Shown here: positions 1 to 64,000 of the stretch, one piece after another
Layout of the letters: each line of letters begins with the position of its first letter
Position numbering within the stretch: the first letter of the stretch is position 1
Assembly (NCBI RefSeq): GCF_023055435.1
Contig: NW_025963890.1
Location: 4,712,001-4,776,000, forward strand
DNA from: Haliotis rufescens
Taxonomy: Eukaryota
Direction: 5' to 3'
DNA: 64,000 nt
Notes under the pieces: generated by a model
Databases searched by the model: none
What the model was told of the DNA's origin: nothing
What the model saw: the letters and a program-made list of their open reading frames with translations, nothing else
Program-made: the position numbers and the translations under genes

Positions 1-884
1 TTATATTTTTTCTTCTGAAACAGATGATAATGAAATTACTATTATTACGTATACAATTAATATGGGTAGCTTTTACTGTTGTTTTTAGTGTCATGTGCCT
101 TTTGCCGTGGTTGGTCTTTCTGAATATAAAGCAGACAAACCATTAAACTGTTCGTTCTCTCTAGTAATGCATTACGTTTAGAGGCCACGTCACCTCATTG
201 TGAGACACTACCGGTTCGATGTTCCATATGTAAACTTGTGGATATTGTAATATATTTGTTTCATTAAAATACAGCTCTTAAAAATATTGTCATCTTTATG
301 TTACTCTTGGTGAACACAAACGATCCAAAATGGCTCTTGAATATCTCTTGCAAATAACATATTTTTTCTTTAACTTGGAATGTGTGGAATGCTGAAAGGG
401 AGATAACTCTTTGAAGTTTCTATGTTTTTAATTATTTGACAATCTTCTTCTGATGAGTTCTGTGATGGTTCGCCGGCTTCAGCCAGCGAACATGCAAGGA
501 AATACTTAGCTTTGATTAAATTTGAAATTATTTCATCCACCTGGAAACATTTGTCGCAAATTAAGAAAAAAAGGCTGAAATCGTTTGGACAACTCAATGC
601 ACTCACATCAATGCATTCACAAGATGATCATGGTCTATATCTATCATATCTATCTGTTTGTCAACACGTATTTGCTTCATGATATTAATGACAAGGTTAT
701 TTAATACAAATGTTTCGCAAACATAAAGATGACATTGTTCTGTTAATAATTAAGAAACGATGTTGTCAAAACGCTTACTATAGTGTATAAACACGCGGCC
801 TAAAGTGTTTAGAATAATAATTGTCATTTAATGTGTTGAATCTCAAATACCAAGTCAAGTAAATCTTCGGAAAAATAAAGTATA

Positions 885-1050
885 CACATCGCCGAAACAT
901 TGCACACTTAAGGTCGAGAATACAACCATGATACCCGCATCAAATACATCACCATCGAGTAACCCAGAGACCACATATGATGGTCTCCGAGTAACCATTT
1001 CTTGTTTGTTTGCCACCATCAAACATAACATACTTTCTTTTACCCGCCAG
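885..1050. repeat. Old dispersed repeat (family E), copy 1
   Basis: Similar to 26170-26355 (same orientation) and to 11470-11650 and 17690-17845 (inverted): ...cgccgaaa(c/t)a.tgca.acttaa....gatacccg.atcaa...gccaccatcaaacat. Confidence 0.7.
965..989. mobile_element. 25-bp inverted-repeat insertion with 7-bp TSD (possible DNA transposon footprint)
   Basis: agtaacc|CAGAGACCA catatga TGGTCTCCG|agtaacc; absent from paralogous family E copies. Confidence 0.7.
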
Positions 1051-1164
1051 TGTATGTATAAGTTTCAAAATAAATTATTTACACACGTTATTTCAAATTT
1101 AATGTGAGATTGGTGTTTACTTATAATTAAATATACAATAATTGTATTCTGGTTCCATTATTCC

Positions 1165-1360
1165 AGTGTGAAGACTTACATATTCATGTATATTATCGAG
1201 GTACATTGGTTATTAATCATGTTTCAGTGTGAAGATATCATACTATGTGGGAATTTATTTCACAAATTGATATTTCACAAATTTTCCATCATAAATCATT
1301 CATGGTTTTCCTGCTCTGTCGTTAGAAGCGATCATGACAGGTCAGCGATTGAAGACAATC
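1165..1360. repeat. Old dispersed repeat (family F); second copy at about 16255-16410
   Basis: Shared tgaagacttacatat.catgtatatt.tc.aggtacatt ... gggaatttat ... cagcgattgaagacaat. Confidence 0.65.
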
Positions 1361-2785
1361 TAAGAGGTCAATCAATATGGTTTTACGCCGCTTTTAGCAA
1401 TATTCCAGCAAAATCACCAGAAATGGGCTTCACACATTGTACCCATGTCGGGAATCTAACCAATGTAAGAGGTTCTTAGGTAACATAACATAATATGAAG
1501 ATTTATAAGCCCGAATACGACAGAACTGTCCCGAACGGCCTTATTCTATGTACAGATGAAAACATTTAATTCTCGCTTATGACAAAGAAGAATATGAATC
1601 GTTAATTATTAAACAAATATGAAAAATTCATTTCAGATTGTTTTGAATGTTTAATGTAAGAACTTATTGTAAATGTCTGTTTTCGTGTTAAGATGTAAAA
1701 TGACATTTAGTGTTATCGAATTATGGGCAGAGAGAAGTGGCTTTCACCGTCAGAGGGCAAGTGCTCTGTTGGGCGATTTCCTGCTGTAGTTGTTCGTGGC
1801 TGTCAGTCACTGTGAAGGAACCAATCACAATGCTCGTTGTATCTTATGCGAACATGATGAATATTCATATGTATGTATATTTGTTCCCATGAGAGAAAAA
1901 TCTTTCACCGAATTGCGCCGTTGCCTTTTTAGACTTGCCATATAGGAAATATGGGTATGGAAATATGTATGAATATGTTCATCGCATTTGTAGTTAACAG
2001 TTACATAGAATCATATCACTGGATCTGAAATATTCCGGTAATGTTGCTGTTAATGTTTATATTGAGTTTAATTCGATCTAATACAAAATATGCAAACTTA
2101 TTATAATTTACTTTATAAATAATGCAATCCAGTGTATGAAATTTTAATACTTACTGTTTCTCTCTGGTTATAGGCAAATAAGATGATAATAAAACTATGA
2201 CAAACTACTACAAAGGACTTATTACTTTACTAGAAAGGACAATTGAAATTACTCGTTCAACTGATCAACCACACAGAAAATAACTGGTACAACAAATTCA
2301 TCAATTAAGTAAAATATCAAGGGAGTCGACATTCCTATTGTGCCGTTAATGTATCATTAACATATTAATAAATCATGCATAGTGTACCTTTTATTTCAAA
2401 TATCGCCATAAATATTTGGTACTTGTAGGCACTTCTGTTTTTCCATTCAATCATTCTTTGGGTTTTTTTCTCACTCATAATTAATTGGAACTTGTAGGCA
2501 CTTGCCATTCAATCTTTGTGTACTCATGTATTCCAACCAATACGTTGTATGTCTGTGATACGCATTTAAAATTTGGAAGAACATAAAGATAAGAATTTCA
2601 GGGCTACCCGAAGGTCAATTATTCTAGACCTGATACGTCGTTACAAATCATAAACAGCATGATAGCAAAATATGTCTTCAAAGTGTTTAATGTAAGCGTC
2701 TATGCTTCCAGGATATTAATATTATCTGTCATGATAGATACCCTTGTGAAGAAATCTAATAAAAATATGATAAATTATAGTAAAA

Positions 2786-2924
2786 GAGTGAGTATGGTTT
2801 TACGCCGCTTTTAGCAATATTCCAGCAATATCACGGCGGGGGGCACCAGAAATGGGCTTCACACATTGTACCCATGTCGGCGTGACAAGCGAACGCTTTA
2901 ACCACTAGGCTACCCGACCGCCCC
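2786..2924 (-). mobile_element. SINE family A (tRNA-Asp-like head), internally deleted copy
   Basis: Reverse complement matches 29150-29320 apart from a deletion over the B box. Other partial or decayed A copies lie at about 1376-1455, 10215-10345, 18049-18113, 26590-26672, 26885-26955, 27290-27445, 43624-43705, 47115-47250 and 52500-52620. Confidence 0.9.
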
Positions 2925-5278
2925 TAAATTATAAGCAAGCTAGATACCACTTGTTTTTATATAAGCTCATGGGTATTCAAATAGAACAACACGCACTTAA
3001 TAACAGGTATATATTTATTGATAAAATAAATAAATGCAACAATGAAAAACAGCGGCTAAAACATTATGACAACTATAATGAGTCCATAAACCCGCATCCT
3101 TGCTTAGTTCTCTGAAACGAAGTTGACATTTGATGGTAGAACATTAAAGAGCATAACAAATATTACATACATTCAATGTTATGACCAGCACAGATAGAAT
3201 GAATTGCAATATGACAAATTACATTGTATGAATATTACATTGTCAGATTACATAACAAACACATGTCACGGATATGCCATGCTAATGCTCTTGGTTGAGG
3301 CTGAACATCTGTTTGAGATAGTGACCTAACCCCGTGATTTACACTGAAAACGATCCGTGTTTTTATGCATTTACTTAGTTTCCTGATTTATCAGTGAGTG
3401 AGTGAGTGAGTGAAAAATGTGAAAAGTAAGGAAAGCACCCTTTCCATCATCAGAACAGTTAAGATAACACAACTGAAAATGCATGATCATTCCCATCATC
3501 TTGCTGTATTGATCTCGTGCATTTGCTGTACCTGTAAGAGTGAAGAATTTTTCAGTAGTTAGTTCCCTTTCAAGTTTTCTCAAAATGGTTTAAAACACAA
3601 ATAAGAATTTTCACTCGATGGGACTATTTTATCTTGTAGTGTTTCTAGGTTTGTAATGTCAATGCAACGGCTTGATATGTTGACGATTAATGCCGTTTTA
3701 TCAAAATAACGGCTACAAAAGTGTTTACCAGTTCTACCGTTAGCTGCAGGCGCTGGAGGAGAAGTGGCAACCACTCACACGTTCAAGCTTTCTCCTGCCT
3801 GAATACAATCTTCCCATTGCCAAAGTCACATCACTGTGTAAATCTCTGACAAATTATATAATTATGTGCATTTTAGGGGAGTTGTGGGTTAATGTGTTGT
3901 TTAATTAATTTTCGCCGAAATATCAAGAAATATGGATCGGTAGGAGGTCTGCGCAACAGGCTCATGGAAGAATGACGATGAATATGAATGTCCATAAGAT
4001 AAATTAATATAACCTGATATGAAACATTTGACATGAATATAAGTTTATTGTTTAAAAACAAACTACAAGTATATTGTATGAAAAGATATATGCAGAGAGG
4101 CTGTTTGCTGTTTCTTGTAATTTTATGTGTTACTATCAAACAGTTAATTTCATTGGTGCAATACGTTGAAGATATGGATTGATACAGCACGTGATTGAAC
4201 GACCTAATACTTCTTACAAAGTGTTCCAGAGATCTCATTGTACATGTTACCAACCAACGCCCCAAGCAGATTACTAAATATAGTCATGTGTTACTTGAAT
4301 TTTCTTTCTTTGTAATCTGATTTTTACATCACATGAACTAGGAATACATGTATGTTTTCATTACCATAATATAAAACAAAATGTCAGCTAATACAGTATT
4401 TACATGTTTACAGACACACATTATCATTTTACATTTGACCCCTGGGGATTTAATTCTCAATTGAATAACAGGCATAATAGAAAATAATGGTAAAAATCTA
4501 CGAAAAGTATACATGTTTCATGTACTAGTCTAATCTTAATTTTTTAATATGTAAACGTAATTATGTTTATTTTACATCTACAATATCTATATGAAATAAG
4601 GTACCACCATTATTTCAACTGGTTTTCCCTCTTTAGGGCGGAATTACACACGCGCGCACACTTCAAAGTGTCTCCGTGTGCTCCTATAGTAGCCTGGTTG
4701 TAAGAAGTTCTTCTGTGGCTGTGATTGGTAGAAGTGGGCCTACAAAGGAACACACTAATCTTTCGTCTCTTGTAGATTCCAAAGAAAACAACTCGAGAGA
4801 TTCGCTGAAACTAAGTCTTTACTCAAGTTCGTTATTTAGATTTGCAGATTTACTTTGCTCTTTCATATCGGAGGATGTTTTGCCTGGTAAAAGTCAAAGT
4901 AAGAAAGGTTAGCCCTCCATGCCCTGGTTGTGAAAGAGTAGCGTTAGAGAAACACGATGGGAGCCTTAATTGACTGACTGCGGAGTCTACCAGACTGGAC
5001 CCTCAAAGAGGTTGCGGGCGTGATATTGTCATTGAAAACGGCTTAAATTCTTATCTACTAGATGTTCTTCTTTTATTGATTCTCAATAAGCCTGATAGCC
5101 ATCGCCGTGTCCGCCAAAAGCCTTACGTCGCTTATGGCAACCAATTCTGAAGTGGTGTCCTGTTTCCGACTTCAAACTTCTTCGTGACTGGTTATACGCT
5201 CTCGCTGCGTCTTTAACATTTCAAACCCTGGTAAGAGGAAGCAGACGACACTCCTATCAAAGCGATCTGGCCTGCAGT

Positions 5279-5632
5279 TCACACGCGAGTTTCCCGCCTA
5301 AAACAAGGAATCGATTTCGCGCGGATTAATTGTTCGTCTGCTCGGTTGCGATCGTCTGCTCCCTCCGTCTCGTCCTTATTTACGAGCCGTTGATACAAGT
5401 AGCTAGCTCGGGTGTCCGAACCGCGAAATTTGATATATTTTATCAACAGGAGAAGAATTGAAGACATGTAAAAAGACACAACAGCAACAATATAGTATAA
5501 GGCGTGGATTTGATTCCCGGCCTGTGCCTCTCGCTGCCATCGTGTTACGTTATCAGCTGATGAATTGCTCATTTGTTCAGCAGCTTTGTTCAACATTTGT
5601 TGCGGTATCTCAGTATCCGGACTCATCCCCAT
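5279..5632 (-). CDS. Small single-pass (type III-like) membrane protein, 117 aa, KCNE/MinK-like architecture; single coding exon
   Basis: ATG directly preceded by an in-frame TAG; no signal peptide; sequons N23-S-S and N28-V-T; one hydrophobic helix (about aa 44-64, ALYYIVAVVSFYMSSILLLLI) followed by basic KYIKFR; C-terminal ETRV (class I PDZ-type); GC-richer than flanks; upstream splice acceptor ctctgtcattccAG with exon start at 5726. Confidence 0.75.
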   Translation of the reverse strand: MGMSPDTEIPQQMLNKAAEQMSNSSADNVTRWQREAQAGNQIHALYYIVAVVSFYMSSILLLLIKYIKFRGSDTRASYLYQRLVNKDETEGADDRNRADEQLIRAKSIPCFRRETRV

Positions 5633-6335
5633 CTAATTCCCGCTAATTGACGAGCCGAGACGATACGAGGGGCAGTCGGGCGTTCTGGGGCGAGCAGAAC
5701 AACGCTCTCGGCGGTCGGTGTGGGATCTGGAATGACAGAGACATGTGAAAATATAAATAAATTATTTGATCAACGTTGTTAGAGGTTGGCAGCGATAAGA
5801 CGACATTCCTGCTTTTACCAGAACAGATGCTCTCGGCCCCCCGCCGTGAAACATCAGACGACAGTTATTGACTGGAAAAACCAACATCCATTATCCGGTA
5901 ACAAAATAGAGCTGATTATGGGTTCAAAATTTTGAAAAGAGAGAAGGTTTGTTGAAAAAGGTTCCCGGACAACACCCATAATTCCTTGTAGGTTGTCGGA
6001 ACACCGGAAACAGAAAATCATTTAAAAACAGACAAACACTAATTCCACGGACATTGACGCTAGAAAACATCGGTGTTCATGTTCCGTGTAAACTACCTCC
6101 AGAAATGAAAACGGTTTACGCAGCAGACAACACCCGTTTCTACAAGCATCTTGGGAGTTGAAATTTAAGTCTGTTCTGATTTTGCCTGGCAATAGATAAC
6201 AACCACCATTCGTCTCATCAAAGCTGCTCCGGAAATGGAAACACCATCATTTGGATTGAAACCAGTTAGGGATCAACACCCAACGTCCCTCGAGGATGAG
6301 GATAACAGTTTGTTTTGTACGCATAATCCTGAACA

Positions 6336-6583
6336 GTGAAGATCCGGGTTAGAATTGGCCTCCGGCAACGCATGATTGGCGTAAGAGGCGACTATGCTTG
6401 TCGTAAGAGGCGACTAACGAGATAGGGTAGTCAGGCTCGCTGTGTTGGTTAATACATGTCATCGTACCCTTATTGTATTGATCGATGCTCATGATGGCAA
6501 TCACTGGATTGTCTAGTCCTTCTCGAATATTTACAGACCGCCGTCACATATCTTAGTGCGCCGTTAAACAACAAACAAACAAA
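6336..6583 (+). mobile_element. Retroposon family B (no tRNA head, AAAC tail), diverged copy
   Basis: Aligns with 30742-31000; contains gcttgtcgtaagaggcgactaa and ends gttaaacaacaaacaaac. Confidence 0.85.
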
Positions 6584-7072
6584 TTCAAAATCCTTGATAC
6601 CTCTGCATATCATACTTTAACACTTGCACAATTTATGAGAATAATAGCCTGAACCATCCCCCAGCTTCGTTAAGACGTGATATAGTCTGTCATCGCGAAA
6701 CAGGATAGCTTTGATAACACCAAGGTCAGATTACAATCTTCAGAGAGAACAGCAAATATTCAAGTCAACCCAGGAATACGTCTCCATCTACACGCACGTT
6801 CGTACACCGTCACGTAACACGCAGCATAAATTACAAAGTCACGCGAGTAAAGTGGCATCTTTACTCCTGTGATTGCCACCAACAGTTGGGGTATTGTTCG
6901 ACATACGAGGGGGAGAGGGTGATAAAGTTCCTCCCTCACAGGCCGCGTCTTATCGCAGCACCAGCCACTGTGGTAGGCTCGTATCACCCTTTCGATTTAT
7001 ACGCTTCACTATACACCATCTCTCCATCCTCATTTTTTCCTTCTTTCTTTCTCTTCTTTCAGAATTCCACAA

Positions 7073-7213
7073 GTGAGTGAGTATGGTTTTACGCCGCCTT
7101 TACCAATATTCCAAAATATCACGGTTGGGGACACCAGAAATGGGCTTCACACATTGTACCCATGTTGGGAATCGAACTCGAGCCTTCTGCTTTACAAGCT
7201 AACGCTTTAATCA
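7073..7213 (-). mobile_element. SINE family A copy
   Basis: gagtgagtatggttttacgccg...gggaatcgaac; matches family A in reverse. Confidence 0.85.
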
Positions 7214-7378
7214 TGAGATTACCATACGTGAATATTACATTAATTTTATAACTATACAATAAAACAACTTTTAAAATAATGTTGGGATCTTCTAAATATA
7301 TAGAGACCATCTCGTCATCCGCAAAGTTGACTTCACTCATGGAAATATCTGCTTTGAAGGTAACTCAATGAGATATTA

Positions 7379-7620
7379 GGGGGCACGGGTGGCCCAGTCG
7401 TCTAAGGCGCCGCGATTGTGAAACCTATATGATTGTGGGTTCGAATCCCCGATTATGTTTCTAGGTTTGTCAGCACCATACCCGTGCTCGTGGGTTTCAC
7501 CGATGGTAAACGTCTGAGACCTGCATCACCTCAGGCTTTCCTCCCACATCAAGCTGACACGCCGTGATATAACTGGAATAATGTTAAAAGCGGCGTTAAA
7601 CCCAACTCACTCACTCACTC
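7379..7620 (+). mobile_element. SINE family C (tRNA-Leu/Ser-like head, V-domain-like middle, ACTC tail), internally deleted
   Basis: A-box-like tggcccagtcgtc, B box gggttcgaatccc, V-like gtgggtttc...tttcctcccaca; TSD aatgagatatta at 7367-7378 and 7621-7632. Confidence 0.9.
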
Positions 7621-8954
7621 AATGAGATATTAAACATGTTATCTGACAAGAAAAGACAAACCTTCTTTTTAAACATTTATTTTATTTTCTTGCATGGTTT
7701 TCCTGATCTCACTCTGAAATCCATAGTGACACTGAGGGTTACTGAAAGTACCTCCACCATCAAGTGTTACTTCACGCATGTGAAATATCGATTTTATATA
7801 TGGAGATATCTATAGCATTTCGCCACTAAATACATATTATTAATATAAAGAGTTATCTGTAGTACAGACGGACTGTTGATATTAGTGAATAATGCAGAGA
7901 AAGCCTTTGTGCTATATTGAGATGATATTGTTACACCGTCTACACTGTTTCAGGGGAGACGTTGTTTAGGAGAATTTATAGTTGGCCCCCTGCGTACATT
8001 ATGGGTAGAATAAGACTAAGTTTTACCTGTTTACCAAACTTGAACAGGACCGCGTGTAATGTTGATTTTGGTTTATTTCAAAAGCTCCAGTGTGCACGAC
8101 TGTCGTATTTCAATGGTAAGGTGAGTATTTATTACATATCGCCGTGGGTAAGTTCATACATGTGTAAGAAGTGGAGTATCAATATTACATCAGAAGAAGC
8201 GTTCGAAGGATCTCTCAATACAACTAGAGTAACGTTTTCTTCGTCCTTTTAATTCCATGTCCAGGAGTTTTAATTGAAAACTATATTTTCTCAATTATAT
8301 TTACCAAAAGGCATTCACGATTCATATGGAATTATTATTATTATTAGGTTATTTATACTTTACAGCAGGCAGGCGACTATGCTTGTCGTAAGAGGCGACT
8401 ATCGGGATCGGGTGGTCAGGCTCCCTTACTTGGTTCATGCATGTCATTGTATCCCAGTTGCGTGGATCGATGCTCATGATATCAATCACTTGATAGTTTG
8501 CTCCAGACTCGACTATTCATTCCTGTCTCTGGTCCTTTCGTCTCTGAAATGAACTATGTAACATAAAAAAAAAAAAATTTAAAAAAAAATTAAATAAAAA
8601 TTATAGTTATAAAAAATGATAAAAGGGGCCCAGGGGCTTTCTTCAGTTTCAGATACTGCTGTAATCTTGACCTACTAAATATCATAGACTTGCATGGGCT
8701 CTATTTGATATATTGTTTCAGGGTATGTATGAACGATTAACTTGTTCCTGTACGAGACTGCTCCAGCTGTAGTACGTACAGCATAAACATGTCATGAAAA
8801 GATTTGTTAGATGCTTGCGTCTTTTTCTGAATCTCTGCCAATGTACATCACATCGTATTTGTTTCGTTGACTCTTATTTACCCCTGTTTAGTTTCCGTGT
8901 TTCGGTTGTATGTACAGACTAATATTAGAGCTTTTACGGGCATTTACGGTGGAA

Positions 8955-9236
8955 TGAGTGAGTGAGTGAGTTGGGTTTAATGCCGCTTTTAACAGTATTC
9001 CAGTGATATCACGACGTGTCAGCTTAATGTGGGAGGAAAGCCCGAAGTGATGCAGGTCTCAGACATTTACCACTTCGGTGAAACCCACGAGCACGGGTAT
9101 GATGCTGACAAACCTAGAAACATAATCGGGACGAACCGGCATTCGAACCCACAATCATAGGTTTCTGGCGTGCCCAAGGGACGCAACTCTGCACAGCGAA
9201 TCGCGGCGCCTTAGACGACTGGGCCGTCCGTGCCCC
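8955..9236 (-). mobile_element. SINE family C, full length
   Basis: Near-identical to 15408-15683 and 27537-27822. Confidence 0.92.
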
Positions 9237-9506
9237 CTCCAAATGAACCCAGTTGTACACAGGGATTACGAACAGAATAGTAACTCCACCAATAAGCATA
9301 CGTTTACACTATTTACGGCGTTGGCAATTCCTGGATTACCGCTTTTTTAACTTCTATAAACTGTTAAAGGCATCAATGTCCATGAATAGAATTCACAAGG
9401 ATGGAGTTTTGGTACGATTGTGTATTGGGTGGATTTTAAGTAAGGAAAGAAAGTATTATACGTGCACGTATCAATTTCGTAGTCTGAAGGTGTTTGTTAT
9501 GGCCGA

Positions 9507-9793
9507 GTCCCGTGAAGACCCGGGGTAGGATAGGCCTTCAGCAACCCATGCTTTCCATTAAAGGCGAATATGCTTGTCGTAAGAGGCGACTAACGAGATG
9601 GAGTGGTCACGCTCGCTGACTTGGTTGATGCATGTCATCGTATCCCATTTGCTTGGGTCGATGCTCATGATGTCAATCACTGGACTGTCTGGTCCAGACT
9701 CGATTATTTTCAGACCGCCGTCATATAGCCGTAATATTGCTGAATGCGGCGTTTAACAACAAACAAACAAACAAACAAACAAACAAGTAAATC
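9507..9793 (+). mobile_element. Retroposon family B, full length
   Basis: TSD ttatggccga at 9497-9506 and 9794-9803; starts GTCCCGTGAAG; (AAAC)n tail. Confidence 0.92.
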
Positions 9794-11469
9794 TTATGGC
9801 CGAACCTTTATCAGCATTACGTCATGCACGTGCTGTCAGCCAAAGGTTTAGGTAGTGGTATCATCTCTGTGCCCAATTGGCACATGGTTCGTATTGTGTA
9901 CAAACGTTTAGGAAGTAGAACTTCCCATTATCCATTAACCAGCAGCCTACTCACGAAACCCCTACGTACACGACCAAACCTTTCACGGTAAATGTCCATA
10001 GAAGAAACGACACCGAACGTTTAAAATGATTATGCATGTTATGCTACCTCAATGCGATTGAAGATGAATATCCTTTTCTTTTAATATGTTCTAATTTTAT
10101 TTCTCTTTGAAAAACAATTTGCAATTGTATTACAATAATTGTCCTAAATAAGCTTAGATTTATGAGTAACGATAAGAACAGCTCATCTTCTGTGAAAACT
10201 ATTATAAGTTAACTATTTTATGCCGCTTTTAGCAATATACTAGCAATATCACTGCGGGGGACACACATTGCATCGATCCCGGGAATCAAAACTGGGTTTT
10301 CGGCTTGACGAGCGAATGCCTTAATCACTAGGCTACCCGCCTGCCCGAAAACTATCAAAAGAACGATTGTGTCAATTGTCATTAACATGTATATCTAAAG
10401 GATTCTTATGTACGTAGGCCTATGTCCTTATTCCAGAAATACACACAGAGAGAAAGAGTGAGAGTGAGAGAGCGAGGGAGAGAGAGATGAGTGTGGGGGG
10501 TGTGGGTGTGTGTGTGGGTGGGGGGTACTCGTAATTATAATATAATATAATATCCATTGAATTAAAAACTATTCATATTTCATACATTTTTTACAAATAT
10601 GATCACTGAACAATCTGTGGATCCTGTTGAACTTTTTCATAAACTTTTGATTTATCTTCTATTTTTATGTTCAAGACAGAACGGCACGGAAGCAACAATT
10701 CATTGTGTCAGTGTCATGATTTAAAAACAAATACCAAAAAATCTGCAACCAGTTTCCAGATGTCAAATGAATGATTATCGGATATGTTTCTGAATGATGA
10801 ATGTGAAATGCCCTGCGATGAGACGATTGTCCTGTACACGGTTGTATATTGCCTTATCAGCTACAGCAAGATGGTGATGTCTGACAATGTCTATTTTAGC
10901 TTTAATACCAGGCGTGGCGGATTCCAGAAAACTGGTTATCTATTTGACTTCTTTGGATGTTTTGACAAACAGATCCCAGGAATATAGACTTATCGAAATT
11001 TATGAGAAATAAATTCTTAAGATTTTACATATTATTACAGACGCCTACGTTCCCTGACATTTTAACGTGTACATGTCTGTCCGTGTGACTGGCCCTACGC
11101 TCACTCTCTGAACACGACTGTGTGTACAAGCGTGGGACGGAACATTTAACACCCTTGAATCTGTGAATGAAAGTTGACATCCTAGTGCTCAAATATTATC
11201 ATAAGATATACATGTATATGTTTTTGCTATGCTTGTGGTACTCGAATTTAGCTGGAAAGAGGAAAATATTTTTGACTTCATTTAAACCCAGATCTTGACC
11301 CTGGTGCTTGTCAATGGCTGTAATGAGATTATGCAAAGAGAATGCTATATGCATATGCAGGTGGATTAATGTAGCATTGTGGATGCTGCTTGAGTGCTAG
11401 GTGATTATAAGTGCAAGCAACAGCGAGCATAATTATGGGAGGGGACAAGAAAAAATATATATATTCAAG

Positions 11470-11650
11470 TAACTAAACTGCTGGACATAAGAAAGTATAA
11501 ACCTTGTTTGATGGTGGCTAAAATTGAAAAAAACAGAAAATGGTTATTTGATGATTATGTGTTTGATACGGGAATCATAGCTGTGTATTGGACCTTGACT
11601 TTGCAGTATTTCGGAGACTGTTTTTGGCCGAGTAACGTTTTGATTACCCT
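11470..11650. repeat. Old dispersed repeat family E copy
   Basis: Inverted homolog of 26170-26355. This explains the similar pseudo-ORFs MMVAKIEK... and MMVAIHET.... Confidence 0.75.
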
Positions 11651-14600
11651 TGTAATCGAATCCAAAATCAAGCGCATGCTTGTTTTGCCAGTTAGTGTAT
11701 TATTCAGTGATTCAAATGTATTACCGTTCTCTGTCGAGCTATCTTCATGAGTAAATCTAGAAAACGGTCGTTAGTGGAATATACAGGACGTCAAATGGAA
11801 GTGTCGAAATGTCTGCATATCAAACACAAACAGATTTCAAAATAAATCCCCGTTCGAATACGTCTAAATTTTCTTTGGAGATTATACCGTGTTTTCATTA
11901 TTAGTACGCCGTTCTATACACTCCTAGAATAAACTGAAATGTCAATTTAATTTCCTTTGCCGCTCGTAATCGCAAGGAAATAGATCATCCTTTCTCGTCG
12001 CTTCAACGTTCTCATCAACGCTTCATTTGTAAACTTATCATACCAAATAAAAACGAATAAAAAACACAGCGTCCAATCTGATCCGATTTAAACATATTTA
12101 CAGAAATCAGGCTCCTACACAGGGCTTCCGACATTTCTCGCTGTGCGGATATTACACACATTCTGATAATAAGGAAATATGAAACTCGATCTGCTAGCTG
12201 TAAATAATTAACGGGATTTCTCAAAAACAAACTCCGTTTGATCCTGCTAGACGATTATTTAGCCTGGAGATGTCTCCTATTTTCGCCACTTGGTGAATCC
12301 GAGTAGTGTTTATCTGCTATATAAACAAATCTACCCATTTCTTTGGTTTCCTGAAAGCGAACAAATTCTCATTTGTCAAACGATATCGTCCTTATCATCC
12401 TATATTTCTGATTCGCTTGAGACACCCCAGCGCGATGGTGCCAAAAGTCAGTCCGTCTAGATGCAAATTAACAATCAGTGAAGCTTTTATCATTGCTTTC
12501 GCCCCTCGCTCCTCCGTTTTTGTCTCAAATACTGTTATTCTAGCATGAGTTTGTCAAAACTGGAGGCAAAAACGACAAAATATCCTAACTCTGGCGTACC
12601 ACTTTAGCAAAGGCCTCAACGCTTATCTTGACGTCACTGTGGGCCTATCTGCAACCCTGAAACATTTCATAGCGGTACGATATGCTTTGTCACTTGCAAC
12701 ACCATCATTAGCTCCCCTCTCACGACCCAACTATTAAATACCGGTTTTGAAAGAAAATCACCCCCATTATAACGCGCAAGTAGCGTAGTCTTAACATAAT
12801 CTTCTTTGGTTTCAATTAAACAGGCAAGTTTGATATCTAATACATGTAACTAGTTACGATCTACCTAACTAGCCACAAGACGTCTGGATAGCTAAGTACT
12901 TGTGTTAGTCTGAAAGTGTTTCTATTTTCATTCCCGAATTAGATGATGAATATCAGAGTACACACCAAGGCCTATATTTATATCATATGTATCGAAAATA
13001 TACATACCAGCGTTAGACAGTTACGGTCAAACAACATTGGTGGATGTTAAATAATACATGTAGACCAAGTATAAAATATAACTGTACATCTAACACATTT
13101 ATATTCATGTTCATACGAGAACACCTGATTTATGCAAATTTTGTTAACTTCTTTCCATCTTTCGACTGTGATAATGTTGAGTTTATTTTTATAATTTCTG
13201 TTTAAGTTTAATATACCAGTGCACGTAACAAATATTATTTTATTTATATTCACAAGGAACACATTATTAGAGCTAATACAGATTTTGTTAAGTTATTGTT
13301 ATCTTTCGACTGTGATACTGATCACAACTTCAGTTTAAGAATATATACAAATATTTCAAGAGAATGTTAAAAGTAAATTATTCTTATTAAAGCCCCATCA
13401 TCACGTATACTCTAATATGATACATCATGATATCTATTAGAACCACTTTAATCGTTAAATCGTTAAATATCTTATGAAATAATTCAGTATACTTCATATG
13501 TGTACGACTGCAAACGGCTCGGATAAACGCTAGCGATCACTGTGTCGTAGTTTGCTCATAAGTGAATAAAACGTTGTTTTGCGAAGTTATTTATCTTTTG
13601 AGCTGAGTCGTTCAAACGACCTTCACAAGATAAGAATGACAGGATCAAGTGTTAAAAGTCATCGGATTATGACACAGACTGGTCGTATTTCCGCCTATTT
13701 AGGAGAAAACGAAGTAAGAAGAATGAGCGTACTGATGATCAAATACTACATTAACAGGGCTAGACCGGAACTCCTGTACCGGAAGTTGACGTGACCTCTA
13801 TCGGCCAATGTGTGCAAGGTGATACCCATTATCTAAACGTGTGTTTTGATGGTGTTTTCTTGCTTCCAGTAAGAGAAATACTGACACAGTAAGGGGTAGA
13901 AATATACAGTGAAACTATCTCTTGGCTTGTAAATGAAGACAAAGAAATCGGGGGAATTTCGATATTTCGATAGACTTTGTTTACACTACGTCAGATATAT
14001 TTGGCTCCGAGGCTAAAGCCTGTCTATTACTGGTGTGCATTTCCAAATTTGTTGTCAGCAATCACAAGTTATAAACTTGCCTTGTAGATTAATAGGAAGG
14101 TTACATTTCACCCACTGGAATCAGACTGATCCCGACAACATGGTTTTGTTATCCTAAGGATTTTGAATCTTGGTTTTGTTTTCATGCTAAACAATGGTTC
14201 CAAATCCATTCGGTACTTGTTATTTATTTTTGGGCAGTTTTGTTCCTTTCATGTGATTACACATACCTCTTAATACAAGAGTTTTAACAGACGCTTCGCA
14301 ATATTCCGTATCGTGAAAATGGCTTAACAAAGGAAAACATTTCAAATTGTAAATTAGAAAGATCAAACTAACGAAAATATACGAGAAAGATGGAAATTAA
14401 AAGCTTTAGAAAGCCACACAGAGGGTCTTTGTTGTGAGTGAAGGGCCCGCCCAGTTTAATTGGATGTTAGATTTGTACTTATTCTCGGGGGTCATTCCGC
14501 CCATGAATAATGGCATAGATTTCAATCAAAATTTGATTTATCATTACTGTAGATTTTTCTGGACTTATATCAACAGTTCAAAGTACAAAAGTTGCTTTCA

Positions 14601-15407
14601 ATTTTCAAACCATATGTATATATTTGACAGGGGACTAATGGAAGATATCTATATTATGGACGTTTGGAGTATAGACTTAAGCACACTGATTGTTATTGAA
14701 CACGGGTGATTTGGTGCTGATCCGACACTGCGTGGCTTGTCCCAAGATCCACGCGTACGGCCTGTCTGAAAAAAATTATCCACTGCTAAGGTTACATACG
14801 ACGAATGTCTTTGAGCGAGTTGCTATAAATTGTTCAAGGATGTGAGCCACCCACGATAGAGCTTTGTTCGTCATGTACGCGGTCGTGAAATCAACACTTG
14901 TTAATAGCATGCACATTTCAAATCCGTACCAACTCGTAACTCATTTCGTAATTTTCAGCAGAGAATGTTTGGGCCCCCTCGCCCCTTCTGTTGATCTTTG
15001 ATTTAAGACAATACCCATTGGCGTCGAAATTGCCAGAAAAGGGGCCACTTTCACAAGATTGGGATTGATGGGTTGCCGTCGTCATTAGAAGGTAATACAC
15101 GGACACACACATACAGCGCCTATGTGAGGTTTCACCGGAACTATGTCTGTATATGATACTCTGAAATGAACACCATAAACAAAGCCTTGTATTTTCCCAC
15201 TGAGAGACTCTCATATTGCGAATACCGTTACCGCGTTACCGGCAACGATAGCGGTAATTGAGATAATATTTTGCCTAAAGAGCTTCTCGTTCTCGCCGAA
15301 ATGTCGACTGTCTGGAATGACCACCACTGCCAATTAAGACTATAACACTCCTTAACGCCCAATGACGCCCGCACTCCTTGACAAAGATGCACCCTCCACA
15401 TCCCGGA

Positions 15408-15683
15408 GTGAGTGAGTTTGATTTAACGCCGCTTTTAACAGTATTCCAGTTATATCACGGCGTGTCAGCTTAATGTGGGAGGAAAGCCCAAAGTGATGCA
15501 GGTCTCAGACGTTTACCACTTCGGTGAAACCCACGAGCACGGGTATGGTGCTGACAAACCTAGAAACATAATTGGGGCGAACCGGGATTCGAACCCACAA
15601 TCATAGGTTTCTTGCGTGCCCAAGGGACGCAACTCTGCACAGCGAATCGCGGCGCCTAAAACGACTGGGCCACCCGTGCCCCC
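15408..15683 (-). mobile_element. SINE family C, full length
   Basis: TSD acatcccggagtga on both sides; a decayed C-like tail follows at about 15708-15830. Confidence 0.93.
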
Positions 15684-15918
15684 ACATCCCGGAGTGATGT
15701 CGGAATAGTGAGTGAGTTGTGCTTAACGCTGCTCTGAACATTACTTTAGCGATATCACGCGTACGGCTTGTCAGTTTGACGTGAAAGGAAAACCGGGAGT
15801 GGTGATGGTCTTAGACTGTCTGCTTGCGGCCAATGTTCAGTACAGGCTCTTCAAATTTGCTGGGATTGCAACTGACCTGAACCTCGTTCTGTACAGTATA
15901 ATACTATCTAATAAGTAT

Positions 15919-15977
15919 TGTTTATCCCACTGACATAACATTGAGACAGTCTCAATGTTATGTCAGTGGGATAAACA
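15919..15977. repeat. Perfect 59-bp palindrome (29-bp arms, 1-nt centre)
   Basis: tgtttatcccactgacataacattgagac-a-gtctcaatgttatgtcagtgggataaaca. Confidence 0.95.
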
Positions 15978-16631
15978 CCAGTGTTCGTGCGATTAAATGG
16001 CAGATATATATAATAGACAGAGGCCCAGTCAACGACGTCGCCGGTAATGAAGTCATTATTTGCGCCAGACGTTCATGATGGAGCCGACAGCCCTCGGACT
16101 CATTCACAAGACAGTCAGTCAAGAACGTAATTCCGTCGGACCCACAAGTTATGCCGTCTCATACATTGTGAACATAATATGGTGGTTTAATCATTCAGAA
16201 ATACGGATCGTTATGTAAATGCCGGGCAAAAGAAAGCATTTGTTACTCTTGCAGTTTGAAGACTTACATATCCATGTATATTGTCAAGGTACATTCGTAA
16301 TTAATTGTCTTTCAAAATGAAATTTAATATGATACTTTGAGGGAATTTATAATTCATAAAAAATTCATAATTCATTCATGATATTCATGCCAGCGATTGA
16401 AGACAATTGCAAGTTACGAGGCTCATTTCATTTTTAGCCTCCATGAAACATGCATGGGCGTTATTCTTTTTTACCAGGCAGTTTAGCTTACTAATACTGT
16501 AAATACCATTTAACCAATGCATTTCTCTATGTCTTACCCACCCAATAAACAGACCCCTTTCCTACTGCATTTGCTGTGCAGCAGCAATAAATACACTGAT
16601 AATATTACAAATTTGATAATTGACTTGACTA

Positions 16632-16781
16632 CAATAAAATCTCGTTTATTCCGCATGCATTCGTCCGGATAAACAAATTTGGATAATGAATTGTCGTTGA
16701 GGAGAAAATGAGTATTTGAAGACGTTCCAGACTAACGTCAGTTTTCCGGGTAAACGGGGTTCGGACTATCGGCTTTTACAG
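16632..16781. mobile_element. Decayed TA-flanked MITE (Tc1/mariner/pogo-like)
   Basis: ta|caataaaatctcgtttattccg ... cggactatcggcttttacag|ta: imperfect terminal inverted repeats with internal ccggataaac-like subrepeats. Confidence 0.45.
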
Positions 16782-19122
16782 TATTGCGAATAAAAGCATT
16801 GCAACAGTTTATACATATTAGCAACGATTATATTCCGAAACGGCGCTTGCCTACCCATACTACAGAATTTGACAACACTTTGTTCATATATACATACTTC
16901 TAAATACCTCCATGTATATGTATCAAATGTGTATTAATGCTGTACATCATCACCCTCTCTACACCGTCCATCTCTTTAAACCATCATTACCCAGGTTCAC
17001 AATATACCGAGAAGAACATCAGCTGGATTATGCATATCAAAATGTATTACTGAATGTATTTAAAATGTACGTACATGTATGTGTATTGTTACTTTACAAG
17101 GAAATCACAACTTTAAATACTGTTTGATAATTGAATGTATTGATAATATGATACCCAATGCAAAATAATATTTACCCGAGAACAGCACAACTACATCTAA
17201 CTAGACGCACGTATATACACATACATGAACCGCCTGAGTTCACAGTCTCTGCATTTCCGTGAAGGTTTGGGAAAGGTCAGAGATCTCCCAAGTGGCAGAC
17301 GAAGTCACGCAAGATCTCGTTCGGTACATCTGTTGTCTCGTGAGAACAAGAGATACATCTTCCACTTCCGCTGATAGTCTTGTTTGTCACGTGCTGATAT
17401 TGTACACACTGATACGTTATCCTCGTAAACACATCCTTCTGCTGGGAATTAAAAACTGGTAACATCAAATCATCTAAGGTATAAATGTCAAAGCACTACG
17501 CAACAATCGTAAATATACATGTAACTGCGTGTAAAAAATTCAATTATTGTTTCCTTTTACATGTGTAGTTTTCATGACAATGAAACTCTTTTAAGTCGAA
17601 GTCTTGAGAAGAATGTTAGAAACTGCCGGGAAAAAGAAACAAAACTCCCATGTTAGATGGTGACTAAATATGAAACATAAAATGGTTAATATTCGATGGT
17701 GATGTACGCGTGTCGTTGTACATGTGGTGTTTTGGGCCTTTAGTTTGCAGTGTTTCGCGACTTCAGAGGAGAAACGTTTAGATGACGATAGTTCATTTTT
17801 ATCAAATCCAATTTTCAAGTGTATACTTTCTTTTGCCCGTCAGTTATGCTCGAGATTCTGCGAGGACAATAGCCAGTAACGGCACCATAGAGTACATTTT
17901 CATATAATAACTGGATTCGATTAATTGATATAACATTATTTCGAATTAATATCTTGAATTTTCTCGGATCCAATCATCGTCTTATGGTTGAAACAGGCAG
18001 ATATCATAATAAACCAAGACATGAACGTTTCTGTCCCCTCTGTGTTGTAGTGAGCGAGTGAGTGAGTATGGTTTTACGCCGCTTTTAGCAATATTCCAGC
18101 AATATCACGGCGGGTTCTGTGTTGTAAGTGCTATCGAAGATGAGTGTCACTTTTGTATGGTGTGTCCGTTCTATCTTGATCTGCGGTCTAATCTCATACC
18201 CAATTATTATCACATGTTTCCAAGTCGTGAGAAAATGTTCTTATTATTCAGCTCCACTAATCAAAGTATTTGCAACAATTTAGCAAAATATGTATTTCTT
18301 GCTGGTAAGAAACGTAATTCCATTTTCAAGGGAATACCTGTGTCATATAATTAACCCCAATATTAACAGTTTGAACACTGCATTGTAAATCTTATAATTC
18401 AGCGCTCTGTCATATTTGTATGCCATCATACTCTGCACGTGTATAATGGGCCGGTGGCCTCATTACCTGAATATAAGCATCACCATTAAGATTTATTTAT
18501 TACAAATTATCAATTCAGCTTGACGCCTGTCTGAACAGTGCTTGTTTTATATCAAGGATGGTTATCAAATTGTTGAAACCCATGATCCCAGACCAAGGAT
18601 CATAATTGGTGCAAATCTGGGATTCGAACCCACAACTTTTAATTTCAACCCGTGATACTTCGTCTTAGACAAGTTGTGGTTACAATAATCTTTTTATATA
18701 TGGGTGTCTCTTGTGATATTGTAGTAGTGTTCAAATACATGTTTGTCTAAATACTCTTTTTTCCTGTGAAACAATGGACGTGGTGATGTCTCTGAGCGAA
18801 CGTGTTGCAAGATGGTTGCGGTTATGACGGTGTACTACTCCAGACATATACAACCTATGCTTGTCGCGAGTGGCGACAATACGGTTCGGGTGGTCAGGCT
18901 CGGTAGCACGGTTGATGTTAGTGTCGCACCCAGGGTACATTGCTCATAATTACCCGGTTATTGAGTGTGACATTGGCCTATTCTATAAATTTTGGTCAAC
19001 TTGCCATCATCTATTTAGATGATTAATCAACTATATACTGGAATGTCACATTTTATCAAATAAATGTAAAATGATTAAAACATTTTTTTTATAAAAAATT
19101 TAAAAAAATAATTACCCGGTTA

Positions 19123-19410
19123 ATATACCCCAGACCTATATAGTTATACCAGGGTTCCGTCCGTCCGTCCGTCCGAAAACTTTGTCAGCGCGATTTCTTT
19201 TAAACTATTCAGTGGATTCATCTCAAACTTAGTACATATAATCTGTGTCATATGGAGGGATGCAGTCAAAAGAAAAAAAATGTTTTTATTAATTTTCCAT
19301 TTTTTTAATGAATTTTTAAAACCCTAACCCTATCCATTATTTAATTTGAAACTACTGACACACTAGGACGGTCGGGGGTATTAGTGAACCACGCTCACTT
19401 CTGCCCTTGT
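19123..19410 (+). mobile_element. Non-autonomous Helentron/HINE (DINE-1-like) element inserted in a family B copy
   Basis: Subterminal inverted repeats ataccccagacc (19125-19136) and ggtcgggggtat (19370-19381), (TCCG)5 microsatellite, 3' hairpin agtgaaccacgctcact, ends at a T-run. Family B sequence lies at 18852-18948 and resumes at about 19408-19473. Confidence 0.75.
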
Positions 19411-19553
19411 TTACAGACCGTCGTTATATAGCTGGAATATTACTGAATACGATGTTAAACTACAAACAAACAATCGAAAGGGTACAATGTGTGATTCCCA
19501 TGTACCTTTCTCTCAGGCCACGGCATTGCTGGACAACGGCCAAGAGAGCTTTT

Positions 19554-19817
19554 GTTTTGTTTGTTTGCTGGTTAACGCAGCACTCACAGCTATTACAGCT
19601 ATATGAATGCGGTCTGTAAATAATCGAGTCTGGATAATCCAGTGATTGACATCATGAACATCGATCCACCCAACTTGTTACGATGACATGCATCAATCAA
19701 GTCAGGGAGCCTGACCACACGATCCCGTTAGCCGCCTCTTACGACATGCATAATCACCTTTTACGGCAAGCATGGGTTGCTGACGACATACATGTATCCT
19801 ACCCCGGATCGTCACGA
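19554..19817 (-). mobile_element. Retroposon family B copy
   Basis: Reverse complement aligns along the length of 30742-31000. Confidence 0.88.
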
Positions 19818-20524
19818 AGAGCCATTAGAGCTGAGTAAACCATACTCTCTCATAATACGTAGCTGTTCAATGTTGAATGCGAAACAATGACCCTCACGCT
19901 CAACAATATCCTCTGACACCCCCCGCCCCTCCCTAACTTTCATTAACCCATCAATCGTCCTAGTAGTCACCACCCCCAGCCCTGTTTTCACTTGTCAACT
20001 GTTTGAATCCAAGTGTTCTCTCACAAAGGCCCTGCACGCTCTCGCCCCGCGCAACCTCCTGTAGTGCAGTGTATTGTTTGCATAGACGCATCCACACCGT
20101 GCCGGCATATTCCTACACAATGTGGCTACCTTATGCCGATCAACAAGCAGCAAGCTTTACAGGGCGAGCAATAAACTGGAGTATTTTTCTCAGCATATAC
20201 GATATATTTTATACATCTTTCATCCCTTGAAGCGCCCCCAGGCCTCGCAAAAACAAACATCAACAGGAAGAACACGTCGGAGTAACTCTCTCAGCTCCTT
20301 ACAGCGTCATCGCTCATCTACGTTAAAGGGGAATAACTCTAGTAGACCGACTTTAAACAGGTTCATGAGTGCACACGGACATCTAACTGCACGTGCTTCG
20401 TCTTTCTCTGGATAATCAATGAATTTACTGACATATAATGGCCATGTATTCGAAAAAGATTGCAATAAAAAGGAAAACGTAACAGTAACTTATTTTATTG
20501 CTTAACATTATATTGGTTTTTTTT

Positions 20525-20748
20525 GTGTTTGTTGGTTAACGCCTCACTCAGCAATACTTCAGTAATATCAACGGTCTTTAAATAATCGAGTCTGGACAAA
20601 AGAATCCAGTGATTGGAATGAGCATTGATCTTCCCAATTGGGATACCATAACACGCATCAACCAAGTCAGCGAGCCTGACCACCCGATCCAGTTAGTATC
20701 CCCATCCGAGCATGGGATGAAGACCTATTCTAACCCGATCTTCACAAG
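20525..20748 (-). mobile_element. Retroposon family B copy with internal deletion
   Basis: caaccaagtcagcgagcctgaccacccgatcc...cctattctaacccgatcttcac. Other B fragments lie at about 8370-8516, 22064-22172 and 35345-35450. Confidence 0.85.
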
Positions 20749-21524
20749 TCTACAGCTGTACATTATATTTTACCCGATGGTTTTTCCTAGGCATAACACG
20801 TGGTTGATCCCCTATGCATGACATGGTGTTGGTCTAATAAGACTACACATGCGTAGATTTAAAAAACATTACTGAAAATAGTTGACCCCTCTTTCTTTAT
20901 CTTAAGATAATGATTAAAGCTATAACGTTCAATAAAAGAGTTTCTTCTGAATGGGCCCTACAAAACTAGCTATAGTTTCCTACATGGAGGTGACCTTCAC
21001 ATTCCAGATCATTTAATCGTTATTTCAAACAACGTTTGAGTTAGTGAGTTTGGTTTAACGCCGCTTTGAACATTATGACAGTTGTACAATTGCGGGTCAG
21101 CTTATTCTAAGAATTGGAAATGACGTAGATGTAAAGTACACGATGTTGCTTAAAATCGGGACAAATCTGGATTTCCGACTCGTGACCATGAAACTGTAAA
21201 AGGAAGTCATCAAACGATATAAAAAAGCCGGAAGACTTAAATTAGCACGTCACCTTAAACTATAATGCCCTTTCTGAATGCTATTACTGACAAATTTGAA
21301 GATACTACACTAAGGATGTATGAGAAAAAAAGAAACGCCAAACCTAACATGATAAAGTAAGCCTCGTTTGGGGATAAAGCAGCGTTTGGAAAGAACGCTC
21401 GATGACAGCCTTTATCTGAACATCGATGCATGGCTGACTGCGACGCCTCAGCAACGTGGGCGAACAGTGACTTCTTTTAATACAACGACTTTGTAATTAA
21501 CATTAATGTAGTTCTACTGGCAAG

Positions 21525-21700
21525 AGGGGCGGTCGGGTAGCCTAGTGGTTAAAGCGTTCGCTCGTCACGCCGAAGACCCAGGTTCGATTTTCCCGACATG
21601 GGTACAATGTGTGAAGCCCATTTCTGGTGTCCCCCGCCGTGATATTGCTGGAATATATCTAAAAGCGGCTAGAACCATACTCACTCACTCACTCACTCGC
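21525..21700 (+). mobile_element. SINE family A, full length
   Basis: A box tagcctagtgg, GTC anticodon-like loop, B box ggttcgatt; TSD tctactggcaag at 21513-21524 and 21701-21712. Confidence 0.93.
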
Positions 21701-22252
21701 TCTACTGGCAAGCACACATCTACATCAGCCTGTCCTGACCTAACCAGGCTGATCTGATCGAAAACAACCCGTACATGCAAATAAAGGTGAAATTATTTTT
21801 AGTAAACATTGAGCTATATTAGAACGACAGGCACAAGAAGGACCTCACAAGTTTAAGCCTGTGGACGCGACACTAGGTGCCTCTGTTGAGGCAACAAAAA
21901 GAAGAACAAAATTAAATCTAAATATCAATATCAATATCAATATTTCATCACTGGTATTCACTCAGAGTATGAGCTATTTATATTTGTCAAGAAAAAAATC
22001 AATATCGTCAGGTTTTCGACAATCACTACATAAACTGTTGAAGATAACAGAACCAGAATAGCTCCTGGCAGTGTCGTGCTTGTAACACGAGGCAACTAAC
22101 GGAGTAACGAGTGGTCAAGGCTGGAATATACATAGAATATAGTTAAGTGCGGAGTAAAACAACAAACAAACACATCGTATTATGACTACAAAAACACGAA
22201 ACTATAAACGACTGAACAAAATATAGCATAGGGTCCATATTTTATTATCGCT

Positions 22253-22253
<1 letters not shown>

Positions 22254-22299
<46 letters not shown>
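22254..22299. repeat. (GAT)n microsatellite
   Basis: About 15 perfect units. Confidence 0.95.
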
Positions 22300-22608
22300 C
22301 CTTTCTTCATCATAAAATAATCAATTACTGAAACAGGTTTCAAAATTGTATTTGGCCGATAAATGTCCAATATATTATTGGAAATATACATATACAGTGA
22401 TATGTGGAATAGAATCATGTTCCAATCTCTACACAGAATGAAGCTCGGTAACCAGGAACATGATACATTATTCAATGCCACCAGACAATAACGTTGTCTG
22501 AGGAGATGAGGATGCCTCTGATATAGATGTCAGAGTTTATTACATGTGTCTGCAGTACCGCGAACTATCGTTGTCAGGACCTGAGAAAAGTACGAATTAT
22601 ACTTATAG

Positions 22609-22958
22609 GTGAGGTGAAATTGGGTTTAACGTCGCGTCCAAGATTATTGCACTTATATAGCAACCTGCATGCACGTGTGTGTGTGTGTGGCTGCTTGTAC
22701 TAGTCCGGACTGATGCCGATTCATAGTGCCAGCACACTGAGATACCATGCCGCAGTTTAACATGAATACCCCACTCAGACGCAGTATGCTGACTCCGAGC
22801 CGACCAGTCCTTCTTTTAGCCCCTTAATGCCGAGCGCCAGACAGGGTAACAACAAGTACCATCTTTTAACGTCTTTTGGTATGACGCGGACGGGGATCGA
22901 ACCCCGGACCTTCCGCTCTCCGGGCGGACGCTCTACCATTAGACCACAGAGGCGGTCC
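22609..22958 (-). mobile_element. SINE family D (tRNA head, Meta-domain-like middle, CACCT tail), full length
   Basis: TSD tatacttatag at 22598-22608 and 22959-22969; B box gggttcgatccc followed by gtcataccaaaagac...atggtac...ctggcgctcggcatt. Confidence 0.92.
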
Positions 22959-24035
22959 TATACTTATAGCATAAAACAGTATAATACAGTATGAAACAAC
23001 ACGATATTCCATTTCTGAAGCGTATATTTAAGTCCTTTTTAATTCCATTACGGGTTATGCAAACATGTTTTTCATTAAACAGTAACTATGTGTGTAGTCT
23101 CAAACATAGCTACGCACATTATACTAATATATAACCACTTTTACGCTTCTTGAAATGTAATGGCATAATTTTTATCCATTTGAACCACAAATAATCACAT
23201 CTTTGAAATTCCCTTTGATGATATTCGGTCAAAAAGATGTTTTTATGACAACTTAATCTCATCCGGACCAACAGCACTGTGGGTAATTTTTGCCGGCTGT
23301 TGTCATCACCTCCCTCGCATATGACCCCGCCCCTTTCAGCACATCACGTGACCAGTTTCTGGCGGCCACATGTGACCGACCGGCACAGATGATGGTTTAT
23401 TTTTGCATTAGGAGCTCACATATTTTGCGTATATTTTTCCAAATCGTCGCCTGTCGAATGTACTGCCTAAACTCTTCAAGCAGGTGAAAGAGATTTCCTA
23501 GCTGGGCTAAATGATATGGTATTTACTTGAGTTTACACGGCCCTTTCTGCCTCCATTGTCTCAATTTACTGCAATTTGCTGCAGGTGAATGCCAATTACC
23601 GTAAAGACGGCTACTTGAGTCGCCCGCCGACGTCCATGGGTTAAGCTGTGGATGGAAGCTGGACTGCCCAACACGTGTGAATATTAAAAGAAAGAATTTG
23701 CTTTATAGACACATAACAGACATCTTTGCGGTTTGATGTACAAGCCAGGTAACACGACCCACATTCAACCAAACAGACAAACCAAGGGGTTTCATGTGGC
23801 CTCCACGTAAATATGTAGTACCAACTGGACTTTGTAAATTTGCTGGTACCTTGCTCTGCATCTGTGGACTAGAAGTGGTGGGGTTGGTTAGTGGGCTGCG
23901 CGTTTGTTCAACAGAACCACGGTCCGGGTTCGATAATATGTTTCAAATCTGTGACACAGCAGATACAACAGTACCTCAATAAACAGTAAGATGTTCTAGA
24001 TCACCACGTTTCTTTTCACATTTTGGCAAATAGAA

Positions 24036-24200
24036 TGAGTGAGTGAGTATATATTATGCCGCCTTTGGCACTATTCCAGCACTAAAACGACGGGGGACAC
24101 TAGAAATTGTCTTCACATATTGTACCAATATAAGAAATCGAACAAGGGTCTTCGTCGTGACGAGCGAAGGTTTTCACCACGAGGCTACCAAACCACCCCG
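24036..24200 (-). mobile_element. SINE family A, diverged copy
   Basis: Full-length reverse match with many substitutions. Confidence 0.85.
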
Positions 24201-26169
24201 TAAATATAGGGAGATGTAATTCATGGAACTTAATTACATAATTATTGTGTCCTTGTGATGAATATTTAGCAATTACGAGGGTTTCCAACTTGTTATTATT
24301 TGGAAATTCATTACAAGTCGTGAAGAAGACGGGACGAGAAAATGTCGGAGAAATAATATATTAACGAACTTTCATCCACAAATTTGTATGTCACTCAGTG
24401 TGCAGTTCTTGGCAATTGCATCCCAAACATGGGGAGTTCATTAATGTGCTGCGGGATGTTTTTGTTAGTCTTTGAGGTAATCAAGCCATCCACGCGTCTT
24501 GCGAGGTCTCTGTTGCCGTAGTCGTAACGCGCCGATGATGTGATAGCATTTTGTCTGACTGTGAACAGAGAAAATATCACTTAGACAAGCAAGTGGTAAG
24601 AATTGTGTACATTGCCAAGTACTCCAATGCGATACACTTGATAGAGGTTGTCTATTGCACCAAAGTTCATGTCTATTGCAGCTAAGCGCCTGTCTTCTAC
24701 CGTGATGAGACGTTCTGTTTCCGATATAAAAGAAACACGTCTTGTTTCATCGCTGTATTATGTTTGTGCATACTCGCTGATCCCGTCAATGAACTTTACG
24801 TCTTACATTGACGAGCAGGAAGCGCCATCTGTCGGAGTTTCCCAACAAAAGATGTCAGTTTCCGTAACCTCAGTGGAATGTTCGTGTCGACCAATTACAT
24901 TTGTAAGTGATAACATTGACATGCTTCAGGGCATCAATTTCACTCAGCTGATGGCTTGTTTCCGTTGATAGACCCCAAAGAAACTTATCAATTTCACAAG
25001 AGAGAAAAACGCCAGTGTTTGAAAGCAAAAGCACATTTCCTACGTGTCGCTGCTGGAGAGATGGCAGCCATCTTGGAACGTCATGCACGTGTTTGGCGTT
25101 GGGTGTGGCGCGAGATGGCTCTGATTGACAGCTGTACATTTCAGTGCTTTGTCAGAAACTGACACCAACTTAAATAAACATACACGTGAAAACATCTTGT
25201 ATTTGATAGAAATTGATCATTCCGGGTTATTTGCTATAAACACGTCTGGTTATAAGATACATCCAGTGCCAGGAAAATTCTATTTAGCAAAATGGTTTTT
25301 GCGAACCTGGCACCTGAAATTGACAACTGAGGTATTACATGCTGCAAATCTCGTACATGTGTCAAGTGTCTGTACTAAATATATCAAATAGATTTCAGTG
25401 CTGCGTTCTCACGCAAATATCAATATAATATCACAAATATGAATTATAGGAAGTAAATGTTTCAAATGTTGATGAGAAAACGTTGTTAAAACATCATTGC
25501 TTTGAATAAATCTATATTGAATCCGTTTCAAATGTAATTATCAATACGACATATACTTCTTTTTATAAAATGATGATGCATGAAGAAATAAAAAGTTTCA
25601 GGGCCGATAAAAGAAATATAATATCATACGAATGTTCAAGAGTTAGTGCATTGCTGGCCAAGAATAGAAATAATGAGATTTCTCTGAATGGATTCAATAT
25701 ATTCATTGTACGTAAAAATTATCTGTATCATTTCAGTGGCAGATTTGACATTTGAAAACAAAACCTTCCCTGTGTAATGTGTATTTAAAGAGAAACATTG
25801 GTATGTTTCATTTGGGCTCTATAGATGAGTAAGTCATGAACTCTGTGTATCACGAATCTGTGAATTCGATACAAAGTTGCTGGAAATAGCTGACTGTAAC
25901 TGAAGCGAGATATATTCTTTAAAACAACAAACGTTCCATGGGTGCCTATCCTTTTGTGCTTTATCTTACATCGTCACGTTTCTTATGAAACTTGAACTGT
26001 CTATAAAATCAAAATAATCAAGTTCAGTTAAGTTTAAGGTCCTGAAGTACACATTGTAATGACACAACATTTGGCAGCTACAGTTTGCTTATTCAATGAA
26101 TTTTGAGGATTGCAATGATATAAACTGCCGGATATGAGAAAGTGTATATTCAGAAATTGGACTGGATAA

Positions 26170-26355
26170 AAAGATTACAAAGGTTATCAAAAAGTTACTT
26201 GGCTGAAAACAGTCGCCGAAATACTGCAAACTTAAAATCTTAAACACAACTATGATACCCGTATCAATTACCTCTCCATTAAATAACCGCTGCTTTTGTG
26301 TTTCATGTATAGCCACCATCAAACATGTGTGTATAGTTTATTTGTCCGGCAATTT
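26170..26355. repeat. Old dispersed repeat family E copy
   Basis: Homologous to 885-1050 and 11470-11650. Confidence 0.75.
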
Positions 26356-26391
26356 ATATAAACAGATATCTTTCATTCTTGAATTCGAATG

Positions 26392-26553
26392 AGGGGCGGT
26401 CGGGTAGCCTAGTGGTTAAAGCGTTCGCTCGTCACCCCAAAGACCCGGGTTCGATTCCCGACATGGGTACAATGTGCGAAGCCCATTTCTGGTGTTCCCC
26501 GCCGTGATATTGCTTGAATATTGCTAAAAGCGGCATAAAACCATTCTCACTCA
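26392..26553 (+). mobile_element. SINE family A, full length
   Basis: Matches family A; imperfect TSD ttgaattc(g/c)aatg. Confidence 0.92.
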
Positions 26554-27536
26554 ATTGAATTCCAATGTTTTCAGCAATAATTATTAAGAAGGGTTGCACG
26601 CAGTGTACCCATATGAGGAATCGAACCCGGGTTTTGAGGAGCCAACGTTTTACTCACTTAACTACCCCACCGCTACTGTTACACAGTGATGACACCCGGT
26701 GTCTGTGATGTATGACACCTACATAATCAGCCATATACACTGAAACAAACTGACACACTTTGCAAGAGGACAGTGTGAATATAGCTGCCTAACTGTCCAC
26801 TGAATATTATTCCCATGAAGAAGTAAGGTTTGACGGTGCTTTTATAAGCCAGGGGACGGCTATATGAGTATTCTGCATTGTCCTTCTGAGGAATCGAACC
26901 CGGGCATTTGGCGTGATGAGCGGACCAGTTAACCACTCGTACGATCTACCGACCCTTAAACGAATCATTCCAGTTTTATTTGTTCCAAAAATTACATCGC
27001 GATGTGCTTATGAAACATTTAGAAATCAGTTTGAAGTTTCCAATTAGACATTTGACATGATATATAGATTCTGTGTTGGACATTTGATTATTAAAACGTC
27101 CTTTCATACATGAATAACTTGTCGTATCACATCATATGTCGTCCTCTGCTCACTGGAGAGGCACAGTGGTCAAAAGGCAAACTTCGTGCAGAGGCGTTTT
27201 ACTTAGATACCAAATTCTGCTTAGTGTGACATCGAATCCCAGTCGGCAATAGGCTATATTCATGGATTCAACTTAAGAGCTAATGGTACATGGGTTGCAT
27301 TTAACGCTGCTTTTATCATTATTCCAGCAATATACCACGGCAATCATACAAGAAATGGGCTTTGCGTAGTGTTCCTTGTGGGGAATCGAACTTGGATCGT
27401 TGGCGAGAAGAGTCAATGCTTTATCCATTAGGCCACCACACCGCACAACACCAGTAGTGTCAGGAAGTGTGATATTACAGACCAAACAGATCCCGCATTT
27501 GAACTGGTCCCCAGCTGCATATGCTGGCCGTGAGAG

Positions 27537-27822
27537 GAGTGAGTGAGTGAGTGAGTTGGGTTTAACCCCGCTTTTAACAGTATTCCAGTTATATCACAGC
27601 GTGTCAGCTTAATGTGGGAGGGAAGCCCGAAGTGATGCAGGTCTCAGACGTTTACCATTTCGGTGAAACCCACGAGCACGGGTATGGTGCTGACAAACCT
27701 AGAAACATAATCGGGGCGAACCGGGATTCGAACCCACAATCATAGGTTTCTGGCGTGTCCAAGGGACGCAACTCTGCACAGCGAATCGCGGCGCCTTAGA
27801 CGACTGGGCCACCCGTGCCCCC
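27537..27822 (-). mobile_element. SINE family C, full length, inserted in an old family B copy
   Basis: Near-identical to other C copies; B-like sequence on both sides. Confidence 0.92.
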
Positions 27823-27852
27823 TTAATCGTAAAAGGAGGCTTAATGGAACAG

Positions 27853-28208
27853 ACCGCCTCTGTGGTCTAGAGATAGAGCGTCCATCCGGAGAGCGGAATT
27901 CCGGGGTTCGATCCTCGGCCGCGTCATACCAAAAGACGTTAAGAGATGGTACTTGTTGTTACCCTGTCTGGCGCTCGGCTTTAAGGGGCTAAAACAAGGA
28001 CTGGTCGGCTCGGAGTCAGTATACTGTGTCTGAGTGGGGTATTCATGTTAAACTGCGGCATGGTATCTCAGTGAGCTAGCACTATAAATCGGCATCAGTC
28101 CGGATTAGTACAAGCAGCTACATACACACACATGCATGCACGTCGCTATATAAGTGCAATAATCGTGAACGCGACGTTAAACCCAATTTCACCTCACCTC
28201 ACCTCACC
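27853..28208 (+). mobile_element. SINE family D, full length, inserted in an old family B copy
   Basis: TSD ttaatggaacag at 27841-27852 and 28209-28220; B body resumes (caggctcggtgac...cactggattgtct) up to the gap. Confidence 0.92.
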
Positions 28209-28358
28209 TTAATGGAACAGGTAGACAGGCTCGGTGACGTGGTTGATGGCGTGTCAAATACACCTACGACGTGGATCGTTTTTATCATAATATCTATCAC
28301 TGGATTGTCTGACCAAGACTCGAATGTTTAACGCGCGCCGTTATATGGCTGAAGCATT

Positions 28359-28520
28359 NNNNNNNNNNNNNNNNNNNNNNNNNNNNNNNNNNNNNNNNNN
28401 NNNNNNNNNNNNNNNNNNNNNNNNNNNNNNNNNNNNNNNNNNNNNNNNNNNNNNNNNNNNNNNNNNNNNNNNNNNNNNNNNNNNNNNNNNNNNNNNNNNN
28501 NNNNNNNNNNNNNNNNNNNN
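28359..28520. other. Assembly gap (N run)
   Basis: 162 N. Confidence 1.
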
Positions 28521-29149
28521 CATATTGATAAAAATTGTCAAAGTTCTTTTAAATCTCAGTAGAAGAGGCTCTCAGATTCAGAACAATACGCATCCCTCCA
28601 CTCACCCCCTCCCTCTTCTACCTCATCCAGTCGATCAGCTGCATCTCTACACGAGACCAGGTGCGTCTCAGTCTTCAGATTGTGATGAAATACGAGAAAC
28701 AAATCCCACATCCCACAGATCAGGTTAAATAGAATAAAAAGTCTATTGTTGGGCGTCGCCATATTTCTTCATATCCCGAGGATAAGAGAGCGGGAGGATA
28801 AGTGGCTTACTTACTCTCGGTAGCGTTGTTAGTGAGGATGGGAGACAGGCTAGAGATATATGTGCCAGTCTTGGTTAATTACACAATATGACACACCATT
28901 TACTGAATGTAAGTCAGTGTCAGGTTTATCGTATATTTACATAGGAACACTTAATGGTGTGTATGGCAGACCAGATGTTTGGACACCTCAGAATGAAAGT
29001 TTTGAAATTAGCGTTATTTGTCTTTGAAGATAAAAATTACCTTGCTGCATTATCACTCAATGGCATGCAGTTTGAAGATGCGATTTGAACAGGTAGACTG
29101 GCGGCCCAACATGTGGCAAGTTGTATTCATGTCATTCTATATCCAAATC

Positions 29150-29320
29150 AGGGGCGGTCGGGTAGCCTGGTGGTTAAAGCGTTCGCTCGTCACGCCGAAG
29201 ACCCGGGTTCGATTCCCGACATGGGTACAATGTGTGAAGCCCATTTCTGGTGTCCCCCGCCGTGATATTGCTGGAATATTGCTAAAAACGGCGTAAAACC
29301 ATACTCACTCACTCACTCAC
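29150..29320 (+). mobile_element. SINE family A, full length, young
   Basis: TSD tatatccaaatc at 29138-29149 and 29321-29332; (ACTC)n tail. Confidence 0.95.
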
Positions 29321-29450
29321 TATATCCAAATCGTCATCCTAATTCAAATTTAATTATGAAAATCAAGCAGTTTATTATGACCCTATTTATACAGAAACAA
29401 TGTCGCTGTCTCGGTCAATGCATTAAGCCAATTTCAAGACCAAGCTTGTA

Positions 29451-29700
29451 GTGAGTGAGGCTTCACGCCGTTTTGAACAGTATTTCAGTTATATCATGGC
29501 GTGCCAGCTTAATGTGGGAGGGAAGCACGAAGTGATGCAGGTGTCCGACGTTTACCAATCTGGTGAAACCCTATGGGTGTGATGCTGACAGACTTACTTG
29601 TCATCAATGCGAAATGGGATTCGAAACTACGATCACAGGTTTCTGGCTCGCCTAAGGGACGCAGTTCTGCATAGCGATTTCCCGAGCTTCAACCAACTAG
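29451..29700 (-). mobile_element. SINE family C, diverged copy
   Basis: gcttaatgtgggagggaagc.cgaagtgatgcagg...; its head is interrupted by a D copy. Other partial C copies lie at about 21040-21190 and 39459-39595. Confidence 0.85.
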
Positions 29701-29701
29701 A

Positions 29702-30057
29702 GGTGAGGTGAAATGGGGTTTAACGTCGCGTCCACGATTATTGCACTTATATAGCGACGTGAATGCACGTGTGTGTGTGTGTGGCTGCTGTACTAGTCCG
29801 GACTGATGCCGATTTAAAGGGCTAGCTCACTGAAATACCATGCCGCAGTTTAACATGAATTCGAATACCCCACTCAGACAAAGTATACTGACTCCGAGCC
29901 GACCAGTCCTTGTTTTAGCCCCTTAATGCCGAGCGCCAGACAGGGTAACAACAAGTACCATCTTTTAACGTCTTCTGGCATGACGCGGCCGGGGATCGAA
30001 CCCCGGACCTTCCGCTCTCCGGGCGGACGCTCTACCACAAGACCACGGAGGCGGTCC
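29702..30057 (-). mobile_element. SINE family D, full length
   Basis: TSD aaccaactaga at 29691-29701 and 30058-30068. Confidence 0.93.
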
Positions 30058-30741
30058 AACCAACTAGACAGTGAATACAGTGGAAAGCAAGACTACAAGG
30101 AATGTGTGCAATTTGATGCAGACTTGATACGAACATTTCTATCCTGATTCCCTCCGTTCGTGAATAAGCATTCATTGCCGAGCCCCGCCGAGCGAGTCTT
30201 CTTCACTCGTCGACACTCTATTTCCCCCGACGTTGAACAAAACATTCTTTTTTTAAAAGTATTTGGAAAATAAATTGGAACTCGTTGTATTCTGTATATA
30301 CTCTATGTACACGAGTCGCCATCGTGTGATGCACGTGAAATGTGATCTCTGCTGCTGGTCACAAGCTCTGTGGCTAGTTCATGTTAACAATGCATGGAAC
30401 AAGGCTCTCATTCGCTTTTCCGTTTTGTGTACATGCTGCTAGGGATTATGCGAAATACAAAGCCCTGAACAAGGATGTATGTGTCTCTTGTTTTGTCAGT
30501 CTTTCTCTTGAGAGGGTAAGCCTAACTGCATTAGCACCAACATCGTTATAGCAAACATAATGACACCCCATATTATAGTCTAGGCTTTCAAGGTCTATAT
30601 AAACATTTGAACAAAAATAATATCAATTTTACACCGTGTTTCATGTGTCACCGTAGCCGATGGATACATACATGTGTCATTATAGAAAGTGATTCCAAGT
30701 GTACATAAATTTAAGTGATAATGAAGGTATGAATAATTTAC

Positions 30742-31000
30742 GACCCGTGAAGATCCGGGGTAGAATAGATCTTCAGCAACCCATGCTTGCCGTAATAGGC
30801 GACTATGCTTGTCGTTAAAGGCGACTAACGGGATCGGGTGGTCAGGCTCGCTGACTTGGTTGATGCATGTCATCGATCCCAATTGCGTTGATCGATGCTC
30901 ATGATATTAATCACTGGATTGTCTGGTCCAGACTCGATTATTTACAGACCGCCGCCATATAGCTTGAATATTGCTGAGTGCGGCGTTAAACAACAAACAA
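30742..31000 (+). mobile_element. Retroposon family B, full length reference copy (259 bp)
   Basis: Perfect 13-bp TSD atgaataatttac at 30729-30741 and 31001-31013; starts GACCCGTGAAG; no recognisable Pol III A/B boxes. Confidence 0.95.
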
Positions 31001-32850
31001 ATGAATAATTTACAACCAACTGTCCCTTCGATCAAATAGCGTGATGTTAGATGACGTGACCTTGGTGGTCATTTAGACTGTAAACCTCCACAAAGTATAT
31101 TGGAAAATACGTAAATATAATTCAAATCAGAGCGCAAAGACAGTGGCATCTCCTTAAAGGGTCTTTCGGGGTACATATGAATGTATAACTTCCACAGAGT
31201 TTCCCTTTAATAAAACAACCTGGTGTAATGATGGTGTAATGATAGCGTTTTTGAGGTTGAAAACCTTTCCCAAAACTTATCAACACATTCACGCTTCAAG
31301 ACTCCATTCAGTGACTTCGGACTATCACATTTTCGAGTCATGTACAGCGATTGAGTAGAAAACGCCGACGCAAGTGAATAACCAGTCTCGGCGAAACAGA
31401 TTCCAACAGCGTGACAGGCAAAAGAGGTTCAAAATGATATGAATGGATCACTGAAAAATCAGTGATTGCACCACGTGTTGGCGAAAGGGCTGTATTCTGT
31501 CCTGCTGGAAGCAACCGCCATTCACACAATCTGCATGCTTTTGTTGCCTAACGCCCCACAGCAGTAATCCTGACATGAAACCTGTTCTCATTTTTTACAT
31601 TTCAATAATCTGATCCCTCAGATAGAGTCTGATGTTTTCGTGAATAGCAACCTGCCTAAACACACACATCGCTAGTTATTTGAGCAGGATACTATTTTCT
31701 AATTAAATGAAAACTCCCCTCGTCTCAGCCTCTGCAGTTTCCTTTCGGAAATGCTTCATTCTTAGCCCCGTCTCTGGCTTGTTTATCCCCGTAGGCTGGA
31801 GCTCTGCTGGGTTTACTATAAAAGCATCACTTGTTTTCTCTCCGAAATGGCGATAGGCTTTCCCGTTTATATTCGCGCCATTAATTAGGTTCTCGGGCCA
31901 TCAGATAAAGACCAATGACATATGGTAGTCATGTAGAGGAAGATATAATTTGTCAGACAAATTTCTTAGGCGCATCTTCCAGACACCCGATACCTTGTCT
32001 ACAGCATTGGCCGTGAGCAGTTTGATGATCGCGTACGCTGCTAATAGGCCAGATCACGTTCTCGTAATCTCTCGCGTGATAACGCGAGAAATGGCGAGAT
32101 AGGGGGAAGGGATGTGTAAAGTGGCTTTCATTTGATTTTGTTTTAGGTAGGCCTATGGTATTGTTTCTACACCCGCAGCTGGGATAACACCAGCTTGTAT
32201 GTCTTACCTGTGTAGAAATAGTGGAATAACATTCGAGCAGGAAAATAGCCTTGTTTAACACCGGTTTCCATTGTTTGGTAAATAGGGTAACGTAACGATT
32301 CCTTTGATGTTGAAAGATGACCTGATCTGTTATTCAAAGTCAAAGGTCATATCGTTTACACAAGGTGACCGTCTCATTGACGGGATAGAGCAACATTGTT
32401 TAATATCCAGTTCTGCTATTATCCAAGGAGAAAATCGCCAACACCGTACCAGATATAAGCGAACTTTTTTTCAATAACAGGTGCAAAATATCAGCACTTT
32501 CAATGTTTCAATGTCGTAATAACAATGAAAGTCGTTGCAACAAGTATTCGTGGTGTACATTTTGATATAAATCCTGCCTTGTATATCGTTCGTAAGTAAA
32601 CTATTAATAACTTTTAATTGACAATTTTATTTCTTTACTTTCCCTATCCAATACACTAGCTGATTCTACTCTAATCAAGATCATACTCGCAATAGTCTTT
32701 ACACAGGAATAGTTAGCCGACAGGGAGGTGAGTTATTCGGAAAAATTCCAACGTCTGAACAAACGAGTTTTTGCTAACAAGCTCACACAAATCCTATACA
32801 TCATATAAAATGCTTCATTCCTCAAAATCCCAACTTTCTATACATGATTG

Positions 32851-32874
32851 CAGAGACCATAAAATAGGTCTCTG
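32851..32874. mobile_element. 24-bp inverted-repeat insertion with 7-bp TSD (possible DNA transposon footprint)
   Basis: atgattg|CAGAGACC ataaaata GGTCTCTG|atgattg. Confidence 0.72.
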
Positions 32875-34237
32875 ATGATTGCAAGAAATGTGATTATCGG
32901 TTTATATCAACATTTCAAAATCAATTTTGACTGTTTTGCATTTTACGTAAATTCAATATATAAAATAATGAATGTAGATGCCAATAACTTGCATGTGCAT
33001 TATAACAATAAAATTAGGTACACATGTACATATATATTTTTTTATATTCGACCGTCTATGGTACATTTAAGAATGAGTGAGGGACAGATATAAGAATTAC
33101 TATTCACAGGACTCCAGCTAGGAGTCAACATACATCCAATCTATCCTTTATACTGTTCTATATAAGTATGTACTTGTTCAAAGTTTTTAGCGAAATAAAC
33201 ATCTTAAACATACCCTAGGGTAATAACTGTTTATGGCCACGTTTAAGGGGTAATGGTCAGTGTGATTGTCCACATGGTCAGCACATGCCAGACAACATGA
33301 CACTCAGAACGTTGATTTCATTTCAAAGAGCATCAACTAGATCCTATCATGCCTCATCCCATCCTTTGCCCCACACAGGGTCAGTCAGACCTGTAGCGAT
33401 CCCTACTTCAACCCTATCTCATTACGTCTTTGGTTTGCTTTCACGTGTTATCGTGGTAGCGACCATGTCCAGAGTTGCTGTTTCATCGTAGGGTTCTGCA
33501 ATGATAACATCTTGACAATGGCGTATTTTGCTTTGTGTGAATCAAGACGTCAGGTTTGGGTACTGACTAACACTAGGCACCCCACACATTTCCGGAGGTA
33601 ATAATCCTACATAATCAAATATATCATTACCAAAGAGGTTATCTTAGAGAATAATTTTTCTCTTTACTTATATCACCTTCAGATGAAAGTCTTATCGATA
33701 TATATCTTGTACATAGAATTATAACACTTTGTGTGTTCAATCGTGTTTGTGTACTTTACGTGTTTGGGTGATATAATGTTTAAACTAGCGCCACTTTGCT
33801 TGTTTTCATATGATGTATAGATTTTCTATCAAAGGACATAATCGAAAGAACGAATAGCAAAGGGTATGACCTACCGCAAAAAATATGTTTAAGTTCTGAT
33901 AAGTATTTCTTTGGACTGAGAATTATCACACTTTGAAGGATTGAATGACAACTCGGTACTTTGAAGCAAATTGGATCATGTAATAGAGGACACGATATAT
34001 GAAGATCTTTGCTCCAGATTAATATTTCATACGGGTAATGGTAGCGAATATCTCGTATTTAGAATATAAAATACAACCATGGAGGTATGGTATTTTTTAA
34101 GAGATTCTTAAAGATGAAAAATTTCAAGGTATTTTAGACAAGAAATGGACACTGAACATAGCTAAAATAAACCTAAATAAACGTTGAAAATAAACATCCA
34201 TTATGTTCCCTAACATAAATTAAATTAACAGTCATTG

Positions 34238-34512
34238 TGTAATCAATATAAATGTTTGTATCCAACTAGGGTCGCAACTGCACAAGACAATATCACTGTC
34301 TGAGTAACGATACGTACTGTTATAATATCACATGCAGAGATGAAAGTATCTTCCACGTAGATGAAAGTATCATCTACGTAGATGAAATTATGCCGATTAG
34401 GTGTCTCACTCTGACAGTGTGGGTTCGAATCCCGGACAGGTATCAACCCCTAAGAGTAATAGAATCTGTACTTTACTAAGAAAGAGTTATACCAAAAAGA
34501 ACCCGTGTTACA
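34238..34512. mobile_element. Possible solo LTR or short element containing a tRNA B-box
   Basis: TGTAA...TTACA ends, near-duplicate flanks (attg/tttg), internal gggttcgaatccc and a 21-bp tandem duplication (gatgaaagtatc.t.cacgta-like). Confidence 0.35.
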
Positions 34513-35120
34513 TTTGATCACTTTCTAAAGGGCATTGTGTGTTCATACCTTTTTAAGATGTTTAGAATCTACACACCTCTGAACATGTTTAAAATTTAAA
34601 TATGTTCAATAAAGTGCATTTAATCAGGCTATAAATCATATATATATTGAAATCAGATGAGCACATCAGAATCACAGTCACTTGCATAACATATATATAC
34701 CACCAGGGTCTACAACGAACTTGGTACAGTATTAACATAAAATATACAAATAAACCAAGCTAATGGCGGCTTTGAAAATTGATACTTGAGAGAACAATAG
34801 TTTCCGTAGCACAGGTGACAGCGTGACGGAACTGTAAATCAAGACGTTGCATGTTCGAATCACATTTAAAAACCAGAGAATAAATGGATCACTGAAAATC
34901 AGTCATGACACCAATTGTTCGCCTGCAACAAATTTAACATTACGTCTGAAAGCCAGTGTCCTTTGGGCAAAATTTTACAAAATATTCGTGTACAATGTCT
35001 TTTTTTTCGCTCATTGCCATTAGTTTCGTTTCTTCATCACACAAAGTGAGACACTCAATATATGTCGTTATATTCCCTAGTATGCAAAATTCAACATGAA
35101 TCGATACATATCACAACATA

Positions 35121-35294
35121 CAGTACACTTCGGTTATAACGAACTCAAAGGGACTTCTAATTTAGTTCGTTATAACCGTAATTCGTTATAAGCATATATA
35201 CAGAATAACTACTGCAAATAGTCGGGACTAAAAAGTTAGTTCGTTTTATCCGTCAGTTCGTTATAAACGTGTTCGTTATAACCGTAGTTTACTG
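35121..35294. mobile_element. MITE, Tc1/mariner (pogo-like) type, TA TSD
   Basis: ta|CAGTAcacttcggttataacgaac ... gttcgttataaccgtagttTACTG|ta; internal ttcgttataa subrepeats. Confidence 0.9.
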
Positions 35295-36478
35295 TAGAAT
35301 CGATTCCAGGTCAGGAGAACCATAAATTAATAGCACAAGCAAGAGCCACGCCGTCTGGGTACGATGACACACAGTCATTCAATGTTGTCTACATCTCAAG
35401 ACAAGCAGGGCTACTGGTGACCTATTCAGACCCGGAATCCCTACAGGGGAACAAGGCATACGTAAGAGCGTGCATATCCCTAAGGCCCAGTGGGTATGAT
35501 TCCACTTGTACATGGCCCAGTTTGATTAACGAGTTCCTAGTGGTAATAACTGCTGACACTATGGAGGGCGACAGGATCAATGACCTACTGTCGCCCAGAC
35601 TTTAATTGGACAGTCAATGTACACTGGACGTTCTCCAGCATCCTGAACGTCATTAAGTATCCGTGGGGATACCAATACAACATCACAGACTTCAGTCCAA
35701 CATAAAATATCTGAACCCGAACTCATTATTCTTGGAATACGAATTCTAAATAATGGATAATATTTTTTTAATAATTGAAACGTTATCAGCTTAGGTTGCC
35801 TGTAACAAATAAAATATAACATTTTTTCGTTGAGGATTCAATTAACATATTTAAAAAAAAAAGAAACGTTGAAAGATAAAGCTTTGAAACTATGAATTGA
35901 TTAATGGGTTCTCTTGTGTGATGCGTGCTGCTATTTCTACCTTAATGATTCACTGGAGACAGATTAACCGTCAATCCAGCGAATAATGAACACACTTCCA
36001 TATTGACGTACTCATTGCGTGCGTCAGTGTCATAAACATTTAAAATGTCCATTAATGTTGGGTTCTACTTCTTGCAGCGGTATCAAATAACAGATTTGAA
36101 TATCATGAGACATATAATGAAAAAAAGTTAACGTCTTTGGTAATGTTGATCGTCTTTCAACTCAGTCATAATATCTCTTGCCCTAGTACTTCTAATTCAA
36201 TATCTAGGTCTGTTTAAGAATTATCGCCAAATGTTACCATGGTGACTTTCTGAAATATAAATTTTCTAACAACTATTTCAGATCTTCTGAAATCTTTTTT
36301 ATGCGAAAAGGAATTCGATGAGAAACATTAAAAACTAACAAATCAAATTACCACTGACATTTAAATGATTTTATATACAGCCTCATTAAATAGAGGGTAG
36401 TACTGAAACAGCATCAGATAATCAATAGTAAATACCAGGTTTGCATCCAAAACCATTGAAGGTCAACCAATTCCAGAC

Positions 36479-36704
36479 ACAAGACTGCTTCACCTACCTA
36501 CAAGATTGCTTCACCTACCTACAAGATTGCTTCACCTACCTACAAGACTGCTTCACCTACCTACAAGATTGCTTCACCTACCTACAAGACTGTTTCACCT
36601 ACCTACAAGACTGCTTCACCTACCTACAAGATTGCTTCACCTACCTACAAGACTGCTTCACCTACCTACAAGATTGCTTCACCTACCTACAAGACTGTTT
36701 CACC
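36479..36704. repeat. 21-bp minisatellite, about 10.8 units
   Basis: Unit acaaga(t/c)tgcttcacctacct; source of the QDCFTYL and LLHLPTR pseudo-ORFs. Confidence 0.95.
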
Positions 36705-37940
36705 GTTGAAACCAACATGTTACCGCTATCTAATATTACATATTTATTCTGCAAATCTTTATATCTGCCGAAATCTATTACGCAGATGTCCTAAAGGGTA
36801 TTGATAATGTACAAATTGTTAACTTAATGTCAAACAGTGGTCAAATAACATATATGCAGTCTGATATGCAGTATATATGTTACATCCAATTTGTGCAACT
36901 GCCCATAACGTGTCTTCCCCCACCAGTTGCACCCGTCGACCATAAACACATGCGAAGGCAAGTCAAATGTTCACTTGAAAAAAACACGGGGACATATGGT
37001 GAAAGTCAAAATAGGAAATTCCATCACATATAATGTTTGGCTCTGATGCGTCAGATTAACGTACCTGAACGTGAACGAGATAATACCGGGCACACATACC
37101 TTCAGCTTTCTACATCCAGGACGTTCCGAAGCACACGCGTTAGTAAGCTCACTCCATATGTTCTTCAATAATCATGGTATGCGACTGATTGTGCACTCAA
37201 TCCATAACATACTATAGTCCATGTAGACTAAGCCGTTGGATGCTCTGTATGGCACTGCCGAGAGAGGAACCTGGTTAAGAACCTCCTTATCGATCGTTCC
37301 TCGGGGGAAATGACAAGATGTTTTAAATTGGAAATCATCTTTCTCTCTGACGTGTGAATTATGAAGAGAGGACGTGCCAAATTGTGTTATTCATGCCATG
37401 CACGTGCAGTACCCACCACACAACCTGTGCAACGATAACCGGGCTTGTGATTATCGATTTTTATTGAGGAGATGGGGGATCCAATAAGATTGTCCCCCTT
37501 GATGGCCTGGCGTCAGGCTGATCATATTTGATTACCCGTCATGGCAATCTGCTTTCGGAAATGTCTTTTCAAATTCGCAAGGAGCATGTACGATGTTCCT
37601 AAAGTGTGAGATCGGCGCCGTTACCGTGAAAGGGCTTCGGTGTATCTGGTTTGTTCACTTAAATTAGTTCCTGTCCATCAAAGAGAAATTGAAAATCGCT
37701 CCGAAGTTGAAATAGGAAAGGATTCGACATTGAACGTTGACTTTCCAGTTTCTTTGACCTTCACCAAAGAGCTGGGCCCCGACATTATACATCTCGGCGT
37801 GAATTAGAACCTTTTCTACAAATGTAGTTCCCAAATCCGTTATATAACTTAGGCTAGAGCTGAATCCTCAACTGCCTCTGCCAAAAAAATCATAAGCATC
37901 TCTTGATGAAGTGGAATCAAAAATATATTCGAATTAAATA

Positions 37941-38113
37941 CAGTAAACTACGGTTATAACGAACACGCTTATAACGAACTGACGAATATAACGGACTTAC
38001 TTTTTGGTCCCGACTATTTGCTGTAGTTATGCTGTATATGGTTTTAACGAACTACAGTTATAACGAACTAAAACTAGTAGTCCCTTTGAGTTCGTTATAA
38101 CCGTAGTTTACTG
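37941..38113. mobile_element. MITE, same family as 35121-35294, opposite orientation
   Basis: ta|CAGTAAACTACGGTTATAACGAAC ... GTTCGTTATAACCGTAGTTTACTG|ta: perfect 24-bp TIRs. Confidence 0.93.
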
Positions 38114-38299
38114 TATATGAACTTTTATTCGACGTTTTCCAGCTGCAACATTACTCGATTATGATAGGTGACGTAGCGATGCCATGAAATGTCGAGACAT
38201 TAGGTCATCTTATTTATTTCCCCGTCTGATGCAAATAAAGGCGCCAAACTTTTCCATTAATCGTAAGAAATATCCATTGTACAATTCCAACTCTATCAC

Positions 38300-39070
38300 A
38301 AGCATTTCTTTGTGAATCACTATCAAATAGTGATGATACCTGGTGTTCGCGAAAATGTAAGCGTATCCTGGTTCACCGGTAGCACCCGTCACAAAAACAT
38401 GCGAAGGCAAGTCAAATGTTCACCTGAACACGGTTCCTAAACCACACAAAAATATATATATTTGTGTGGATTATAAACATAAGTCTAAGTCTAAACATAC
38501 CTTTTTAAGATATGTTTAGACTTCCACAATCACAGTTAAACGAGTTACCTTGGCTTTCATTCGTTCGTCCGTTCATTTTATTTATTCGTTTAGATGGGCA
38601 TTTAATTTCTCCAAGTACTGCATCCTTCAATATACATTTATTATTTCCTCAGATATTTATGTTATCAACTTGAAAAAGGTTTTATGTTATAAACGAAGCT
38701 ACCAATGCAAATAAAAGCGACAAAATAATAATTGCATCGGACATCAGTTTTGTCACTGATGCGTCAAATTTAGAAATGTCCTCCGTAAAACCTTTTGAAA
38801 GCTTTACTGAGACCTTCAATAAGCAATCTCTACTAAAAGAGTCCATTGTTCGATACATGTGTTTTTGAATCACTACCAAGGATGAGGCTATCCAATCCCA
38901 GCGGTGAAACCCGTCACAAACACATGAAAAGGCAAGTCAACTTTTACCAAAGCATATCAGGACGCCTATAGTACGATTCCGACTTGACATGAGCATGTGT
39001 TTAAATTATCATTATCAAATAATGATGACACCAGGTGTTCGCTAGAGGTGAGTATATCCTGAACCAGGTG
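38300..39070. repeat. Cluster of old repeat fragments (family G); related pieces at 36920-36990 and, inverted, 63700-63880
   Basis: Recurrent cacccgtcacaaacacatgcgaaggcaagtcaaatgttcac, atcaaata.tgatga.acc.ggtgttcgc and actgatgcgtcaaattt.gaaatgtc. Confidence 0.7.
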
Positions 39071-39889
39071 AGATGCGAACACGTATCGATCTCCACCACG
39101 GCACACGTGTGGTGCAACTCTTAAGGACGGTACGGTTTTCATCGTTGTGAGATCATATCTATTTTTGCCACAGTGCAATTCATATCTATCAAATTATATC
39201 GTAAAGAAGATTTAGTCATTCATTTCACGCCGTGCTAAATGTACCAGTCACCGGCCTGACAGTGATATATTAATATACAGGCCACCGGAGCTTTTGGTTC
39301 AAATATGTCAATAGATTGTCAGTTTCAACATCAGACAACTCAATCTATGTTCTAGCAGTTGTAGTGATAGGTATAATTCCGCCCACAATGTCAGACTGAC
39401 GTAGCATGTATTGATTGCCCATGGGTCCTTCGTTTCAAAAGTGTCCTGTAAAACTTAGAGTGAGTGAGTGAGTTAGGTTAAACCCCGCTTTTTACATTAT
39501 TCCAGTTATATCACTGCGTGTCAGCTTTATGTGGGAGGAAAGCCCGAAGTAATGTAGACGTTTACCACTTCGGTAAAACCCACGACCACGGGTTTCGTGA
39601 CATGAATGATTTTACTTCTTTTATTTATTGGAACAAAACTTTATTGTTTCATGTAACTTTTTGTAATTGGGAAGTAAAATGAAAATTACACCTCTGTTCA
39701 CTGACGTTATTAGTCTGTCATGTGACGATATCGTGACGGAATAATGAATTAGAACATCTTCTAAAAGGCAATAGTGAAATCGATCGACAATTATTTAGAT
39801 ACTCGCACAACTAAAGACACAGGTGCTTAAATGCCGCTTAATGGATACCCATCATACTTGTCGCTACCATGACCCGTAACCCCCCAGTA

Positions 39890-41075
39890 CAGCTAGAACT
39901 TCCCTAGGTAAGGTCCTTCCATACAAATGGAAAATCTCTCATAAACGCCTTTCCTTGTCTAAAGCTGGAACTTCTCTAAATAAAGCCTCTCCAAAACAAC
40001 TGCAAAAATATATAGCCTCCACGTGCAACTAGAACATCTCGACGTATTGCCCTTCAATACAACTAGAACACCTCGACGTATTGCCCTCCCATATAACTAG
40101 AACTTCTCTACCTATTGCCCTTCCACTCAACTAGAACTTCTCTACCTATTGCCCTTCCACTCAACTAGAACATCTCTACGAATTGCCCTTCCACTCAACA
40201 AGAACATCTCTACAAATTGCCCTTCCACTCAACTAGAACATCTCTACGAATTGCCTTCTATTCAACTAGAACTTCTCTACCTATTGCCCTTCCACTCAAC
40301 TAGAACATCTCTACAAATTGCCCTTCCATTCAACTAGAACATTCCCACGTATTGCCCTTCCACTCAACTAGAATATCCCTACGTAGTGCCCTTCCACCCA
40401 ACTAGAATATCCCTACGTATTGCCCTTCCACTCAACTAGAACATTCCCACGTATTGCCCTTCCACTCAACTAGAATATCCCTACGTATTGCCCTTCCACT
40501 CAACTAGAATATCCCTACGTATTGCCCTTCCACTCAACTAGAATATCCCTACGTATTGCCCTTCCACTCGACTAGAATACATTTACGAATTGCCCTTCCA
40601 TTCACCTGAAACTTCTCTACAAAGAGCCCTTCCTTACAGCTGGAACATCGTTGCATTAAGCCCTTGCGAACAATTGGAACCTCTCTGAGTAAAGAGCTTA
40701 CATACACCTGGTACTTCTCTAAGAATAGGCAATCCATATAACGGGAACACACATAAGCAGAGCCCTTCCATTCAATTGAATCACCTCTGCACAAACCCCT
40801 TCCACACAACTGGACCATCTCCGCACAAACCCTTTGATTCAACTGGAACATATCTACGTACAAAAAAAACATCCATTCAACTGGAATATCTCTTAGGAAA
40901 GCCTTTATATACAGCTTGAACAGCCTTTCTATAGAACTGGAACATATCCATTTAGAGCCCTTTTATTATGATTAAAACACTGGAACATCCCCACGTAAAG
41001 CCTATCCAACTGGAACCCCAAGGTAAGTATAGGCTTCGTATAACTAGTACATGTCTGTGTGTAGCCCTTCCATGC
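39890..41075. repeat. 34-bp minisatellite with homogeneous core (about 40026-40590) and decayed flanks
   Basis: Unit attgcccttccactcaactagaacatctctacga; about 35 units including degenerate ones. Confidence 0.93.
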
Positions 41076-42367
41076 AACATCTCGGCGTCATTGGTATTGA
41101 TTAATTCACTGTGATTCCCGGGGAGCTGACGGAGCTCCGTTATATTTGTTGACAAGCTATAATTTCCCAACATCGACGGGTAATACATTAACTTGTAGGC
41201 AAAATGTCATTTCGTATTTCAAATGCGGACTTCTATCACAGTTCTATGTGGTGTGAATATTAAATCCTGGACTCTCTATGACATTCTAGAAAAGGCCAAG
41301 CTCCATAGCGTCTCTCCGATCTTTTGACTGCTGTTCAACAGCTTGTCTCCGAATCAGTTACATGATACCTGTCTGTCTGCTTCTCAGTAATCAGCATCAG
41401 ACATGAAGATCCTTTATTTCCAAACAATTTGTTATTGCAAACATCATAGTAAATCTTAGATACATTAGCTTAAGGATAACGTTCAGATACATTTTGAAGA
41501 CAGGTGCTGTTATACTGTTCTTTCGTGATGATAAACTCTCGAAATTACAACACAAATCTATAACGTTTGTTGTTATATTGTTTTGTTTTATGTAGATATT
41601 GTTTAGGTTTAGAGGAAATGGCGCTGTAGAAAACACACAAACTACCCAAATAAGGCATCTAACATATAAGTATTTTCCCAACATATATTTTGTTGTACTC
41701 TTACGGTTGATTGACCATTGCATGTATAATTGTAATCGTATTCAATCATTTGTATGATCATGACAATGACACGATCAGAAAGACTTTAACTGTGATGTTA
41801 CAACATCAAACTACCATGATCATACCAATTTTGGAACAGTGATACTGGTCCTGGTAATGAGAACATTGACGAATCTGTTCAAGGTAACTTTTTATGCAAG
41901 ATAAAACTGACGCATGTACACAAGGCAAGATATATACAACAGAAACATATATGTACACTAAACACGCTTTGAAATGTCGACGGGAGGCACTAAATGGCTG
42001 TGTGCTGTCGATGTCTTTCATATCTTCCAAAAAATGTCCGTACTGATGTTTTGACAATAGAGACAGATTAACGGATGTGTTACACAATTGTAATGGATTG
42101 TTTTATTCATGCAATAAAAATAAAGAAATCACGAGCTGCAATGGATTAACAATCTGTTCTGATATTTGATGAAGAATAATCTAACTCTTAGAATTCGTCC
42201 AGAAAACATTACTTTTCAGCTTATTGATTGTAGGATTGTTGTTATAAGGGACAATTGCATTGGTCGGATATAGTATCCACTTGGGCAAAAAGTTGTGGTC
42301 TCTCAGATCTATCCAACATGCAGACCATCATTTATCACAACCGCAGGACAACGGGGTCCTCAGCACG

Positions 42368-43251
42368 TCATTTTCCTATTATAGATTCCACCGAGAATTT
42401 CAGAGGCGCCGCTTTCACTATCTTCGTGTACACATCCCCCGCCTCGTCACTTGATGAGGCCGGACTGTGTGGGCTATGTGGACTGTGAGGACTGTGGGGA
42501 CTGGGGGAACTACTGTCACTGAGGACGGAAACAGAGTCCGAGGACACACAGGACTGAGACGGAGTTGGGAGTAGGGACTGAAAGGCAGATCGTCGAGCAA
42601 TCAAATCTTCTGTACTTATAGCTTTCCTCATGTCCACGTGGTTCGTCTCTGACTTCCGGCCCGAACTTTGTGCCGTGTGCATCTGTACTGTGGGGCATGC
42701 TGGGAACACACCAGCCGCCATATTCATTTGAAGCGCCCATGGTGGGAAGTTCATTGCACATAGAGAGTTCTGCATATGGACGTTAGGAATTAGTTCTGGA
42801 GGGGGAGCTTTTAATCCTATCATTGGCACAGGAAACTGATATGGCATCATTTTCGCCGCTAGAGCTTGATGCTGCCTAACTGGAGCAAGAGCCTCTGATT
42901 TTAATCCAGAGGCCAACTGTTCTATTGCCCGTTCAAGATCACCACCGCAGCCTTGCCAAACCAACTCCAGCACATTGGGATTGTGAGTTGGGAAAATTCT
43001 CTGAAGAAACTCTCGTGGCGTCATATTGCCTACGAGAAGACGTGATTTGGACAGCTCTATATTCCGGATGGGGGTTGTCTCCCCTGCTTCACGACTCTTT
43101 ACGATTTCTGCCTGTCTCTCTCTTTCCAGCATGACAAGCTCTAACTCCTTGTCAGCGAAGCACCTCCTCTTCCTCATCCTCTCGTTCATATAGGGTACCA
43201 TGGTACGGAGGGACTCCGGTTGGGGAAGTGCGTGTAGTCGGGCACGGTAAC
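42368..43251 (-). CDS. dmrt2: Dmrt2-type gene, last coding exon (884 nt): Dmrt2 motif, DMA-like domain, eh1-like C-terminus
   Basis: Acceptor tgttgctAG (43253-43252), phase 1 consistent with exon 2. ERMRKRRCFADKELELVMLERE resembles vertebrate DMRT2 DRMRKRRAFADKELENIMLERE; PREFLQRIFP...VLELVWQGCGGDLERAIEQL is DMA-like; ends PLKFSVESIIGK. CDS total 365+137+884=1386 nt. Confidence 0.94.
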
Positions 43252-45635
43252 CTAGCAACAGAAGATTACATCAGTGAAAATTCATATAGTGTCATCTTTT
43301 ATGATCCTGTTATGTTTACTGTGAGATGTTTAGGGTTAACAATCTTCTAGATTAAAATAGAGAGTCATTATGCTACTACCTTATAGCTTTCGACTTTCAC
43401 TTAAAGTCTTTCAAACCACGCCATCGGATCCACTCCAGTATGCTTAGACACATAAACGCACGGATTATATAGCCGCTAACAGCTTTGTTTATGGAGTTTA
43501 AACGTCCAGTAGAATTTTAAGAAACATATGCACACACAGTCCGATAAAAATAATGTTTAAATGTTTTCAACGATACCTTGCTAGATGTTTCCCACACATG
43601 TTCTTTTCTATATTTTTTTGTAAGTGAGTGAGTTTGATTTTATGCCGTGTTCATCAATATTCCAGCAATATCAGGGCGGGAAATCAGAAATCGGCTTCAC
43701 ACACTTTAGCCAGTTTGACACTAGGTTTTCAAATATTAATAATTAAGCCTGTTTCATAACCTGTGACGTCAAATTTTAATATTGCGAATTACTTATTAAA
43801 CCCCATTGTCGAGTTGTTTTGTCAAAGGTTAACATACTATCATCCACATAATCTTCCTTCTCGTATAATCCTAGATACGAGAGACCCACTCTGAATCCTC
43901 TATCAGTCACACATTCCTGTAGTTTTAATTCCTATCCTCCTTGCATTCCCACTGTACACGGGATTACATGTTTTACAAGATGAAAGGGTGTTTGTGATCC
44001 CGCCCCCACCGTGGGATGTGCCCTGATCTGACTCGCCTTACACAGTGAACTCAAACACCGTGTATACAACACCCTCTAACCAAAGATATACATTGAAGAT
44101 AAAGTAAATCTCAACATAAGCATCATATTATCACTACGCTCCTTGAAATTCTCCGAGGTGTTTTTTGAGTAACCTTAATCCCGACACAAGAACAAGAACA
44201 GTAACAAATCAGTTGGGTGGGTACAGATGGGTTATATCACTCGCTAGGGGGCGCACTACACCAAAGGCAGCGCCCCCTATGCAACAACTCTGATCAAATG
44301 GCAGATGGTTGTAATAAAACTAACAACGACAACAATTCCTTAGCTTCCATCACACCACGGAGAAGGGAATACGTATCCGGTGTTAGAGGATGTGCAAGTG
44401 TGAACCTGTTTTTTGGGTGTAGCTTACTGAATAAATGTGTTTTTATCTTCGATGTAACGTACGGTACAGCAGGGATTATATTTGGAACGAGCGACCGGCG
44501 AGTGTTGATGGAAATGTATACATCTACACTGTGTCTGTCGTGATCTGCCATGGAGTTTTCTAATACACTGTAATATGTTGTGAAAGGAACTGTAACCTAT
44601 TATTCAATGTTAGATGCTTCATCACAATGATGTATGGTACAGTGAGCAACGGAAACTGCAGATACCACAAAAAAACACACAAAAAACGTCTGACAAAGTT
44701 GATGAATTGGGGAATTACTCTCTATACCGATGGTTTTGGTATTGATTGTGTTGGCATTCCATTTTGATGGGGCCAGCAAGTTCCTGTTATCACCAATCGA
44801 GCATCCCGGCTATTTTATAGATTCTTCTGTACTGGTATTCTTATGCAACGGTAGTCACTGTCGGAGAAATTCAAATACGCTTTCCTTTTGTGTCCATTTA
44901 TTAAAAAAAGGATTTTAACCCCAACCTTAAACAAACGCATTTTCATTGTTCAAGCAAATGTGATCGATAAACCCATCAATCCACGTGGCTGTGATTTACA
45001 TGGGACCATGTTCAAACGGCCTGGTACCCATCAATCTAATTAAAATCAGATCTCTCACTCCGAAACGATGCCTCTCTGTGTAAAGATCTCAGGATGCAGA
45101 GTAGGCACAAACACACAGCAACAGTGGTATTTGAGAGATTTTGCGAGGACTGCCAAATCGTCGGAGACGTGACTCTTTTAATCTTGTGATAGTGACAGGG
45201 TCATACATACACAGTCAGTCAAATCGACCTTATACTTAAGCGGCAGTGGGTGATAATACTTAATACTAGTATGTCCTTGAGTTTTCTAGTATATAATGTT
45301 TCAACAACAAAATATTAACCTCGGAAAGTCGTTTCACTTTTTACTCTCGAATAAATCAAACAAATATCTTACAACTAACGTTGTGTTTTCTATTCTAGCG
45401 AAAGTCTGTCAAGTGATTCAAATACCTTTATGTAGTTACATTATAAAATCGTTCATGATATACCTGGAGAGAGAGAATCGTGATAGATCACCGTTGTGAC
45501 TATATCAAACTGATTGGTGTTTCTGTGTGACTGACTAAGAATATCAGCGAGCACCATGAGAATCATTACATTATATAGAAAATCAATCGCTGTCGGTGCT
45601 GCATGTGCATGCGTCCACTACCCTGTATACGTATT

Positions 45636-46085
45636 TGTTGTAGATGATGTAGATGTTGTTGTTGATGTAGATGTTGTTGATGATGTATAAGATGTAGATA
45701 TTGTTTGAAAAAGTATTTGTTGCAGGTGATGATGTTGAAGATGATGTAGATGTTGCAGATGTTGAAGTTGTTGTAGATGATGTAGATGTTGTAGTTGATG
45801 TAGATGATGTAGATGTTCCAGATGATGACGATGATGTTGTAGATGATGTAGATGTTGATGATGAAGATGTTGTAGCTGTTGGAGATGGTGTAGATGTTGT
45901 AGATGAGGATGATGATGATGTAGATGTTGTTTGATAAAGTATTTGTTGTAGATGATGATGTTGGAGAAGATGTAGATGTTGTAGATGTTGTAGATAATGT
46001 AGATGTTGATGATGTTGTGATAATGTATTTGTTGTTGACGATGTAGATAGCGTAGACGACGTAGAAGTTGTAGATGATGTAGATA
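45636..46085. repeat. Compound trinucleotide repeat (GAT/GTA/GTT) at the start of the Dmrt2 intron after coding exon 2
   Basis: gtagatgatgtagatgttgtt... low-complexity tract. Confidence 0.92.
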
Positions 46086-46101
46086 CAGTAGGTGTACTTA
46101 C

Positions 46102-46238
46102 TGGTGAGGATGTCGCGGGACAGGGAGTGCTGCTGCAGACTCCGGAGGTTCCTCTGCAGGAGTTTCCGCTGCTGCAGCAGAGAGGCGGCACTCTTCACCT
46201 TGGCCTTCATCTGTCCCGTCATCTCCGTGGCCTGATGC
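46102..46238 (-). CDS. dmrt2: Dmrt2-type gene, coding exon 2 (137 nt)
   Basis: Acceptor tgttgcAG (46240-46239) and donor A|GTAAGT (46101). Joins in frame to give ALRR-HQATE, like RRQQATE in vertebrate DMRT2, and ends ...SLSRDILT. Confidence 0.92.
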
Positions 46239-46264
46239 CTGCAACAGTAGAGGAGCACTTGACG

Positions 46265-46640
46265 TGAAACACTTTGTGTGTAGCTTGTAATGTCTTGTGA
46301 ATGATGTGTAGCACGTTGTGTATAACTTGTAATACTTTGTCTATCACCAACAACACTTTATGTATAACTGTAACACTTCATGTAGTAATACTTTGTGTAT
46401 AATATGTTATACTTTGTATATAACTAGTAATACTTTGTAGATGACGTTATTCTTTGTGTCTAACTTGTAATACTTTGCGAATGACATGTAACTATCAGTG
46501 TATAACTAGCAATACTTTGTGAATGATATGTAACACTTCGTGCATAACTAGTAGTACTATAGCAATAGTCACACATAGTATGTGACCAGTAATACTTAAA
46601 GAATGACCTTTGGAACTTTCCGTAAGGCATGTAATACTCT
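46265..46640. repeat. Degenerate 21-22 bp tandem repeat
   Basis: Recurring gtaatactttgtgtataactt-like units next to the exon 2 acceptor. Confidence 0.8.
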
Positions 46641-46783
46641 ACGCCGCTTTTAGCAATATTCCAGCAATATCACGGCGGGGGACACCAGAAATGGGCTTTA
46701 CACATTGTACCCATGTCGGGAATCGAACCCGGGTCTTCGGCGTGACGAGCGAACGCTTTAACCACTAGGCTACCCGACCGCCC
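46641..46783 (-). mobile_element. SINE family A, young copy lacking the tail end
   Basis: Near-identical reverse match to 29150-29295. Confidence 0.93.
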
Positions 46784-48236
46784 TGTAATGTCTGTAAAGG
46801 TGTGTGTAGGAAACATACAAGAACGTGAATAAGTTGTGCTTTTACATCAGCCATATAACAAATAATACATTCATCAAACGCTGTCAATATAGGCAGGAAA
46901 TAATAATAGTAAACATCACAGACGAAGCACATCGATGAAAGTAAAATACTTAAAAAAATAAATGAAGTTTATTGAACCACATATTCACAAATGTATTAAT
47001 TAAAACGAGGCAAATATCTATTCTTACATTCTTACTATAACAATTCAATATATAGACAATAATATTGACAAACAAGTAATTACTGACGCCATCTGTTGGG
47101 TTTGTTATTGGGGAATCAGGGTAATGCGTTAGCTCGTCGCGGAGAAAACCAGGTGTTCAATTCCCAAAGTGGCTACATTATGTGAAGCCAGTTCATGTTA
47201 TCAAAGTGGTGATATGGCTGAAGTAATATCGTTTTGAAACCAAAACTATCACACCTCTGACTGAATCATATTCTCTTGGGTCAATAAATGATTACTTATT
47301 TCAGTAAGACGTTTGTCTAAATGAATGCACTTTGAGTGGTTGGCATGGAATTGCACTCCTATGTAAATCAACCAGCAAGATTAATTTCTTTTTGTCGATG
47401 GTAAGTTTGCAAGAACACACATTGTCAACTTGTACAGGTTTAGCCTAAACATTGAAACAATATACACTGACGATTGATTGGGTGTGACTGAGGCAATTTT
47501 GATTATTTTACGACTTTGTGTGCAGTAAACATGCATAGTTTCACCCTGTCTTGGGGTTATTTTCATTTACAAATGCATCCCTTGTTAACAAGCTAGGATG
47601 TGTGCCATAAGCGTTTATTTGGGCTGGGGAATTAACATTATCAATGATGCCACTATATCGTGCGTTGGGTTCATCGGCGTGAGGGTCCATATATCAGTTC
47701 AAAGTCTCGTAACAGATTAATCATTTCCTGCAGCTATAAATGTTAAAGGCTGTTTGCTTATATGTTTATTAAGACACGCTTTATCATTGACAATTATGTT
47801 TCTTATAATATTGGGTTCAGGTTTAGCCCACGGCTGCACAGAGTGCAAATGTCATATCGCTAATTGGTAACGTTACACGCACTATCGGACGTCAGCACGT
47901 ACTGCACGTGTCGCGCGAGGTAAGCGTTTGTGTGATTCTACTTTTGTTTATGAAAGCTCGCTAATTTGATAAGATAATTAACCTTGAAAATAAATTATTG
48001 TTGACATGATAACGCCAGACGTGACAAGGTGATATTAACATATTTTAGTGAAATGCACTTGGTATTAATCATTTAGATTGTTCGTTCATAGTTTGACGTT
48101 GCCACTGCTAATGATTGAGTAATGCATGTACTGTATCAGTGGGCTGTTTCCAGTTGAGGTATTTGTGATGCTATTAACTTATAGTCAATTTAATTGCCCC
48201 TAGACTAGAATTCCATATGGCGGTTTGAAATGGGTT

Positions 48237-48520
48237 TTTTCGTTTAACACCGCACGCAACAATATTTCAGCTGAATGACGACGGTGTGTAAAGAAACGAG
48301 TCTGGACCAGACTGTCCAATGATTGACATCATGAACATCTACGCAATTGGTATACGATGACATGCATCAACCAAGTCAGCGAGTCCACCCCCCACCCCCC
48401 CACCCCCCCCCCCCCCCACCCCCACCCCCACCACCACCCCCCACCCCCGATCCCGTTATTCGCCCTTTACGACACGTATGGGTAGCTGAAGACCAATTTT
48501 AACACCGATCTTCACAGGTG
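48237..48520 (-). mobile_element. Retroposon family B copy with internal poly-C/CCA expansion
   Basis: B body on both sides of the C tract at 48386-48448. Confidence 0.85.
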
Positions 48521-48683
48521 TCGATAAAAATGAATTATTATGACGTCAGAGTGTCCTGACGTCATAACATATTACATGTCAAATTTTCAAGTATACCTCA
48601 CTACTGATATCTCAACCGTATGTTCTAACTATACTATCCAAAGTTTACTTCCCACCACGTTAACCTTCTTTTTTATATTATTA

Positions 48684-48705
48684 TAATAATAATAATAATA
48701 ATAAT

Positions 48706-48741
<36 letters not shown>
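48684..48741. repeat. (AAT)n(AAC)n compound microsatellite
   Basis: Direct reading. Confidence 0.95.
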
Positions 48742-48742
<1 letters not shown>

Positions 48743-49239
48743 TGCCCATCCATTTCCCGGAAACAAGGCGTCATCATTTATGGAACATTAACTCAGTCTG
48801 TGACCTCACGCTATTGTTGTTGCACTTGATTCCGAGCCAGGAATTCACTAGCCATTGTTAATGAGCAGTTTGTGCAAGTACAACTGACGCAACTATAGGT
48901 CATTTATTCAAAATTATAGCTACATTATATATTAACAATAACGTGGGTGATGTCGGAGAAATAACTCGCTTTTGTTGATTCTAGAATCTAGAAAACTAGA
49001 AAACTAGAATCAACAGATTCTCGTGAAGGTATATCAAATTTCCTGCTTCCAGGTCGTTTGTTTCTTTTCATGTGACAGAGATACTCGTAGGAATAGCCCT
49101 AAAGCTTTAGATTTGAAACCACCACCACCACCCCCAACCCCCCACCCCCCCCCTCCCACCCCCCCTCCACCCCCCCTCTTGTTCCCAGCCTCACCCCCTT
49201 TAACCCCACCCTCAGTCATACTATTCTTGCTCCTCTCAC

Positions 49240-49604
49240 CTTCGTAGAGCTACTTGTGCCGCCATTATTCGTTGTCGCTCCACCACCAGGAGGCAGTTGG
49301 AGCACTGGCAGTCCCGCCATCTGCAGTAACGCTTGTGCCCCTTCAGACACGACACGACACCGTGATTACGACAACGAGCACACTTTGGCGTCCTCAGCAT
49401 TCGGCGTTGGGGGAAGGATGAAGATTTGCCACCGGCTTCGCCAACGGATTTGTTGGTCAGATCTTCGTCGTCGATGTCGTCACCGTCAACGTCACCGTCA
49501 ACGTCACCGTCAACGTCGCCGTCGCCATCATCAATGTCCTCTATATCCAAATACTCGTCACTCTGCGAGTCTAGACAGGTGGTGTCAGTCTCGCCCTCGC
49601 TCAT
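49240..49604 (-). CDS. dmrt2: Dmrt2-type gene, coding exon 1: acidic N-terminus plus DM DNA-binding domain
   Basis: [52 protein letters not shown] is a complete DM domain with Dmrt2-type residues ([19 protein letters not shown]). Acceptor tttcAG lies immediately before the ATG; donor AG|GTGAG at 49239, phase 2. Confidence 0.95.
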
Positions 49605-49852
49605 CTGAAACAGATAATGTCACTGTAATATGGGTGCTATAACAATATATTTGAAACATTAACAGAGCTCGAGTTAATTAAGTAAAAAGGACATGGGACC
49701 AAAATACAGTCAATAGCATTAGAAAAACATATTCTGTGCATGATGAAATGAATATATCAACAAAGAAATCAAATTCGGCAACAATTGCAAACGCCTTATG
49801 TTAAAAAAGCATATTTTGTATAATGTGTCATATCTTCTTAATATAAATTGTT

Positions 49853-50025
49853 GGGGGCGGTCGGGTAGCCTAGTGGTTAAAGCGTTCGCTCGTCAAGCCG
49901 AAGACCCGGGTTCGAATCCCGACATGGGTACAATGTGTAAAGCCCATTTCTGGTGTCCCCCACCGTGATATTGCTGGAATATTGCTAAAGCGGCGTAAAA
50001 CCATACTCACTCACTCACTCACTCA
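49853..50025 (+). mobile_element. SINE family A, full length
   Basis: Matches family A; (ACTC)n tail. Confidence 0.93.
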
Positions 50026-50052
50026 TATACTGTTGTGTTCTGGTTATTACTA

Positions 50053-50242
50053 CAATTAAACCTCGTAAACTCGAAGCCCTGGTGACCTTCAATGATATGT
50101 CGATTTCGAGTTGTCAGTATTTCGAAACAAACGGAGTAAAGCTATTCTATAAGAGTGTGTTTAATTCTCACAGGACCATAAAGTAACATCGAGTTAAGTA
50201 ATTTTCTGAGACACCGAGATTCGAGTTAACGAGGTTTAACTG
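50053..50242. mobile_element. MITE, second pogo-like family
   Basis: ta|caattaaacctcgtaaactcgaa ... ttcgagttaacgaggtttaactg; internal ttcgagtt subrepeats. Confidence 0.8.
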
Positions 50243-50274
50243 AACATTCTACACAACTGCTTCCACGTGACATA

Positions 50275-50810
50275 TACCAGGTGTCATCACTACCAGGTGT
50301 CATCACTACCAAGTGGCATCACTACCAAATGGCATCACTACAAGGTGTCAACTATACCACGTGATAACACTACCAAGTGGCATCGCTACTAAGTGGTATC
50401 ACTACAAGTTGTCAACTATACCACGTGATAATGCTACCAAGTGGCATCCCTACCAAATGGCATCACTACCAGGTGTCATCACTACCAGGTGTCGTCACTA
50501 CCAGGTGTCATCGCTACCAAATGGCATCACTACCAGGTGTCATCACTACCAGGTGTCGTCACTACCTGGTGTCATCGCTACCAAATGGCATCACTACCAG
50601 GTGTCATCACTACCAGGTGTCGTCACTACCAGGTGTCATCGCTACCAAATGGCATCACTACCAGGTGTCATCACTACCAGGTGTCATCGCTACCAAATGA
50701 CATCACTACAAGGTGTCAACAATACCACGTGATAACACTACCAAGTGGTATCACTACAAGGTGTCAACTCTACCAAGTCACAACACCTCCATGTGTCTAT
50801 TCTACAAAGT
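50275..50810. repeat. 16-bp minisatellite with local 48/64-bp higher-order pattern
   Basis: Units tgtcatcactaccagg, tggcatcactaccagg, tgtcgtcactaccagg and tgtcatcgctaccaaa recur in order; gives the same peptide in three frames. Confidence 0.93.
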
Positions 50811-52297
50811 CACAACACTATCGGATGATATTGAAGACACTTTTCAATTAGCAAACTAGTAATTAAAATATATATTTGTTGGAAAAGGCCTGGTTATATT
50901 GCACTTAAAAAGGTGATCTGTAACAAAAGCGACAAAACCCTTTCTGTAGCCACGATAAACCTCCGCCAAAAGCAGAGTCGACTGTACGATAGGTACAGTG
51001 TAATATTAATCGGTTTCATCTGGTGACATTTATGCAGGTGACTTTCAAATATATATTTTGTTATCCTTTTGTACATCCTATCAACCATTCGACAGGGAAC
51101 GACTACATAATATTAATAATTTCAAAATGAGAGGATGTGTCTGACAGTGACATGTGCTCAATACCGTGAATCGGATATGTTAAACTAAATATACCGTCTA
51201 ACTACAGAAACAATCATTTGAAACAAAACCTAAACCATTATGTATAGTTGTTTTTCAATGCTAAAGCAACATCAGTACTTTGGTGCCTACATTTATTGTA
51301 AAGATAGAATTCGAACCAGACTAACTTGTGGTTGATAGCATGAACAACTTGCCATGTCTTCAGGGCACAACGTTACAATATTTCAGGTTAAACGTTTTAC
51401 ACATGATCCGGGTTTAAGTCGACTCCTGCGACAAGCATGAAGTGTATACATCATATGCCCCGGAATCCCCACGGGTGACAAACTTGGGGTACATTGGGCT
51501 ATACCACCATGGGTCATCCGCTGGACTAGAGCATTGGGTACGACTAATGGTGTCGCAGATCTCCCACGGGGTGTCAAGCAGGGGGTACCATTCTACCCCA
51601 CGACCCCCACAGGGTCACAGTCATGGGGTTCATGGATCACATTCTACCCCAGAACACCCACGAAGATGTTTCCCCGATCAAAGTAATTCCCTTTCATTTC
51701 ACAACGGCGACAATCATTCTTAGCAACTGAATAAAGACGCAATATGTGAGACTCAATATGACGTCCGACCCCATGTAATAAAAGTTTAACGGGATAAAAA
51801 CAAAAACAATTTTTCAAAAGCACTACAAACCTTCAAATACCATGCATGTGACATTTACAGCGTAGTGACAGGGTTCGGCGTCACCTTCAAAACTCTTTCA
51901 TCTGAGCAGGACGGAAATTGCCTGGCGTCTCGACCAAGGCTTGTGTTCCGAAAGAGCTCTAGTTCCCTACGGTGAGGCTCGTCAGAACACAGGTGATAGC
52001 CACTACCAGGGGGATACCGTGCTCAAACTTTGTCCAGCCTTTTCTTTTACGTATCAGATTTCTCTCAACATTTAGACTGCAATCGGTGGTGGGGATTACT
52101 ACTTAATGATTACCAACGGGCACTGGAATATAGACTGGGTCAAGTCCCGATGGAATCGGTGGTGACCGTGCTCGGATTTCAACGTTGAACAATAATAAGC
52201 AGGCTCATGTGCAGAGCATAAGAATCACCATCATGCTGTAGTCAATCTCACTAAAAAATATTGATTTTACTTTATTCATGCATTCATTTATCCATTA

Positions 52298-52452
52298 TAG
52301 TAAAGTACGTTTATAACGACCACGCTTATAACGAACTGGCGAGTATAACGAACTGTTTCTGTCCCGGCCATTTGTTGTGGATATGTTGTGTTTATTCTTA
52401 TAACGAACTACGGTTATTACGAACTAAAATTCGTTATAACCGTAGTTTACTG
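52298..52452. mobile_element. MITE, third copy of the 35121 family
   Basis: ta|tagtaaagtacgtttataacg ... ttcgttataaccgtagtttactg|ta. Confidence 0.85.
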
Positions 52453-52799
52453 TAATTTCGAGGAATTTGTATTTGAGGGTAACCATGTCATCACCCCTCT
52501 GTCGAAGTTGCTCGTTGTGAGTGGTGTGAGTGTCTGTTCGTGAATCCACTTCTTGACGTCCCCATTTCATGTCATGGCTAAACGGTAATAGCCACTAACA
52601 TCCACACTCACTAACTCGCTCATCAAAGAGCTCATCCCAGTTGTCCAAAAAGCATTAAACATGAGGCCAGTGCCCTTAGCAGTTTCGTTCTTATATGTCG
52701 ATAGTTGTAAATCTCTTGATGTAATTAACCAAATCCGTGTCTTATGGGTGTTCTAAACTGTTCTTTGTTTATGTTGATAGTCGATATTGATCCCTAGCG

Positions 52800-53480
52800 A
52801 ACTTGCAGACAGTCTACCTGATTGGGCCCCACCCCTGAGGGAAAGTGTAGGCTTTGCTGCACGTGGTATAGCTCAACCCTCCCCAAGCCTGAGGCAAAGG
52901 TACACAGACACAAGCACATAGACAGAGCAGGGAGCGGACCGTCTCCCGGGTAAACCCCATACGGAAACAGTCCTCATACAGTACAGAGAAAATTGCAACC
53001 TGGAGAATTTGTGAATTGGGAAGTCTTTTAAATGGATAGCATGTGCGTTCCCTAGGTTTCACAGGGGTTTGGAGGAAAGGTTTGGCATTACTTGGGACTG
53101 AGAATTGTTACTACTATAAACATTATGAAGAACTTGGCTGATGTTAATTTGTGCCAGGTAAAGATTTCAATGATTCTTGGTTGGTAGAGTTCCTTATTAG
53201 TCCGGCTATAGGAAGTATCCATCCACTGTTCCACAATATTGTCTTGGATAGTGTTCTGTTGGGTTTGGAAGGATTCATGCAACCTCATGTACATTTGGCC
53301 GCTTTGTTTCCTGGTATTGAAGGTTCAAGGATCCATTACACGCGCTAGCCTTTTGCGAACACCTGGTTTCATCACCGATGTTCAGTAATCCGGTCACCAA
53401 TGCTTTGCCTTTTACACCCAATGGGTTTTGTTTGGGCAGATAGTCGAGGCTGATTATTCTCTGGCGTTGACGTTTTATAT
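52800..53480 (-). pseudogene. Possible highly decayed LINE ORF2 3' fragment (RNase H end to zinc-knuckle region)
   Basis: Successive broken minus-strand frames read GLLNIGDETRCSQKASA (loosely like H.GI.GNE.AD.LAK.A), IVEQWMDTSYSRTNKELYQP (W...NKL..IKP-like) and RETVRSLLCLC (ETV.H.L..C-like), in the order expected for I/Nimb-type LINEs. Weak similarity by eye. Confidence 0.35.
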
Positions 53481-53670
53481 GCATGTGTAACCAACACAGA
53501 TTATTATATGTCAGCAGCTATTGTTAAATTTACAAATCAACATAACATATCTACATGATGATATGAACTTTAATCAGTATGTTCTTTAAAAATTATATCA
53601 TTTTGGCTACAATGCTTAAAATTAAAATGATATTTATGATATCAAATATATTTTAGGTGCCAAAATTTTC

Positions 53671-53838
53671 NNNNNNNNNNNNNNNNNNNNNNNNNNNNNN
53701 NNNNNNNNNNNNNNNNNNNNNNNNNNNNNNNNNNNNNNNNNNNNNNNNNNNNNNNNNNNNNNNNNNNNNNNNNNNNNNNNNNNNNNNNNNNNNNNNNNNN
53801 NNNNNNNNNNNNNNNNNNNNNNNNNNNNNNNNNNNNNN
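53671..53838. other. Assembly gap (N run)
   Basis: 168 N. Confidence 1.
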
Positions 53839-54022
53839 TAATATTCCAGCTATATGACGGCCGTAAATAATCGAGTCTGGACCAGAGAATCCCGTGATCA
53901 ATCCACGCCCTCGGTGTACGATGACATACAATCAGCCAAGTCCCCGAGTCTGACCATTAAGTCGCCACTTAAGACCTGCATAGGTAGCTGGGGAGCCATT
54001 CTAACCCGGGATCACCAGGGGG
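53839..54022 (-). mobile_element. Retroposon family B, diverged copy abutting the gap
   Basis: aatattccagctatatgacggccgtaaataatcgagtctggaccaga...cattctaacccgggatc. Confidence 0.8.
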
Positions 54023-54646
54023 TTATTTTTGGGCAAACCCACATCTTGAAAGTTCCAACCGTTGAACGGGACCACCGGCACCGATAACGATAGAAGCAGG
54101 TTACTGTTATATGCATTATAAGGGATAGGGTGATCCTGAACAACACAGAGGAATGAAGATTCAGATTCAAGTACATGAATGGTGGAAAGGGTCATGTTCT
54201 TCTATATGGTCGACGAAATTCCTAAATGGAATCATAAATAAACTTTGTGATAACCAACCTGAAATAGCGGAGAAATTTTGGTTCAACTCCTCAGGGCACA
54301 GGCAAAGAAAATATCATAAACGAATAACTATTCTATGGATAAATTAACCCATACAGATTCTAAAGGCATGATCAATCGTAATTGATGATAAATAATATAA
54401 ATTATTGGGTTTGAATTTGTTCTGCTTTTTTGTTATAATTTTGTCTTTTGTTGAATATTACTTGTGAAAGTTCAATGTATTTGTGATTAGTCATCGCGGT
54501 GTTTATTTTGAAGTTCATGATAGCGAACAGAATACCACATGGGGTCAGACATGAGTATAGTGCTAGTTTACTCCAACAGTGTAGTGAATCTTCATTCATT
54601 TCAAGTATAATCACTTAACTAATGATTCAATCGTTATCGGTCAACA

Positions 54647-54799
54647 NNNNNNNNNNNNNNNNNNNNNNNNNNNNNNNNNNNNNNNNNNNNNNNNNNNNNN
54701 NNNNNNNNNNNNNNNNNNNNNNNNNNNNNNNNNNNNNNNNNNNNNNNNNNNNNNNNNNNNNNNNNNNNNNNNNNNNNNNNNNNNNNNNNNNNNNNNNNN
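54647..54799. other. Assembly gap (N run)
   Basis: 153 N. Confidence 1.
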
Positions 54800-57700
54800 T
54801 CTGTGTGAGCTCGCGTACGTGTGTGATTGTGTGTGAATGGGGGCAGGGGGTCGAAACATATTGTTCTTTGAATAGAGCAACCAAACAATCATATTTTGGT
54901 CCCATAACACATCACATTACTCTTTAGATCATGTCGAGTGAACGATTTATTTCTGTAGAACCGTACTTTTCAAGTGTTTTCACGATCAGATTAGCGTCTT
55001 TTTTTACCCCCTAAGAAGTAAGATTGGCCCAGAAATTTATCAAAAGTTCAGTACTATATAAAAACGTCATTTGTGTACATCAAATGTACAAACAAGATGG
55101 ATTACCTGATAAAATACACACGATAACTGCTCCAAATTCGATGGCGATCGGCGTGCAAAATTCCAGCTATTTTCCTAGAAAGGTTTACCCATACTCGCAT
55201 CCCACTCAGTAAATATCAATATCCAAAATAACACCTACGTGTCCATAAACATGTTGTGATTATAAGAAATGTACATGATATACACTACTGTTCAAATAAA
55301 CGAGAAGACGAGAAGACGTTTGTTTTGAACGGTAGTGCGCATATTTAAAATAGTTTCACGTCGGTTCAAACATCACCATTGTTGTGTAGCGTTCCCCTTA
55401 TCGGCACATAAGACTGAAACCATCTTGTAATGTTTCGACGGAACTATAAAAATAACTTGTACATAGACAATTGGTGCCTTTGTATAAATATATTCGGCTT
55501 CACTATACATAAAATAAACCCTCAATCAAGTATAGAAAATGCACATAGCGATATCACAGTTCATACTTTCTTTATTTATCTTATTGAGACCCGTGTTACA
55601 GACTCACGACATAGACATGTGTTATAGCGTTCAAAATACCTCCTGTGTCTAGTAATCGACCATAAATTATGACATAACGAGGTTGTTTTGCAGCAAAATG
55701 TTAACAAACACATGCTTTTTATAAGAATGTTTAGACGATTCGGTTTGGATAAGACACGTGCTTCGTCAAATTATCATAATACACGATGCATCTTTTTCAT
55801 CAAAGACGGGAAACTATTTTATGGGGGCTGAATGATAATTCAAAACAGAAGACAATTGTTGAGCCTAAAACAAACAAGCGGCGTAAATCCTCTCCTGTTT
55901 GTTGGGTATCTGACAATTGAGGTATTTGAAAAATTTTACGATAATAATCATAATACATGCTTGTTTCATGGTCTGTGATTAAACTGTTCTCTTTATTTTA
56001 GGAATGCTGTCACAACCGGGGAGCCATCTACTACATGTGGGTACATTCTCGGATCGTCAAGAGTTATGTGTCCTGACTAACATCTGTTTATAACAATACC
56101 TCTGTAGTACGGATCCTGTTAATGGGACACTTGTATAGTAATAATAGTCCCAACCCATGGTTTCTTTAATCCGGACGACTGCTTTACGGATTAACAAGGC
56201 TTCACTATAATCGATGACCAATACTTTTAATACATTTGCGTTTGTACTGATGGCAGTAGAGTTTCAATGGTAAATGTTTTTTACTTGATATAGACGTCAC
56301 ACAAAAAAGTGACCCGGGTGTTCATTTTGAACACCTGGTGGCCTCATTGGTCTTCCGTTGTTTCCTCATGGAAGGTAATTGAATTTAATCATTGCCTTAT
56401 TTTTTTTCCATTTGTGAATTGATTAATTTGCACCTTAAGTAGACGTTTGACTTTATACTGCTAACCATTGCAGATTCTCTAAATATGAAGTGCTTTTATC
56501 ACAAAATATGGAAATTCATATTCATCATGTCTTCCTCTTGTGTTTCTGTCGGGATAATACGGTTGGGATTCGCGAGGAGATGATGTGTAATAGCTGTGGA
56601 GCATAATATAAATTATAATAAAAACAATAACGTTTTGTACTTTGCATTTTGAACCTGAATTTTGTGAATTGCAAACATGCCATCTCCGTCGTTGCTCCGA
56701 GTGTATAAGAGATGACACGTATTGCAGTTCCAGAATATATATGTTGATCTACTTGACATGGTATTTGTAATTCGTAATACCAATAGCATTATACATCATC
56801 ACTTGTCGTCACACTTCTCATGGAAAGACCTTTGTTCTGTGTGTACGCACGTCGATAACTAACATCGTCAGTGTGGACGAGACATACGCAGATATAACAT
56901 GGACTACCATTACAAAATCGTACATATGATCTCAACTCATTCAACTCATTTATATAAAGTCTTTGATAGGCAGTTAGAATTTGGGAGTCATAGATATACC
57001 TTCAAATATATGATTAAAATGTTGCAATTCTTAATATTTCTGTCTTTTGTTGTTAAATATATTGAAGGTGTATATACAAGGAGATAAAGTTCATTTTTAA
57101 CGTTATAAAAGCTCTGGAATAACTTAGTTAACAAAACGCCCTACTAAGTTTTTATCAGACTTATTTATACCCTCTGTGAATATAGCATAGAGAATACTCA
57201 TAAACCATTTAATATAATTTATATTAATCTCCTCCTATAACATTTTTAAAACAATATTATTGGACTCATAAATATAGCTAGGAATATTTTTATATAGATA
57301 TAACTTATCATATAAGACACATGCACAGTGACATACCTTGTATATGAATAATATAATCCTTAGCTTCTTGCTTAGCCTCGAAGGAAAAGACTCGGCGTGG
57401 TTAAGAAGATACGGATATCTTCCTCGCATTTAAAAAAAAGTCGATCCACTGTCTCATACCTCTCATATTTTAGATGACTTTTGTATCGAGACAATGCAGC
57501 TTGTTAGCCGACATTTTCCTCGCCCCGTCCCTCGATCTCAGGAAGTTCATCGTTCTTCTGTTCAAACATCCTTGCTTGTAGAAGATGAAACCTCTATCTC
57601 ACTTGGCCTATCTCTCAGCACTACTGTACACTATAGACATTCAAAAGTTTTCAAATGGAAACTGAATACGTATATTTGGCGCTAAGCTTTTCCTTAGGTA

Positions 57701-58920
57701 AACAAAGCTTGCTTAAAGATGCCACCATGTTGAAATCGAGCCGTCAGAACTATTACTTTTTCTTCGTTGTGCCGACGCCATGGCAGTGTCAATGTATTTT
57801 CTCAAGTGTGCTTAATATCTTTATAAAAAGGTCAGATAATGGAAAATACTAAAATTATTAAGTTGCATAGAAGGCTGTTCGGCACATGTTTGCCAGTGGA
57901 AGTAATAGACTGCACTGAGGAAACTCTCCGAATCTTTGAGTCGTGGTGCCTGACATTTGGCTTGCTGTGGTGTTATTATAGTAACTGTGTACCTGTAAAT
58001 TTACTTAATTTAATACGTGTAAATAAAGTAGATAATAAGAGCATGGTCCCTGTGATACATTTTGCCATGTCGATTTAATAATCATGACATTTTAATTTTC
58101 ATTATTTTACACAGAACATATTGGATTGCATAGAGTCTATTGTTTGTATTAGTTATGCATTTTAATTATTATATTTGTAATATTAGTATCTACATACATT
58201 TTAATCCTACAGTTTTAATAGGTAATTGGGTGGTAGATAAAACATAGGTAAGCATTATAAACATTGATATGCGGTGTAGTAGCTACATAATCGATTCTCT
58301 GAAATCATATCATAAACAAATATTTCTTTGGTTGGATAAATACACTACATCGTCCATGCTACATATTTGATGCTTGTGGCTTCCACGTTTATCCATACTT
58401 CACACGAGGCCGTCAATGTGATTTTTAATGTCCTAATGAATTATTTTTTTAAATATTTAGTGTAAATTACACGTTTATTTCCGATGAGCAATGCAAGATA
58501 GTGTCTGTCAGACACACCTCCGAATCGATTACTCGTTAGGGGCATATCGGAAACTTACGTTTTGTTTTGTAGAAAATATTATCTAGTGATGTTTGTTTTC
58601 CAACTATTTAATGTTAATAGTTTTATATGAATAATAACGACCGACACTGATAAATAGCATACAAATATGGTGTTAATGACATTGATTTATATGATAAATG
58701 CGTTGATACAACAGTTTGGAAAAGGGTGCTTCTGACAAGCAGAACCTTAGGTAAGAATACTCATGAAAGAGGGGTGTCCAAAAATCCACGAAGCTATTTG
58801 CAGTTGGTGCAGTTTCAGTTGAAAACATATCACCAATACTTTGTTAAAGAGTCTTCACATAGTATACCCGATCACCTTTAACACTTTCCAAATTCTTAAT
58901 ATATATTAAGTATATATACA

Positions 58921-58924
<4 letters not shown>

Positions 58925-58974
<50 letters not shown>
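58925..58974. repeat. (TG)n microsatellite
   Basis: About 25 units. Confidence 0.97.
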
Positions 58975-58978
<4 letters not shown>

Positions 58979-60886
58979 ACGGGGGAGGGGGGTTGAGGGG
59001 GGCATAACACAAATCGCATATCGAGGTGTACAGTCACAAATTCATGGATCCATGCTATTAGACTTTGAGTCTCTTTGTGTCAAGCTCAATAGTTTGTAGT
59101 TATAATGTTATGTCTTTCCCGGCGATGAATCTAACACTTTATGAGATAGTGTTGACTTTGAACTGGTAATATATGAGAGAAAGTCTCACATGATGACAAA
59201 GATCAAAAGATAGATGTCGATGAAATTTACCAATCCTAAATGTCAGCATTCGGTCATCTCATTTATCACCTCCATCATGAACTTTATATATAATATGAAG
59301 AAATACAGTATGTTAAAAAAAAGCATGAATGTTAACGATATGGTTTTAGCTCTTCAATATCATACCTGAAGGAAGAAAGTGTAAATTATGGTATGTTGTC
59401 ATTATTTTACTAATAATTAACATCACTGCTAGTATATGATTATAATTTACTTTAAGTCGTGGTGAGGAAAGTTGAACTATTATATATCATAATTAATACA
59501 GCGTAATATAAATAAAACACTTTCTATTATTAAAATAAATCTACATGGATCCGACCATACCATATACACTTGTTTATGAATCACTATGAAAAAGTGATAA
59601 AATCATTAAAGGTACGTTTTCTTTTATAAACAAATCCATAGGTATTGGTTGAACAAAAAGGTTTTTATTTGTGAAAATAATCTATGCAGGGAGCAACGTC
59701 CAGAGCAGGGTGGATATGAAGAAGCCTACTACAAACTTAACATACCAATGATTACATTGAGAGTTTTCTTAACTGTTACAGAAGGAAATCAAAGCGTACA
59801 TCATTTCAAAAGGAGTTTAAGTCGCGAAAATGTACTGCATGGCACATGTTGGTATTGGAGCGTACTTCATAATAAAGCATAAATAAATATCTTAACTGAC
59901 ATTCTTGCAAGACATTAAGGAAAGGTTTAAAGGTAAGCATCATTGTTTAAAATGATAAAAAGTTTAATGGATTTCTTGTCTATGTTTCAATAATATGTCT
60001 GTTTTGAGACGAAATAGGTCTAACTGTTTGATCTTTGTGAATATTTATTAATCCGCACAGCTTCACAGCAGTGACAGTGGCTTTCACACAAAATGAGAAT
60101 CATATCAACTTTCTAAAAACTGTGTTTAACAGGAGCGTGGTAAGCGTACTAACACAAATATTTACAAATATACTACTTAGAAATGTTTTTTTGTCTAGTC
60201 GAGGGCTAAATCTTGACATATGGCGGCGAGATTATAATCGAACTGAGTTGGCGTTTCCCATAGGAAAACACGAATAGTATATTTCAGGTTAGCCACTTTG
60301 TAAATTTAAACGGCACCCAATTTACTCCACTAATTTATCTATTGACCTATTTCCTCTGTATTTGAATAATACAAACAAAATCCATATGCCAATATCTTGA
60401 TTGTTTGAATAATGACTTTGGATTTGCTCTGAAGATGGAATTATGGTTAAACACTCGGTAAATAAACTTGAATTATTCAGGTTACGTGATATATATTTTA
60501 TTGAATTTATTCTTTATCATATCCCGTATATATCCTGTATACAGGCAGTGGACAGTACATATGTATTTCCCGGACTGTGGCTTTTAAAACATAGGTCAAA
60601 CTTACAAAAAATCAATTTGTAAAATTATTGTAATTGTGACATGTATCGTGGCGTCATTTCTTGGTAGGTTGAATGTCTGAGGGGCGAGGCTAAATCAATC
60701 AGATCAATCTCTTGTACAATGCGTTCTTTTAATTCCTGTTATTGTAATTTTAACCACTTTTACTGAATTACCTTTGCAGTGTATGTGTACCTCAATAATA
60801 TCTTATATCTAATGGGTAAAATTCCAAATCAATCACTTTTCTTCGTGATAAACACAACATGAAATCAAAAGAATCGTTCAACTTAC

Positions 60887-61115
60887 CTCTGTTCGAATAA
60901 CGTTCGTAGTGTGAAGAATACCAACGGTAAACCCTTTTGGAACAAAACCGTGCTTAATTGCTCACTTGAAGTGTGTGGCGGGCATATCTCCTATTCACTG
61001 ACCCCTACACGGCATACATCAGATCTCCTATGAATATGCTTTATTCCACACAATTGTTCGCATGTGTACCGAACTTTGACAAACGTGGCTTTGCAACGAG
61101 CCCTCTGATTGGCCG
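60887..61115 (-). promoter_or_regulatory. Candidate promoter and non-coding first exon of the Dmrt2 gene
   Basis: The acceptor before the ATG at 49604 implies an upstream exon. Here: consensus donor GAG|GTAAGT at 60886, Inr-like TCAGT (61001-60997), and NF-Y-type GGCCAATCAG (CCAAT 61112-61108) in repeat-free sequence. No transcript evidence. Confidence 0.4.
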
Positions 61116-64000
61116 AGAAGAACCATCTTCACGCCCTTTGAATCAAGAGTGACACAAGGGGCAGAGTGAGGTACTCAGTCCTGCTTACGATTTTCACAGA
61201 TTTGGTGATAATTACCAGCAATTCATTGGTGCGAAGACGACCCCCCTCGAAGAATTTCAGAAGGAGGGGGTAACTCAAAAACACTGGCTGCGAATACGGG
61301 GGAGAACGATTGGAAATCCTCAACAACTGCGTGTTCAGATTTACTGCATTCTTCTCTATTTTTTTATACCTCTTTATATGTTTTCTTTAGATCTTTTTTA
61401 TTCCTTGTCGGTGCGCCCCCATGGGAATACAGTGCTGAAGTTCTATTGTCGGTAACACGCAGACTTTTAGGGTATTTCAAAATGCGTACTTTGTGTCAAA
61501 CATCATCGGATTTCGTCCCAATAAAGATATCAGTGTTTCTTGAAACATTGACACTGTGTAATACATTACCTCTTAAGGACGAAGCTTAAAGATAAGTTTG
61601 TATCGTTATAATTATTTGCTTCTGTTTGGGATTAGGAATAATCATTGAATTTTACCGTAACTTAATTCGCAAGGACTATTGAAATTGGTTGCCATGTTGC
61701 GGCAAAAGAAGTTGGATTATTGGCAAAACAGTTAGTGTAAATTTCCTTCTTTAAATCTATGTAATAATTCGAGCATATAGCAGAACACTCTAATACATTA
61801 TTTCAGTAGAAATTCTAAGAAAATGCATATTTGATGTGACACTCAGACTAAAGCATAGCAACTGGATATTCAAAAACAACAAAGTTGCAACAAAAATAAT
61901 ATTTTATGTAATAACGTTTGACGCACTCGTCAATGAAATATACTAGTATACGTTTGACATCAGATATGTTGTTTGTTTTAAATACTAGCTACTTATTTAC
62001 ATTGGTACAGTTACATAACCACTGCCTCTTCTCTTTGTATCATTATCTTTCATTATTTGTCATCTATGTTCAAAGTTTGAATAATATGAATATAAAAACC
62101 AGAGAAGATTAAGTTAGGTAAACGACTAAGGTTACTGGCTATGAAATCAGTTTTTCTTTTTATTCATGTTACATATTGTATTGTAAGTATTACACGCAAC
62201 GTTAATATCGCTGTTCTTTCATCGCGTGTCAAGTGCCATTTTATAGGCATCTTATTCCTAGATTCTCGACAAATCTATCAGATAAATTTGCAATTATCGT
62301 GTCAATTGACTGACGATTATGCTTGCTTTATTACCCTACATGTAATAATGATCTTCACGAACGTACACAGGAGATATTGGTGCATTGGTACATAGTTTGA
62401 CTTTTAGATCCATTACAGAACTCTGCCATTAAGCCTATCTCGCATTCCACGTGCACGAGTATGTATCATTTAACCTTCTAATTACTACTTACAAATATGT
62501 CGATTTCACCACTGACATCGACAAGGTTGTCCATTACGGTGTTTATTGCATGTAATGCACGTGCGGCCTTGCACACATGCACACTTGTACATTGCAAGTA
62601 TTGGTGATTCTGTTGGATAAAGTATGCGGGAAAGCGGTAATTAGCTACCCCAGCGGGACATATAATGTCTTATATCTCGGATGACTCGCCCTTATCTGAG
62701 ATACCCGCGTCTCAGTGGAATCAACATAGTGATTTATGCATTGGCAGATTCCACTCGCTGTTGGAGCTATACACCTGTTGCAAAGAGCGTCTTGTGAAAT
62801 CCCCCATATTGTTTTATTACGGGATATTGCTATACCAGCGACCCGCCAATGCCCGAGCAGAGCCTCTTGATGTGCTTGTCCGAGGGCGTAGAGCACCTAG
62901 TATCCCCTCGTCTCTCATGTGGTCAGCATATGACAGCCAGCGTTGACAGGGAACAGTTTTGCCGACAATTATTCGCGAAATGATCAAAAGGGAAATTCGA
63001 TTTTGAAATTGAATCTCGCAATTAGGCGGTACTTGCATCTACTATTACGGCACACAAATACCTTTCTTTCGCCCCCCTGACAAATGTAGGACTCCGCCCT
63101 CCCTTGTAATATATTCGACCTCCGCACTTGTTCACCCTCTTACACACATGGATATACATTTTTATCGTTCTTGGGTCGCCGTATTTATCATCTTTCTCAC
63201 AAGAAGGTCGTGACCTCACCACCTTCAAGGAATATTTAATACTTTTTGTGTTGACATTTTTAGTACTTGTATTAAAACAGATTCACATAAATGAGAAGTA
63301 TACGTGATTAAAGGGTATTTATATTTAGGACATGCTTTGTTAACGTTCAAGAAATAAAGGGCTGTTTGTTTCATACAAGCCCAAGCATGTGGCAGTAATG
63401 TTAACTCGATTTGTAGTGATTAAACTTTAAACGTTTATATCTATAACGTGTTTATTGATGAATAAAGTCAGCTGCAAGCCTCGTGCCAATTTCAACATAA
63501 GGATTCAGTGTATACGATAACAATTCAACATGGAAAAGGAAAGACGTGTCTTCAATGGTTTGCAAACATAAGCACTGGTAAGTTAGAATCAAATAGTTAA
63601 CTTACGTTTTCAAATATCTGTAGCATACAAGATAAACAAAATTATCAATGAATAAAAAAACATTTTTTGACGTTATAGTAATCTCCAGCTCAAAGCATTC
63701 GTGAGTTTCTTTAAAAGAGTTCCTGTTGATGACATTTCCAAATTTGACGCATCAGTTAGCAAAATGCTGTCTGGTGCCATTCCCTATTTGACTTTTACCC
63801 TATGTTTTCCTGTGTTTCCGGTGAACAAGTGTCTTGTCTTTGCATGTGTTTGTGATGGGTGTAACCGTTTGGGCACCTGCATTTAGAAGAGATTTCCTGT
63901 GATAATGGAAAGGGATTTGTCGCCTTAACTTACTAAAAACTAAATTGTCAAAACATGTATAATGTTCATTTATAATTGTGTATATTTCAGTCACCGTGAT

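Follow-up and report, generated by a model that had tools for sequence, protein, structure and literature searches.

What sets the 5' end of a retroposon that lacks a tRNA-derived head? The question is raised by a 259-bp element in the window, by which we mean the whole 64,000-nt stretch of Haliotis rufescens DNA analysed here. In the reading that we prefer, to which we give a probability of roughly 0.4, the head of this LINE-mobilised SINE is a non-catalytic RNA module that would dock the host translation machinery on uncapped RNA and would also halt a 5'-3' exonuclease, giving the element its fixed 5' end.

SINEs of the LP (LINE-promoter) type were published in 2016 from Haliotis, oysters, scallops and Littorina. 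The ~70-nt head that they share with Nimb-17_LMi, I-3_DR and RTE-9_CPB was proposed to be a promoter; an RNA fold, a partner LINE and viruses are not given in the parts of the paper covered (PMC4758252). The element studied here resembles Hdi_LP and Hmi_LP in having a LINE-derived head of ~70 nt instead of a tRNA, variable target-site duplications (TSDs), a tail of tandem repeats, and a length of 259 bp compared with 255 bp for the Hdi_LP consensus (PMC4758252). The scallop heads labelled "Nimb-17 homology" (Fig. S2, PMC4758252) have an identical core and, by eye, could form the stems S1, S2 and H3 and the second pseudoknot, PK2, that are described below. By sequence the element is a SINE of the published LP type, judged from the description and the scallop heads rather than from an alignment to the Hdi_LP consensus, and the suspicion of the first-pass annotation that the sequence might already be catalogued was sound.

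Since the element matches the published type, the SINE family is already known; its RNA fold and distribution are apparently undescribed. The exact 18-letter core was not found in the searchable literature text, and, apart from the 2016 paper, LP-SINE terms brought up one passing mention of RTE-9_CPB and nothing else. Searches combining exoribonuclease-resistant RNA (xrRNA) with retrotransposons or transposable elements, or retrotransposon with RNA virus and pseudoknot, gave nothing on the module in the literature within reach, which left aside most subscription journals, Repbase and Dfam notes, figures and bioRxiv supplements. For RNA viruses, the parts covered of one source report only known ribozyme classes (PMC13725137).

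The element and its 5' end

The genome (1.33 Gb) holds at least some 24,000 intact cores, counted as 23,992 exact matches to a 26-letter core with none for the reversed control, and nhmmer found 52 SINE matches in 264 kb. Behind the core, only SINE variants were seen among the 30 of 261 matches examined for non-SINE bodies. That full copies share a fixed, TSD-defined start, as first proposed, was borne out in a sample of 41 full-length copies from the same genome: TSDs were resolvable in 18, of which 15 begin 2 nt ahead of CCCG (12 of them exactly and 3 with GA microhomology) and 3 are off by 1 nt, in a sample that leans young because 24 of the 41 copies were picked as best matches to copy 30742.

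The reported lack of Pol III boxes also held. In copies 30742 and 9507 no A box was found at 0-1 mismatch and no exact B box, and a tRNA-SINE control gave both; neither the box scan nor Rfam detected a tRNA-like head in these two copies, and no Rfam family matched the SINE head. The last hairpin module of the head, H4, is duplicated in 40 of 46 intact copies by a rough parse, and the window copies have the H4 counts originally described, tandem at 6336, 9507, 19554 and 30742 and single at 48237. The copies in the window, with the anatomy of copy 30742, are set out in Table 1.

Table 1. SINE copies in the window and the parts of copy 30742
Feature	Position	Strand	Basis
Left target-site duplication, 13 bp	30729..30741	+	TSD match
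Full LP-type SINE copy, 259 bp	30742..31000	+	TSD-bounded
Right target-site duplication	31001..31013	+	perfect 13-bp match to 30729-30741
Fixed 5' end; 5' strand of S1 in pseudoknot 1, with CCCG core at 30744-30747	30742..30747	+	
Loop L1, 1 nt, U30748	30748	+	
S2 5' strand, 7 bp, strongly covarying	30749..30755	+	
S1 3' strand (30756-30759), then A-rich loop L3 with conserved AGAAUA	30756..30767	+	
S2 3' strand	30768..30774	+	
Hairpin H3, with the pseudoknot 2 5' strand in its loop (30779-30783)	30775..30787	+	
H4 module, first (duplicated) copy, one stem mismatch	30788..30810	+	
Hairpin H4, G-C closed 7-nt loop U-W-N-R-A-G-G, T-loop-like	30811..30825	+	
UAA linker and pseudoknot 2 3' strand	30826..30833	+	
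SINE body, without good match to partner LINEs	30834..30945	+	blastn
3' tail homologous to motif-bearing LINE tails, (CAAA)n-like repeats at end	30946..31000	+	
Second full copy, TSD-flanked	9507..9788	+	12-bp TSD, one mismatch
Diverged near-full SINE copy, H4 duplicated	6331..6585	+	
Diverged near-full SINE copy, H4 duplicated	19554..19820	-	
Diverged SINE copy, single H4, G-rich expansion	48232..48520	-	
Decayed SINE copy	20515..20750	-	
Older-subfamily SINE copy, single H4, runs into N	53839..54023	-	
SINE copy, 5'-truncated	8368..8519	+	
Solo SINE head, decayed	51404..51477	-	
Solo SINE head, decayed	35373..35449	-	

A predicted double pseudoknot

The SINE head is predicted to fold as a compact double pseudoknot with a T-loop-like hairpin. 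In the supported structure, pseudoknot 1 (PK1) is made of S1, in which the 5' CCCG pairs with the first loop, a single U, the 7-bp S2 and the A-rich AGAAUA stretch; hairpins H3 and H4 follow, and PK2 joins the H3 loop to the strand after H4. The 7-nt loop of H4 resembles the T-loop consensus of tRNA. In copy 30742 the first base, G30742, is able to wobble-pair with U30761.

Covariation was assessed in an alignment of 19 non-viral rows, one or two per family, made with MAFFT and not fitted to structure. The fold pairs in 84.7% of 437 cells, as against 72.1 ± 1.2% after shuffling, and none of 500 shuffles was as high; double-change cells number 56 compared with 21.6 when shuffled, and slid registers pair in at most 48.3% of cells. 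S1, S2, H3 and PK2 all covary, G-U pairs included. For PK2, a swap-permutation test on 23 rows (17 non-viral, 6 viral) gave 4.13 pairs with a row's own strands and 3.11 with swapped ones (p ≤ 5e-5), the strands being exchanged between rows as CCUGG/CCAGG and CCAGG/CCUGG; one row (MAG178) was mis-parsed and two (metaF and vir042) were given no H3, and all three were counted. The p-values of this test for S1, S2 and H3 are inflated because the parser selected those stems by pairing. PK2 is weak or absent in several rows (0 pairs in vir038; 2 pairs in vir045, MAG175 and metaE), and at least 13 of 80 metagenome rows are without the S1 and S2 5' strands and were excluded from the alignments. Conservation of AGAAUA and of the H4 core is by construction, since the search patterns demanded both, and the rows are also related.

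This covariation across families sustains the first-pass description of the head as a structured RNA module, though with different long-range pairs. The hairpins GAAGAUC/GAUCUUC, AGCA/UGCU and GUCG/CGAC are all present; the UAAGAGG form given for the second hairpin loop occurs in copy 9507, but copy 30742 has UUAAAGG. Neither of the long-range interactions first drawn survived. A kissing loop of GGGU with ACCC can form in copy 30742, and a closing stem CCCGU/ACGGG appears in the MFE fold of that copy, but swap permutation across families gave p = 0.22 and p = 0.63, respectively; together they pair in 55.0% of cells, 392 of 500 shuffles being as high, and they were rejected as no better than chance. 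The actual partners are the element's own 5' end for the first loop and the strand after UAA for the ACCCA loop.

The by-eye statement that hammerhead, HDV-like and twister cores are lacking proved correct, in that known cores are absent on the sense strand and no Rfam ribozyme matched. Hammerhead, twister, pistol, hatchet and twister-sister gave no Rfam match; their known cores are absent on the plus strand, and the one CUGANGA on the minus strand is without GAAA. The module does resemble the HDV-like heads of non-LTR elements, such as Pr77 of L1Tc (PMC3383444), in being short and in its conservation at the 5' extremity of LINEs and SINEs that are otherwise unrelated. Unlike them, it does not follow the HDV order P1-P2-P3-L3-P1.1-P4-J4/2 with an L3 loop of UCCUCG type, P3/L3 being missing from the parse, and the main lineage of partner LINEs has a separate HDV-like fold directly upstream of it. 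On strand order and Rfam, the module was rejected as an HDV, twister, hammerhead or pistol ribozyme. Several metagenome repeat families (L052, L079, L105 and similar) carry only its 3' two-thirds, from AGAAUA onward, behind other sequence.

Partner LINEs and an upstream HDV-like fold

The head is 80% identical over 61 nt to intact LINE heads in the same genome, which upholds its proposed derivation from a LINE 5' UTR. Eighteen of 20 regions around endonuclease matches hold ORF2 elements of one group (1,228-1,238 aa); of the remaining two, one is a motif-less family and one (L328) is without the head. These partner LINEs are ~6.1-6.2 kb long, with the module at the 5' end and an ORF2 with APE, RT and RNase H domains in a layout that we take to be I/Nimb-like. 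Against their tails the SINE tail scores 53-56, shuffles having means of ~29 and maxima of 45-49, and a motif-less LINE scores 31. The dominant RNase H LINE (L259-L277) was rejected as partner: it starts with CAGTT, is without the motif and has tail scores like those of shuffles. In L261 (7500-7900, minus strand) and L264, this motif-less LINE carries an inverted fragment of the SINE tail inside its 5' UTR.

Directly upstream of the module, most partner LINEs carry a 58-nt fold with the structural features of an HDV-like ribozyme, which it putatively is. By eye it consists of P1 (7 bp), P3 (3 bp), L3, CUAA and P2 (7 bp) in nested double-pseudoknot strands, with a G1-U wobble, the J4/2 C present and the 5' end at G1; against Rfam RF02682 it reaches E = 0.0052 and 27.5 bits, below the 44-bit gathering score. 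G1 is where all 14 clear TSDs of HDV-first LINEs end, two showing 1-nt microhomology, and one further row is ambiguous. The candidate (L318:1734-1791; also L309-L319 and L324-L327) is minimal, with P4 almost absent, and occurs in ~1,000 I/Nimb-like LINE copies; a literature search on Nimb and ribozymes gave no mention of Nimb in the matches found.

In this HDV-first lineage, 1,031 heads have the HDV P2 strand attached. A search able to detect about half of any copies starting at the module found none, two matches with a purine at -4 both being decayed SINE-like copies. The module itself is 93% conserved in the lineage and the later UTR 40-58%, and in S2 an A-U pair is replaced by C-G, a compensatory change; because the first ~305 nt of these LINEs are 89-98% conserved as a whole, recent 5'-end exchange among subfamilies could mimic selection.

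The first-pass annotation had cast the head as a LINE-derived structured RNA acting as a ribozyme, a promoter or an RT-recruiting structure. A LINE-derived structured RNA it appears to be; the ribozyme is disfavoured. Neither the viral occurrences nor the HDV-like fold upstream in the partner LINE figured in that annotation. A new class of self-cleaving RNA, cutting immediately 5' of S1's first base, would account for single-nucleotide precision at a pairable base (G-U in the SINE, U-A in the LINE lineage that carries the motif only), and a compact double pseudoknot is ribozyme-like; in the HDV lineage the pair is broken, and overlap with the last pair of HDV P2 could mask the site. Yet a cutter or a start site at the module would remove the upstream HDV-like ribozyme, and the 1,031 HDV-first heads retain its strand; these heads, with no module-start copies found, argue against self-cleavage as the main job of the module. 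Its terminal pair is not conserved in viral rows, a cut would sever the 3' end of the six viral genomes described below, and the sense strand offers no known core or Rfam ribozyme match. Self-cleavage is, on balance, unlikely.

In the second, motif-only LINE lineage, the HDV-like fold was absent in 25 of 25 heads examined, of 37, and 22 of the 25 start at U, 2 nt before CCCG, with a random next base and no extra G. An ORF2 tree did not resolve the ancestry of motif-only and HDV-first LINEs. Across motif-first families the first base, 2 nt before CCCG, is thus G in the SINE, U in the motif-only LINE, and A and G in one TSD-resolved copy each. The same structural start with different first bases, including a U without an extra G, suggests processing, not initiation.

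Transcription initiation prefers purines, and the family that starts at U stands against an internal promoter acting at the DNA level, as proposed for LP-SINEs in 2016. So do the covariation of the stems with G-U pairs, the failure to find module starts in the HDV lineage, and the presence of the module in viruses with RdRp genes, which presumably have no DNA stage. A promoter would suit the 5'-terminal position and the fixed start, and the dual promoter/ribozyme Pr77 of L1Tc is a precedent (PMC3383444), but we regard it as very improbable.

ORF1 of the LINEs is preceded by 6-18 upstream AUGs, and the module lies ~500-600 nt upstream of the ORF1 AUG. Another ~175 nt of the 5' UTR (L318:1865-2040) are also conserved, with covarying hairpins and a possible third pseudoknot. 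The L318 5' UTR region is 70% identical over 249 nt to L178, a scaffold from a bacterial assembly, and a larger translation element is conceivable.

The module in viruses and prokaryotic assemblies

A pattern scan of metagenome contigs gave at least 122 stretches with the motif. A model built from non-viral rows scored 44.6-71.3 bits on eight viral contigs (L037, L038, L041, L042, L043, L045, L170 and L347); pattern-only loci (10 and 14 in two sets) reached at most 17.8 bits with the same model. The probable RNA viruses number six, because L038 and L043 are one virus: four have a tombus-like RdRP_3 (one via L331), one has RdRP_4, and one has a recognised S-domain capsid only. Between the last stop and the module there are 4-196 nt in the six RNA-virus-like contigs, and 3-108 nt separate it from the contig end; L037 carries a second copy in tandem, cut off. 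L170 is a 212-kb AT-rich DNA virus contig, of a size that presumably recalls an invertebrate iridovirus; there the module lies between two same-strand genes, with no TSD found around it. Relatives of two viral proteins led to no further viruses, and PDB searches with two viral ORFs gave no matches.

Prokaryote species genomes gave six motif matches, of which five carry the fold or most of it. One of these bacterial assemblies, L178, contains a relative of the LINE (ORF1 41% identical) and is therefore probably host (animal) DNA in a symbiont scaffold; for the other four (L173, L175, L177 and L174) we infer contamination. Phages gave no motif match, and the module is nearly absent from prokaryotes.

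The viral positions bear on a reading in which the module is purely an xrRNA, one that only blocks Xrn1, defines retroposon 5' ends and makes short viral 3' subgenomic RNAs. Retroposon 5' ends are position-defined with differing first bases, the module lies 4-99 nt past the stop in five of the six RNA-virus contigs, L037 has its tandem copy, and S1 forms a pseudoknot that involves the 5' end, as in known xrRNAs (PMC8374639). Viral xrRNAs in general (flavivirus classes, tombus/luteo type, coremin) share with the module a 5'-end pseudoknot, a place at the start of the viral 3' UTR, tandem copies and a fixed downstream 5' end (PMC8374639, PMC10321173). Unlike them, it has no three-way junction and no Rfam match, and its resistance is a candidate property; according to a 2021 review, viruses were then the only source of characterised xrRNAs (PMC8374639). 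In L347, moreover, the module is 3 nt from the contig end, which leaves little to protect, although the contig may be cut short. Exonuclease block alone leaves unaccounted for the retention of the fold, compensatory change included, in a lineage that has an HDV-like ribozyme upstream and yielded no module-start copies. On RNA with a 5'-OH end, a passive block of this kind would do nothing. Resistance as the sole function is thus doubtful, if less so than the other alternatives.

Proposed function of the module

Compared by topology and not by sequence, the module resembles the T-shaped structure (TSS), the 3' cap-independent translation enhancer of turnip crinkle virus (TCV) and umbraviruses, in which three hairpins and two H-type pseudoknots come in the same order (PMC5336357). 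In both, the partner of the first loop lies upstream and that of the second is at the third hairpin's 3' base. The TSS is 3'-proximal in tombusvirids, and four of the six RNA-virus-like contigs here have a tombus-like RdRP_3. It binds 60S and 80S ribosomes, enhances cap-independent translation and matters for the non-coding satellite RNA satC (PMC5336357, PMC9780821, PMC5712577). The module is smaller, ~75 nt compared with ~100, and its third hairpin is a small T-loop-like arm of 4-5 bp; its conserved A-rich stretch lies inside loop L3, whereas that of the TSS lies upstream. No upstream adenylate run of the TSS type, which supports the first pseudoknot there, was found: only 2 nt precede the S1 core in retroposon copies, and the 23 rows show no conserved upstream As. 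H4 is, we presume, much smaller than TCV H5. A value of -21.8 kcal/mol for TCV H5 implies a larger hairpin than H4 (PMC5336357). The module also heads retroposons, unlike the TSS, and ribosome binding by it is suggested by analogy.

Another possibility is a polymerase or RNP scaffold, in which the fold would bind the element's own RT or ORF1 protein, or the viral RdRp, in replication or in completing the 5' junction. The TSS region binds RdRp and matters for non-coding satC (PMC5336357), and the module is near-terminal in both of its contexts. The enzymes of its hosts are unrelated, however (I/Nimb-like RT; RTE, according to the 2016 paper; RdRP_3; RdRP_4; a DNA virus), and its loops are near-identical. 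This combination points to a shared host partner and makes a scaffold improbable.

We favour the dual, non-catalytic role over, in falling order of likelihood, an xrRNA only, a ribozyme, a polymerase scaffold and a promoter, because of the start positions, the conservation in the HDV lineage, the TSS-like strand order and the upstream AUGs. Read-through transcripts would be trimmed by Xrn1 or Xrn2 to the first S1 base, a step to which we give about even odds. The fold would bind 60S/80S ribosomes or another host translation factor, as the TSS does, which we place a little short of even; this could help the LINE ORFs behind their 6-18 upstream AUGs and let the non-coding SINE sit where the LINE RT is made. 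The LINE RT would recognise the shared tail and copy the RNA by target-primed reverse transcription, both of which are established for SINE-LINE pairs. Against the dual role, Xrn1 is not stalled by H-type pseudoknots of the ordinary frameshift kind (PMC10321173). The small H4, the ~500-600 nt between the module and the ORF1 AUG, the weak or missing PK2 in several rows, the metagenome rows without the S1 and S2 5' strands, the possible 5'-end exchange among LINE subfamilies and a cut site that HDV P2 could mask also count against it. In broader terms, and more tentatively still, the module may be a mobile RNA that has moved between LINEs, SINEs, RNA viruses and a large DNA virus and that both halts Xrn1 and binds ribosomes.

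A LINE/SINE head left unexplained in 2016 is thereby given a covariation-backed fold, and one ~75-nt module links retroposon 5' ends with viral 3' UTRs. A single short RNA makes two questions testable: are there cellular xrRNAs, and by what means are LINE RNAs that are uncapped and cut by a ribozyme translated, and hijacked by SINEs without a Pol III head? LINE lineages with and without the upstream HDV-like ribozyme are a natural built-in control. If the proposal is true, the module would be the first xrRNA shown working in cellular genomes and would represent a third route, besides promoters and ribozymes, to a precise retroposon 5' end.

Small RNAs and other repeats

Reads from three small-RNA runs of one related species, most of them antisense, numbered 7, 116 and 13 for the SINE and 0, 173 and 3 for the LINE head; among the few sense reads there was no pile-up at the SINE or LINE 5' end. 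In one run, an antisense small RNA of ~31 nt covers pseudoknot 1 of the LINE head (L318:1797-1827), 127 of 128 reads sharing a start, and is piRNA-like by size.

Another SINE family in the window, derived from tRNA, shows clear A and B boxes (49854-50028, 29151-29325, 21524-21698 and 46640-46783). A repeat family of ~280 bp, possibly a MITE, has ends that resemble part of the tRNA-SINE family (7378-7621, 8951-9238, 15406-15683 and 27536-27823). Short-period tandem arrays, in ~34-bp multiples and of 27 bp, lie at 39890-40922 and 45631-46095 and are possibly coding repeats or minisatellites.
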